Shown here: one piece after another, positions 1 through 64,000 of the stretch
Layout: the number at the start of each line of letters is the position of its first letter
Position numbering within the stretch: position 1 is the first letter of the stretch
Source: Rebecca billardiae RCC1528
Taxonomy: Eukaryota; Protista; Haptophyta
NCBI GenBank assembly: GCA_965240325.2
Contig: OZ251223.1
Coordinates: 4,092,001 to 4,156,000 of the forward strand
Length of the DNA stretch: 64,000 nucleotides
Direction of reading: 5' to 3'
Program-made: the position numbers and the translations under genes
Notes under the pieces: model-generated
What the model saw: the letters and a program-made list of their open reading frames with translations, nothing else
Told to the model about the DNA's origin: nothing
Database searches by the model: none

Positions 1-2195
1 CGCGCACGAGCACAAGGCCGAGAGCGCCGGCGAGGGCGCATGCGATCGGCACGATCGGCACGCCGTCGAAGAGACCGGGCGGCTTCGGCAGCTCGCCGAT
101 CTTGAACTTGGAGAGGATCTTCTCCGCGTTGTCCGAGTGACCGACCTCCTCGTATGCCTGCGGCGCGCAGACGCCAGCCGGTGGCGAGGGGGGGCGGGGT
201 TCGAGTGAGGACGGGCGGGCGGCGCGACGCAGGCGTGTGGCGCGGGCGAGCTGGCCCGCACCTCAGTCGCATCGGTGCCGACGACGCCCATGATCGACTC
301 GGGCCCTCCCGGATGCTCCTTCATGTACGATGCCGGGATCTTATAGACGTTGCCGCGGATCGCGAGCCATGCGTCATTCTGCGCACGCGGCGGCACGTGT
401 CGGCGGCGAGGGGGGCAGGTGAGCACAGGGCGCGAGCGCCAGGGCAGCGATGCATCGCTCGCTCGCAGAAGGGCGCTCGCGCACGCGCGCTCACCGCGTC
501 GGTGTGCTTGGCGACCTCCTCGAGCTCGATCGGCCCGTCCACCACGGGCATGCTGTCCGGCTGCCGCTCCGGCGCCGAGGCCCCGCCGCTCTTTGCGATG
601 TCGTTCATCGACGAGCCCTGCGCGAGTTTGCCCTGCGACGCGGACGACGTCATGCCCGGGTTTGGCGAGCTGCCGGCCAGGTTGTTGGACGACGAGTTGC
701 GGTTCAGCTGCAGGCCCGAGGCGATGCGACGCATGCCGGCGATGAGCGGCGAGGGCGACGCCGCCGCCGCCTTCTCCGTCTCCATCCACCCGCCCGGCAG
801 CTTGCCCGGCTGCGTCGGGTGCTCGAACGTGAGCTGCGACACAACGCCGCGCGCGTACGTGCGGTGGATCTTGACGCGGAAGATCGGGTTGTTGAGCATG
901 CCCATCACGTTCCAGGTGAGGTGGTTCGGCTGCGTGTTCATGTGCGAGTCCCACGCGCGGCAGCAGATCTCTTTCGCGCCGAGCAGCCGCGAGACGGACA
1001 CGTCGAACGACCAGAGGCAGTGGCACCAGTACCGGCCGTACTCGGTGGGCGTCTCGGGGTGCTCCACCTTGCCGCCCTCCCACGACACGCCGCCGTCGAG
1101 CGAGATCTCCGCGCGGATCACCTTCTTGCCGCCGCCCGAGTAGGCGTAGCCGCGGATGGTGTACACCTCGCCGGCGACCGAGTCCGGCGTGATCGGCATC
1201 ACCTCGTCGTGCGCCGGGCTCTCCATCGCCGAGTTGATGTTGAGCTCGTTGATGATGTAGTCGGGCTTGTACCACCAGCCCTCGGCCGTCGCCGACTCGG
1301 GCGTGACGCCGACCGGCAGCACGCGGTTGTCCATGAAGTGGTAGTGGTTGTCCGACTCGGCCTCGGCGACCTCGATGTGCGTGAGCCACTTGATCATGCG
1401 CCCGCCGATGTACCCCGGGATGATGATGCGCACCGGGTAGCCGTGGTCGGGCAGCAGCGTCTTGCCGTTCTGCTCCCACGCGACCATGATCTCGTTCGCC
1501 GGGTCGAGCACCTTGTGCAGCGGGACCGACGTGCCGTAAGAGCCGTCCTCGCCCTTGGGGAGCTCGCCCTTCGGGCCGCGGAAGCGCACGTGCAGCTTGC
1601 CCTCGGGGTCGTCCTTGACGCCCGCCGCGCGCAGCACCTCGCTCAGCAGGCAGCCGCCCCACACGGTCGTCGCCCACGCCGTCGGGCCCCACGAGAAGCC
1701 GATCGTCTGCTTGACCATGTTCTGCTCCTTGCGCCGGTTGCCCGCGCAGACGAGCAGGACGGGGATCTGGCGGAAGGGCATCTGCTGCAGCTCCGCCATC
1801 GAGAACTGCCGCGGCTTGTCGACCAGGCCCTCCACGTCGATGCGCCACTCGTCCCACACCTTCTGCTTGGCCTCGTCGGTCGGGATCTTGACGGGCACGG
1901 CGCCGTGGTTGCGGACGTAGTGGAGCTGCGGCGGGCAAATGAAGCCCTGCTTCATGCACAGCGTCAGCGGCGGCTCGCAGTTGAACGGGTGCAGGCCGGT
2001 GAGGCGCACGAGCTCCGGGTGGCGCGGGACCCAGTCGTCCGGCGTGCCCTTGTCGCGGTCGTCGACGGCACTGATGTCGAGCCAGTTCTTGGCCTCGCCG
2101 CTCGCGATGTACTTCTTGGCGCAGACCGTCGCCCCCTTGGTCTTGTGGAACGCGTCCTTCGCCAGCTGCTTGTCGATCTTTGCGTTGGTCGCCAT
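1..2195 (-). CDS. NIA: Assimilatory nitrate reductase (Moco, dimerisation and cytochrome b5 domains); 3' end runs off the window
   Basis: Motifs RLTGLHPFNCEPP, LHYVRNHGAVP, LVCAGNRRKEQN (Moco Cys), DHGYPVRIIIPGYIGGRMIKWL and WNVMGMLNN. ATG at 2195 (MATNAK). Introns 379-494 (GTGAG..GCAG) and 158-261 (GTGCG..GCAG) restore the b5 domain: NDAWLAIRGNVY..EHPGG..GTDATEAYEEVGHS. Confidence 0.95.
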
Positions 2196-3133
2196 CTCAG
2201 TTCGCGCGCGATGCAGCACTCCACGTGTGTTGAGGCCGGCTGGACGCACGGTTGGCTGATGCACGGCGCGTCCTCGCTTGTGAGTGGCCGCGGCGAAAAG
2301 TCAAGCTCACGATTCGTTGGTCTGGGACCACTTGCCCGACGACTCTGAGTCGCTTGAAAGCCATCGCCGTATATGGCAAGTGGGTACTTGATCATAGCCA
2401 GACTTCATATGGTGCCGCTTCGGAATCGCCACATCACTTATTGCTCAATTCGCCGTCCCCGTCCTCGCGGACCCTATTAACTTGTCTTCGGTATCGTCCC
2501 AAGAAGGGCATCTGTTCATCATTCGTCGCCGCTCGCCAGATTCTCGAGATTGGTCGAAGGGGTCGAAGAAAGTCGAAGGATCCCGCCTATGGATAAGTAG
2601 ATATACATGTTTCCGTTGTTGGAGGTCGTACAAGAATTATGCGAAGGAAATAACGACTGAGCCGCGAACGTACCCCTATGGAAGAAAATGAATATGGATG
2701 AGTTACATCATCGAGGGAAGGACGCAAGAAGAGACGAGTGTGAATCGTTCGCGAAGGCCACTAGACGGCGGGCCATCTGCCTCGGGAGAGTCGCGGACCA
2801 TTTCTGCGCACCCGCGAGCGGTCTCACAAACACCTGGGGGCGGTCCGCGACGTGCCCTGGCGGCGGCGGTGTGTACGGCCGCACCGCACTGTGCAGCAAC
2901 GCGGCCCGTCGCAGACCCGCGGAGACCGAGTGGACGGTCGCGCCTCGCGGTGCAGCGTGAGCGGAATGAGAATTAGCTCGGCTCTCCGCGCTGTCCCGGA
3001 CTCGGAAGGTCCAGGTGACCCAGTCGCGCGCAAGCGCGATCATGAGCGAACGCGCTCGCGAGCGCCTGCGAATCGGGGCCGAGCGCCTGAGCCGCCGCTG
3101 CACAGCGCTCCTCTGGGGTGCCGAGGCGCTTGA

Positions 3134-4345
3134 TCACGGCGCGTAGGCCACGGCGCCAGGGTGCGGCGCGCGCTGCAGCAGTGCCAGCCACGAGCTGGTG
3201 CCTCGCACCTTGGGTCTCGAGGCGCCGCGCGCTCCGCTCGCGCCGCCCGTCGCTCGCGCGTGGCGTCGGCAGCCCCGCGCGTGTGAGGACGCGCGCGAGC
3301 CGCATCGTGCGCGCGCCGCCGGTGCCCGCGCGCTCCTCGCCGCGTGCCGATGGGTCTTCGTGCCGCCGCCAGCGGCGCCACCGAGCCCGCGTACCCACGC
3401 ACTCCGCTGCGGGCCCGAGGCGGGATGCACCACCGCGGCCGTCTCGTGGGCCGGCGCGGCTGCGGCGGCTCCGTCGGGGCGAGAGCGGGGTGTGACGGCG
3501 GGCCAGAGCGGCGCGCCTGCACTGGACGGTGGATCGGCCGCGCCGCGATCGTCGGGCCCGCGCTCGAGGGGCCCCTGGTCCACGGCACCGGCGGCGGCGG
3601 CGGCCACGCCGCCGTGCGGGCGAGCGGCCGCGAGCGGCCGGTGCGGCCGCGCGCGGGACGCGTCCCCTGAGGCGGAGGCGGTGGGGGTGGCCGAGCCGTC
3701 GGCGGCGCTCGTGGTGTGCGCGTGGGCCAGCCGGGAGCGCAGGCTCTGGCACTCGACGCGCGATTCGTGGAGCTGGCGAGCGAGTGACGACGCCTCGCGC
3801 GCACTGCGCGTGGCGCTGGCGCCGCTCGCGAGCGCGACGGCTGCCAGGCCAGCACAGAGCAGCAGGGCGGACTTCTGGGCGGTGGCCGGGCTGGAGCTGC
3901 GGGCCATATCGGCCGGGTGGGCGAACGGATCGGCGCGCTCCGTCTCCTCGCGCGCCAGGCCGTCACCGCCGGCCTCGAGCAGCCACTCAGCTGCGACGCG
4001 CTGCTCGCGCAGCTCGCACGCGTCGCGCCGGAGGTCGGCGACGAGCTCGGGGAGGCGGGCGGCGGCGTGGGCGGGGACGCCATCGACAGATGCCAGCGCG
4101 AGGATCTCCTCGAGGCAGCAGTGCAGGTCGCCCTCGGCCACGTTGCCCGAGCAGCCGCTCGACGTCAGCCCGCTCGAGCGCGACTCTGAGCACGACGACG
4201 GCGGCGTCGAGGAGCGGTCGAGGAGCGGCGGGGCCCCTTTGGTCGGCGCGCGGTCGATCGGGGAGGCGCGCAGGCCGAGTGCCTCGGTGCACGGCACGAC
4301 GAGCGTGCCCGGCGCCCGCCGGCGGTACTTGGGCGGCGACCTCAT
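3134..4345 (-). CDS. Hypothetical protein with coiled-coil segments, divergent from the sulfatase gene
   Basis: 403-aa ATG ORF with G/C-ending codons and helical stretches (LEEILALA..ELVADLRRDACELREQ; SLARQLHESRVECQSLRSRL). No family recognised; the 3' part may be spliced. Confidence 0.5.
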   Translation of the reverse strand: MRSPPKYRRRAPGTLVVPCTEALGLRASPIDRAPTKGAPPLLDRSSTPPSSCSESRSSGLTSSGCSGNVAEGDLHCCLEEILALASVDGVPAHAAARLPELVADLRRDACELREQRVAAEWLLEAGGDGLAREETERADPFAHPADMARSSSPATAQKSALLLCAGLAAVALASGASATRSAREASSLARQLHESRVECQSLRSRLAHAHTTSAADGSATPTASASGDASRARPHRPLAAARPHGGVAAAAAGAVDQGPLERGPDDRGAADPPSSAGAPLWPAVTPRSRPDGAAAAAPAHETAAVVHPASGPQRSAWVRGLGGAAGGGTKTHRHAARSARAPAARARCGSRASSHARGCRRHARATGGASGARGASRPKVRGTSSWLALLQRAPHPGAVAYAP

Positions 4346-4591
4346 CGCGCGGGGGGCAGCGCTCCCGCCTCCACCTTTCTCACAGCGTGCTGATCGTCAA
4401 GACTCGTCGGTTGCCAAGCGTTCGCAACCGCGCCGGCGCCCGCGCGGCCCGCCCCGCCGGGGCCGGCACGACGGAACCTGGTCAGAAAAAGGAGGGGAAA
4501 GACGTTAGACGTGTCCTGCCGATGCCGCACGCCCCGGAGGCCCGGACCTTTTGTCACCCGGACTGTCTTCTGACGGTCGCAATCTGCAAGC

Positions 4592-6748
4592 ATGGCGGCC
4601 ACACTCGCGGCGAGAGGGGCTCGCGGAGCAGGGCCGGCAGGAAGCGTGCCGCGCTTCCTGCCGGCCCTGCTCCTCGGCGCCCTCGCGTGGCGCGGCGCGG
4701 GCGAGGTGGCCGAGCGCCCCTCGGCCGATGTCTCGAGCGCCGAGACGCGCAACCTGCTGCTCGTGGTCGTCGCCGACCTGAGCGCGGCCGATCTGGGCTG
4801 CTTTGGCGGCTCCATCGCGCACACGCCGCGGATCGACGGGTTCGCGCGCGTCGCGCTGCGGTTCAACAACGCGTACGCTCAGTCGAGTAGCTCCGCGCCC
4901 TCGCGTAGCAGCATGCTCACCGGCGTGCCCCCTGACGCCCTCGGCGTGTACGACGACACCACGCACTTCCGCGACCAGGAGGGCGGCGCGTCGCTCGTGA
5001 CGCTCCCGCAGTACCTGCTGCGCCGCGGGTACAGGGCGGTGTCGTACGGGCGCATCTTCCACGGCGAGCTCAACGACCCCGCATCATGGTCCAGCCAGCG
5101 AGCCTTCGCCGACAACCACACGTACCGCGAGCTGCGCGGCGCGGCGTGGCGCGCCGTGGGCGGAGCGCAGTACGAGGGCGGCGAGAACAACTATGACGCT
5201 GGCCCGCCGCGCGCCGACGAGGCGCTGCGCGCGCGGCCGCCGTGCGAGCGCTCGCTGTCGAAGCCGGTGGACGAGTACGCGGACGAGCGCGTCGTGCGGG
5301 CTGCCGTCGACGCGATCGGCCGCCTCTCGGCCGAGGAGGCGCCCTGGGCGGTCTCGGTCGGCCTGAGCGCGACCGCGCTGCCGTACACGGCACCGGACGT
5401 CGAGTGGCAGCGCATGGCGGCGCAGCCGATGGGCGCGGCGGACAAGCGCATGGCGAGCAGCGGGCGGGCCGCCACGACGCCACGCCCGCGCGGGCTCTCG
5501 GCCCAGGCCGCCGCCGAGCTCGAGCGCATGCTCGAGCTGCGGCGCTTCGGCGGCGTGCCGCTGCTCGGCCCGCTCAGCTACGCGCACGCGGCCGAGCTGA
5601 GGCATGCGTTCCGCGCGGCGCTCCTGTCGGTCGACCGCGCGTTCGGCGCGCTGCTCGACGCGGTGGAGGCGGCGGACAAGACGGAGGAGACGGTGGTCGT
5701 CCTCGTCTCCGACCACGGCTCGAAGCACGCCGAGTACGGCGGCGCGTGGGGCGGCCGCACGCTGCTGCAGCGCGACGTGCGCGTGCCCCTCCTGCTCTCA
5801 GACCCTGGCTCGGTCGTGCACTTCCTCGCGCTCGGCCAGCGGCGCGACCGCGACGGCGGCGGGACGGGCGGCGTCTCGACGGACGAGCTGGTCGAGCTGG
5901 TGGACCTCTTCCCCACGCTGCTCTCCGCCCTCGGCGTGCCCGACTGGGCGCGCGACGGCGCGCTGCGCGCGCAGCTGCGCGGGCGCGACGTGTCGGCCCT
6001 GCTCGCGTCCGCGCACGGCGTGCTGCCGCCGGAGCAGCAGCTGCACGCGGCGCGCGCGCAGGCGGTGGGCGTGATGCACGACGCGGCGTGCGCGTGCATG
6101 GGCTACACGCTGGTCGCGAAGCCGTCGCACCCCGCGCTGCGCACGCTGCGCCGCGCCCCCGTCCCGCAGCGCGGGCTCGTCAAGCTCGTGCACTGGCTGG
6201 CGCCGGGCGCGTCGCAGTGCCAGGCCGCGCGCGGGCACAACGCGAGCGCCGCGCGGGTGGTCACGGCGTGTGCGGGGTCAATGGATCTCTACTTGCTCGA
6301 CAGCCCGCGCGAGCTCGAGCGCGAGTCGATCGCCACGAGCCCCAGGGGCGCTTACATCGCGCGGGGCCTCGTCGACGAGATCGAGCGGTACGCCGAAGCT
6401 TGGACGCGCGCGCCTCGCCGCCGGCTGTGCCGCTACGTCGGCTGCGGCGACGTCGATCTCGCCCCGCTGGCGCGCCGCCGCCGCGTCATGGTCGGCAAGC
6501 TCGCCAGGCAGGGCTCCGCTGGCGCCGCCGTGGGCGCAAGGCGCGTCAAGGGCAAGCCGGAACCCATGGCTGGCCCCGCTGCCCGCCCGGGCGCCAAGCC
6601 GGATGAGCAGGCCATCGCACAAGCCAGGTGGCTCGCGTGGAAGCACATCACGACGCATCGGCACGGCTATGTGCAACGCAACCCGCGCGCGGCCAGGACT
6701 CCCGTCCCCGACGACTCCGAGTTACCATCGTCGCCCGGCTGGCCGTAG
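4592..6748 (+). CDS. Secreted sulfatase-family protein (iduronate/choline-sulfatase-like) with a Ser-type motif
   Basis: Hydrophobic signal segment, NLLLVVVAD, TPRID, FNNAYAQ-SSSSAPSRSSMLTG, TLPQYL..GY..YGRIFH, TVVVLVSDHG, RVPLLL, LVELVDLFPTL. Confidence 0.88.
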   Translation: MAATLAARGARGAGPAGSVPRFLPALLLGALAWRGAGEVAERPSADVSSAETRNLLLVVVADLSAADLGCFGGSIAHTPRIDGFARVALRFNNAYAQSSSSAPSRSSMLTGVPPDALGVYDDTTHFRDQEGGASLVTLPQYLLRRGYRAVSYGRIFHGELNDPASWSSQRAFADNHTYRELRGAAWRAVGGAQYEGGENNYDAGPPRADEALRARPPCERSLSKPVDEYADERVVRAAVDAIGRLSAEEAPWAVSVGLSATALPYTAPDVEWQRMAAQPMGAADKRMASSGRAATTPRPRGLSAQAAAELERMLELRRFGGVPLLGPLSYAHAAELRHAFRAALLSVDRAFGALLDAVEAADKTEETVVVLVSDHGSKHAEYGGAWGGRTLLQRDVRVPLLLSDPGSVVHFLALGQRRDRDGGGTGGVSTDELVELVDLFPTLLSALGVPDWARDGALRAQLRGRDVSALLASAHGVLPPEQQLHAARAQAVGVMHDAACACMGYTLVAKPSHPALRTLRRAPVPQRGLVKLVHWLAPGASQCQAARGHNASAARVVTACAGSMDLYLLDSPRELERESIATSPRGAYIARGLVDEIERYAEAWTRAPRRRLCRYVGCGDVDLAPLARRRRVMVGKLARQGSAGAAVGARRVKGKPEPMAGPAARPGAKPDEQAIAQARWLAWKHITTHRHGYVQRNPRAARTPVPDDSELPSSPGWP

Positions 6749-6769
6749 GCGTAACTTCCGCCGTAAGTA

Positions 6770-6820
6770 CTATAGAATATATATATTATTATGAAATAAT
6801 TAAATATTCTTTTTAAAAAA
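6770..6820. other. AT-rich island with imperfect palindrome between the convergent sulfatase and UBC9 3' ends (possible 3'-end signal)
   Basis: tatagaatatatatattattatgaaataattaaatattctttttaaaaaa in a very GC-rich context; AGAATAT..ATATTCT and ATTATT..AATAAT are inverted pairs. Confidence 0.5.
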
Positions 6821-7235
6821 CCAGCACACGGGCCGCGTGCCGTCCGCGACCGCGGCGCCGGCGGCGGCCCCTCGCCTCGCGACGCTGGCAGCCAGACTCC
6901 GGCCGCTCCGAGACGGCAGACCAGTCAGACCGGCAGCCCGGGCAGGCCGCCGCCGTCGTCAGTCTGACTGACTGAGTCGTCACGGCCAGTGCCGGACCGT
7001 CCGAACCTGAGGCTGATGACACTGCAACGAAACGGTGCCGGGTGCCGCACTGCATGGGCTGACTCGAGAGTCGAGATGGGCGACTTGAGTGCATGCCACA
7101 CACCTGCCCTGCCTGGCTCTGCCCGGGGCCACGCCTCCGCGCACAGCACGCATTATGTGCCACCCCGCGCCACCGGAGCCGTGTCCTGGTCCAGCAGTGC
7201 TGGACGGGCCCACAGACAGCACCTCCCGTGCGCTG

Positions 7236-7898
7236 TCACGGCTGGTAGTTCGGATGCTTGGCCTGCTCCCTGACACGTTTGCTGTAGTTCGACGGGTCAT
7301 CCCTGCGCGCGCAGTTCGGCGGGGACTCGCCGCGCGTGCGTTGGCGCCCGCAGACACGTCGGTGGCCGGTCGCACTGCGCGGGGCGCGCACTTGAGGAGC
7401 TGGAATGGCTCTCGTTGCGCGGGGTCGGAGTTGTTCGGGTTGTCGAGCAGATCCTGGATGCCGATGAGCATCTGCTTCACCGTGATCGACGGCTTCCATC
7501 CCTTCTGCTCGTCGAGGATGCTCAGGCAGATCGTGCCAGAGGGGTACACCTGCGCGCGTGGACCGCCGGCCCAGATCAGCGCCGTTCAGAGTCAGCTCAG
7601 CCGCGCGCTCTGGGCAGAGCCCTCTGGCCCGCGTGGCGCGCACGTTAGGGTGGAAGAGGCCGGGCACAAACTTGCACTTTGGCGGCTTGCTCGGGTACTC
7701 GTCCGAAAACTCCATCGAGACCCTGTACAGCCCGCCCTCCCAGTCGGTGCCCTTCTTCCCCGGCACGGCGCAGTCCCAGAACATGAGGTTGAACGAGCCA
7801 TCCTCGTTGCTGCGTGGCTTGGCAACGAAGCCATGCGGGTGATCCTTGCGCCAGTTCTTGCGCTCCTCAGTGAGCCGTCCACGAGCGATGCCAGCCAT
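7236..7898 (-). CDS. UBC9: SUMO-conjugating enzyme Ubc9, 3 exons, 159 aa
   Basis: [76 protein letters not shown]. Exons 7898-7644, 7549-7392 and 7302-7236; GT-AG introns 7550-7643 and 7303-7391. Confidence 0.96.
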
Positions 7899-8788
7899 GG
7901 CCGGGGGGCTTGCACGATGCCGCCGCGCTCCGCGGGACCACGACAGGCCGTTCTAGACACACCTCGTCCTGCGACGCCGGTGAACACTGGACAAGGCGCT
8001 TCTGCCGTGACTGGCGAGCGCGCGCGGAGTGCGCGAACCAAACAAAGTGCGCACGGTACGGCGCATGCACGACTATTTTTTATTCGACGCTGAAAATCTG
8101 CCCGTTTCCGATGCACCGCGGGCGTGTGCCGGACGACGAACGCGGTTGCCGGGCGCGACGCGTACCATGCCCTGCGCGTTTGCAGCCCGGTCGCGGGAGC
8201 GCGGCTCCACGGCGTCACGATGAGATTCGTTATGCGTGTGACGGCTCGTTGTCAAACCGGGCACTGGCTTAGTCCGCACTGCTCGTGTCACTCATGTCAG
8301 CCGCCGCACGGGCCCCGTGGCGCCCCGCGACCTGGCGTTAGTCCGTCCTGAGTCGCTGCCAGTGGCCTGGGACTCACGGTCACTGGCAACGGCTCAGGAG
8401 GGACTTGTCAAACGGAGCCCGTTGCCCCATGCTATACGCTAGACAGTGCTGTGCTACGTCTGGAGCCGCCCATGCAGGAGAGCCACCTGCCCTCCGACAC
8501 GCGAGCTCGCGGGCGTCGCTTCTTACTAAGGCGCCATGCCGCTCTTCGTCTTTTCGCGCGGATTCCGCGGAAACACGCGGGTCCGTGGTACCCCCGAGCA
8601 AGCACTGCCGACATTTACAAAAGCGGCTGATGACCGACGAATATACGGGCCAAGGCCGCTCAACTGCTCAGAATGCTTTCCACCTCGCCACGGTTCGTCG
8701 GTAATTGTCGGCTGAGACTGCGAGACTTGCCCGAGACGACTCCGCGAAAACGCAGGTTTGGGGCATGGCATCGGCCTTGATTCTGCAC

Positions 8789-8830
8789 CGGGAGTCGACG
8801 CCCCGAGCCGACTCGGGGCGTCGACACCCG
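8789..8830. repeat. Inverted repeat (14-bp perfect stem, 4-nt loop) just upstream of the alanine dehydrogenase ATG
   Basis: cggg-a-GTCGACGCCCCGAG-ccga-CTCGGGGCGTCGAC-a-cccg. Confidence 0.85.
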
Positions 8831-8882
8831 CGTCCCTGCGCCGCTGCGCAAGACGAAAACTTGGACCGTCCAGTCCAGCATC

Positions 8883-10220
8883 ATGCTCTCCTCGCTCAAG
8901 CCCACGCAGTCGCTCGCTCGGCCACACGCCGCAATGCTCGGTGTCGGCGCCCTCAAGATCGCAACACACGCCAGTGGCCGTGTGGCCTGCGTCGGCATGG
9001 CCCAGCACGCCCTGCGCTCGGCGTCCACTATCGTGGGCGTCCCCAAGGAGATTAAGAACAACGAGAACCGCGTCGGCCTCACGCCGGGCACCGTGCGCCA
9101 GCTGGTCGCGCAGGGCCACGAGGCGGTGGTTGAGTCCAACGCGGGCGCCGGAATCGGCCTGAGTGACGACCAGTACGTGCAGGCCGGCGCGCGCATCCTC
9201 GGCACCGCCGAGGAGGTCTTCAGCGTGGCCGACATGATCGTGAAGGTGAAGGAGCCGCAGCCCGCCGAGTGCAGGATGCTGCGGCCGGGGCAGGTGCTCT
9301 TCACGTACCTGCACCTCGCGCCCGACCCGCTGCAGACCCAGCTCCTCCAGGAATCGGGCGCCATCTGCGTCGCCTACGAGACCGTCACCGACGATCGCGG
9401 CACGTTGCCGCTGCTCGCGCCGATGAGCGAGGTGGCCGGCCGCATGTCCATCCAGGCCGGCGCGCACTGCCTCGAGAAGACGCACGGCGGCGCGGGCGTG
9501 CTGCTCGGCGGCGTGCCCGGCACGCCCCCCGCCAAGGTGGCCATCCTCGGCGGCGGCGTCGTCGGCACCAACGCCGCGCGCATGGCCATGGGGCTGGAGG
9601 CACACGTAACTGTGCTCGACCGCAGCCTGGAGCGGCTGCGCCAGCTCGACCTGGCCTTCGGCCGCCGGCTGAACACGCAGTACGCGGACCTCGAGAACGT
9701 CGAGCGTGCGGTGCTCGAGGCCGACCTCGTGATCGGCGCGGTCCTCGTCCCCGGCGCCGCGGCGCCCCGCCTCGTCACGCGCGACATGGTGCGGCGCATG
9801 AGGCCGGGATCCGTCCTCGTCGACGTGGCGATCGACCAGGGTGGCTGCTTCGAGACGTCGCACGCAACGACGCACGCCGACCCGACGTACGTCGTCGACG
9901 GCGTGGTGCACTACTGCGTGGCGAACATGCCGGGCGCCGTGCCCCGCACCTCCACCTTCGCGCTCAACAACGCGACCGCGCCGTTTGTGCTCGCCCTCGC
10001 CAACAAGGGGTGGCAGCAGGCGCTGCTCGACGACGCGCACCTGCTCAACGGCCTCAACGTGTGCCGCGGCGAGCTGACGCACCCGGCGCTCGCGCACCTC
10101 GGGGCGGTGATCCCGGCGGCGAAGGCGCTCGCCGACGCCAAGCCGCTGACGCGCGAGGAGATCGCCGCGCTTCGGACCGCGCTCCCGTCGCACGCGCTCC
10201 TCGCGAACGGAGGCGCGTAG
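8883..10220 (+). CDS. ald: Alanine dehydrogenase, bacterial type, with N-terminal transit-peptide-like extension
   Basis: [87 protein letters not shown]. Intronless. Confidence 0.95.
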
Positions 10221-10906
10221 TGAGGAGGCGCGCGCGCACACCTGCCTGCACACCGCCACCCCGTGCCCTGCACTCCGAGGTGGGGGGCGTGAGCGGCCGC
10301 GACCGCCACGGCTCTGGCCGCCGCTTCTGCTCCGTCAACGCGCCGCCCACGAGCCGGCGCAACACGCCCGCTCCATGGACGTTGCGGCACCGCCCCTGCT
10401 GCCTCTGCACACCGTCAGGCCCGCGCAGCTCAGATGCGCCATGCGGGCTGCGTCCCTGCACCCGAGTCGCACACGAACGCACACGGCAGTCAGCACACCA
10501 ATCACCACTGTCAGTCACGCGCCATCTGCCGCCGCGAGTCGGCGCCTGCAGCCACGCGACGAAGCCCGAGGCCGCGGCCCATAGTCCGTCACCGTGCCTG
10601 CCTTGCACTCACACGTGCCTCAGTCACCGCCCTGTCTCATCGTCCCGCCCGATCAGTCGGTCGTCTCGCAGCAAGTTAAAGTCTGAATCACGACGATCGA
10701 TCCACGGCGACACAGCGGATTGCCCGTTTGTCGCCGGACGCAGCCTGCCGGACGCCGGCGGCGGCACCCTCCCGCTCGGTCTAGTTGGGTTTCGTCCCTT
10801 CTTGGGGCTTGGCCGTGGACTTTACCCACGATCATCGAGCCTCCACCGGCGGCGGCCCCCGCCGACGACAGAGCCCAGAGCCACCGGCACCGACGAGCCC
10901 GAGGCC

Positions 10907-12754
10907 ATGAGCGCGGCCGGCGGCCCCGTGCTGCAGATCCTGCAGCGGCGGGAGCTGGGCACCCCCTCGCCCCGCGTGGCCACCCGGCCCCTGCGCACCA
11001 ACGAGGCGTGGGCGCAGCGCTGGACGTGCACGAGCGTGCTCTCTGGCCACGGCGGCTGCGTGAATACCATCCACTTCTCAGCGGACGGGCAGCAGCTGAT
11101 CAGTGGCTCGGACGATCGTACTGTCGGCGTGTGGACCTTCTTGCGCTCGTGGGAGGGCGAGTTCCGGCAGTCGCTGCCCACGCTCCACGTGCACAACGTG
11201 TTTGACGCGCAGCCGTGCCCCGGCCGCGAGCACGTCGTCGTCACGACCGCGGCGGACGGCCTCGTGGGCGTGAGCTACATGGAGGGCGGGCGGCCGGAGC
11301 TGCTGCACGCGCAGCACAGCTCGGCCGTCACGTCCAAGCTCAGCTTCCAGCCCGGCACCCCGGACGTCTTCCTCGTCCCCTTCTCGAACGGGTACGTGCG
11401 ACTGTACGACCTGCGCGCGCCGCGCCGCGAGGTCGAGGTGCTCGCGCGCGTGTGCACGGGCGCGAATGACGTCAAGTTCCGGCCGCACTCGACGGTGCAG
11501 TTCGCCCTCGGCGCCGACGACCCGATCCTCCGGCTCTGCGACCTGCGAGCCCCGAGCGGCGCTGATGGCGAGCCCTCGGCCGCGGTCGTGCGGCAGTACG
11601 CGTCGCGGCGCGCGTGGACCGCGGACGCGGCCTCGCGCTTCCGGCGCTGGTCGCGGCTCGGGGTCGCGATCAGCGGCGTGTGCTGGTCCGAGTGCGGGCT
11701 GCGCCTGCTGGTGAACTACCGCGGCGCCGACCTCGCGCTGCTCCACATCTCCGACCGCGGCTACGCGCCGACCGCCACGAGCCACGCCGGCCACGGCAGC
11801 GAGTCCGATGACGCGGACGAGGAGCGCGCCAGCGCCGACCCGGACGCAGACAGCGCCGACGTGGACCTCACGGCGTGCGTGCGCGAGTACGAGGGGCGCG
11901 AGAACGTGCAGACGTGCTGCAAGGAGGCGGCGTTCCTCCTCGACGGCGCGTGCGTCGCCACCGGCGGCGACGACGGCTCGCTGTACGTCTGGCGCACGCA
12001 GACGGCCGCGCTCCTGCGCCGCATCGTCGCCGACCGCTGCATCGTCAACTGCGTCGCGCCGCACCCGCTGCTGCCGCTCGTCGCGACCTCGGGGATCGAC
12101 TCGGAGGTGAAGCTGTGGGACGTGGGCGACGAGCGGCAGCCCGTCGCGGACGAGGAGGCCTCGCTGCGCTCCGTCCTCCGCGGCGAGTGGAACCGGCGGA
12201 TGGGCGGCGCGCCCAACATCCCGACGCGCGAGGCGCGCGCGCGGCTCGCGCGCGCCGCGGAGCTGCGGCTGGCCGGCAACGCGCGCGCGACCGCCAAGGA
12301 GTGGCAGGCGGCGATCGGCGTGTATCGCGACGCGGAGGGCGAGCTCGACTTCATCGCGCCCACCGTGTCCGTCGGCGTCGAGCGGCGCGAGCTGCTGCTC
12401 GCGCTCTGGCTCAACCTCTCGCTGTGCATGCTGCACGTCGGCCGGCACGCCGAGGTGATCTCGCTGTGCGACCGCGTGCTCGAGCGCAACCCAAAGTCCG
12501 TCAAGGCGCTCTTCCGGCGCGCGTCCGCGCTGCTGCAGCGCAAGGAGTACGACGACGCCGAGGGCGACGTCGCCGCCGCGCTCGAGATCGAGCCGCGCAA
12601 CACCGAGCTCGCGCGGCTGCAGCGCTCAATCGCGAACGCGCAGGCCTCCCAGCGCCGCCGCGACTCGGAGCGCTACCGGCGCATCTTTGCCGAGGACAAC
12701 GACGACGCGGGCGCGAGCGACAACGCAGAGGACGGGGGCGCGAATGCCAGCTGA
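10907..12754 (+). CDS. WD40 (DCAF8/WDTC1-like) protein with C-terminal TPR domain
   Basis: LSGHGGCVNTIHFS..LISGSDD, ATGGDDG..VNCVAPHP..ATSGIDSEVKLW. TPR: LNLSLCMLHVG..CDRVLERNPKSVKALFRRA..ALEIEPRN. Probable ATG at 10907; the longer ORF in the track overlaps ald out of frame. Confidence 0.88.
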   Translation: MSAAGGPVLQILQRRELGTPSPRVATRPLRTNEAWAQRWTCTSVLSGHGGCVNTIHFSADGQQLISGSDDRTVGVWTFLRSWEGEFRQSLPTLHVHNVFDAQPCPGREHVVVTTAADGLVGVSYMEGGRPELLHAQHSSAVTSKLSFQPGTPDVFLVPFSNGYVRLYDLRAPRREVEVLARVCTGANDVKFRPHSTVQFALGADDPILRLCDLRAPSGADGEPSAAVVRQYASRRAWTADAASRFRRWSRLGVAISGVCWSECGLRLLVNYRGADLALLHISDRGYAPTATSHAGHGSESDDADEERASADPDADSADVDLTACVREYEGRENVQTCCKEAAFLLDGACVATGGDDGSLYVWRTQTAALLRRIVADRCIVNCVAPHPLLPLVATSGIDSEVKLWDVGDERQPVADEEASLRSVLRGEWNRRMGGAPNIPTREARARLARAAELRLAGNARATAKEWQAAIGVYRDAEGELDFIAPTVSVGVERRELLLALWLNLSLCMLHVGRHAEVISLCDRVLERNPKSVKALFRRASALLQRKEYDDAEGDVAAALEIEPRNTELARLQRSIANAQASQRRRDSERYRRIFAEDNDDAGASDNAEDGGANAS

Positions 12755-13436
12755 CGGCCCGGGCTCCCCGTCGGGGCAGCGGCATGAGCATCGGCATGCT
12801 CCATGCCATGATGTGCCGGCGGCGCGGTCAGCTTGGTGCATCACAGCAGTGATCACTCACCGACAGCCGACCGAGTTACGTGCAGACTGCCTCGGACGAC
12901 GACTTTCTCGATGACAGACAGACGACAGCGTTTTCATCAGGCGCCGCCCGGCGCGAGCGCCCCACCACCTCTGTTACCGCGCGCTGATCCTACCGCCGAG
13001 GATGCACGACTGTGACGATATGTAATATGGCGTGGGTGTCACAGCAGTAGTCAGTCAGCGCAACTATGATGGTAGTGTACAATTGGAAACTGTATGCAGA
13101 CGACTCTGCTGCTGCCCATGTGATGGGTCACGCCATCACATGATCGGACAGGGCGCGACGACGACGACGCATATCACGACCGACGATGATGATGATGCTC
13201 TGCTGCAGGCGCCGGCGGGATCGCGCGCGCTTCGTCAGCGGCGCGGATTGCGTTGATTCTGCCTCGCGCATCGTCTTCGTCGTAGTGATGCTCGTCATCA
13301 TCGTCGCACCGCAGCATGCCCGCGTCGTCGTCACGGCATCGTCGGCACGCCGCCGCCGTCGTCTCGGCTCGACAGCATGCCCAGCATCCGCGCGCCGTCC
13401 GCGCTCCGACAGCACATGCGAACGGGGAGCACGCGA

Positions 13437-15186
13437 TTACAGAGGGGCCATGAACTTCGAGTGGCTGGGCAGCTCCGCCGCAAGCGCGGCCGACGGTGCG
13501 TCCGTCGACGGGTACACGACCGCCGTCTCGATCGAGAAGGCGCGGATCGAGTCGTTGAGCGACATGGTGCCCATGGCGGACGCGCGCCGGCCCGAGAAGG
13601 GCACGTTGTCCGGTGAGCGACCGCACTGCAGGTTGAAGTTGATGCGGCCGACGGTGGACGAGAGCGCGTCGACGAGCGGGGCGGCGGCCTTCGGGTCCTT
13701 CGTGAAGATCGCGGCCTGCTGCCCGTTCCACGACGCCTTGAGCGCCGCGTGCACCTGCGCCACGTCCGAGTAGCGCGCGACCGGCACGACCGGCCCAAAC
13801 TGCTCCTCCTGGAAGAGCCGCATCTCCTTGGTCACGCCGTCCACGACCGCGACGTTCATCAGCGCGCCGCGCACCTCGCCGCCGCCGTACTGCGTGTTCG
13901 CGAGGCGCGCACCCTTCGAGATCGCGTCGCCGATCAGCTCCTCGAGGTACTTGGGCTTGCCGCCCTCGGGCAGCGGCGTGATCGCCACCTTCTCCTCCCA
14001 CGGCAGCCCCGCCTTGAGCGCGCCAATCTTGGCCGTCAGCTTCTCCACAAACGCGTCTGCGACCGACTCGTGCACCATCATCAGCTTGACCGCCGTGCAG
14101 CGCTGGCCGTTGTACGAGGTGGAGCCGAGCATGCACTGCTGGGCGGCGACTTCGAGATCGGCGTCGGGCAGCACGATGCCGATGTTCTTCCCCGCGAGCT
14201 GCGCGAACACCTTGAGCCGGTGCGGCTCGGGGTGCACCTTGACGAGCGAGTCGAGCGCGCCCGTGCTGCCGATGAAGCCGAGCACGTCGACGAGGCCGGT
14301 CGCCATGATGGGCGGCATCGTCTTGCGGCCCGAGCCCGTGACGAAGTTGACCACGCCGGGCGGGAGCGCCTTGGCGATCGCGTCGGCCGTCAGCGCGTGC
14401 ACGAGGCTGTGCCCGGGCGGGGTGCGCGCGCGCGAGCGAGCGTGTGAGCCGTGCACAGCGCGCACGGCGCGCAGTCTCGTGCGCGCGTGCGAGCGCCGCG
14501 TGAGCCCTCCGCGCGCGCGGCGCGCACCCGCCGGTGGTGGGCAGCTTGAGCACCGCAACGTTGCCCATGAGGAGCGCCGGGATGAGCATCGCGTACATCT
14601 CGTTGAGCGGGTAGTTGAAGGGCGCGAGGCCGAGCATCACGCCGATCGGGCCGCGCCGCACCTGGCACTTGACACCCGACGTCTCGGTGAAGCTGGTGAA
14701 GCCCATGCCGACGGCGGGGTCGGTGCGGAGCTGCTTGATCACGCCCGCGACAAAGTCCATCGTGCGGTCGAACTCCTTCGCGGCGTCGCCGGAGTTCTTG
14801 CAGATCTCCCACATGAGCGCGTTCACCAGCTCGGAGCGGATCTTGGTCAGCTCCTCGCAGTACCGCTCGATGGCGGTGATGCGCTCGGCGAGCGACATCT
14901 GCGGCCACGCGCCCTGGCCGCGGTCCCACGCCGCCGCCGCGGCCTCGACCGCCGCGACGGCCTCCTCCTCGTTCATCTGCGCGACCTTGCCGATGACGGC
15001 ACGCTCGCCCGTCGACGCGTCGTAGATCGGAGACGTGACGTCGATGACCGGGCCGGCGAAGGGGAGCTTCTCGCCGTTGAAGAACTTGAAGACACAGTCG
15101 ACCATCGGCTTCTTCGCGTACATCTCGTCACTCGGGGCGACCGACGCGGGCTCGTGCGCGGTGAGGGAGAACGCCTTTGCGGACAT
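13437..15186 (-). CDS. Aldehyde dehydrogenase, non-phosphorylating GAPDH (GAPN/ALDH11)-like, 2 exons, about 542 aa
   Basis: LMWEICK..KEFDRT, APFNYPLNE, FIGST, SYNGQRCTAVK (catalytic Cys), EEQFGPVVP, RSPDNVPFSGR. Intron 14407-14527 (GTGCG..ACAG) joins the two ORFs in frame. Confidence 0.9.
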
Positions 15187-15671
15187 GATGGTGATGACGG
15201 GGGACGGCTGGAGGATCTCGCGGTCGTGGACTTCGCGTGGTGTGGCCTGCGCTGGTGGAATCTCGGCCGGGGAACCTTTGCTACCGGCCGGTGCGCCACG
15301 GTGCCAGCCAGTCGCGAGGCCGGCAGGAATCTTTGGGGCATCTGGAGGCGCTTTTTGATCGCGTCCCGACCTTCGGCGGTACGTGCTGCCGCCGCGCCCG
15401 CCGTTTGCTCTTAGGGATGAGCCCTTCGATCGAAAGGCTTCGCGAAGGTTTGGAGGCTGCGGGAGGTGCGCTGGCAGTGGGCAGGGGGCGGACGGCGGGT
15501 CACTTTGGTTCATCAGGCAATTATTGTAGAAGATTTGGGCATCTTTGGCTGCGGTGGATTCCCCCTGGCTAAAGAGCTCATCAGTATTTATCAGCTAAAA
15601 TTATACTTACTTTGAACTTCCGCCGCACGATGGCCAGCGCACCGCGGTCGGGGCGGCCGCGCACGCCTCCC

Positions 15672-18600
15672 TCAGCTGGCTGCCTCCTCGTCGACCTCGA
15701 CGTCGTCCTCGGGCGACTCGCGCAGCGCGAGCACAAAGTCGGGCAGCGCGTTGAGCAGCACCGGGTCGTGCTCGGGCACGCTCTGCCGACCGGAGCGCTG
15801 CCGATCGGAGCGCGGCGGCGCCCACGCGCCGCCGAGCATCCCAAAGCGCGTGGTGCGGCCGGAGGAGGACGAGGGCTGGCGCGCGCTGCCAGGATCCGCC
15901 GCGCTCGGCGACGCCACCGGCTGGGGCGCGGGCCTGTGCGTGGGCACGAGGAAGGGCACGACCGCGGACACGGACGTGCGCCGCTCGTTGAAGACGGTGA
16001 GGGAGCGCTTGCGCGGCTGCGTGATGCCGTCCGCCTGGCTGGCGAAGACGGCGCCGCCGTCCGACTCCTGCCACTCGAAGGGCAGCGCGCGCATGATGAG
16101 CAGCGTGTGCGCGTACCGCACGCCCGGCACGCACGCCAGCAGCGCGGACGGCAGCACGACGAGCAGCAGCATCAGCGTGTCGGTCAGGAGCGCGTAGCTC
16201 GCGAGCGTGTCGCGCACCGTCGCGTGCGCGTGCGCGCGCGCGGCGCGCGCGAGCGCCGCCGGCACGCCGCGCGCGCGCGCCGGCTGCGCGGGCGGTGTCT
16301 CCGCCGGCGTGAGAACGATGGCGGGCGTCGTGCGCGCCGAGTCGTCCCACTCGGCGCCGCCGCCGTGCGCGCTCGCGCCCGAGCCCGAGGGCGCGGGACC
16401 GGCGCGCGGGCCGGTCGAGGCCGCGGCCGCGGCCGCGGCCGCGACGATCGCCGCCGCGCGCTTGGTCGGGGGCTCGTCGTGGGGCACGGCCCAGGCGAGG
16501 AGCTCGCAGCAGGCGGACACGCCCAGCGCCATCACCACCAGCACGAGCCCGCCCTGCCCGACCTCGCGCGCCGTGAGCGGCGCGGGCGCGGCCGGCGCGC
16601 ACGCCGCGCGCGCGCGCAGGCTGGCCGCGGCCGGCGCGACGCCCCCGCACGCTCGGTGCGCGAGCGCCAGCGCCGTGTGTACCGCGGCGGCGAGGGCGGC
16701 GAGCAGCACGAAGCGGCCGTCGCGCGGGCGGCCGTCCGGCAGCGCGCGCAGCGCGGGCCCGAGCACGCCCACCAGCAGCAGCTGCGCCACGGGCGTCGCG
16801 AGCAGCACGAGCTCGGCCGCGCCCGCCAGCTCGGGCGCGAGCGCTGCGGGCTGCCAGCCGGGCTGCGCGCCGCGCGCGCCGGCCGAGAGCGGCGACCACG
16901 CGTGCGGCAGCAGGGTGAGGAAGGCGACGAGCGCGAGCGTGCGCCGGCCGGGGCAGAGCGCGCTGCGCACCGAGCGGCGGCGCGCCTCGGCGTACCCGCC
17001 CGCGCGCCACCGCCGCCACCCCTCCTTGCCCGGCTCGAGCACCCAGCGCGCCCAGCCCCGCACGTCCTCCGACCAGATCGCCTGCAGCGAGAGGTGTCGC
17101 GGGTTGAACACGAACGGCGAGTACACCCACGAGAAGCAGACGAGGCCGACGAAGGCCCAGAAGCCCGGCTGCGGGTTCACCACCACCTCGGGCCGGCTCG
17201 CGAGCGCGAGCGCCGCCATCGCGCCCAGCGCCGCGCCGGGCAGCATGCACGGCACGCCGAACGATCGGTACAGCTCAGCAAACGGCTGCCGCTCGACGCC
17301 AAAGCCGCGGCCGGTCGCAATGTACGCCGCGCCGCCCGACTCGAGCTCGCGGCGGAAGGCGTGGCCCTGCAGCTGCGTCTGGAAGGAGAAGAAGGCCCAC
17401 GAGCCCGTCGCGAGCTGCAGCGCGAGCCTGCGCGCCGCGAACCACACGCCGCGGCTCAGCGCCGACTCGGCGAACAGCGGCAGCGCCTGCGCCATCACAA
17501 ACAGCAGCACCAGCGGACCAAACTGCGCGTCCACGAGCGCGCCGCCGATCGCCGCGCGCGACGCGTCGGGCGGCGGCTCGGGCAGCCCGTCCGCGCCGCG
17601 CAGCGCCGCGTCGCTCAGCGCGTGGTACAGCAGCGTGGCCACGAGGCAGCCCACCGCCGCCTCCTGCAGCAGCGGGTTGAGGTAGAAGCCGACGTGCGCG
17701 TAGTACACGCCCAGCATGCGCGGCAGCGGCAGCCGCGTGCCAAGCCGGAACGACTGGCGCGTGAGCGTGACCTCGCCCGCGCCGCGGCTCAGCTTGGAGA
17801 TGAACTTCATCTGCGAGGCGAAGGACATCTCGCGCCCCTTGCCCAGCTGCATGTACTCGCGGTGCACCACGCGGCCCCCCCTGAGCGTCAGGTCGAACCC
17901 GGCGAACACATCCTCGCTCAGGTTGAGCCCCTTGGTCGCCTTGGAGACGCCGCCCTGCGCCATCATCGTGAGCTTGTCCATGATGTCGGGGTGGCCGTAG
18001 TACTGGCGCGAGAGGAGCGGCCAGTCCATCGTGCGCTGGATCATCGAGCCGAAGACGAACTCGGAGGCCGCGGCGAACTCCGCCACCGAGCCCAGCCCCG
18101 AGTAGACGTGCTCCTTGAAGCCGACGATGTGCACGCGCTGCTCGCGCGCCGCCTCGCCCGGCGGCGCGCGCGCGCGCTCGTCCTCGGCCGCCTCGTCGAG
18201 CGCCGCCGCCGCCTCGGCGAGCCCAAACTCGCCGAGCGCGTTGCAGATCTTGAGCGCCTCCTCGAGGTAGCCCTCCTGGTTCGCGTCGATCGTCTGCACC
18301 AGCCGGCCGCGCACGAACGGCAGCGCGACGTTCTGGTTGTCCCCCTTCCCGTCGCCGAGGATCGGGTGGCCGGGCAGCCGCACGCGCTGCCGCGGCTCGC
18401 GCCCGCCGTCCGGCGTGACGGGGCAGGTGCCGTCGATCAGCACGGAGTAGTAGGCGGTGCCGCCGCCCTCCTCGGGCACCTCCTCGATGTACGCGATCGC
18501 GAGCCGCGGGAACTCGGCGAGCAGCGCGTGCGCGCCCTCGCGCATGTGCGGCGCGAACGCGTGGTACCGCTGCATCGCCACCACGCACTGGAACTTGGCC

Positions 18601-18780
18601 GCGACCAGCTCGGAGCGCTGCTCGGCCGAGAGGTCGGGCCGCTGCGTCGCGAGCAGCAGCTCGAGCGCGCGCTCGTACTGCATCATGCCGCGCACGGTGC
18701 GGTACAGCGTCTGCGTGTGCATCGACGCCCACTTGCGCAGCGAGAGCAGCGCGTCGGGGCCGCCCGCCTCCGCGTCGGCC

Positions 18781-18832
<52 letters not shown>

Positions 18833-19763
18833 GGCTGAGCAGCGCGGCCGCCGCCCTCGCCCACAGCGCGCGGCCGGTGCGCGCGGCCGGGCGGTCGGCC
18901 GAGGCCGCGCTGCCACGCGCGCTCCCCGCGCCGCCGCCGCCGTGAGCGCCGGCCCCAGCGCCGCCGTGAGCGCCGGCCCCAGCGCCGCCGTCGGCGCCGG
19001 GCTCGGCGTCCGGCTCGGCCGCGCCGCCGCCTTCCGGCGGCGCGGACGGCAGGCCGGCGCGCACCGCGCGCGCGGTCGCGGCCGCGTGATGCTCGCCGAG
19101 CGCGGTGAGCTTGCGCGTGACGGCGCTCCAGATGCGGTGCCAGTGCGCGTCGCCGATCCGGCCGCGGAAGCACTTGAGCTCGGCGGGGAAGTACTCCATC
19201 AGCAGCGAGATCAGCGTCTGCGACCCCTCCTCCGCCTGCGCGACCGCGGCGGCGACCACCTGCCGGAAGGCGACGGATGAGCGGCGCGGCGCGGACGCGC
19301 GCGCGCGCGCCGGCTCGGACGCGCCGAGCGCGCGGCGCCAGCGCTCGGGCGACGCCGCCGAGGCCGCGCTGCGCTGCAGCACCGCCGCGGGCCTCGCCCG
19401 CCTCGACTTTGCAAACAGCTCCTCCTCCGACGTGACGATCGTCTCCCCGTAGTGCGGCACGAGCACCGTGAACGACGGCATCGCCTCGACCGGGCTGGGC
19501 GCGGGCAGCCGCATCCGCAGCGACTGGCGGAGAGAGAAGAGGCGGCGGCGCGCCTCGGCGGAGCGAGGCATCGCGGCGCGCCGCGCCGCCGCGCCCAGCC
19601 CGCGCTGGAACAGCGGCGGCGGGATGAACCCGCTCGGCGGTTCGCCGCCGCCGCCGCCGCCGCCGCCGCTGCCACTGCCGCCGTGCTGCGCGCGCGCGCG
19701 CTCGGCCACATCCGCCGCGGCCGCGGCAGACGCGGCCGCGGCGCTGCCGCCGGCGCCGCCGGC

Positions 19764-19794
<31 letters not shown>

Positions 19795-22700
19795 CCGCCG
19801 CCACCGCTGCCGCCGCTCGAGCGAGCGCCGTCGTCGGCGGCGGCCGCGGCCTCGGCGCCGTCGGCGGGTGCTTCTGCCGGGGTGTAGACCAGCCGCTGCA
19901 GCTCCTGCACGGAGAGCAGGTCCTCCTCGAACATGGACGCGCACACGGCGTTCCAGAGGGAAGCCCACGCGCGCTCGAGCTCGGCGCTCAGGTGCGGGCC
20001 GAGGGCGGAGGCGAGCGCGGCGCGGCGCGCGCGCGGCGCGAGGCCGTCTCCGAGCGGGAGGCACTTGGCGGCGAACGCGCGCGGCAGCTCGGCCCAGCTC
20101 GCCGGCTTGGGCCCGCCGCCGGGCGGGTAGTTGATGTACAGCCCGCGCGCCAGCCCGACCGCACACACGCCGAGCACGTACCACGCGTACGTGGAGGCGC
20201 AGTGCACGAGGGCGGTGCTCGCCCACACCCACGCCTCGGCGAGGAGGCGCGCGAGCAGGCGGCGCGAGGCGAGGACCTGCAGGCCGAGGCCGGCGTCGAG
20301 GAGCGGGCCGAGCGGCTCGTGCGCCTCGAGCCGCCCCGACGCCTCCACCGCCGCGCGCAGCAGCACCGGCGCCTCCGCCGCGGCCTTGCTCAGCAGCACC
20401 GCAGCCCAGAAGCCCCACACCCACTTGGCCGCGCCGCGCGGCGTGCGCGCGTTCGCGTCGAGCTGCACGCGGCCCTCGAGCGAGGGCTCGATGGAGACGA
20501 GGAGGGTGGCGCGGAGCGCGCACGCCGCGGAGTAGCACAGGTACGCGGCACGCAGCGGGCCGAGCTCGGGCCAGCCCAGCGTCGCGCCCAGCAGCGCCCA
20601 CTGCGTGCAGTACGGCAGCGAGCGGCCCCAGCCGAGCAGCACGCGCGCCGCGCTGAGCTCGGGCCGCACGCGCGTGCTCGCGAGGTCGGCGGCGGTGCCG
20701 AGCAGCCCGGGGGCGAGCAGCGCGCAGAGCGGCGCGGCGCGCGTGCTCATCAGCTCCCACGCCGCCGCCCAGCTCCCGCCCGGCTGGAAGGCCGCAAACG
20801 CGCCCAGCACCATCAGCCACAGCGACGCGGCGTGATACGCGCCCACGCGGCCGAACGAGGCGACGCAGCAGTGCCACGAGTGCACCTCGACGTGCGACTT
20901 GGCCGCGCCGAAGGTGGCGGCCCAGTCGGCGTCGGCGAGGGCCATCCACCGCTCGGACGCGGGGTAGTCGATCACCGCAATGCCCTCGGTCGTCACCACC
21001 CGTCGGATCGACTCGGGCGCCCAGAAGAGCTCGTTCAGGTCGTCGTAGTTGGCGCGCGCGCCCTCGCCGCCCTCGGGCCGCGGGCGCTCGCGCGGCCGCC
21101 CCGCGCCGTCGAGCCCGTCGTACGACAGGCCGAAGATGTGCGACCAGAGGGGCAGCACGTACCGCTCCAGGTACATGTTGGGCGGCACGCCGCCCGCGTC
21201 GGCAAAGAGGGAGTGCGCGAGCGCGGGCGCGACGCGCGGCGTCGCCGCCGGCATGGAGCCCGCGGCGGACGCGCGCGCCGCGGCCGAGGCGCGCGCGCCG
21301 GCGCCCTCGGACGCGCCGCCCACTGCCGCGCCCGCCGCCGCCTCCTCGACGCCCTCGCTCGAGAGCTGCTGCCACCGCCCGCGCCGCCCGAAGCCGAGCG
21401 CGCCGAGCGCGGAGAGTCGCGAGGCGCGCGCGCGGCGCGTGCGCAGCACGCCACCGGGCGTCTTGCCGGCCGGCGACGCGTCGAGCGCGCCGTCGGCCGC
21501 GCCCGGCGGCGGCGGCGCGCGGTGGCGGCGCGCGCACTCGAAGAAGAAGCACAGCGCCTCGGGGCAGAAGCGCACGTTGCCCGCCTCCGCCCAGATGCAC
21601 AGGTACAGCGCCATCTCCCGCACGCGCTGCGAGTGCGAGGGCGCGTGGTACGGGACGTGCGCGCCGCGCCCTCCGCCGCCGCGCGCGCCCCTGGCGGGGA
21701 CGAGGCCGGACGAGGCGTACAGCCAGCGCTCGAAGGAGGAGAGCATCGCGTCGTGCAGCTCGCGCGCGGCGATCCGCTCGTTCCCCAGCGCCGCCGCCTG
21801 CGCGCCCCACAGCGACAGCAGGTGCTCCCGCTGCGCGCGCGCCGAGTCGGCCTGGAAGCCGAACTGCAGCCGCAGCGACTCGAAGAGCGAGCACACGCCC
21901 GCGGCCGTGGCGGGCGAGAGCGCGGCGCGCGGCGCGGTGCGGCACAGCGCCGGGCGCGGCGGGGCGGAGGGCGCGGCCGGCGGCGCGGCCGGCGGCGCGG
22001 CCGGTGGCGCGCCGAGCGCGCCGCCGCGCGCGCAGCTGCCCGGCCGCGCGCCGCCGCCCTCGCCGCCCCCGCCGCCCTTGCTGTCGAGCGAGGGCGAGAG
22101 GACGAACGCACGCACCGCGTTGGCGTCCGCATCGGCACGGGGGCCGGCGGCGCCCTCCGCGGCGGCGGCGGCGACGGTAGCGGCGCCGGGCGTGGCGTGG
22201 CGCTCCTCGGCGGCGGCCAGCCCGCCCTCCGCGCCCTCCGCGCCCTCCGCGTCCCGCGCACCAGCCCAGTCCGCCACGCGCGGTGCGGCGCGCGCGCGCG
22301 CGGCGCGGCGGCCGCGCGCGAGCGCGGCGCGCGCGGCGAGTAGCGTGCCGGCCGCCGCGCGGCGCGCGCGCCCCGCGGCGCGCCGCCGCGCGCCCGGCCG
22401 CGCGCAGCAGGCGAGCAGCAGCGCGCCGGCCAGCGCCGCCGCGCCGAGCGCGAGCAGCCGCGGCGGCCTGCGGCGCGCGCACGCGCTCGCGCGCGTGAGC
22501 GTGTTGCAGCACTCCGCGCCGCCCGTCGCCGCCTCGGACCACGCGGCCAGCACGTGGTTGGCGCGCTGCGCGACCGAGCAGCCGCCCAGCCGGCCCTCGG
22601 GCTCCACGTCCGCGCACGCCGCGGCCGCGGCGGCGGAGCGGCCGGGCAGCGCGGCGCGCGCGCACTGCCTGCGGATGAGCAGCTTGAGGGACTCGACGCT

Positions 22701-24629
22701 GTCCCCTGCGAGGGCGAGGCACGGCGAGCCCGGCGCGCCCGCGCTCGCGTCGGGCGTGGTCGCGTTGGTGAGGCCGCGGCACGCGCGCGCCCAGCCCGCC
22801 GCGTGCGACCGGCAGCTCGGGCCCGTCCAGCCCTCGGCGCACGCGCACACGCCGTCGGCGCGCCGCCGGCCGGGCGAGGGCGGCGCGCGCTCGGGCTCGC
22901 GCGCGCGCGCCCACGCGGGCGCGCGCGCGTCGCTCCGCGGCACGCACTCGCCGCGCGCGCGCCCGCCGCACGCGCGCGCGCTGCGCGTCGAGCAGCCGCC
23001 CCCGCCCGGCATCACCGGCTGCAGCGGCTCGGCCGCGCCGAGCGGCGTGAAGCGCTCCGAGTGCTCGTGCACAAAGCGCGCGGTCGGGCGCGCGGGCGGG
23101 TCGCAGCCGACGTCCTCCGCGCCCGCGCGCTGGTACACGCGCACGTGCTCGATCTCGTACGTCGCGGTGGGCAGCTGCGCGCACAGCTCGGCGAGCCACT
23201 GCCTCGAGTTGAACGGCGCGCCGTCCGCGCCGACCTCGAGGCACGTCGTGCACTCGGAGCGCTTGCAGTCCGCGCAGCACTCGCACTGGGGCGGGCAGTA
23301 CGCCCAGCCCCAGCGCGGCGAGAGGTCGACGTTGAGGATGAGGTACATCGGCTCCTCCGGCACCTCCCGCCCGAGCATCGTGCCGTCGTCCCGGTCGCCG
23401 CCCGCGAAGCTCACGCGGCGCGGCGCCGCGACGCTCTCGCCCGGCACGCGGAACTGGCGCACGCCGTCGAGCGCGAACTCGACAAAGCCAGCGCCGCGCG
23501 CCGGCTCGCGCCCGGCCTTCACCCAGTGCATCTGGTAGAGGTGCTGCGCGCCGAAGTGGCTGGCGTTGAGCGAGGTGATCGCCGAGAACGCGTCCGTGTG
23601 CAGACGCCGCCCGCCGGGCTCGTACTCGTCGCCGTAGAACTCGTAGTTGATACTCACGTCGTACTCGGTGCCGTAGATCGGGCCGTACGCGCCTGCGCTC
23701 GGGTAGAGCTCGGGGTAGTACTGCAGCCGGGTGCGCCCGTCCTTGGCGGTGTAGTTGAAGGGCAGGCAGCCGAGCACCGGCCGCTCGAGCGCGTCGGGCG
23801 GCAGCCCCGGCGCCGCCTGCAGCGACGTCGCCACCATCGGCAGCCGCACGCGCGTGCGGTTGATGGTCGCATCGTCCACGGGCGGGCACGCGCCGCTCTC
23901 GACCTTGGCCGCGTAGTCGAAGGTGAAGTCGCCGGGCATCACCTCGACGATGTCGATCTCGGGCGCGCCGCGGCCCACCTCGTGCGCGCAGCCGTCCAGC
24001 TCCTGCGTGCCCCACTGGTTCGCGCGCCGGTCCGCGCGCGGCACGCACGCCGGCTGGTTGAAGGGCCACACGCGGTCGGTCGAGTTGCCAAACGTCGCGC
24101 GCCCGAGGTTGCCCATCATCCAGAAGGCGGGCCAGAGGCCGCCGACGTGCGCCTCGCCGGGCATCTGCGCGGAGAGCTCGACGAAGCCCTCGGTGAAGCA
24201 CAGCTTGTTCCACGACTGCAGCATCGCCGTCTGGAACGGCCGCACGAGCCCGTCGTCGGTCACAAAGTCGTGCGCCGTCGTCTCCAGGATGAGCTTGCCG
24301 TCGCGCGTGTACGCGAGGCTGTCGTTGTACGCGTTGAACTGCTCGTTCGAGAACACCGGGCCGTTCAGCGCCGTCCAGCGCGCGTCCTCGCCGTCGCGGA
24401 ACGTCCGGCCGTCCGTCTCGAACTCGTCGCTCATCACGAGCACGTAACGCACGCCGTCGATCAGCCGCTCGCGCGCGGAGCGCGGCGTGTCCGGGTCGAC
24501 CCACTCGTCGTTCAGCGCGGTGGCGCGCGCGAGGAGCAGCACGGGCAGCAGCCGCATCGCGGCCCCGCCCCAGGCACGCCGACGGCGCCCACGCCAGCCC
24601 GCCGCACTGACGACTGCCATGGCCGCCAT
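15672..24629 (-). CDS. Fusion of an N-terminal KRE6/SKN1-like GH16 transglycosylase and an FKS1/GT48 1,3-beta-glucan synthase (about 2985 aa)
   Basis: KRE6 part: WVDPDTP, LVMSDEF..DGRTF..D..WTA, GLWPAFWMMGNLGRATF, GRGAPEIDIVE, PEEPMYLILN. Then an EGF-like Cys segment and a TM helix. FKS part: FGFQ, LYLCIWAEAGNVRFCPE, NYDDLNELFW, EARRRL, MPSFTVLVPHYGE, WAS..QTLYRTVRG, GDGKGDNQN, YGHPD, LNLSEDVFAG. One uninterrupted ORF; ATG at 24629, 24620 or 24557. Confidence 0.93.
18783..18830. repeat. (GCC)16 coding trinucleotide repeat (poly-Gly in the glucan synthase)
   Basis: Perfect gcc run. Many similar shorter runs occur in the glucan synthase and IP3R-like genes. Confidence 0.9.
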
Positions 24630-25530
24630 GCCTAACGGCGGCCGGCGCGCGTCGGGGCGCACTGGCTGCAATAAGCGGAAAGCCTGCTTTCAGCTTGATC
24701 AACTTGCCTTGATTGTCATCACAGCGCAGTTATTTGGACATCATCGTCAATCATCATTGTCAGTGACGACAGTCCGGATGTCACCAGAGTCTTGACGACT
24801 GACGAGAGTAACGCTCAGTGTTGCAGCGCACGCAGTCGTCGAACCGCATCGATGGCGGATAGCAACCGCCTGGCCCGACGAGCAGGTCAGCCAGTCTGCC
24901 AGGAGCGAGTGTGCAGCAGCGACGCGCGCTGCCGCGGCACGTGGTCGTAGCCCGTGCCAGCGGCGGCGGGACGTCGCGGAGTGGATGTGGAGGCGGTGGT
25001 GGCCCAGAGCCGGAGCTCCGGGAGGAAGTGTGCGTGCAGCGGGTGGCTCCGTCGACGGCGGTCAGTGAGGAGGGGGCATCGATGGCCACGCCCGTCGCCG
25101 ACCTCGGCCGCCCGGAATCGACAATGACGGAACGATCGCGGCCACGAGTCGCCGCGCGCGCGGCAACCCAACGGCCGCGTGCGCCAAGCGCGCGCGGCCA
25201 CGGCGCGCCGTTGCATCACGCGCGCGCGTGTGCCCGGCGGCGCCTCGTACTGTACAGCTCAGCCGACGGCCGCGAGTCCTCGCAGGTGCGGACAGCTGGG
25301 CGCTCCGCTCTGCATGGCTCTCGGCGCAGCCAATCGCACGATCGCTCTCACGAGACATGTTGTGCACGCAGGCAGGCAGCTCCGTGCGGCCTGCCTGCGC
25401 GGGAGTGGGGGGCCCAACGCCGCGGGCTGCGGCCGCGGCAGCGCGTGCTCCGCCACCGGGCCGCGCGCGCCAGGTGGGCCCACGGCGGGGCCGCACGGCC
25501 GCGGCCGGCAGCGCGCTCCTCGCCCGACGC

Positions 25531-26937
25531 TCAAGCCACCCCGACGAGCGAGCGCGCGACGAGGAAGCCCGCGCCGAGCAGCCACGCCCAGAGCGTGCCC
25601 GCCAGGATGAGCGGCTTGGGCCCGAGCTTCTTCATCTCGGACGCGCGCGTGTCCACGCCCAGCGCAGCCATCGCGCACGCGAGCATGTACGCGGACGTCG
25701 TGCTCGCGGCCTTCACCACCGGCGGGGGCAGCGTCACCATCGAGTTGGCCGCCGCGACGGCGACGAACGCGAACGCGAACCAGGGGACGGGCGCCTTGGC
25801 GATCGGGCCTGAGGTCGCGGCCGCCATCGGCGCGCCCGCGCCGGCCGACGGCGCCGCGGGCGACGAGGCGGACACGGTGGTGGCGCCGTCGACGCCGGCG
25901 CCATCGTGGTCGGCGTGGGCCTTGGCGAGCTTGCGGGCGCGCCGGTTGAAGCGCCAGATGCGGATGGTGGACAGCGCCGTGAGCGCGGGCGCGAGGAGCA
26001 TCACGCGCGCCAGCTTGGTGACCACCGCGGTCGTCGCAATCTCGGGCGTCATCGCGTTGCCCGCCGCGACCACGCCGGCGACCTCGTGGATCGTGCTCCC
26101 CGTGTACACGCCCATGAGCTTGGCCGACGCGCCGAGGCACGGGACGATGCGCCAGAGCAGCGGGTACAGGAACATCGACACCGAGCCGCAGAGCACGACC
26201 GTGCCGACCGCCGCGCTCACCTGGTGAGACTCGCCGCCCACGACCGGCTGCGCCGCGAGCACCGCCGAGCAGCCGCAGATCGCGGCGCCGGACGAGATGA
26301 GCATCGAGAGCGAGTCGTCCATGCGGAGCACGCGGCCGCCGAGGTACGCGCCCAGGAGGAGCGTGGAGACCACGACGAAGACGTCGCACACGATGCCCGC
26401 CGCTCCGATCGCGCTGATCTGCTGCAGCGTGAGCTTGAGCCCGTACAGGATGATGCCCGCGCGCAGCAGCCGCGCCTTGCTGAACTTGATGCCGGGCGAG
26501 AGGAGGGAGCGCGCGCGCTCCGGCATGGTGTTGCCCACGACCATGCCGAGCACGGTGGCCCAGAGCAAGGGCGAGAGGTGGCCGGCGAGGAGGTTCTTGC
26601 TCAGGTAGACGGAGCTCGATGCGACGACCGCCGTGAGGGCCACGCCGGGGGCGCGCTCGGCGGCGAAGCGCGCGGCCGACGGGAACTGGCCCGTGTCCGC
26701 CTGCTTCGCCACCTGCGTCCGCGGCGCGATCGTCAGCTCCACCACGGGGTGCCGCGCCTTAAGCGCCGGACGACGCGCGAGCGAGGCCGGCTCCAGCACC
26801 GCCGCGAGCAGGGGCGGGGTCTTGCGCTCGAAAGCGAGTACGCCGGCGGGGGCGGCCACGAGTGTCAGCAGGGTAGACGCGACCAGGCGATACCGTGACG
26901 ATGTTGTGCGACCACATCCCGTCCCCGCTTTGGCCAT
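25531..26937 (-). CDS. YeiH/UPF0324 (putative sulfate exporter, PSE) membrane transporter with signal + transit-like N-terminus
   Basis: LSPLLWATVLGMVVGN, GIKFSKARLLRAGIILYGLKL, LISSGAAICGCSAVLA, GVYTGSTIHEVAGVVAAG, VVTKLARVMLL, VPWFAFAF, MAALGV. ATG at 26937. Confidence 0.92.
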   Translation of the reverse strand: MAKAGTGCGRTTSSRYRLVASTLLTLVAAPAGVLAFERKTPPLLAAVLEPASLARRPALKARHPVVELTIAPRTQVAKQADTGQFPSAARFAAERAPGVALTAVVASSSVYLSKNLLAGHLSPLLWATVLGMVVGNTMPERARSLLSPGIKFSKARLLRAGIILYGLKLTLQQISAIGAAGIVCDVFVVVSTLLLGAYLGGRVLRMDDSLSMLISSGAAICGCSAVLAAQPVVGGESHQVSAAVGTVVLCGSVSMFLYPLLWRIVPCLGASAKLMGVYTGSTIHEVAGVVAAGNAMTPEIATTAVVTKLARVMLLAPALTALSTIRIWRFNRRARKLAKAHADHDGAGVDGATTVSASSPAAPSAGAGAPMAAATSGPIAKAPVPWFAFAFVAVAAANSMVTLPPPVVKAASTTSAYMLACAMAALGVDTRASEMKKLGPKPLILAGTLWAWLLGAGFLVARSLVGVA

Positions 26938-27505
26938 TCGGCGGCGGAGCTGGGCACGCGGACAAAGGGACCGTGCCGGTGTCGAAATGTGGCCGACCGA
27001 CAGTCGCGCCAACTGGCGAGCGAGCGACGCGCGGCGCAGCCTGGCGCGCGGCGTGAGTACCGTAAATTTTCGCGGTGGCCGCGTCGCCCGGGTTTTACTA
27101 CTCGACGAAACTGGTCTACTAATCAAGAAAAGCGAGTACCACCAACACTACTGATCCGATCATAGTCACGTCATGTGACGAGCTATTACAAATTCGGTAT
27201 CGTCGCACACAATTGGGATCCGTCAGGATGTAAGGCGAGATAGTCGTTAGAGCCTGATTATGGTCACTTCGCGGAAAACATCATAAATCGGATCCATTCA
27301 TCCATACATAGTCATTTCTGTTCGGTTGGTTCGATGAGTCCCAACCGGTATTACCGAAACTTCAGCAGATCGACGTTTTTTCGACAAGCGTTCCAGCAAA
27401 GGTGAAGACCGCGAGTCCCGCGTCCGCGACATCGTCACGTGTCACGTGACACGTCCATCCCTCCAACATGAACTGCTTAGAAGACTACTACTTGAAGGGC
27501 GGTAA

Positions 27506-30500
27506 CTAGTCATTACCGCCGTCGCTCGCGCCGGACGCCGTGCCCGTGGCGGCGGCATCGCCGGCATCCGTCGCGACGAGTCGCGGGACGAACTTGCTCA
27601 GGTGCAGCTCGACGAGCTCGCGGAGTTCGGGCCACTCGTCGGCGGCGAACTTGGGCGGCGGCTCGGTGCAGCCGCGGTAGCCCTCGATGCACGCGGCGAT
27701 GCGCTCGATGCGCGCCTTGGACGCGGCCCCCTTGCCGCTGGGCGTCATGGTGCGCAGGTGCCCCTTGATCCCGTGCAGCGCGGGCCACACGCGCGACCAC
27801 GTGTCGCGCTGCTTCGAGAGCCGGTCGACGGTCTGCACGAGCTCGAGCGCCTCCTGCGCCAGCGCCACGTCGATCTCCTCCACTCCCACCGCGTCCCGAT
27901 CCACCGACGCGTGCGACGGCGGGCCGAAGCGCTGCAGCCACAGCGGCGCAAAGCGCTCGAGCACCTTGGCCTGTTCGAACGCCTCCTTGGGCACGACGCC
28001 GTGCGCGCGCGACTTGTACATGTCGACGTCGCTCGGCGAGTCGTTCGCCGAGCGCACGACGGAGAGCAGGCGCGCCTCGTCCTCGGCGCTGAGCGCCGCG
28101 CGCGCGCGTTGCAGCTGCAGCGTGCCCGAGATCGTGCTCGACTGGTCGAGCCGCTCGAGGTTCTCGTCGACGACGGCGAGCACCTGCGCGTGCGGGTGCT
28201 GCCGCATCAGCGCGAGGAGGTAGTCGGCGAAGCCCTCCATCTCCGCGTCGGCCGCGCCGAGGACGACGATCCGCTCGGGCGCGAAGCCCAGCGTCAGCAG
28301 CGTCTTGTGTATCAGCATGCGCTGCACCTTGGAGTCGTCCACCGCGATCGCGCGCGCGGTGCGCGGCACGAGGAACTGCTCGACCTGCTCGGACGTCACG
28401 TGGATCTCCGCCGGGCAGCGCAGCTCAAACACGGTGCGGCGCGGCTCGAACGAGATCGAGCAGGCGCCGCCGAGCGCCTCGGCGCACTTGTGCATCACCC
28501 ACCCGCCGTCGCCCGCCGAGAGCCCCGCGGCGGCGCCGCTCTCGGCCCCGCCGTCGCCGTCGTGCGCCTCCGCGTGCATGCGCACGCCCTTCTCAAAGAC
28601 GGCGGTCGGGTCGTCGACAGCCAGCAGCCGCTCGTGCCCCGGGCCGGGCGCGTTCGTCACGCGGACGGTGAGCGTGGTGCCGTCGTGCTCGAGCTCGGTG
28701 CGCACGGGCTCGCCTCTCGCGCCGTACTTGCACGCGTTCGACACCGCGTTGCGGTACACGAGCTGCAGCAGCCCCGGGTCGAGCGAGAGGGCGGGGAAGG
28801 GCGACGGCCTGCACTTGCGCGGGAAGCGGCGCGTGCTGCCGGGCGCGACCACGAGCAGCTCGTCCAGCCTCAGCGCCTCGTGGCGCGCGGCGTACGAGCC
28901 GTGGACGACGTCGCGCGCCATGGCCTGCGCGAGCACGACGTCGAGCGTCGACTTGAGCGTCGAGCCCAGGTCCTTCACGCGCCGCTGGAACGAGAGGTCG
29001 TACTCGGTGTTGACGATCGCGCCCGAGGTGACGCCCGACTCGTGCATCTCGCGCAGCCCGTCGCACGAGCCCAGCGCGACCAGCATCCCGTTCTTCACCT
29101 CGTGGCGCGTGAAGCGGTTGGTCTCCTCGTCCTTCTGCCGCGCGACGGCCTCGGCGATCAGCTTCTTCTCCGCCTGCTCGGCGACCAGCTGCATCTCTGC
29201 CTCGTGCCGCCGGAGCCGCTCGGTGACGTCGCGCACAAAGATGATGAGCGCCGCGTTGTCCGCGAGCGCGCCCACGTGCGCCTCGAACGCGCGCGGCAGG
29301 CCGTCCGGGCCGGGCACGTGCCACTCCTGCGTGCGCACGACGGCGCCGCCGCCCTGCTCGCAGCCCGCAAGCGCGCTGCGCCACGAGCGCTCGACGATGC
29401 CCTCAAGGTCCAGCTGGTCGGCGGTGCAGACGCCGCGTGCGCCCGGGTCGGCGGCGGCCGGCGCCGACGCGGGCGCCGACGCGGGCGCGTCGGCCGCGCG
29501 CAGGTCGACCGTGTGGATGGCGCCGTGGCAGAAGCGCTCGGCGTCATCGGCCTTCCCGCCGAGGAGCGCGCGCAGGCCCGCCGACGCGACCGTCTCGACG
29601 GTGATCGCCCGCGGCGACGCGCCCTCCGCCCCAGCCGCGGCCCCGCCACGGCCCGCGCCCTGCAGCGCGACCGGCGTGATCGGCGTCGAGATCACAATCA
29701 CGTCGGTCGTGCGCCGCCAGACCACGCCCATCTGCTGCACGAACCACTTGACCTCGTCGTCCATGTAGCGGTCGGGCACGGCCTCGGCGAGCTTCGAGAT
29801 GATGCTCGCGTACACCAGCTTGGCCAGCACGTCGGTGAACGCCTCGATCGCGAAGGGCAGGTAGTGCATGTGCTCGGAGAAGGCGGCCAGCGTGTTGAAG
29901 CGCACGTGCGCGATCTCCGCAAAGTAGACGACGACGAACCAGCTCCACATCACGCTGCAGCAGAGCATGAGCTGGAAGGCGACGCGCGTGCGGCGCGCCG
30001 TCTCGCGCACGCGCGGCGTGAGCCCCGGCGCGTCCTCCCGCGGCTGCGCCCTCGCGTCGCGCCACTTGGCCGCGAGCCGCTGGAAGATGATTGCGTACGT
30101 GCCGAACGAGAAGGCCATCACGCTCCACCAGCCGAGGAGGGTGCGCATGTACGGCAGCACGAGGCCGCACGCGGTGGAGGCGCTGATCGAGCTCGCGAAG
30201 AGCCACGCCCACTTGAGCTTCCGCTGGTTGATCGACTCGATCATGAAGGACATGCAGAAGGAGAGCACGACCCACTCGCACCTGCGCCGCCCGGCGCGTC
30301 GCGCGCGCCGGAGGCGGAGCGGGGCAAGGGGCAGCTGAGCGCGCGGCGCGGCGCGCGCGGGCGGCGCGTGGCCCGAGCGCACGCTCGCACGCACCAGCGC
30401 ACGAGGTGCACGCGGCACTGCGTGAAGTGGTCGACGACGACCGGCGAGGGGAATGTGCCAAGGATCCAGTTGGTGACCGTCGAGACGGCGGTCACGCTAT

Positions 30501-30813
30501 ACGCGACGATGGTGACGCCCTGCGCCGTCCGCCGCGCGGGCGTGCCGACCAGGGCCACGCGCGTCACCAGCGCCGCCGCGGTCACCGTCGCCGCCGTCAG
30601 CGCGGCGTCCTGCTCGCGCTTGTGCAGCTCGAGCAGGCTGCCGCGCTCGAGTGTGAAGACGCCGACCATCAGCGTGATGTACGCGCACCACATGCCCACG
30701 ACGACCGCGCGCGCCTTCTTGCGCTCGTCGAGCGGCGAGGTGCCGACCGGTTCGCCAAGCGAAATTGAGTCCGGCGCCGCGCGCGCGCTGCCCGCGTGCA
30801 CCGCGCTCGTCAT
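27506..30813 (-). CDS. Histidine-kinase rhodopsin-like protein: 8-TM opsin, PAS-like, HisKA, HATPase, receiver and HPt; 2 exons, about 1064 aa
   Basis: Intron 30282-30394 (GTGCG..GCAG) creates helix C HLVRWCEWVVLSF. Helix F VMWSWFVVVY; helix G FTDVLAKLVY (DxxxK). H-box FTRHEVKNG; N-box NAVSNACKYG; G2 SAGDGGW. REC: AVDDSKVQR..VVDENL..SAND..PK. HPt: LHGIKG. Confidence 0.88.
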
Positions 30814-31263
30814 CGTCGCGTGGATCGATTTAGATTTACCCAAGTCTCGGCTACTGTACGCTTCGACGCGATGCCGCCGGGATGATTGCCGATGACAAAT
30901 GGTCGAAGCGGTGTATTGAGATTGACAGTTTTGTGCGGTTAAAAAGATGCTCCCCTTGTCTGAACCACCACCGCGCAAGATGAATATGAAGGCGCCGAGA
31001 TCCCAATTGTCATTATAATAAGTGACGACAGAGTCAAGGGTGGTGGTTGGTCGGGGGCTGGCCAGGGTAGGGCTGGAGGCTTCGGCCGCTCGCCAGCCTG
31101 ATCACCCGGAGCCCGTTATGAAGGGGAAGGGGAATTTTTAGTGCGGTATGATACCGTACTGGTTCATACGTACCGCTTCGACTGGTTGATTCTGGATTCA
31201 CCGGAGCGATGGCGGAAGAGTAAGACGGGCTGTCGGACGGCAGCCAAAGCGTCGGCGCTTTGG

Positions 31264-32983
31264 TCACCGGCTCATCAGCTGCGGCGCGCGGCGCGCGCCC
31301 GAGCTGGGCGCGGCGCCGTCGAGCGCGCGCCAGGCGGCGTCGATCCGCGCGCCGAGCGCGCGCAGCTCGGCGCGCATGGTGCGGCCGAGCTCGTCCACCT
31401 TGGCCTCGAGCCGCTCCTGCTCGCGCAGCTCGCCCACCGAGTCCGCCTCGAGCGCGCGCGCGCGGCGTATGGGGAAGAGGCCCACGTCGCGCGCGCGGAT
31501 CATGCGCAGCGCGTACGCCTCCTGCCCGTTGAGCAGCGTCGGGTCCTTGGACGTGACGAACATGATGTACAGCACGTACGCCCACATGTTGTGCTCGCCC
31601 TCGACGTGCTTGCCAAAGCCGGCCGCGCCGCTCGCGTCGAACTCCTCGCGCTCGAGGCCGCAGATGAAGCACGAGTTCTTGATCTCGTCCTCCTTCTTCG
31701 TGTTCGTCGCGCGCAGCTCCGAGAACGAGTCGATGATGATGCCGGACACGATCGCCGTCACGACGAGGATCACGATCACGTAGTAGGCGACGTTGAAGAA
31801 GAAGGCGGGGCCGGTGTGCGCGCCCGAGTACGCGTCCTCGCCCCACACCCAGATCGGCGCGACGCGGATGCCGTAGTCGAGGTGCAGCGCGTAGCACTCG
31901 AGCAGCGTGCCGCACGCCGGCCCCTCGTTCTCGAAGCCGTACTTGTCGTTGAACCCCCAGAAGCTCGCGACCGTGAAGAGCAGCACAGTCACGAGCGTGA
32001 GCACGACCACCGCGGCGAGCTGCCGCCAGTTGTGCACGACGGCGGTGGCGACGTAGTGGCACGTGCGCATGCGCGCGGGGAGCTCGAGCACGGTGAACGC
32101 GAGCAGCAGGTACGCCTGCAGCACCGTCGCCACCACGCTCAGCGCGAGGTAGCTCCCGTCCCACAGCAGGCGCACGTCGGTCGAGAGCTCGAGCAGCAGC
32201 TTGCGCACCGCGCCCGCGCGCACGAGCAGGCCGCGCGCGCCGCCCGCGCGGTACACGGCGGCGGAGGTGGACGCGACGAAGGTGGGCACGCACGCGAGCG
32301 TGGCGACGGCGAGGTGCGCGAGCGCCACGCCCCACACCGCGCCCTCCGCGCGCCCCGCCGCGTCGCGCAGCCGCGGCGCGTCCGCCGCCTCGTCGTGCAC
32401 GTAGTAGAGGATGGCGAGGCCGTTCAGGCACAGCGAGAGGCCGAGCGTCGCGTTGCGCGTGCCGCGCCGGTTGTCGATCAGGAAGAGCACGAGCTGCCCC
32501 GCGCGCCCGCGCGCGCGCGCCCAGCGGTGCAGCTCGTTCTGGTGGCGCAGCGCGACGATCAGCTCGTGCGCGCGCGCGTAGAAGGACTTGAGGCGCTCCT
32601 CGTCGTTGTCGCGCCGCACGTCGTACACGAGCGCCTCGCGCGCGGCGCGGAGGTCGGGGTGGCGCCAGAGCCGCGTCGACTCGCGCGGCATCGGGAAGTG
32701 CACCATCTCGATGCGCCGGTCGCGCACGATCTCGATCGAGAGGATCGACGACTGCACGAGCTCGGCGCGGCGCGGCAGCGCGAGCCACGCGCGCCACGCC
32801 GCGGTGAGCTGCCCGGCCTCGTCGTGCGGCAGCAGCAGCAGCGCGACGATCGCAAACTCGAGGGTGAGCTCGAGGTCGATCGGGGTGCCCGCCTCCGTGC
32901 CGCCCGCGCGGCCGCCGCCAGCGGCGGCGGCGGCGGCGGTGGGCGCGCCGCCCGAGCCGCCGGGGCCGCCGCCGCCGCCGCCC

Positions 32984-33024
<41 letters not shown>

Positions 33025-35358
33025 GCCGCCGCCGCCGCCCACGCCGCCACCGCCGCCCACGCCGCCTCCGCCGACGGGCGGGCCGTGCGCGTCGGCGTGC
33101 GCGGCCGCGGCCGCTTCCGCCTCGAGCGCCTCCACCGCCTCTCCGAGCGGCCAGAGCGGCGCGTCGAAGAGCTCGCGGCTGGCGACCGTGCCGACCGGCT
33201 GCTCGGCCACGAGGCCCACGCCCGCCGCGCGCTCTGCGCTGCGCAGCGCGGGCGCGCTCGAGCCACGGCGCAAGGCGAGCGACGCTCGCGAGCGAAGCGA
33301 TGCGCTGCTGCCGCCGCCGCCGCCGCCGCCGCGCGAGCCGTGCCGGCCGAGGGCGCCGGCCGAGCGCTCGCGATCACGCGCCGAGCCGGGCTTGGCGCCG
33401 GGCGGCGCGGCCGCGCGGCCCGGCGCGCTCGCGCCGCCCGCGCCCCCGCCCGCGCCGGGCGGCGTGGCGGCGTGCGCGGCCTGGTGCGCGCTGAGGTACG
33501 CACCCAGCGCGTCCTCCTCCGCGGGCGAGCGGCGCGGCAGCCGCGTGGTCGCCGCCTTGAGGTCGACGGCGAGCGCGCAGTGCCGCTCGAGCTGCTCCAC
33601 CAGCCTCACCTCGTCCAGCTGCTCGAGCACGTCGAGCGCCAGGTCGGAGCCGTCGCGCTGGCCCAGCAGGAGCTCCGAGAGGGCGGAGGCGATGGCGAGC
33701 TCGCACTGCGGCATCGCGCGGCAGCACAGCTCGCCCGCGAGCCGGCGCATCGCGTCGCCGCGGTCGGCGCCGAGCACGCGCTCTCGGAAGTGCGCCGCGC
33801 TGCCGGGCGGCGCGTCCTCGCGCGCCTCGACCAGCTCGGCGCGCTCGAGGAGGCGCGCGGTGCTGCCGAGCGGGTCGCGCGCACCCATCGTGTCGAGCTG
33901 GTCGGAGGAGAGCAGCAGCGTCGCGCCGATCAGCTCGAGCAGCGCGCCCACCGGCTCGATCACCTTGTGCCGCACGAGCGACGCCTGCGCCTGCTCGCAC
34001 GGCCCCTGGCAGAACTCGGACGCGGCGAAGAAGAACGCGGTGAGCAGGCGCAGGTCGCCGATCAGCCTCGCAAAGTAGGCGGGCGAGGCGACGCGGTGCC
34101 ACTCGACCGTGCGAGACGCGCGCACGCCGCCGCCGCCGCCGCCCGCCTCCGCGCCGTCCTCCCCGGCGAACGCGGGCATCGAGGCGTTGGAGGACGACCA
34201 CGGCACCCGCTCGAGCACCGACGCGGCCGTGCGCACAATCAGCAGCCCCACCTCGGCGATCAGGTCGACGGACTGCGAGTGGGCGCGCGCGGAGGCGGTG
34301 CCGCCCGCGTCCGCGCCGCCGATGCTGCTGCTGCCGCCGATGCCGCCGCCGATGCCGAGCGCGCCACCGCCGCCGCCGCCGCCGCCGCCGCCGTCGCCAA
34401 GCCCGCCCCCGCCGCCGCCGCCGCCGCCCGCGCCGCCGCCGCCGCCGTGCGCCTGCGCGCCGTCCCCGCCGCCGTCGCGCGCCGCGTGCCACTGCTGCCG
34501 CTGCAGGTAGCGCTGCACGGGCAGGTTGACGCCCTCGCACAGGAGCTGGAGGAAGTTGACGAGCATCGCGCAGAGCCGCACCTCGCGCGGCGCGGGGCCG
34601 CTCGCCGAGCGCGCGCCCGCGCTCGCCGCGAGCTCGGCGTACCGCCGCAGCAGCGCCTTGATCGATCGCAGCCAGTCGCGCGCGAACGTGCCCTCGCGCA
34701 CGGCGCGCCTGTGGTCGCGCACGAGGGACTCCTGCACCGCCGAGTTGCCGTCGTGCAGCAGCCGCGTGCCCAGCCGCGTGCCCTCCTCGATCAGCGAGCG
34801 CGTCGACTCGTACAGCTCGCCGAGCGCGCCCACGTGCACGCCCAGCGTCATCAGGTCGACGACGAGCCGCGAGACGCCGACCGCAGCCAAGGCCTTCTGG
34901 TAGCGGTCGAGCCACGCGATCTGGGCGGCCTTGGAGCGCGCCGCGCCGTGCGCGTCCGAGCCCTCCTCGACGGGCACCAGCGCCTGCAGCAGCTGCACCA
35001 CGCGCACGCCGAACGCCGCCTCCTCCGCGTCCGCGTGCAGCTCGGCCGCGCGAGAAGTCTGCCGCACCAGCCGCTCAAACAGCCGCGAGGCGCCGCGATA
35101 CGCCGCGCGGTCCGAGCGGTCCGCGCCCGTGGCGGGGGCGGCGGCCGTGGGGGCGGCGGCGGCGCCGAGGCCGAGGCCGGCGGCGGCGGCGGCGGGCGCG
35201 AGCGCGTCGTGCCCCGACGCGCCGGCCGAGAGCGCCAGCGGCCCGTCGGGCGCGGGCGCGACGCGCCGCGCGCCGCCGCCGCCGCCGCCGCCGGGCGCGT
35301 GCCGCGCGCACGGCGCGCACGGCACGCACAGCCAGCGCCGCGCGCACCCGCCCGCGGA

Positions 35359-35391
<33 letters not shown>

Positions 35392-37911
35392 GTCGTGCGC
35401 GCGCATCCGCCCGGGCCCCAGCCCCGCCGCGGCGTGCGCCCGCGCCTGCGACGCCCGGCGCCACTCCTGCTCCGCCCCGAACGCCACCATCCTGTCCAGC
35501 TCCCTCCGGAAGAGGCCGACCATCTCGGAGAACTCGTCGTCGTAGTCGGGCGCGGAGGAGGCGTGCGTGGGCGCGAGGAGGGAGGCGGCGGCGGCGGCGG
35601 CGTCGGGCTCGGCGGCGTCGGGCGCGGGGCCCTCCGCCCACGCGGGCGGTAGCGCCGCCCGCCCCTCCGCCGCCCCGCTCAGCGTCGCCTCCTTGGCGCT
35701 CAGCTGGTCGAGGCGGCGCGCGAACCGCGCGAGCGCAGCGCCGAGGCCGCCGCCGCCGTCCGCGTCCGCAGCCGCAGAGGTGGCGGGCGCGGACGCGCCG
35801 GGCGGCGCGGACGCGTCGTCCACGCCGTGCGCGCGCGCGCGCCGCGCCGCCCACAGCTCGTCCGCGTGCCGCGCCTCGCCCTGCACCGTGCCCAGCTCGC
35901 CGAGCGCGCGCACGGCGCCGCCGAGCGCGTCCGCGCCGCCGCCCGCGCCGCCGCCCGGCTCGGCGTGCTGCGCGTGCCTAGGCTGCGCGTGCGCGTGCGC
36001 GACACCGCGCGCGACGAGTGCGTCGAGCAGCGCGCGGCGCACGGCGGAGCCGCCGGCCCAGCGCGTGGTCGAGCCGACGGCGGCGGCGGCGAACGCGACG
36101 AGCGGGCCGTCCACCAGCGCGGCGCGCGCCCTCGCCCCCTCGCCGCCCTGCCCCGCGCGCGCGGCGCGCGTGTCGGCGTCGGCGAGCCGCGCGCCGCTTG
36201 CTAGCAGCGCCAGCATGAGAGGGGCGAGCGAGTCGGCGAGCTCGTGCGTGCGCGCTTCGAGGCGGGAGGCGAGGAGGGCGAGCGAGGCGGAGGCGTGCGC
36301 GCACAGCTCCTCGCCCTCGCCCGCCGCGCCCGCCGCCGCGCCCTCCGCGCGCGCCGCCAGCGCGCCCACCGCCTCCGCGCCCAGCCGCAGCAGCAGCGCG
36401 CTCGGCAGCAGCGCTCGCAACGGGCCGTGGATGGCTGAGCGCGCGTGCCCGAGGCCGCAGTCGGCGTAGAGCTGCAGCAGCGCGAGGTGCGCGGCGCGCT
36501 CGGCGGGCGGGGTGCGCGCGCGCACGCCCGCCCACGAGTACGGCTCCGCGCCGCCGCCGCCCTCCGTGTTGTTGTGCGCGCCGCCCAGCCCGGCGTGCGG
36601 CAGTAGCCCGCCGCGCAGCCGCGCGCGCACGCAGCGCGCGTGCGCGTCGCGCACCTCCTTGAAGACGAGGACCTGGTTGGGCGCGGCGGGGGCGCCGGCC
36701 TGCACGCACAGCGCGGAGAGGAGGCGCGCGCACGCCGCGCCGTACGCCCAGCCCGACGCGTCCGCGCCCGCGCCGCCCTCGCCCCGCGCCGCGCGGCCGC
36801 GCGCGAGCGCCGCCAGCTGCGCCACCGCCCACGGCGCCACCGAGCCCGCGTCGCGCGCGGCCGCGCTCGCGTTGTCTGCGTAGCAGCGGCCGAGGCAGCG
36901 CACGGCGGCGAGCGAGCCGAACGCGGCGGCGTGCGCGCGCATCGCGCAGTGGCGCAGCACCGCCGCCTGCGCCTCGCCGTCCCCCTCCGCCAGCTCCGCC
37001 AGGAACGCGTACACCGCCTCGACGATGGCGCCCGCCTCGGCGACGCGGGCCGCGCGCTCGCGCGACGCGGCCGCGCCGTCGGCCGCCGCCGCGCGCCCGC
37101 GGCCGCTGCGGCCGCGGCTGAGGTCGCGGCTGCGCTCGCGCGCGGCGGCGGAGCGCGCGGGCGGCTCGGCCTCTGCCTCGCCGCCGAGCGTGCCTCTCGC
37201 CTCCTCCGCCGCCTCCGGCGCGTCCTCCTCCGCCGCCGCCGCCGCGCCCGCCTCGCCGCCGCCGCCGCCGCCGTGCGCCGCGCCGCCACCGCCTGGCGCC
37301 GCCGCGTCCGCCGCCAGCCTCGCGAGCAGCTCGCCGAGCACCTGTGCGCAGCGGTAGTGCGCAAAGATGCGCCGCGCGATGCGCGCGCGCGCGGCCGAGG
37401 AGCCCGACGCGCGCGCGAGCGCCGCGCTGCACGCGTCCAGCGCGCCCAGCACGTCCGCCGCCGCCAGCGCGCTCGGGCCGCGCAGGCCCTCCAGGCCCGC
37501 GACGCGCAGCGCGCCGCGCCCGAGCTCGCGCGCGGCCGTCTCGAAGACCGTCACGTCGAGCGGGTGCGCGAGGAGGGTGACGGAGGCGGCGGCCTCGGCG
37601 AGGTAGCGCCGCGACGAGTGCAGCTCGCACAGCGTGTCCAGCGCCTCGTCCACCAGCGTCGGCGCCTCGGCGGCGATCGAGCGCAGCAGCAGCGGCCCGA
37701 GCGCGCGCCGCCACTCGGCGGCCGGGCCGAGCACTGCGCGCAGCTTGGCGCGCACGCGGCCGCACGCGTCCGCGGGCGGCGGCGGTGCGGAGGCGGGGGC
37801 GAGGCCGAGCACCGCCGCCTCCTCGAGCAGCGCGGGCTGCTCCGCGCCCACGCCGCCCGAGCCGCCCGAGCCGCTGCCGCCGCTCTGCACGCGCGCGGCC
37901 GCCGCCGCCGC

Positions 37912-37947
<36 letters not shown>

Positions 37948-40573
37948 CGAAGCCGCCGCCGCCGCCGCGGCCGCGGCGTTGTGCAGCCTGTAAAAGTAGT
38001 GCAGCAGGTCGGAGAGCTGGCGCTGGAGGCGCACGGAGCAGAACAGCTTGAGCGCGCGGATCGCCGCCGTCTGCACCTCGTCCGCCAGCCGCTCCGCCGC
38101 CGTGCGCGCAGCCAACCTGTCGTTCAGGACAGTGCTCTTGGCGTTGAGCCGCGAGGGCACGTGCGTGCGGTCGAGCGGCACGCTGAGGCGGCGGAGGAGC
38201 GCGGTGAGCCGCTGCTGCACGAGCTCCTCCGACGCGGCCGAGTCGAAGAAGCCGACGGAGGCGAGCGAGCGCGCGAGCTGCACCGTCGCCAGGGCATACC
38301 CGAGCGCGCCCTCGCGCGCGCGCGCAGAGCGCGGCGCGCGCGCGCCCGCGCGGCCCGCGCCGCCGCGCCGCGCGCGCGCGCCGCCGGGCGAGGGCGGCAC
38401 CGCCGCCTTTGCGCCGCCGCCGCCGAGCCGGAGGCCGCCGGCGAGCGCGCCGGCGACGGCCTCGGCGACGCTCGACGCGTCGGTCGCGAGCGCGCCCAGC
38501 CCCGTCTCGGCGCGCGCGAGCGGCCGCGCGCCCGCGGCCGAGCGCCGGTCGGCGCGGCCGCCGCCGCCGCCGTCGGCGAGCGCGCGCGCCGCGCCCGCGC
38601 CGCCGGCGTCGGCGGCGTCGGCGGCCGCCGCGGCGCGCGCGTCGTCGAGCGCGCTCGCGAGCCACGCCATCACGCGCTGCTGCTGCGCCGCGAGGTCCGC
38701 GCCGCCCGCGCCGCACCCGTCGCCGAACGGCCGCCACGCGCGCGCCTCCGGCGGCTCCGAAGCGCCGCCCTCGCCCTCCCACCGCCGCGTGAGCGTGACG
38801 AGGGCGTCCGCGTTGCGCGCGGCGGCCGCGTGCGCGTGCACGTCGGCGCCGACGGCGTAGCACGCGCCCAGCAGGCGCACGTACGCGGCGAGCACGTCCG
38901 CGGGCACGCCGTCGGCGCGGCCGCCGTCGTCGGCGCGCCCGCCCCCTCCCTCCGCCTCCGAACCGTGGCCGTCCGCGCCGCCGCCCTCCGCCGCCTCCAG
39001 CACGCCGAGGATGTGCTCGATCGACGCGTGCGCGCGCACCAAGCGCAGCCCGGCCTCGTTGCCGCCCGCGCACGCGCGCGCCAGCAGGTTGAGCGACTCG
39101 AGGTGGAAGCCGCACGCGTCGTACAGCGCGAGGGTGCCGGCGGGCGGCGCGTGCGCGAGCACGGCGCGCGCGCGCGCGGCGTAGAGCGATCGCACAGAGA
39201 GCCACGTGCCGCCGTCCGCGCCGCCGCCGCCGGCGTCGTCGCCGCCGCCGCCGCCGCCGTCCGCGCGCGCGCCGAGCAGCTCGGCCGCGGCGCGCGCCGC
39301 CGCCGCTGGCACGCAGATCTGAGGCTCGCCCTCCGAGCCGCCGCCCGCCGCCTCGGCGCGCTGCGGCGCGCAGCGCAGCGGCAGCAGCGTGCGCCGCCGC
39401 GCGAGCGACGCCGCCACCCACGCCTGGATGGACGGCACGGGCTGCTCGAAGCACACGCAGATCGAGGTGAGGAAGGAGAGGTGCCGCGCGGAGAGGAGCG
39501 GCCTCGCGGGGCGCACGATCGCGTCGATCACCGAGCGGTCGAGCCTCGTCGTGAGGAAGGCGTTGTCATCAAACAGCGCTGAGAGCACCGCCTCCGAGCC
39601 CCAGTTGAGCCCGAGCATCGAGATCAGCGTCTCGATCAGCTCGTCGAAGTGGCCGTCGCCGTCGCGGTCGCGCGGCAGCGTGCTCTGCGCCGCGCGCAGG
39701 AAGTAGCGCTGGTTGCAGTCGTGCTTCTCGAAGATCGCCGCCAGCAGCTCGAACGCGCCGCAGCCGAGCGCGGCGCCGGCATCGTACGCGGCTTGGTGCG
39801 GGTGGCGCGCGGCGCCGCGCGCGGAGGGCGCGGCGGAGGGCGCGGCGGCCGCGCGGTCCGGCGCGCGAGCACGCGCATCCGCACCCGCGCCGCCGTCGCC
39901 GCCCGCGCCCCCTCCGTCCCCATCCGCCGCGTGCCCCTGCCCCTGCCCCCGCGGCTGCCCCTCCCCCGCGCCGGCCAGCCCGTCGTCCTCCTCCGTGCGC
40001 AGCCGCTCGCGCAGCAGCTGCCCGCTGTCAGGCCGCCAGCGCTGCTCGGGCGGGAGCGCGCTCTGCAGGTCGCGGAAGGCGGTGTGGATGAGGAGCCACA
40101 GCACGTCGATCAGGTGCGCGTCCCGGCACGCCGACTGCCGCGCGTGCACCGCGGGCGGCAGACTGCCCGGCGAGGCCGAGCCTGCGGCTGGGTGCGCGCC
40201 CGCCGCCGAGCCGGCCGCGCCGCCTCCGCCGCCGCCGCCGCCGCCGCCGCCGCCGACGTTGACAAAGTCTCGGAGCGCCTCGAGCGCGAGGAGCGCGCGC
40301 GAGAGCTCGGGCCCCTCGAGCCTCGCGCCCCTCGCCGCGCCCTCCACGCTCAGCGCGCCCGCGCCCAGCGCCCCTCCGAGCAGCGCCTCCAGCTCGGAGC
40401 GCAGGTCGAGCACGCGCAGCAGCGCGGCGCCCGCGCCCGCCGCCGCAGGCACGAGCTCGAACGCGTCCTGGTCGCGCCGGCGGGGCGCGGCGCGGAGGGC
40501 GTGTAGGGTGCCCGAGCTGCGCGCGCCCGCCGACGCCGCGATCGGGGCCTCGCCGAGGCCGCCCGCCTCCGCC

Positions 40574-40612
<39 letters not shown>

Positions 40613-40613
40613 T

Positions 40614-40644
<31 letters not shown>

Positions 40645-42081
40645 GGCGCGCGACGCGTCGACCGACTCGGCCGGCGGGTGGGGCAGCGGCAGGTGCACGA
40701 GCGGCGGGGCGTGGAGCGCGGCGTGCACACCCTCGCCCACCGCCGCCGCCGCCGCCGCCACGTGCAGCCAGCGCCCGCCCGACGCGGAGCAGAGCGCGGC
40801 GCACGCGCCGCCCGCCACCTGCTCGCGCTCGCTCGCCGCGGTCGGCGCCAACACGAGAAGGGTGCCCGACGCGTCGGCGAGCTCCGAGCCGGCGGGGGCG
40901 AAGAGCTCGTCGAGCGAGGGCCGCGCCAGCCCGACCGGTGCGTCGCCCCCCGAGCCGGCCCCCGCCGCGCCGCGCGCGCCCAGCCGCAGGTACTGCCCGG
41001 TGAGCACGGAGCGAAGCCGCACGCGCGAGCTACCCCAGCACACGGCGCCGCCGAGCGCGGGCGTGTGCTGCTCGAGCTGGTACAGCGCCTTCCACGCCTG
41101 CTTGCGCTTGCGCGGCTTGGCGGTGGTGCGCACCGAGACGCTCTGCGCCGCGCCGACGCCGACGCCCTCGCGCGCCGCGCCCGCGCCCTCGCCCTCGCCC
41201 TCGCCCTCGCGCCGCCGCGCCGCGCCCGCAGCCGGGTTGGCCGCGCGCAGCAGCGCCGTGTTCGGCTGCACGTCCACGCGGACGTAGCCCTGCTCCTGCC
41301 GGTGGTAGAGGAGGACCACGTCGCCCGCGTGCACGTGCCCGGGCTCGGGCCGCGCCGCGTACAGCTCGAGCCGCAGCCCGCTGCTGCGGAACGAGAGCGT
41401 GAGCTCGCGCGCGTCGCGAGCGTCGCGCGACTCGGCCGAGGACGCATGCGGCGCGCCGTCCGCCGCGCCCGCGCCGGCGGGCACGTGGAGGAACTGGTGC
41501 GACTGCACGTTGCCCAGCACCACGCCGTCGCCCACGTACACGTGCTCCCCCTCCGAGCGCACGCGGAACTGCGGGCTCAGCCGGAACAGCAGGTGCGAGC
41601 CGAGCTCGCGCATGTTGCCCGCCGCGAGCGTCGCCGCGGTCGTGCCGTACTCGCGCGAGCGCGCGCCGAGGTGGCCGACCGCGGAGACGAACATGCCGGT
41701 GGAGACGGAGCGGAGGCTCACCGTCGCGCCGTATGTGATGTGCTCGCCCGCCGAGACCGCCGGGCAGATCACCTGGAAGCAGCACCGCTGGTGGAACGAG
41801 CCGACGCGCGAGAGCGCCGCCTGCGCGCGCGTGAGCACGCCCAGCGTGAGCTCGTCCGCGGGCTCGCCGAAGCTGCGGATGCCGACGTAGCACGGCTCGC
41901 TCGGCTGCGCATCGCCGCCCTCCGACGCCACGGACAGCGTCACAATGTCGCCCGAGCGCAGCTGCAGCCGGCCGGCGTCGCTGCGGAACGGCGACGAGCC
42001 GAGCGCGCCGCTGCGCGCGCGCTCGAGCGGTGGCGGCGAGGGCATGGCCGGGCCCGAGTCGCCCGGTGACGGGGGCATCAT
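31264..42081 (-). CDS. IP3-receptor/ryanodine-receptor-like Ca2+-release channel (about 3600 aa, apparently intronless)
   Basis: N-terminal beta-trefoil/MIR motifs (CCFQV..ITYG..SLRSVSTGMF; FRLSPQFRVRSEGEHVYVGD..L; VRLRSVLTGQYL). RIH-associated FLQLLCEG..Q.YL and SEFCQGPC. SIEIVRD..MVHFP, six TM helices, GIIIDSFSELR, CFICGL..HVEGEHNMWAY. Confidence 0.9.
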
Positions 42082-42262
42082 GGTGGCCCGTGCGCCGGGC
42101 TGTCCCAACGGCACGGCAGCTCCGGCCGATGAGGTCCGTGCGCCCGCCCTTGCAACCGACAGGCGCGAGCAGGAGTGCCGGCTGAAGAGTGAAGACTGCT
42201 AGCTGCCCCTTAGTCTGTGATCTGTCTGAGCCGCCAAGCTGCGGCACCCGGGCGCATGCAAG

Positions 42263-42967
42263 ATGGCGGCCGGAGCTACGCGCGTCGACAGGTGGCTCCT
42301 GCTTCTCCTCTGTGGCGCACCCCTGGCGGTGAGTGGCGGCGGGAAGGGAGCGCAGCACAGCTCCCATGCCACGCCCGTATGGTCGCCCACCGACCCGCGC
42401 GCAGAGACGGACGAGTGGGGTCGCGCCATGCTGTGCTGGCTCGAGCGGTGCGTGGTGGGCCTGCAGCTGTGCCCGTGGGCAAACGAGCCGCTCACAGGAG
42501 GCGGATTGCGAGTGGTCGTCGCTCGTGGTGGTGCAGACGAAGTGCTCTACGTGCTCGTAGACGAGATGCTCGCCCTCGCCGAGACCTCGGCGCTGAACGA
42601 CGCCAGCGCGACCACGCTCGTCGGCGCCCCGAACGCATTTGTCGGATTTGACGAGTACCTTGAGGCGAGCGCGCGCGTCGAGGAGCTGATCGAGCGCGCG
42701 GGGCTGAGTGGGGTGATCCAGCTGGCCACGTTCCACCCCGAATACTGCTTCGAGGGGAGCGAGCCTGACGACGCGTCCAACTGGACAAATCGCGCGCCTC
42801 TGCCCGTCTTCCACCTGCTGCGCGAGCGCGACGTCTCTCGCGCTCTGCGCGGCAGCCACGCCACGAGGGACGACGTGTGGCAGCGCAACGTCGAGCACGT
42901 CGGGGCGATCGGCAATCGCGCCATGAGCCGCCTGGTGCGCAGCTGCAAGCCGCGCAGGTGCGGCTGA
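42263..42967 (+). CDS. DUF1415-family protein with signal peptide
   Basis: WLERCVVGLQLCPWA and QLATFHPEYCFEG..DDASNWTNRAPLPVFHLLRE, typical of DUF1415; hydrophobic N-terminus WLLLLLCGAPLA. Confidence 0.85.
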   Translation: MAAGATRVDRWLLLLLCGAPLAVSGGGKGAQHSSHATPVWSPTDPRAETDEWGRAMLCWLERCVVGLQLCPWANEPLTGGGLRVVVARGGADEVLYVLVDEMLALAETSALNDASATTLVGAPNAFVGFDEYLEASARVEELIERAGLSGVIQLATFHPEYCFEGSEPDDASNWTNRAPLPVFHLLRERDVSRALRGSHATRDDVWQRNVEHVGAIGNRAMSRLVRSCKPRRCG

Positions 42968-43679
42968 GACTACTTGCAGCAAAGTAATCGCTCACATCGT
43001 GATCAGCCCCGCATGTTGATGTGAACTGCAGTGAACTCAAGTGACGACGAGTCTTATGGTTGTATAACCGCTCGGTTATGCGGGTATAACACACCGTTAG
43101 CCCTCATGAGGGCGGGCTGGCAGCCAGGGTCCGGCTGCCTGAAGGTTTTCCGGTCGTCAAGCTGAGCCAGGCCCGGACTGGGCCGTGGGCGCGGATCCGC
43201 GCCGCAGCATGAGGGCTGCAGCATGAGCTAGTTGAGGCTGAGCTTGGCGGGCAAGCGATGCGCGTAGCCTCAAGCCTCTGCGCGCGCTCGCTGGCTGCAC
43301 CCGCGGCTCATCGGCGGCCGGCGTGGCTGCTGGGTCACCGCGCGGCGCTGGTGGCTGCCCCTCCTCTGGGAGTTGTTTCTCCCTGCCCCGCCCCACCCTG
43401 CTGGTTGCTGGGTGGGCAAGTGGCCTTCGCCTTGGGCTTGGGAGTGCGCGCGGTGTCGGCCCCGTGGCCCGCGTCGGGGGGGCCGGAGGCCCTCGAGGCC
43501 TTAAGCTGCCTCCTGTTGCTCGAATGCATCGGCGAGTCCTCAGCCCGCTCCTTCCCGGTCGGCGTCGCCATCCTGGACGGCTTCGGGGGTGTGTCCTAGT
43601 CACCTCACGCGTTTATCAACGCGGCCCCCACCTACCTCAATCTACTCTCAAGTCTCATGTGGGTCTACCGAGTGAGTTA

Positions 43680-44400
43680 TATTGGGTAAACGCGAGCTCC
43701 GAGCGTCTCGAGCCCTGCTAAAAGCTCACCGGCACGTCCTCGGGCGCGTCGTCGGTGACGCCCACGAAGGCAATCTCGACCCTCGCTCCTCTGACGAGCG
43801 AAGCTAATCCTCCTGCCGCAACCAACTTTCGGTTGCGCAGGGTGACACGGCGTTTTGCGGCCCGGCTCGGGAATCTTGTAACCTTCCTGAGCCCCGCTTC
43901 CGTGCGTCCGCCAATCGCAGGCGTTACCGACGCACCGCCGTAAGCTCATCTTTCCCCCAGGTACTCGGTAATGTCATCGGACCTGGGTAAGCTGCGCACG
44001 GACCCATGATCCCGGATTCTCGATTCTCAAAACTGAGAATCCGGGCGTCCATGAATGAAGTGATCGAGTCCGTTGTTCCTTGGACTCTTCCACGATGGCG
44101 CCCGCCTGTGCCGCCGGCGTGCCATCCGTGCCGCGTGCGCCGGGCCGTACCGCCCGCGCACGCGCCGCGTCCGTGTCGCTCCGCGTCCGCGCTGCCGCGT
44201 CCGCGCTCCGCGTCCACGTCGCTCCGCGCCAGCGCTGCTGCGCTCGCGCTCCTGCCGCCGCGCGCGCCGCGCGCGCGCGCCGCCAGAGCCAGCCACTGCG
44301 TAGCTGATGCCGCCGGCCCGCCTGGTGCGGCGCCGGCCCTGACGCCCCAGCGGCGACGCCATCTGCTGAGATGCGCGCCCCAGGCTGCGTCAGCTCAACA
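43680..44400 (-). repeat. 3' LTR (TGTTG...CAATA on minus strand)
   Basis: Direct repeat of 50333-51053 at offset 6653; the same small ORFs appear in both copies in the ORF track. Confidence 0.96.
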
Positions 44401-44410
44401 CCCCCCCTCG
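44401..44410 (-). other. Polypurine tract (PPT)
   Basis: Minus-strand CGAGGGGGGG immediately precedes the TGTTG of the 3' LTR. Confidence 0.9.
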
Positions 44411-44436
44411 ACAGCCATAGCCGCGAGCTGCGCCGC

Positions 44437-47400
44437 TTACCGCGCGCGCGTCGGGTGTCGGTCCACCATGATGGCGTCGACGTGCCGCTTGAACGTCGCA
44501 CCGTCCGTCGCCTTCGTCATGATGTCAGAGTGGTTGAGCGAGGTGTGTACCTTGACCACCTTCACCTTGCCACCCTCCTGCGCGTCACGCACATAGTGAT
44601 GCTTGATCTCGATGTGCTTCGAGCGCTTGTGGTGCACAGGATTCTCCACGAGGTCGATAGCCCCCTTGTTGTCCTCTCGCACCTCCGTCGCGGCCCGCGG
44701 CGGCTGCCGCATGGACTCGAGTATGCTCCGCAAGTAGCTCACCTCGCGGCAGCAATCGCTCAGCGCGACGTACTCCGCCTCCGTCGAGCTCAGCGAGACT
44801 GTACCTTGCAGCCCGCTGTGCCACGACACCGGCGCCCCATTGTAGAACACAATGTATCCACCCGTCGACCTGCCCTTGGTCTCCACCGGATTGCTTGCCC
44901 AATCGGAGTCAGCGAAAGCAAGTAGGTCGGGGTGCTCGGAATCTGTCGCAAACTTGAACAAGATTCCCAATCGCGGGCATCCACGTAAGTAGCGCAGCAC
45001 GCGCTTCGCACTTACCAGATCCACCGCCCGCGGACATGACATGCGTCGCGTCAGCATGTTCACCGCGTGCGCGATGTCCGGCCGCGCCGTGACCATCGCA
45101 AACATGAGACATCCCACCATCGCCTGGTAGTTCTCAATCTCCGCGCGCTGCAGCAACGCCTCGTCGTCGTCGCTCAGCTGCGCCCGCGCCGCCGGCTCCG
45201 GCGTGCGCGCCGGCGTGCTTGCGTTCAAACCGAACCGCTGAAGCACGCTCTCGACGTACGGCCCCAGATGCATCAGGATGCCGTCGTCATGAACTTCAAA
45301 CACGGCGCCCAGGAACTTATCGAGCCGCTCACTCAGCTTGATCTCGTAGTGCTCCTTCAGGTCAGCCGCCAGCTTCTCCACCGCGCGCGCGTCGCGCGTC
45401 AGGTTGAGAAACAGCAAGTCGTCGACAAAGCCGCCCGCGATGATGAACTCGCCCGGCGCCGACTCCTTGACGTAGATGCACGGCGCACTCGGACACTCCG
45501 AGAAGCCGCGCGCGAGCAGCTGGGTGCGGTGCGTGCGATGCCACGCGCGCCCAGACTGGCGTAGGCCCGGATACGCCTTCAGGCTCCGGCCCACGACTTT
45601 GTACCCCGGCGGCGCCTGCGTGCTCGGCACGTAGCCCGGCGGGAATGAGAAGAGAGGCCGCTCATCCGGCTTCAACTCCGAGTTGAGGTACGCGTCCTTG
45701 ACGTCGCCCTTCGACAGTATGCCCAGCGCCGCAACCGACGCTGCACCCAAGTCGACTCTCGCGCCCGCCTGCTGAGCGGCGATCGCCACGAGTAGTCGCA
45801 CTTGTTCCGGCCGGATCGTCGGAGCAAAGACCTCCTGAAAGTCGATCCCCGGCCGCTGTAGGTTCCCCAGTAGCACCGACCGCGCCTTGAAGCGCGTCAC
45901 CTCGCCCTCCGGGTTCGACTTCACGTCAAAGACCCACTGGCTCGGCAACAGCCGCGTGCCCTCCGGAACCACCACCTCCTCCGAGGTGCCGAGCAACTTG
46001 TGACCTTCCAAGTGCTCGAGCATGGCGCCCTGCCACTGGGGCGCCTCCGCCGACCGCATCGCCTCGCGATAGTTCGTCGGCACCTTCACGTTGATCTTCT
46101 GGAACACCGACGCGGCGCTGACGACGGCAGTAAGCAGCTGCGGCCGTCGGCGCGATGTCCGATCCCTGCGAAGCGGATCGTGTCCCATATCCAGACCGGG
46201 CGGCGGCGCGTCCTCGATCACGCCGTCGTCACCGTCTGCGCCGCGCGGCGACCCGCCAGCATCTGCTGCGGTCCCGCGCAGTGATTCCGTCGGCGGTATC
46301 TGATCCTGCCGACCCGGCTGCGTCATCGACGCGCCTGCCCCGCCACGCCCGCCCTGCGGCGTCGGCGTCGACGGCTGTGCGCCCGCGCTGCTGCACCCGC
46401 GTTGTCCCGCGTCCACGCTGCTGCGCCCGCGCCCCGACGTTGACGCATCTGCGTCGTCGTCGTACCCGACGTCGAACTCTGTCGCGTCGTCATTCCCGGC
46501 GTCGGCTGGCGTCTCGCCACCGTCGCCGTCCTCGTCCTCACCGTCGGCGTCACCGCCGACTGGACGATGTCCGCCGCTTACCGCGGCGCCGTCACCATCA
46601 CCCACGTACGCGCCACCGTCAGGTGCGCCCAGCGACGAGTGCCCCCCCTCGACCAGGTCGGTCTCGTCGATGCGTACGTCACGTGAGTGAACGAGACGTC
46701 CGTCGTCTAAACGACATACGTACCCGAGTACGTAGCGCCATGTACCGCGCCACTGCACGCCGTGCCCACCCCAGAGATAGACACGTCCGGGTAGTGCGCG
46801 CTGCCTCAGCTGCCCCAATGCATTGCGCCGTGCGCCCAGCATCAGCACGCGGCAGCGCGCTCCAAACGCCACGTGATGCTTCCACGTCGGGCGTTTGCCA
46901 AAGAACAGCTCATCCGGCGTGAGCCACTCAATGTCTCCATCGTCACGAATAATACCACGTGACGCCAGTCGATTGCGCGACGCGCATGCGTGCCACGCCG
47001 CGTAGTGCCAATCGACCCTCGAGACTCCACGCGCAACGACCGTGGCGCGCAGTCTCGACTTCAGCGTGCGGATAGCGCGTTCCGCCACGCCATTCGAGCT
47101 CGGCGAGTCGGGAGCCGACGTGACCGTCGACGAGAACCCAAGCTTCGCCAGCTCACCCTCGACGTACGTACTCAGCAACGTCGAGCCACCGTCGGTGTGA
47201 ATATGGCGTCGCGCCATAGTACACCCCGACGCCAGGACCCAATGCGACATGTGCATGGCCCCTGTTCCAAGCAACTGCGCGTACCAGCGGAATGCCCGAC
47301 CAACCTCGGCGTCATCCAAGCTGCGTAGCGCGTACACTTGCCATCGACGTGAATGCCCATCGATGAATATGATCCCATGAGGATACCCTCCACGTGCGCC

Positions 47401-47721
47401 ATCGGCCCCAACTGGTAAGTCGATCCGCGCCATAGAGAAGATGTCGACGTGCGTCACCTGCCCAGGGTAGTGCGCCGTCGGCATCGCGTCCGCGAACGAC
47501 CGCCGCGTCATGCCCGCCGCCGACTGCTCGTCGAGCGACTCACGCCGCGCGTTCGCCCCCTCCATCCCCTCGGCCACGCGTCGCGTGCGCTCGAGTAGAC
47601 GTTGGTCATTGGTGCCCGTTCGAACCGACCAAGTGCGCAACCACGCCGGATCAGCGCCTCGCGCCGCCTCCGTAGTGTTTGTGGTTCGCACCTGCGCGGG
47701 TTCCGGGCTTAGGCGTTTGGG
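44437..47721 (-). CDS. pol: Copia pol (integrase, RT, RNase H) in the -1 frame relative to gag-PR
   Basis: IN: VTHVDIF, HTDGG, SNGVAERAIRTL. RT: WVFDVK..RFKARSV..GNLQRPGIDF, GLRQSGRAW, FVDDLL. RH: FADSDWA, SSTEAEY, EDNKGAI, RSKHIEIKHHYVRD. Confidence 0.93.
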   Translation of the reverse strand, partial: PKRLSPEPAQVRTTNTTEAARGADPAWLRTWSVRTGTNDQRLLERTRRVAEGMEGANARRESLDEQSAAGMTRRSFADAMPTAHYPGQVTHVDIFSMARIDLPVGADGARGGYPHGIIFIDGHSRRWQVYALRSLDDAEVGRAFRWYAQLLGTGAMHMSHWVLASGCTMARRHIHTDGGSTLLSTYVEGELAKLGFSSTVTSAPDSPSSNGVAERAIRTLKSRLRATVVARGVSRVDWHYAAWHACASRNRLASRGIIRDDGDIEWLTPDELFFGKRPTWKHHVAFGARCRVLMLGARRNALGQLRQRALPGRVYLWGGHGVQWRGTWRYVLGYVCRLDDGRLVHSRDVRIDETDLVEGGHSSLGAPDGGAYVGDGDGAAVSGGHRPVGGDADGEDEDGDGGETPADAGNDDATEFDVGYDDDADASTSGRGRSSVDAGQRGCSSAGAQPSTPTPQGGRGGAGASMTQPGRQDQIPPTESLRGTAADAGGSPRGADGDDGVIEDAPPPGLDMGHDPLRRDRTSRRRPQLLTAVVSAASVFQKINVKVPTNYREAMRSAEAPQWQGAMLEHLEGHKLLGTSEEVVVPEGTRLLPSQWVFDVKSNPEGEVTRFKARSVLLGNLQRPGIDFQEVFAPTIRPEQVRLLVAIAAQQAGARVDLGAASVAALGILSKGDVKDAYLNSELKPDERPLFSFPPGYVPSTQAPPGYKVVGRSLKAYPGLRQSGRAWHRTHRTQLLARGFSECPSAPCIYVKESAPGEFIIAGGFVDDLLFLNLTRDARAVEKLAADLKEHYEIKLSERLDKFLGAVFEVHDDGILMHLGPYVESVLQRFGLNASTPARTPEPAARAQLSDDDEALLQRAEIENYQAMVGCLMFAMVTARPDIAHAVNMLTRRMSCPRAVDLVSAKRVLRYLRGCPRLGILFKFATDSEHPDLLAFADSDWASNPVETKGRSTGGYIVFYNGAPVSWHSGLQGTVSLSSTEAEYVALSDCCREVSYLRSILESMRQPPRAATEVREDNKGAIDLVENPVHHKRSKHIEIKHHYVRDAQEGGKVKVVKVHTSLNHSDIMTKATDGATFKRHVDAIMVDRHPTRAR

Positions 47722-50333
47722 GGCGGCGCAGCGCCAACGCGCCCCCGCCCCGCGCCCACGCGCCGCACTGGCGCCCTGCGCCGTGCGCGCGCCTCCGCCG
47801 GCGCATCGCCGACGTCCGGCCCCACCTGGCGCCGTACGATCTCGGCGCGCAGCGTGGAATCGCGCGGCAGCTGCACGACGCCGCCTCCCAGCGCCGTAAA
47901 GTCCGCAGTGTTGCCGCGCTGCGAGTAGTGGAACTCGATGCCTGCGTCCGCGCAGTGCTCGACCGACAGCAGCGGCGCCGTGACGCGCCGCGACGCCCAC
48001 GCCTCGATCTCGAGCGTGAGGACCTTGTCGCTGTCGTCGTCCGCCGCAAGCTTGACCACCAGGGTCCCGCGGTGAGTGACCCGCTCCCGCGCACCGTTCC
48101 CCCACTCGATCTGACATGCGCCGTCCACCGGGGTAAGATTCGTCAAATCCTCGGCCATGGCGATGTTCTTCCGTGCGCCAGTGTCAAACACCAACGCCCG
48201 CGTGTTGTCCTCCGGCGGCGCCACGCGTGCCTCGGCCGCCCGCGCCGCGACGATCTCGATGTCCTCGTCGCGCTGCGCCCTGCCGCCGATAGCCGCGCCA
48301 ATAGGCGCCAAGCCGAGTCCGGCGCCGGCGCCGCCGCCGTCTCCGGCGTCAGCGTCACCGTCGCCACCAACGGCGCCGTCGGGCTCGTCACCCTGCTCGG
48401 GTGCGAACGCGACCTGCGTGCGGACCGTGCCGCCGCCGTTGCCATTCCCGACCACGGCGCGGGTGCTGCCCCCCGCACCGCCGCCGCCACCGCCACCGCC
48501 GCTCCGATGTGAGCCACGGCTGCGATCCGACCGCGTCGACGCCGCGTCATCGCCAGCGTTCGAGTCGCGATCAGCCTGCGTCACCTGCGGGCAGTAACGC
48601 TTGATGTGCCCCACGGCGCCGCACTTGTAGCAGCGCGGCCCGTGCGCGTCGTCGGAGTCGCCGTGGCCTCCGCGGCCGGTGCCGCGGCCAGCACCGCCGC
48701 CACCGCCGCCGCCGCGACCTCCGCCGCCGCCACCACGGCCAGCCGGCGACGTCGCGTCGCCGCCGCCGCCACCACCCGCCGACGCCGCCGCCGCCTGCGC
48801 CAGGCGGAGCCCGTCGATTGGGTGCGCGCGGGTAGCGCCGCCGCCTCCTGGCGTGCGGCCACCCGCCCCTGGGCGCCCAGGGCCGCCGCGGTCAATCCGC
48901 TTGCCCTTGGAGAAGTCCCAGTCCTCGAACTTGCCGTTGAGCTCGTGCACGAGCTCCTGCACGTCGAAGTTCGTCACGGTCCTGTAGTCCTTCGACTCGT
49001 ACCGCGTCCGCATCTCGATGCCCGCGCCCACCGACGGAATGAACTCGATGAGCCGCGCAAGCATCTCCGCCGCTGGCGCTGCGTCACTCAGCTCCTGCAG
49101 CAGCACGTGGTTGTGCTGTAGCACCTGGAAGAGCTCGAGTGCGCCGACGCCGTCCTTGCCGCAGTCCGGCAGGACCGTCCGATGCCAGCGTGCCCGCACC
49201 GACATGTACTTCCGCATGTCGTCGGGCTTGCGCATGCGCAGGATCGCCTTCCACAGGTACAGGAACTCACGCCCCGGCGTAAGTGCGCCCAGGCGCGCGC
49301 GCTCCTCCTGCACCTCCGGCTGCGTCTCCATGAGGCGGTTGATGTGCTGCCACGCAGCCTCCGTCACCCACGACCGCAGCTCGGTGCGTAAGAAAGCCGT
49401 CCCTTTCTCGTACTGCGCCCCGGCGTACTTGGCGGGGTCCGCCTCGTCGCCGTCCGGCGCTGCCTCCAACACGCTCTGTCGGAGCTTGATGTCCAGCATG
49501 GCGTGCTCGCTCGCCTGCCGCTCATACATCTGTTCCTCGGTCTCGCGCTCGCGGCGGTAGAGCTCGCGCGCGCGCGGATCGAGCGTCACGGCAGCGCCGC
49601 CCGCGGGCGCCGCGCCACCGATCCCGCCGGCGCCGCCCGTAGGCACCGCGCCGACGCCGGCGCCGCCCACAGGCGTCGCGCCGTCAGTCCCAGCCGGCGC
49701 ACCTGCCGCGCCGCCTGTGCCCACACCCGGACCGGGTGTACCGGCCGCCGGACCCGGAAAAATTCCGGATCCGCCGCCCGCCGCCGGACCTGAACCCGGT
49801 CCGGTCGCCGTCGGGCCGCCCGGAGTGGCTAAACCACTCCCCGCGCCCGCCGAGGCAGCCTGCGCGTAGCTTGGCGCCTGCCTCGCCCCCGCCGCCGCCG
49901 CCGCGCGTTCCGCCGCGGCCCGGCGCTCGGCGTGCTCGCGGCGCTCGTGCTCGTGGCGATGATCGAGCAGCCGCTGCTGCAGCGCGTAGTTCTCACGCGC
50001 CAGGTCCATCCGCTCGGCACTGACCTTGATCATCTTCGCCGCGGATGGGTTGAATGTCTCCCACGTCGAGTTGTACTCCTCGAGCGTGTTGATGCGGTGC
50101 TCCGCGTTCGGGCCGTGCGTCACGATGATGCCGTTCAGTGCGGACATCGTAGCACCTTGCCCCGCCGGAAGCGCCGCCAGCCTGCTCGCCGATTGCGCGA
50201 GCCAGCGCTGCTGATTGCCCTTGTCGTTGAGCATCCCCACGTCGACCGAGCCGTGCATCCGGCCGCTCGTGCCCATCGGCGCGATCGATGAGAAAGCGCC
50301 GCGCGTACGATCCCTCCCGATCGCTGCATGCAT
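47709..50333 (-). CDS. gag: Copia gag with CCHC zinc knuckle and aspartic protease
   Basis: CYKCGAVGHIKRYC; protease LVFDTGARKNI..WGNG..GTL..APLLSV. Stops at TAA 47709-47711. Confidence 0.9.
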   Translation of the reverse strand: MHAAIGRDRTRGAFSSIAPMGTSGRMHGSVDVGMLNDKGNQQRWLAQSASRLAALPAGQGATMSALNGIIVTHGPNAEHRINTLEEYNSTWETFNPSAAKMIKVSAERMDLARENYALQQRLLDHRHEHERREHAERRAAAERAAAAAGARQAPSYAQAASAGAGSGLATPGGPTATGPGSGPAAGGGSGIFPGPAAGTPGPGVGTGGAAGAPAGTDGATPVGGAGVGAVPTGGAGGIGGAAPAGGAAVTLDPRARELYRRERETEEQMYERQASEHAMLDIKLRQSVLEAAPDGDEADPAKYAGAQYEKGTAFLRTELRSWVTEAAWQHINRLMETQPEVQEERARLGALTPGREFLYLWKAILRMRKPDDMRKYMSVRARWHRTVLPDCGKDGVGALELFQVLQHNHVLLQELSDAAPAAEMLARLIEFIPSVGAGIEMRTRYESKDYRTVTNFDVQELVHELNGKFEDWDFSKGKRIDRGGPGRPGAGGRTPGGGGATRAHPIDGLRLAQAAAASAGGGGGGDATSPAGRGGGGGGRGGGGGGGAGRGTGRGGHGDSDDAHGPRCYKCGAVGHIKRYCPQVTQADRDSNAGDDAASTRSDRSRGSHRSGGGGGGGGAGGSTRAVVGNGNGGGTVRTQVAFAPEQGDEPDGAVGGDGDADAGDGGGAGAGLGLAPIGAAIGGRAQRDEDIEIVAARAAEARVAPPEDNTRALVFDTGARKNIAMAEDLTNLTPVDGACQIEWGNGARERVTHRGTLVVKLAADDDSDKVLTLEIEAWASRRVTAPLLSVEHCADAGIEFHYSQRGNTADFTALGGGVVQLPRDSTLRAEIVRRQVGPDVGDAPAEARARRRAPVRRVGAGRGRVGAAPPPNA
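47715..47721 (-). other. Predicted -1 ribosomal frameshift slippery site C_CCA_AAC
   Basis: Minus strand CCC CCA AAC GCC TAA is an X_XXY_YYZ heptamer in the gag frame, one codon before the stop. The -1 frame reads P-K-R-L into integrase. Confidence 0.75.
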
Positions 50334-51053
50334 ATTGGGTAAACGCGAGCTCCGAGCGTCTCGAGCCCTGCTAAAAGCTCACCGGCACGTCCTCGGGCGC
50401 GTCGTCGGTGACGCCCACGAAGGCAATCTCGACCCTCGCTCCTCTGACGAGCGAAGCTAATCCTCCTGCCGCAACCAACTTTCGGTTGCGCAGGGTGACA
50501 CGGCGTTTTGCGGCCCGGCTCGGGAATCTTGTAACCTTCCTGAGCCCCGCTTCCGTGCGTCCGCCAATCGCAGGCGTTACCGACGCACCGCCGTAAGCTC
50601 ATCTTTCCCCCAGGTACTCGGTAATGTCATCGGACCTGGGTAAGCTGCGCACGGACCCATGATCCCGGATTCTCGATTCTCAAAACTGAGAATCCGGGCG
50701 TCCATGAATGAAGTGATCGAGTCCGTTGTTCCTTGGACTCTTCCACGATGGCGCCCGCCTGTGCCGCCGGCGTGCCATCCGTGCCGCGTGCGCCGGGCCG
50801 TACCGCCCGCGCACGCGCCGCGTCCGTGTCGCTCCGCGTCCGCGCTGCCGCGTCCGCGCTCCGCGTCCACGTCGCTCCGCGCCAGCGCTGCTGCGCTCGC
50901 GCTCCTGCCGCCGCGCGCGCCGCGCGCGCGCGCCGCCAGAGCCAGCCACTGCGTAGCTGATGCCGCCGGCCCGCCTGGTGCGGCGCCGGCCCTGACGCCC
51001 CAGCGGCGACGCCATCTGCTGAGATGCGCGCCCCAGGCTGCGTCAGCTCAACA
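50333..51053 (-). repeat. 5' LTR
   Basis: Direct repeat of 43680-44400. Confidence 0.96.
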
Positions 51054-51054
51054 A

Positions 51055-51055
<1 letters not shown>

Positions 51056-51110
<55 letters not shown>
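51056..51110. repeat. (TTA)n microsatellite, about 18 units, overlapping the right TSD
   Basis: Perfect tta run. Confidence 0.95.
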
Positions 51111-51113
<3 letters not shown>

Positions 51114-51790
51114 GTTATTTAGTCATGGTCATGCCTCATTAGGACCTTATAGGAGTGTCATTCAACTCGCAGGCTATACCAGTATTATTGTGATAACAGT
51201 CCGACTTGCTGCTTTACTCAGGCTATAGCACGTAACTGATAGATGCGACTACGTGACCGTGTCTCTCACTCTCAGTCAGGCGCGTTCGATCCGGATGATA
51301 ATCATTATTGATATATATTCACGGATGATGACCCGAGGTCCAGGACCGCCAGGCCGGCTGCCAGGCCGCTGCTGAGGTGGCAGGTTTCGTCCGCGTCTGC
51401 TCCGATCAGATCATCATTGACGCGATGATCGAAGCGAATAACTATGATACTACAGCATCATCACTCATGTGTGCACATGTTTGTGTGTATCAGTGTCTAA
51501 GCATGGGGCCTGCGCAGTGCAGTGGGCGCTCAGCCCGACGCCACTGTCTTGTGACTTGAGTCTGAGTGATGCTGCCGAGAAATCAAAATACGGTAGTGGA
51601 AAACTCAATAAAACGATTTTCCGAACAAAAGTACCTAAAACTCGTCTGAGGTCTGTGGCGCTGCTGGCGAGCGCCTGGTGCGCTGCGCTCATCAAGGTGG
51701 TCAGGACTCAGGAGCAAGGCCCTGCTGGGAGGCTGCTTTGCTGGTGGGCAGCAGGGGGCGCCATACCTTGGCGCCAACCCCCCTGGGAAG

Positions 51791-52588
51791 ATGGCGCCGC
51801 GGGCCAAGAGCCTGCGCTCGGAGATCAATGAGGATGAGAACTACAGTCGTGTCCTGCGAATCCTCATCTTCGCGTCCGCTGGCACCTGCGTGACATTCTT
51901 CTTGGCACTCGCGATCGCGATCGGGCCGGGCATCGACTGGGGGCTCAACTACGAGGAGACAGTGTGCACGATTGACGAGGTGTACACATCAGGGCGGGTT
52001 GAATGCGAGCTGCCAGGCCGCGAACGCTCCGGCCCGAACGACGACGGGCTGCACGAGGTCCCGTGTGTCACTGTGCGGGTGAACTACACCAACTCGACCG
52101 GCTCCGAATTCTACATCGAGAGAGCGCTGCCAAACCGCGAGGTGCTCGGGGCGGAGATCTCGAACGGCGGCGACCGGGCTCAGTACACGTCTTCTGACTA
52201 CATTGGCCCGCCCATCCCCACACCGAGCGATGAGATCGACCTGCGCCGAAGGTCGGTGCTCAACCGCCGGCTGGGCACAACACGGTACTGCACGTTCCTC
52301 GACTGCCGCTCGAGCTTTGACGAGGCGCAGAGCATCGCCGACGAGATCGCCTCGCGATACCAGTACGGCATGAAGGTGCCCTGCTGGTACTACGTCCCAT
52401 TCCAGGACCTCGCCGGCCAGCCGGCGTACGTCGTGCTCAACCAGGTGCAGTCCGACGAGGAGGTGTTTGCATGGACGATCGCCAGCTCCGTCGGGCTGCT
52501 GCTGACGTGGCCATGCTGCATCTTCCTCTGCTGCCGGGAGTGGTGGTGCCGATGCCCTCAGCCCTTGCGCCGGCTGCAGTACTTTTAA
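51791..52588 (+). CDS. Two-TM protein with Cys-rich loop, resembling BK (Slo) channel beta subunits
   Basis: TM1 (ILIFASAGTCVTFFLALAIAIGP), ETVCTI, PCVTVRVNYT, YCTFLDC, VPCWY, then TM2 and a Cys cluster. Topology and Cys spacing resemble the KCNMB/CaKB family. Confidence 0.6.
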   Translation: MAPRAKSLRSEINEDENYSRVLRILIFASAGTCVTFFLALAIAIGPGIDWGLNYEETVCTIDEVYTSGRVECELPGRERSGPNDDGLHEVPCVTVRVNYTNSTGSEFYIERALPNREVLGAEISNGGDRAQYTSSDYIGPPIPTPSDEIDLRRRSVLNRRLGTTRYCTFLDCRSSFDEAQSIADEIASRYQYGMKVPCWYYVPFQDLAGQPAYVVLNQVQSDEEVFAWTIASSVGLLLTWPCCIFLCCREWWCRCPQPLRRLQYF

Positions 52589-53579
52589 GGCTCGGCGGCC
52601 GGCGCCCGCATCGCGGGCGCCGTCGCTTCACAGGTGAGAGGAGACGACGGCAGTGAGCAGGTACGCCTTGCGTCCATTCATCTGATGGCCCCGGGGCCGG
52701 GGTCAACTCATACTGCTGGGCTGCAGGCGGCCTGCAGGCGGCCTTTAAAGGACTACGACTGCGCTAGATGCTGAAGCCAGTAGCGGCGGTCGAAGCTAGG
52801 CCCGATGCCGCCAGCACTGACGCGAGTAGGATGAGACGGCTCGCTCACTGGCCGTTCGATTAGCCGTGGCGGCTCGGCGCTGTTCAGTGTTCGACGGCTT
52901 CCGCGTCCGTAATAACACAGACACAGTAGTCACACCGGGACTCACACCGGACCCCGACCCGGTGGCACGAATACTACTCTAACAGGCCGGACCGCGGTGC
53001 GGTCTGCCGGACCGGGTCCGGGACCGGCGCCGGAGCCCGGACGCAGACCGCCGCCCCAGCGGCCCCTCGGACCCACGTTGATGTACTCATGACTCATCTA
53101 CTGTAGCAGCCTATAGCGCTATATAGCTAGCTAGCCTCATCATCAAGCAGCTAGGCGGGCTATAAGCATCGTCAACGCGACAATATAGTTATATATAGCG
53201 CCGACGGCCCGTGCCCGTAATGACGGCGGGGCCGTGTTCTGAGTCCGAATAAGACGCTGGGCTGGCCCGCGACGGTCGGGCAACTCGGGCACGCCGTCGG
53301 AGCCCGGCGGCGGCACTCGGCAGTGACTACGGCAGTCGACGTCTCACTCGATCACTGTGAATACGATCACTGATCAGCCGTGCCCGTTATTGTCCCGGCG
53401 CGCGCGATGAATGATGACGATGCTGATGACTCAATTGATGACGACGACGACATCGGCGCTGCGCGGATCGGTGCCAGCGCCGCTCCGGCGGGCTGCGCTG
53501 GCTGCTGGCCACTGGCGGCTGAGTCGACCGCGACAGCGCCCACGGTGGCGTTCCACTCCGCAGCGCGGTCCGCCATTCG

Positions 53580-54428
53580 TCATCCCCGTGCGGTCATGGG
53601 ACGCTGCGCCCAGGGCTTCCCGTTGAAGTCCAGGCCACTCGAGATCTGGGCGATGTTCTCGGCGCACTGGCCGCGGCCTCGCAGCATGTGCTTGTGCTTG
53701 CTGGGGTTGGCCTCTTGCATGCGCGTGAGCGTGGCGCGAGCGTAGAGCCGCTCGACCTCCGCGAGGTTGTACATGGCGCACCCGACGTAGCCGAATGAAT
53801 CGAACGGGTGCCTGAGGCCACCCCCTGCGCTGCTGTCGTTCCTCTCGTCCACGACGCCGTGCAGCTCGTTGCGCTGGTCCACTGACATCTGCAGCGAGCA
53901 GCACTGGCGCATGACGGTCCACGAGCGGAAGTACTGGTGCATCAGGATGTGCTGCGTGGTGCTCAGGTTGAAGAGCTGCGCGATCCTGTCCAGCTCGCAT
54001 GCCCAGCCCTTCTTGCTCACCTCGGCTAGCGATTGCACGCGCACAGCCTGCGCCAGGCGCGCAGTGCGATTCACCTCCCAGTTGTTGTGGCGCTCCCTGA
54101 CGCTCGCGAAGAGGACGACATCGTCGCCAAAGGCCATGCCATCGAATGGGTCTATCAGCGCCTTCCCGTGCGTCTTCACCACCACGGGGATCGGAGCCGC
54201 TGCTCGTTGCTCCAACGCGGTCTGCAGCGCTCTCGGGCCCGAACGCTCATCGACACTCGCGTTGTGCACCAGGGACAATGCTGCCCACAAGAATCGTGTT
54301 TGCAGCGTCGAAGCTGAACGCTTTTGGCCCCACTGGACGAACACCCGCGCTGCCCGAAGTCGTGCCGCCACGCCTTCAGCCGCCAGGACTGCTGGCAGCA
54401 CCATTTGCGCCCAACTGCAGGCCGCCAT
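53580..54428 (-). CDS. Sulfotransferase-like (P-loop PAPS-binding) protein
   Basis: VFVQWGQKRSASTL resembles the 5'-PSB loop (GxxRSGTT); VVVKTH and FASVRE are typical of sulfotransferase-fold proteins. Confidence 0.55.
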   Translation of the reverse strand: MAACSWAQMVLPAVLAAEGVAARLRAARVFVQWGQKRSASTLQTRFLWAALSLVHNASVDERSGPRALQTALEQRAAAPIPVVVKTHGKALIDPFDGMAFGDDVVLFASVRERHNNWEVNRTARLAQAVRVQSLAEVSKKGWACELDRIAQLFNLSTTQHILMHQYFRSWTVMRQCCSLQMSVDQRNELHGVVDERNDSSAGGGLRHPFDSFGYVGCAMYNLAEVERLYARATLTRMQEANPSKHKHMLRGRGQCAENIAQISSGLDFNGKPWAQRPMTARG

Positions 54429-54511
54429 CGTACAAAGTCACCGATCGATCGCGTTCACAGCTCTCGGCCACCCGTCGCCCCGTGCCGCACGGCGCGCGGC
54501 GACGCTGAGCG

Positions 54512-56113
54512 ATGTTCGGCGTCCCCAACGTGCTGCACGCGGTCATCCTCGTGGGCCCACCGGGCTCTGGCAAGTCCACCTTTGCCCGCTCCGTGCAGCG
54601 CGGCGCGACCTCCGACTGGGCCGTCATCAACCAGGACACGCTCGGCTCGCGCCGAGCGTGCGCGCGCGCGATGGCAGACGCGCTCGGCGCGCGGCAGCAC
54701 GTGCTGATCGATCGGTGCAACTTCGACGAGGACCAGCGCAAGCCGTGGATCGACCTTGCGAGATGGGCCCCCGTGCCGTGCAGGGTGAGCGCGATCGTGC
54801 TGGATGTGCCGTCCACGCACTGCATCGAGCGCGTGATGACGCGGCGGTCGCACCCGACGCTGCCCGGCGCGCCTGAGAGCGCTGCCGTCGTCGAGCGCAT
54901 GGCGCGCCAGCTCGTCATGCCGGACGCACGCGAAGGCATCGATCGTGTCGTCTACGTGCGCAACGACGGCGGCGGCGAGCTGGTCGACGGCCTCTCGCCG
55001 GCTGCTGGCGAGGAGGCAGCGGCGCTCCGCTCCGTTCCGCCACCCTCCGGTGGCTGGGCGGCACGCGCACCGGTCGCAGAGGCGGCGGAGGTCCGGCTGG
55101 CGAGTTTCAACTTGCTCGCCGACTGCTGGGTCTCGGCGCCGTGGTATCCCGGCATCGACACCGCCCTGCTCGACAGCGCTGCCCGGCTGGAGCGCGCGGC
55201 GGCCATGCTGCTCGGCGTGCGCGCGGACGTGGTCTGCCTGCAGGAGGCGGAGCAGCGCGCGCTCGGCGGGCTGCAGCGCGCGCTGGGGGCCGAGTACGAG
55301 GTGTCCGAGCTCTTCGCGAACGAGCCGACGCGGGGCGCGTGTGCGAACGGCGTGGCGTTCCTCGTGCGCAAGGACGGGCCCCTCGCGGGCAGGTGGCACG
55401 CTGAGCGCCGCGTGTGGAACGCCGAGGGCTCGGCCAGCGCCATCCTCACCGCGTCGGTCGGCGGCGGGCGCGGTGGCGAGGCGGGCGGCAGCGCGGGCGT
55501 GGAGCTCGCGATCATGAACAGCCACCTCGCCTGGGGCGACGCGGGCGAAGACCAAGCGGCCCGGGCCCTCGCCTGGGCGCGGCAGTGGCTCTGCGCCGAG
55601 CAGCGTGCGCAGCGCTCTCTGCTGTGGGCGGGCGACTTCAACCTGACGCCCGATGCGGAGCCGGTGCTGTGGATGAAGGCCGCGGGGCTGCGCGACGCGC
55701 TCGGCTGGGCCAAGACGCCGACCTACTTCCCACCGCCGAGCGCGGGCGCGCGCTCCGCCCGGCCGAAGCGCATCGACTACGTGCTGTATGCGCCGCAGCA
55801 CGCGGCGCAGGCCAGCCGCGCGTTCGCGTGGCGCGGGCACGGCAGCGCGTCACCCTCGGACTCGGCCGAGGACGAGCTGCGCCAGCAGCCGGCCCGGCCG
55901 GCGGACGCCGACGATTCTGAATCGGAGCAGGCGGCGGCAGCGTCGGGCGGCGCGAGTGACGGCAGCGAGGCACGAGGCACGCATGCGCGCCCGAAGCGAC
56001 GGCGAGGCAACGTGGGGCGGCGGCGGATCGGCCTGGGTGAGGCGCTGCGCGGCTGCGGCTCGGATCACGTGCCTGTCGTCGCCACAGTGAAGGTGCTGCA
56101 GCCGGCAGAGTGA
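54512..56113 (+). CDS. Fusion of an AAA_33/PNK-like P-loop kinase and an EEP (CCR4/Angel/nocturnin-like) phosphoesterase
   Basis: Kinase: LVGPPGSGKST, INQDTLG, LIDRCNFD..QR..W, R..HPTL. EEP: LASFNLLA, DVVCLQE, NSHL, AGDFN, RIDYV, SDHVPV. Confidence 0.88.
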   Translation: MFGVPNVLHAVILVGPPGSGKSTFARSVQRGATSDWAVINQDTLGSRRACARAMADALGARQHVLIDRCNFDEDQRKPWIDLARWAPVPCRVSAIVLDVPSTHCIERVMTRRSHPTLPGAPESAAVVERMARQLVMPDAREGIDRVVYVRNDGGGELVDGLSPAAGEEAAALRSVPPPSGGWAARAPVAEAAEVRLASFNLLADCWVSAPWYPGIDTALLDSAARLERAAAMLLGVRADVVCLQEAEQRALGGLQRALGAEYEVSELFANEPTRGACANGVAFLVRKDGPLAGRWHAERRVWNAEGSASAILTASVGGGRGGEAGGSAGVELAIMNSHLAWGDAGEDQAARALAWARQWLCAEQRAQRSLLWAGDFNLTPDAEPVLWMKAAGLRDALGWAKTPTYFPPPSAGARSARPKRIDYVLYAPQHAAQASRAFAWRGHGSASPSDSAEDELRQQPARPADADDSESEQAAAASGGASDGSEARGTHARPKRRRGNVGRRRIGLGEALRGCGSDHVPVVATVKVLQPAE

Positions 56114-56376
56114 GACTGAGAGTCTGAGACTGATCAGTGATCTCGACTGATGCTACTAAGCTGCTTGTCATAATATGATGACGATGACGACGCGCGAGGC
56201 GGATGACGCGACAATAAGCTGAGACTCGCGCGTCATCATTACTGCTAGTGACGATGATCATAATAATGACGAGGACTATCAGTATCACTACGATCAAATA
56301 ACGTCGATGACGTCATGACAGACCGGGTGTCGACCGCTAGGCGCCGCGCAGCAGTGCGCGTTGCGAACGTCGGTTA

Positions 56377-57252
56377 CTAGCCCGACGCGACAGGGTCTCC
56401 AGCGGGCGCCAGCAGCCACGTCGTGGTCTCGTCGTGGTGCTCGCTGTAGAGCTCGCGCAGCCCGGCGGCCGCAAACAGCCAGCGGTGGTGCTCGTCAGGG
56501 CGCGTGATGTCGAACCGCTCGTTGGGCCCGCTCGGCGTGTCGAGCTCGAAGCGGTTCTCCTTGGTGCGCCACGCGGGTCGGTTCTCCTTGACGACGAGCA
56601 CGCCGCCGCGCACGAGGGAGCCGGCGCACGCCGTGAGCAGCGCGGCGACGTCCTCGTCGATCAGGTACTGCAGCACCCACTGCAGCCAGACCAGCCCGAA
56701 CGCGCGCGGCCGCGCGGGCAGCTGCTCCAGCCGCTGGTTGACGAAGGTGCAGCGCTGCGCGCGCTTGTTGCCGAGGTATCGCCGCGCCTGCCTGCTCAGC
56801 GTCGGGCTCGCCTCGACGAGCTCCACGCTCTCGAAGCACTTGAGCAGCACGCTCTTGGTGACGCGGCCCACGCCTGCGCCGCCATCCATCGCGCGCAGCG
56901 CGCGCAGCTGTGGCCGCTGGCGGAGCACGCCCTCGAGGAACCTCGCCGAGTGCTCGAGGTCAGCAGCGGAGCCTGTGTCCCCGATCATCGTCTCGTCGTC
57001 CGTCGCCCCGCCGTACCCGCCCTCCTCCCACCAGCGCTCGTTTGCGCGGTAGAAGTCAGCCCTGCGCGCACCCTGCTCCGCCCACAGCTCAGCGAGCGAG
57101 GAGAACTCGCGCGACGTGTCGTCGTGCCCGCGGATGCGTGGCGGCGCGACGGAGGCCGCATGCAGCGCAAGCGCCGACTCTGCGCCCGTCGCGCCGCCTG
57201 GCACGCTGGCCGCTGGCGCGACGGCCTCGGCGCGCCTCCGTGCCTTGCCCAT
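56377..57252 (-). CDS. NTM1: Alpha-N-terminal protein methyltransferase (NTM1/NTMT1-like)
   Basis: FY..NERWW, AMDGGAGVGRVTKSVLL, VWLQWVLQYL.DED, VVKEN. Probable ATG at 57252 (MGKARR). Confidence 0.88.
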   Translation of the reverse strand: MGKARRRAEAVAPAASVPGGATGAESALALHAASVAPPRIRGHDDTSREFSSLAELWAEQGARRADFYRANERWWEEGGYGGATDDETMIGDTGSAADLEHSARFLEGVLRQRPQLRALRAMDGGAGVGRVTKSVLLKCFESVELVEASPTLSRQARRYLGNKRAQRCTFVNQRLEQLPARPRAFGLVWLQWVLQYLIDEDVAALLTACAGSLVRGGVLVVKENRPAWRTKENRFELDTPSGPNERFDITRPDEHHRWLFAAAGLRELYSEHHDETTTWLLAPAGDPVASG

Positions 57253-57748
57253 GGCGGCGCTGGACGTGATCCCGCCAACCGCGTGAACGGGGGCAGCTTG
57301 AACGGCATCCCCGGATGTGGCCACTGGCCATGGGCATGGCAGCACGAGGACGGCCACCGTGAGTGTCCGTCACGGTGACGACGGTGCCATGGCGGCCGTG
57401 GGCCGTGGCGAGCGCGCAGCATCGCCGATATCGCCGACCGACTGACGCTCACCACGTAACTCCAATAAGTCGTCAGGCTGAGGCACTCATGTCTCATCTG
57501 GAGGCACGCAGGCGCGGCCCCGAGACACTAGACCCCCGTGAGTCCGAGCCGTGTCGGGGAGTGCGCCGCAACGCAGCCTGATTCGTTTCAAGCCGCCTCG
57601 TGGGACCTGGCCCTGCTGGGGCTTCAAGCCGACGTGCCTCAGTGAGGCAGACTGCGCGCACTACTCGTTCCAGGGCCCGGCCCGCGCCCACCGACGTGCC
57701 ACGTGCCACTGCGGCGACGTCGCGCGGCAGGGCCCGGCGCGGGCGCAG

Positions 57749-57776
57749 CCCCCCCCCCCCCCCCGGCAGGGGGGGG
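57749..57776. repeat. C16 homopolymer followed by G8, downstream of the calpain stop
   Basis: cccccccccccccccc-ggca-gggggggg. Confidence 0.85.
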
Positions 57777-57874
57777 CGCGCCTGCCCGCGGCGGCGGCGG
57801 CGCGCGCGCGTCTGCCCTGGCCGAGCGGCCCGCGCGCGCCGGCGCGGCGCGTCGCCGGTGCGTGGCTCGCCTCG

Positions 57875-60550
57875 TCACCTGCCGAGCGCCGTGGCCGAGT
57901 GCAGCCCCCCGTGTGCGGGCACCTCTGGCAGGTGGTGCTCGCGCCCGATGTCCGCGCGGAACTGGAACTGGAAGGAGGAGGCGTAGCCGTCGGACGGCTC
58001 GAGCTGCGAGAGCGCGAGCAGCAGCTGCCCCCGCCCCGGCGTGAGCGAGTCCGAGAGCTGCAGCGCGCCGCGAGACGAGACGAGGTTGAACGACTCGCGC
58101 GCGTCGATCGAGACGGTGAGGCGCTGCAGCTGCGCGCGGTTCTCAGCGTACACGAGCGAGCCCGCGCCGTCGCTGAGGTTCCACACGGTCATGTCGCCGG
58201 AGAAGAGCTCGTTCCGCTCGCCGTGGCGCTTCACCACCGCGATGATCGCCTGGCGCACCAGCGCCGCCGCCTCGCGCCGCGCGGAGAGCAGCACCGGCTT
58301 GGCGGAGAAGGCGGCGAGCACGACCGGCCGCTCAGCGGCGCCGCCCAGCTGGTTGAGCGCGATGGGGACGACGACGTACTGGCCGGAGGGGAGGAGGGCC
58401 TCGCAGCACACGGAGGGGTGGACGCGGCGCGGCGACGTGGCGCACAGCTCGCCCAGCCCGCCCGCGCCGTCCGCGCGGAACACCGCGATGCTCAGGTCGA
58501 CCTGCGCGGACGCGGCGCCGCCGAGCCCGCGCGAGTTGCGCTGCGAGAGCACGAGGTCGAGCTGCGTCGTCTCCACGACCTCGAGGGCGAAGGCGGACCA
58601 GAGGCCGTCGGAGGCGGCGGAGGTGGGCATCGACGCGCGCGCGCGCGCCTCCATCCACCCGGCCGAGCCGCCCCCGACCCCGTGCGCGCGCACCTTGCAC
58701 ACGTCCACCTCGCGGAAGTGCGTGGTGAAGTCGGCCCAACACAGCCAGAAGGTGCCGCCCTCCGCGTCGTCCGGCCGGAGCGCGCGGCGCAGCTCGGGCG
58801 TCCACTCGGCGGAGGCGGCGGACCAGGGGCCGCGCCACTCGCCGCGGCCCCACGGGTTGCGCAGGCGCAGCAGCCGCGTGCCGTCGTCCAGCGCGCGCAC
58901 GTCCAGCACCGAGTACGCGTGCATCGTCTGCAGCCCGAGCGCCTCCGCGGCCGCGATCGCCGCCGGGTCGCGCGAGCCGCACGACGCGCCCGCGAGGCAG
59001 CCCGCCTCGCGCATCGAGAGGAGACGCGCCCAGGCGAGGTCGAGGTCGAGCTGCTCGCCGCCGCCGCCGCCGCCCGGCGCGACGCTCGGCGACGCCGGCC
59101 CCTCGCGCGGCTGCAGCCGCATCTGCTCGCACGGCGCGCCCGTGAGCGCCGCCAGCGCCTCGTCGCACGTGCCCGCCTCGATCGCCTCGTAGCAGCCGTA
59201 CGCCTTGGCAAAGCCCTTCTCGAGGAGCGGCACGTAGAGCTGGCGGCGCGCGGCCTGGGAGAAGGCGAGCACGCCGTGCGCGGTGCACGGCAGCATGTCG
59301 TCCACCACGATCACGCGCCACTCGCCGTCGAGGCACAGCCGCACCAGGTAGGCGCCGGAGGGCGAGAGCTCCGCGCCCGCCGGGAAGAGCGCGCGCAGCA
59401 GCTCGGGCCGCTCCGCGAGCACCGCGATGGCGGAGAGGAGCCAGCAGTCGCCCAGCGTGCCCTGCTTCACGTCGTCGGGCTGCGGGTCGCCGCGGAACAC
59501 GCGCCATGGCTGGTTGAACATGTCGAACGCGTTCGCCGTCCGCCGGATCTCCGCGGGCCGCAGCCACTGCGTCACGCGCGCGTCCGCCTGCCCGCGCCGC
59601 TCGGCCACGTCCGAGCGCGCCCACGCGCGCCCGTCCAGGTACACCGCGCCGGGCGAGGGGCGGAAGGAGTCGTCGACGAAGGGGACGCGGTGCTCGGCGC
59701 ACATCGCCTCGATCTGCGCGAGCAGCGCGCGCGACTCCGCCTCCTGCGCCGCCTGCCGCTCCTCGACCGACGTGGCGAAGTCGGACATGCGCCGAGCGAT
59801 CGCCGCGGTCGGCGCGCCGCCGCCGCCCGCAGCCGCCGCCGCCGCGCCGGCGGGCGAGAGCGCGCGCGCGCCCGCGGCGGCGGGCGCGGCGGGCGCGGCG
59901 GGGTCGAGCGGCGCGTGGCACGCCTCGCACGCCGTGGCGCTCAGCGCGTTGATCAGCGTGCACTGCGCGCACTCGAGGCCGTTGTCGCGCAGCGCGCGCG
60001 GCGCCGCCTCGGGCGCGGCGGGCAAGAACTCGGCGCCGCCGCGCTCTGCGCCGGCCGTGCCGTTGGCGCGTGGGCCCGCCATCCACGCCCTGCGCTCGAA
60101 GCCGCACACGCAGCGCTGCACGTGGCCCGCGTTGCTGCACACGCACTGCGGGCACTTCCAGAAGTCGTCCGCCGTGCGCGTCGGCTGCGCGCGCGGCGTC
60201 GCCGCGCGCGGCTGGTCCGAGATCCGCGCGTCGGAGAGAGACATGGCGATGGCGAGGTCGATCTGCTCGCTCTCGCTGAGCGAGTAGCCCTGCAGGCTCT
60301 GCGCCGTCGTGCGCGGCACCTCGGGCGCCGCCTGCACCCGCTGGTACTCGGCGCCGTCCGGCGGGGCGCCCGGGCTCGTGTCGGCATCGAACCGCTCGTT
60401 GCACGCGCCGCACTTGACGGTCTGGCGCGAGCTGGGCGAGGCCTGGAACTGCAGCTCGCGCTGGCAGTGGGGGCAGATAGCCCGCCAGAGCGGGGTGGCC
60501 GTCACGGTCTGCGCCGGCTGCATCGGGCCGGGCGGCCGCGCCGAGGCCAT
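57875..60550 (-). CDS. SOL/calpain-15-like cysteine protease with Zn ribbon, UIM and two RanBP2-type Zn fingers
   Basis: Catalytic triad QGTLGDCWLL / HAYSVL / LRNPWG. WKCPQC..N..CVC and LECAQCTLIN..CEAC fingers; UIM SEQIDLAIAMSL; SOL-homology-like C-terminus. Confidence 0.92.
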   Translation of the reverse strand: MASARPPGPMQPAQTVTATPLWRAICPHCQRELQFQASPSSRQTVKCGACNERFDADTSPGAPPDGAEYQRVQAAPEVPRTTAQSLQGYSLSESEQIDLAIAMSLSDARISDQPRAATPRAQPTRTADDFWKCPQCVCSNAGHVQRCVCGFERRAWMAGPRANGTAGAERGGAEFLPAAPEAAPRALRDNGLECAQCTLINALSATACEACHAPLDPAAPAAPAAAGARALSPAGAAAAAAGGGGAPTAAIARRMSDFATSVEERQAAQEAESRALLAQIEAMCAEHRVPFVDDSFRPSPGAVYLDGRAWARSDVAERRGQADARVTQWLRPAEIRRTANAFDMFNQPWRVFRGDPQPDDVKQGTLGDCWLLSAIAVLAERPELLRALFPAGAELSPSGAYLVRLCLDGEWRVIVVDDMLPCTAHGVLAFSQAARRQLYVPLLEKGFAKAYGCYEAIEAGTCDEALAALTGAPCEQMRLQPREGPASPSVAPGGGGGGEQLDLDLAWARLLSMREAGCLAGASCGSRDPAAIAAAEALGLQTMHAYSVLDVRALDDGTRLLRLRNPWGRGEWRGPWSAASAEWTPELRRALRPDDAEGGTFWLCWADFTTHFREVDVCKVRAHGVGGGSAGWMEARARASMPTSAASDGLWSAFALEVVETTQLDLVLSQRNSRGLGGAASAQVDLSIAVFRADGAGGLGELCATSPRRVHPSVCCEALLPSGQYVVVPIALNQLGGAAERPVVLAAFSAKPVLLSARREAAALVRQAIIAVVKRHGERNELFSGDMTVWNLSDGAGSLVYAENRAQLQRLTVSIDARESFNLVSSRGALQLSDSLTPGRGQLLLALSQLEPSDGYASSFQFQFRADIGREHHLPEVPAHGGLHSATALGR

Positions 60551-60842
60551 GGCCGATCGTGGGCGGCCCCCGCCGCTCTCCAGTCGCCAGCGCGTCCGCG
60601 GCAACCGGCGAGGCTATGCAGCCAAAAATGAGCCCGCGTGGCAGTCCTCTGCGCCGCCGGGCGCGCGTGGCTGGTTTGCTCAGCAGGCTCTCGCGGGACG
60701 GATGGAAGGTGCACTTGCCAGTTGTCCTTGTGAGTCCTCGCTGGCGGCGCTCTAACTCGGCGCGCACGCAAGCGCTCCGTCTAAAAAAGCAGCAGGCATC
60801 AAAAGCTGCGGCTGCGCTTTCATGACGGCTTGAGCGGAATCG

Positions 60843-60878
60843 GGAATACTACGGAAAACGCTTTTTCCGTAGTATTCC
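60843..60878. promoter_or_regulatory. Perfect 16-bp inverted repeat in the divergent intergenic region
   Basis: GGAATACTACGGAAAA-cgct-TTTTCCGTAGTATTCC. The repeat is certain; the regulatory role is inferred. Confidence 0.6.
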
Positions 60879-60939
60879 GTTACGATGGCGTGGGCGTGGC
60901 CAGCGCGCCATGCCTCCTAGGCGCCCGCGCTGAGAAAGC

Positions 60940-63900
60940 ATGTTCGAGCGGGCGAGCACCGCGACGCAGGTGCCGCCAGGCGTCAAGTCGGTGATCACCG
61001 CGTCCGGCCTGCTCGGCGCCGCGGGCAAGCAGCCCACCGCGTCGCCGCCGCCCGACCCGCCGCCGCCGCTGCCAGACGCGTCTGACACGACGCCGCGCGC
61101 CGCGGCCGACGTCGACGTGCTCGCAGTGGCCGAAGGCGTGGGCGCGGCGGATGCCGAGTCGGCGAGCCACGGGGTGGGCGTGCACGCCCTCGGGCCCGCC
61201 GCCCCAACGCCGTACGGCGTGTACCCGCGCCCGCTCGGCCGGGCGGGCGGCGGCGGCGGCGGCGGCGCCAAGGGCGGCGCGGCCACGTCACCGCCGCGCG
61301 CGCGCGCGGCCGGCCGTTCGAGGTCGCGCTCGCGCTCGCGCTCGCGCAGCCCGCCGCCCGACGGCACACCCGGCGCCGCGCACTCGCCCACCGCCGCGGG
61401 CGGCGCGCGCCGCTCGACGGGCGCGGCGGGCGCGCGCACGAGCCCGTCGCCGCCGCGCGCGGTGCCGCGGCCCGCGCCTCGCCCGACGATCCTTGGCGGG
61501 CCCGTGTCGCTGCCCTCGCCGCCGCCGACGGCGCAGGGCGCGATGGCGGCGGGCTCGACGGCGGACAGCAGCGAGCGCACCCAGGCCGCGCTCGCCTGGC
61601 TCAACGAGCTCGCCAAGACCCGCCCGCTCCGCCCCGCGGACGACGCGTCGGTGCTGCAGCTCGAGCGGCGGATCGAGGCGGCGCTGGTGCGCGCGGAGGC
61701 GGAGGTGGGGAAGGGGACGCAGGCGCACGCGCGCGCGGTGGCGGGCGCGAGGGCGGCGGGGCGGGCGCCGCCGCCGCCCGTGCTCGACGAGCCGCTGCGC
61801 GCCGCCTCCGCCGAGGCCGCCGTCTGCGAGGCCGGCCTCAAGGAGCTGATCGCGCAGGTCGCGGTGAGCTCGGCGCCGCGCGGTGCGCTGCTCGACCGCC
61901 TGTGCGCGGCGCGCGCGGCCGCGATGGGCGCGTACGAGGGCGCGGCGGCGGAGCTGGTCACGAGCCTCGCGGCGGAGCGCGCCGCGCGCGCCGCCGAGCA
62001 GCGCGCCCTCTCCGCCGCGCGCGCCACCATCGCCGAGCTCCACGCCGAGCTGGACGACGTGCCCTCGTCCGAGCTGGGCGCGGACGCGCGCGCGCGCAGG
62101 CGCGAGGCCGCGCTGTCGGGCGAGCTCTCGGCGACGCGCACGCGGCTGGAGACGGCGGAGATCGAGGCGGCGCGGCTGCGCGAGCACGCGCGGTGGGAGG
62201 CCTCGCTCCACGCCGGCGCGCGCGAGCGCGTCGCCCAGCTCCAGGCCGACATGAGCGCCGCGCGCGCCGCGCACGACGCCGACCTCGGCCGCATGCGCGA
62301 CGCGGAGGCCAAGCTGGGCTGGATGGCGCAGACGCTCGCCAAGCTGGACGCGCGGGCGAACGCGATGGCGGCGGGCGAGGACGAGAAGACGCGCGAGCTG
62401 CGCCTCGCGCTCGAGGCCTCCGCCGCGCAGCGCTCCGCCCTCGCCGCCGAGCTCGCCGACCTCAAGGCCGAGCTGGACACGGAGCGCACGCGCGGCGAGG
62501 CGCTCGCGGGCCGCAAGCGCGCGCTCGAGGGCGAGAACACCGGGATGCGCTTCAAGAACGCGGCGCTGCTGCGGCAGGTGCGCGACCTGGAGACGAGCTA
62601 CGAGGCGTCGCAGCTCGAGGTCTCGCGCACCTCCGACCAGCTCGAGCAGCTCACCAACGACGCCAAGTCGCTCCGCACCCAGCTCGACGCCGCGCACGAG
62701 GCGAGGCTCGGCGCCGAGCGCGAGGCCGAGGCGCTGCGGCCGCTGCGGCTCGCGGCGGCGCTCAGCGGCGCGGAGGCGAGCGTGCTGCGGAGCACGCTGC
62801 TCGACGCGGACGAGGCGCTGCTCTCGTACCGCGCGGCGCTCACCGGCGCGCGCACGCGCCTCGACCGCGCCCGCGCCGAGGCCGCGCGGCTGCAGGAGCT
62901 GTACGACCACGCGCATGAGGAGGCGGAGGCGGCGGACGAGCGCGCGCAGGCGGCGGCCGACGAGCTCGGCGCCGCGCGCCGCGCGCTGCAGGTGGCGGAG
63001 AAGGCGCGGGAGGACTACGCGGCGCGCGCGGACCGGTCGGCGGCGAAGGCGGCGAAGGCCGCCGCCGAGACCGCCGCGCTCAAGCAGAACGCCGCCCTCA
63101 TCGCCGACGAGGGCGCGAAGGCGCGCGAGGCGCTCTCACGCGAGCAGCACGAGAGCGCGCGGCTGCGCGCCGAGCTCGCGCGCGCCAACGAGCGCGCGTC
63201 CGGGCTGCGGATGGCGGCGGGCGGCGCGAAGGCGGCGCTGGGCGTGGAGCGCGCGGCGCTGAGCGCCGCGCTCGCCGAGTCCGACGGCCTCGCCGCGCAC
63301 TACGCCGCCCTCGCCTCGGGCCACGTCGGCCAGCTCTCGCTCGAGCGGCGCACGGTCGCGCAGGTGCTGCGCGAGCAGCGGCTGGGCGCGCAGCTCGAGG
63401 TGGAGCAGGCGCAGCAGATCGCCGCGGACGCGGAGGAGCGGCTGCGCGAGGCGGCGGCGGAGTACGAGGCGGCGACCGAGCTGCTGCGCCGCGTGAAGGC
63501 CGGGCTCGAGGCCGGCGAGATCGACGAGGACGAGCTCGCCGCCGCCGAGGCGGCCGCGGCCGAGGCGGCGGCCGCGGCCGAGGAGGCGGCGGCCGCGGTC
63601 GGCGCCGCGCGCGAGCGCGAGGAGCGAGCGCTCGCCGTGGCGGAGGAGTCGGAGCGCGCGGAGGAGGAGGCGCTCGCGGCGGCGGCGGTGGCGGCGGCCA
63701 GCGCGCCGGGCGCCGAGCGCGCCGTCTCGCTCACGCTCCCCCAGCCCGGCTCGCCGCACGTTTCGCGCGGCGCCTCCGCGTCCACCAAGCAGCGGGCGCT
63801 GCGCGGCCGCGCGGTGAGCGCGGGCGGCGCGCTCGGCAGCACGGAGGCGTGGGTGGCGCGGACGGCGGCGGCGGCGGAGGAGGCGTCGTCGCGCACGCCG

Positions 63901-64000
63901 AGCGCGTCGCCCACGCCCACCTCGCCCGCGGGCACGCCCGCCGGCTCGCCCGGCCCCGCCTCGCGCCTCTCCTCTCTCGCCAGGCCGCGCGCCGTGCGCG
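60940..64000 (+). CDS. Long coiled-coil protein with an axonemal dynein light chain (p28/AXDND1)-like segment; runs off the window
   Basis: The frame from ATG 60940 (MFERASTATQ) reads open to the window end, so it is missing from the track. GLKELIAQVAVSSAPRGALLDRL resembles the p28 motif ELIRQV..C.ERG.LL.R; extended heptad repeats follow. Confidence 0.75.
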   Translation, partial: MFERASTATQVPPGVKSVITASGLLGAAGKQPTASPPPDPPPPLPDASDTTPRAAADVDVLAVAEGVGAADAESASHGVGVHALGPAAPTPYGVYPRPLGRAGGGGGGGAKGGAATSPPRARAAGRSRSRSRSRSRSPPPDGTPGAAHSPTAAGGARRSTGAAGARTSPSPPRAVPRPAPRPTILGGPVSLPSPPPTAQGAMAAGSTADSSERTQAALAWLNELAKTRPLRPADDASVLQLERRIEAALVRAEAEVGKGTQAHARAVAGARAAGRAPPPPVLDEPLRAASAEAAVCEAGLKELIAQVAVSSAPRGALLDRLCAARAAAMGAYEGAAAELVTSLAAERAARAAEQRALSAARATIAELHAELDDVPSSELGADARARRREAALSGELSATRTRLETAEIEAARLREHARWEASLHAGARERVAQLQADMSAARAAHDADLGRMRDAEAKLGWMAQTLAKLDARANAMAAGEDEKTRELRLALEASAAQRSALAAELADLKAELDTERTRGEALAGRKRALEGENTGMRFKNAALLRQVRDLETSYEASQLEVSRTSDQLEQLTNDAKSLRTQLDAAHEARLGAEREAEALRPLRLAAALSGAEASVLRSTLLDADEALLSYRAALTGARTRLDRARAEAARLQELYDHAHEEAEAADERAQAAADELGAARRALQVAEKAREDYAARADRSAAKAAKAAAETAALKQNAALIADEGAKAREALSREQHESARLRAELARANERASGLRMAAGGAKAALGVERAALSAALAESDGLAAHYAALASGHVGQLSLERRTVAQVLREQRLGAQLEVEQAQQIAADAEERLREAAAEYEAATELLRRVKAGLEAGEIDEDELAAAEAAAAEAAAAAEEAAAAVGAAREREERALAVAEESERAEEEALAAAAVAAASAPGAERAVSLTLPQPGSPHVSRGASASTKQRALRGRAVSAGGALGSTEAWVARTAAAAEEASSRTPSASPTPTSPAGTPAGSPGPASRLSSLARPRAVR

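Follow-up and report, generated by a model that had tools for sequence, protein, structure and literature searches.

The locus at positions 27,506 to 30,813 of the DNA stretch analysed here (64,000 nucleotides, hereafter the window) raises the question of whether one gene can encode a membrane photoreceptor together with all domains of a His-Asp-His phosphorelay. A sequence-only reading had claimed that an opsin, hidden in either of two open reading frames taken singly, comes into view when an intron is removed, and that it is followed in the same chain by a PAS-like segment, a histidine kinase, a receiver and a terminal HPt domain, without a cyclase.

Two overlapping minus-strand ORFs, 27506-30418 and 30241-30978, are indeed found out of frame with each other, neither of them displaying the whole opsin, and removal of the intron yields a single ORF from the ATG at 30813 to the TAG at 27506. 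The resulting two-exon gene lies on the minus strand and its spliced product has 1064 aa. Exon 1 (30395..30813, minus strand; ATG at 30813-30811) encodes residues 1-139 and two bases of the codon for Trp140, and contains the N-terminal tail, TM0, helices A and B, the hairpin that connects B to C, and the first part of helix C. Exon 2 (27506..30281, minus strand) supplies the last base of codon 140 and continues to residue 1064, with the TAG stop at 27508-27506. The intron between them (30282..30394, minus strand) is 113 nt long and of phase 2, has GT-AG boundaries (GTGCGT...GCGCAG), and interrupts helix C at the motif RW|CEW. The frame stays open with 53 GT/GC-AG pairs, of which only 30394-30282 gives ...RVHLVRWCEWVVLSF...; we prefer this pair because no other restores the RWCEW conserved in the family, and its product is an indel-free match to transcript-derived relatives (RVHLLRWCEW, RVFLVRWCEW). 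The alternative pairs were discarded, as they introduce deletions or insertions into the conserved helix C. The exon-1 ORF alone matches an HMM of the family's membrane domain, built without that ORF, with E 1.1e-17, and the same intron position occurs in a related metagenomic locus (L001). The splice, predicted from homology, joins the two exons and reproduces the proposed union of the opsin parts.

The searches used the window protein in two pieces. The window protein itself is absent from both protein collections searched; the representative P0108, also 1064 aa long, was considered as the window protein and rejected on comparison. No paralogue was found inside the window by tblastn and HMM scans.

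The spliced product has eight hydrophobic segments (approximately residues 36-56, 70-93, 99-119, 135-156, 164-185, 187-207, 240-270 and 283-305), and profile, fold and conservation evidence place an 8-TM type-1 rhodopsin domain at about residues 33-306 (29783..30717, minus strand, interrupted by the intron). The helices, the microbial-rhodopsin motifs and the lysine codon named in the sequence-only reading were all recovered: RWCEW (residues 139-143), WWS, MWSWFV and DVLAK are present, as are FVRDVTER and LHGIKG further along the chain, and the predicted retinal Schiff-base lysine, Lys294 in the DVLAK of helix G, is encoded by the AAG at 29819..29821 on the minus strand. In terms of bacteriorhodopsin, Arg139 is equivalent to R82, Glu142 to D85, Trp143 to W86, Trp191 to W138, Trp252 to W182 and Asp290 to D212. 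The top match of the opsin profile in the PDB is Rh-PDE (E 0.0028), with RWCEW aligned to RYAEW.

The structure model used for the opsin is that of a homologue (P0004:55-342), 30% identical to the window protein, and not that of the window protein itself, whose eight hydrophobic segments align to the modelled sequence. The homologue model (pLDDT 88, pTM 0.88) has eight helices, and its best 50 Foldseek matches in the PDB are all microbial rhodopsins, while the VIA matches are likewise all rhodopsins; it matches Rh-PDE with Z 23.4 over all eight helices and bacteriorhodopsin with Z of about 20.7 and rmsd 2.6. Checked in this way, through its homologue, the domain has the type-1 rhodopsin fold with TM0; in the model the lysine falls in the middle of the last helix, and the carboxylate Asp290 is located four residues earlier (D290-V-L-A-K294). 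The model supports an eight-helix type-1 rhodopsin made of TM0 and seven helices, with both ends predicted to be cytoplasmic, and Lys294 is the predicted site of retinal binding, Glu142 and Asp290 being the predicted counter-ions.

A protein with a rhodopsin fold could nevertheless be something other than a light sensor, if it carried no retinal or bound another ligand, in which case the kinase would answer a membrane or chemical cue. The pocket is unlike those of pumps and sensory rhodopsins, with F/L in place of the Tyr185 equivalent and no helix-F Pro. The opsin is also atypical in having Glu where bacteriorhodopsin has D85, and Leu/Met where it has T89/D96. The standard domain model also speaks for this possibility: Pfam Bac_rhodopsin has no match above threshold in the window protein pieces, and the same model touches just 1/9 relatives and 2/39 full-length relatives, all under the usual confidence level. 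On the other hand, the Schiff-base Lys is present in 158/158 aligned relatives, and it occurs together with Arg (166/167), Glu (157 of about 167), the equivalents of Trp86 (152 of about 167) and Trp182 (166), and a D212 equivalent that is Asp or Glu (150) among 175 relatives, a combination of lysine, arginine, carboxylate pair and pocket tryptophans that would be difficult to account for if no Schiff-base chromophore were present. The nearest solved relative, Rh-PDE, whose helix C is of the same RYAEW type, is moreover a retinal protein. We consider it unlikely that the rhodopsin domain serves no light-sensing role.

Between the rhodopsin and the kinase lies a linker of ~200 residues (residues 311-517; 29150..29770, minus strand), which contains low-complexity inserts and resembles a PAS domain only at its end (…IIFVRDVTERLRRHEAE). 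The PAS-like segment proposed earlier retains its FVRDVTER, and the W, S, RD and E columns of the linker are conserved; its identity as a PAS domain fared less well, with the Pfam PAS_4 match at E 0.022, below threshold and restricted to the last 46 residues, and just a chance match of the linker profile in the PDB. Judged from these features, the linker may be PAS-like.

The histidine-kinase core (residues 518-771; 28388..29149, minus strand) is placed by HATPase_c, the profile and conservation. HATPase_c is the only Pfam domain above threshold in the window protein (E 5e-6), and histidine kinases are the only matches of the kinase-core profile in the PDB. The putative phospho-acceptor His533 (codon 29102-29104, minus strand) stands in the H-box RFTRHEVKNG, and the H-box motif is the basis of the HisKA assignment; the claim of a HisKA and HATPase pair stands on HATPase_c and the H-box, whereas Pfam HisKA remains below threshold. 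The other boxes include the N-box with Asn655, Asn683 at the G1 position, an F-box and a G2-like GDGGW. Among relatives the H-box His is found in 102/105 and the N-box Asn in 81/82, and the RHEVKNG, the N-box, the F-box and a G2-like GDGxW are conserved, again with no Pfam HisKA match, while at the G1 position an invariant Asn stands in for the Asp.

Because of this Asn and the GDGxW form of the G2 box, the kinase might be regarded as catalytically degenerate, acting as a light-regulated phosphatase, a phosphate sink, or a scaffold fed by another kinase. In the alignment with YycG the invariant Asn683 occupies the place of the G1 Asp, so that nucleotide binding may be unusual, and HATPase_c scores scarcely above threshold. 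Yet the H-box His, the N-box Asn and Lys, the F-box Phe and the G2 glycines hardly vary, which favours a functional ATP site, and a solved kinase (9m08) has an Asn aligned to the Asn at the G1 position. A degenerate kinase is in our estimate distinctly improbable.

The assignments of the receiver and of the HPt domain, like that of the opsin, are based on profile and fold comparisons. The receiver (residues 772-927; 27920..28387, minus strand) is supported by a model, the CheY fold and conservation. It carries Asp788/Asp789, the putative phospho-acceptor Asp845 (codon 28166-28168, minus strand), Ser884 and Lys905, and these DD, D, S and K positions are conserved in 73-74 of 74-76 relatives. 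In a model of the window protein's own C-terminus pLDDT exceeds 90 over most of the receiver, which compares with CheY at Z 15.0 and rmsd 2.1. The HPt-like segment (residues 940-1037; 27590..27883, minus strand), supported by the model, fold matches and a motif, is modelled as a four-helix bundle with moderate pLDDT (66-85), and the LHGIKG with His976 (codon 27773-27775, minus strand) is on its second helix. The top structural matches in Swiss-Prot are the REC-HPt ends of RpfC, BvgS, SsrA, GacS, BarA, TorS, EvgS and ArcB, and Atlas clusters with both Response_reg and Hpt match query residues 1-270. The claimed receiver and terminal HPt are upheld by these folds and by the conserved phospho-sites; they are not recognised by Pfam, which detects neither Response_reg nor Hpt above threshold in the window protein. 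The chain ends 7 residues after the HPt match, and the absence of a cyclase that had been claimed is thus borne out.

Searches with exon 2 and with its C-terminal part return little: neither the REC+HPt profile (even at E 10) nor phmmer with exon 2 gives a match in the PDB, and the protein-atlas feature search with the HPt part gives weak scores of 0.55-0.60. Against a set of 5.8 billion proteins, the HPt profile finds no named standalone HPt protein, only unannotated short proteins that are probably fragments of the same family. The bundle could be read as a dimerisation or regulatory tail, with the receiver phosphate leaving via a separate HPt as proposed for Mamiellales Rhod-HK. Four-helix bundles readily match one another, Pfam Hpt is found in only 2/7 relatives at E 0.0075 or weaker, and nine complete-looking relatives end straight after the receiver. 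However, the structural matches are specifically to kinases with REC and HPt and extend over both the receiver and the bundle (query residues about 2-284 for Swiss-Prot), and the HxxKG on the second helix is kept across relatives (H in 56/62, K in 57/62 and G in 62/62). A mere tail is a reading to which we assign very little probability.

The folds, together with the conserved Schiff-base Lys and phospho-acceptors, support the one-chain architecture of 8-TM opsin, kinase, receiver and HPt without a cyclase, as proposed in the sequence-only reading. The protein is likely a membrane photoreceptor of the enzyme-rhodopsin kind, in which a rhodopsin is connected by a linker to a divergent HisKA-type kinase (His533), a receiver (Asp845) and an HPt domain (His976). 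In such a photoreceptor, isomerisation of retinal would shift helices F and G, and this shift would alter the linker and the DHp helices and, as a result, the autophosphorylation of His533. The phosphate would then pass within the dimer from His533 to Asp845 and on to His976, from which it would be transferred to a separate response regulator, as for ArcB, BarA and BvgS. From this architecture we infer regulation by light, the transfer of phosphate and a response regulator on a separate protein.

The window protein belongs to a large family, known mainly from diatoms. Clustering at 50% identity gives 449 representatives, every named one of which is from a diatom, and MMETSP transcripts of relatives come from Skeletonema, Chaetoceros, Corethron and Cylindrotheca. 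The commonest full-length form is TM-HK-REC-HPt (46 representatives), the HPt is present on either side of the deepest split of the tree, and His533, Asp845 and His976 are conserved family-wide. The family is almost wholly missed by standard domain annotation.

Known diatom photoreceptors comprise aureochromes, cryptochromes and phytochromes, and in diatoms rhodopsins have been considered in the role of proton pumps. Reviews from 2025-2026 recognise three enzyme-rhodopsin families only and place rhodopsin kinases in green algae only (PMC12558739, PMC13436692, PMC13150293), and domain-based surveys list only two kinases in a pelagophyte and no stramenopile rhodopsin kinases (PMC6324907, PMC8017926). 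In the literature outside subscription journals, which the search covered, we found no description of a rhodopsin-HK-REC-HPt protein, nor any mention of a rhodopsin kinase from a diatom or another stramenopile. The chances are evenly balanced that these proteins constitute a fourth class of enzyme rhodopsins, in which an 8-TM rhodopsin drives a tripartite His-Asp-His kinase, and which is found widely, both among diatoms and in at least one further algal lineage of very high GC content. Such a class would have been overlooked because every module escapes the standard domain models, and the family would account for part of the gap left by the surveys. If the proposal is true, a retinal-based input of blue or green light into two-component signalling would exist in mostly non-motile phytoplankton. 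The size of this conserved family, with its 449 representatives and its transcripts, suggests that a pathway of light signalling has been overlooked in major producers of the sea. A single chain that turns light into a transferable phospho-His could also permit optogenetic control of two-component outputs.

Three groups of known systems are comparable with the window protein. The tripartite ("unorthodox") kinases ArcB, BarA, BvgS, EvgS, TorS and RpfC have the same HK-REC-HPt order in one chain, but their sensors are periplasmic, PAS or quinone-sensing rather than rhodopsins, and the sequence searches detected no significant similarity to them. Among eukaryotes, HK-REC-HPt fusions are recorded in Physarum, Albugo, Guillardia and Emiliania (PMC6324907).

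The best profile and fold match is Rh-PDE of Salpingoeca rosetta (PDB 7cj3, 7d7q), from the RhoGC/RhoPDE group. Both proteins have eight helices, TM0 among them, and both have a helix C of the form R-[YW]-x-E-W with Glu as the counter-ion; the output here is a two-component kinase cassette instead of a cyclic-nucleotide enzyme, and the identity is 11-15%. Rh-PDE is a proven retinal protein.

The green-algal HKRs (Chlamydomonas HKR1 and 2c-Cyclop; Mamiellales Rhod-HK/Ot-HKR) resemble the window protein in joining an N-terminal microbial rhodopsin to a histidine kinase and a receiver within a single chain. The opsin fold matches A0A1Y5I757, which from its accession we take to be the O. tauri Rhod-HK, at E 1.7e-2, no closer than generic rhodopsins. 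Mamiellales Rhod-HK, with the order Rhod-HisKA-HATPase-REC, is thought to use a separate HPT protein (PMC4343026, PMC12704426); like the window protein it lacks a cyclase, and it presumably supplies a His-Asp-His-Asp relay (PMC4343026, PMC12704426, PMC12558739), so that the missing cyclase by itself has a precedent. In contrast to the green-algal proteins, the HPt is here part of the same chain and not a separate protein, the lineage is not green and the named relatives are diatoms, and the HisKA and REC modules have diverged beyond what Pfam recognises. The novelty lies in the fusion of the HPt, in the non-green lineage, and in how strongly every module has diverged.

The window gene occupies 30813-27506 on the minus strand, in a window of very high GC content (0.60-0.83), where two minus-strand open reading frames overlap (27506-30418 and 30241-30978). 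Reading begins at the ATG at 30813-30811, leaves exon 1 at 30395/30394 (...CGC TG|GTGCGTGCGAG), enters exon 2 at 30282/30281 (...GGCGCAG|G TGC GAG TGG) and ends at the TAG at 27508-27506; excision of the 113-nt intron gives a 3195-nt coding sequence and a 1064-residue protein with no internal stops. All frame-open GT/GC-AG pairs within the overlap were enumerated (n=53), and the pair 30394/30282 was the only one to produce ...RVHLVRWCEWVVLSF, which matches residue for residue the relatives known from transcripts (RVHLLRWCEWTPLAG and RVFLVRWCEWIPTAG). An HMM of the family membrane domain, built without exon 1 of the window gene, matches the exon-1 frame alone (E 1.1e-17). The splice proposed in the sequence-only reading is thus upheld on grounds of homology, which indicate that it joins exon 1 to exon 2. 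The intron position is conserved at the related metagenomic locus L001, because the gene model there breaks at the same point, ...FLARWC and ...CEWSALAF being read in different frames. In the public model of this closest relative (P0001, L001:4300-5300, JGI metagenome 3300038657) the first opsin exon is missing: the model begins within intron read-through, and the actual exon 1, ending in ...FLARWC, is located further upstream in another frame. Other family members are probably affected by the same misannotation.

Hydropathy resolves eight segments in the spliced protein; RWCEW lies in the fourth of them and DVLAK in the last. Pfam finds no match to the membrane domain of the window protein (searched as pieces), whereas a profile built from nine family members has a single significant match in the PDB, the Salpingoeca 8-TM rhodopsin phosphodiesterase (Rh-PDE; 7cj3 and 7d7q, E 0.0028-0.0045). 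The alignment pairs ...rvhllrwcEw... with ...PVWLMRYAEW... of Rh-PDE, which we take to be helix C with its Glu counter-ion. Residues 55-342 of the homologue P0004, which shares RWCEW and DVLAK and stands in for the window protein, were modeled with the family alignment as input (pLDDT 88.3, pTM 0.88). The model has eight helices and a hairpin preceding helix C, which starts with RWCEW directly after the hairpin, and D-x3-K falls at the middle of the last helix. Its top 50 Foldseek matches in the PDB are all microbial rhodopsins, Rh-PDE being first; VIA-align gives Z 23.4 with Rh-PDE (257 residues, spanning each of the eight helices) and Z ~20.7 (rmsd 2.6, ~220 residues) with bacteriorhodopsin and sensory rhodopsin II. 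Pocket residues were counted over 175 aligned relatives, with positions numbered as in bacteriorhodopsin. The predicted retinal Lys (K216) is present in 158/158 non-gap relatives and Arg at R82 in 166/167; D85 is Glu in 157, W86 is Trp in 152 and Phe in 15, W138 and W182 are Trp in 161 and 166, respectively, and D212 is Asp in 112 and Glu in 38. The eight-helix opsin and its landmark residues, as originally claimed, are borne out by these results. In contrast to rhodopsin pumps, the family replaces T89 by Leu, D96 by Leu or Met, Y185 by Leu, Ile or Phe, and P186 by Val, and the natural reading of these residues would be a non-pumping, signalling rhodopsin.

The linker (residues 311-517) contains Ala/Gly/Pro-rich inserts and ends in IIFVRDVTERLRRHEAE. 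Its profile has no match in the PDB, and PAS_4 touches only the last 46 residues at a below-threshold E of 0.022, so that a PAS-like character is a suggestion from sequence. In the kinase core, HATPase_c (E 5e-6) is the only Pfam domain above threshold in the window protein, and the family kinase profile matches only histidine kinases in the PDB (YycG, 9m08, QseC, ETR1 and KdpD). The H-box RFTRHEVKNG agrees with the HisKA pattern H-E-x-[KR]-[NT]. His533 is kept in 102/105 relatives, the N-box Asn in 81/82 and the F-box Phe in 79/80, and a GDGxW box replaces GxGLG. Asn683 (28652-28654, minus strand; Asn in 78/80 relatives) aligns with the Asp of the G1 box in the ATP site. The QseC alignment offsets this pairing by one residue, but strand register and the alignments with YycG and 9m08, the latter itself carrying Asn there, favour Asn at the G1 Asp position. 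The predicted ATP site is conserved but unusual, and the substitution may bear on nucleotide specificity.

The last 293 residues of the window protein were modeled with the family alignment (overall pLDDT 81; most of the receiver >90, the four subsequent helices 66-85, the final 24 residues disordered). The receiver part superimposes on CheY with Z 15.0 and rmsd 2.1, and Asp788, Asp789, Asp845, Ser884 and Lys905 are all present and essentially invariant in the family. The bundle helices span model residues 169-191, 197-211, 220-236 and 245-266, the second carrying His976 (model residue 205). Among Swiss-Prot models, the C-terminal parts of RpfC, BvgS, SsrA, GacS, BarA, TorS, EvgS and ArcB match best, over query residues ~2-284 or 3-268, a span that takes in both receiver and bundle; ESM-Atlas shape matches include clusters with members that combine Response_reg and Hpt (TM 0.56-0.58, residues 1-270). 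The HxxKG motif is well kept, with H in 56/62, K in 57/62 and G in 62/62 relatives. Receiver and terminal HPt both stand as first read, the bundle being accepted as a putative HPt with the caveat that its His976 would have to be exposed. The corresponding Pfam models fare differently: Response_reg and Hpt each match 0/39 full-length relatives, and Hpt is seen weakly in 2/7 relatives (best E 0.0075).

A word-indexed search returned nine relatives, and an exhaustive profile search 449 representatives at E <=0.001 (221 at <=1e-30). Home-made HMMs applied to the best 150 of the 449 assigned TM-HK-REC-HPt to 46 and TM-HK-REC to 16; many of the others were fragments, and a small number bore different extensions. 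Where a genus is given, members belong to Skeletonema, Chaetoceros, Cylindrotheca or Corethron, and every one is labelled hypothetical or uncharacterised; AFDB clusters contribute A0A1Z5JZP0 (TM 0.94) and R1F5G8 (TM 0.82), presumably Fistulifera and Emiliania from their accession patterns. Among full-length members, Pfam detects HATPase_c in 32/39, Bac_rhodopsin in 2/39 and HisKA in 0/39, as with Response_reg and Hpt, which explains why surveys based on domains would overlook the family. In a midpoint-rooted tree built from 47 full-length rows, the window protein and two environmental sequences form a group outside a clade of 44 rows that holds every named diatom sequence. Proteins with HPt are found to either side of this split and six or more changes are required on the tree, which under the midpoint root is consistent with an ancestral HPt repeatedly lost or truncated. 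Five opsin-domain relatives (P0068, P0107, P0137, P0140 and P0148) carry N- and C-terminal extensions of 280-660 residues that match no kinase, receiver or HPt HMM and may represent different output arrangements attached to this opsin. P0154, P0165 and P0107 have two membrane-domain matches per chain and could represent rhodopsins arranged in tandem, like bestrhodopsins.

Immediately upstream of the window gene, an intron-free frame (31264-42114, minus strand) encodes 3616 residues with the IP3/ryanodine-receptor domains Ins145_P3_rec and RIH_assoc as well as an Ion_trans pore at the C-terminus, broken up by long stretches of Gly/Ala; the adjacency of a Ca2+-release-type channel to a photoreceptor kinase gene may be coincidence. 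The downstream neighbour (25531-27126, minus strand) encodes a 531-residue membrane protein assigned to the family Cons_hypoth698 (YeiH/UPF0324) at E 1e-79.

Overall, the original observation is confirmed and its interpretation supported in silico. Outside subscription journals, we found no description of the rhodopsin-HK-REC-HPt architecture or of diatom rhodopsin kinases. Rhodopsin-kinase transcripts were undetected in a marine metatranscriptome survey (PMC8017926), and the family may be among the 17 clusters of uncharacterised rhodopsins in a 2026 census (PMC13739731). Rhodopsin kinases are described from Chlamydomonas and Volvox, where some also carry a cyclase, and from Mamiellales, whose Rhod-HK has the order Rhod-HisKA-HATPase-REC, the HPT protein being separate (PMC12558739, PMC4343026, PMC12704426); HK-REC-HPt fusions with PAS sensors occur in bacteria and a few eukaryotes (PMC6324907). 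The window protein can be likened to a histidine kinase rhodopsin (HKR) joined to an ArcB-type relay, its mode of action being predicted, and there is a fair chance that its family, distinct from characterised HKRs, RhoGCs and RhoPDEs, is an undescribed class of enzyme rhodopsin.
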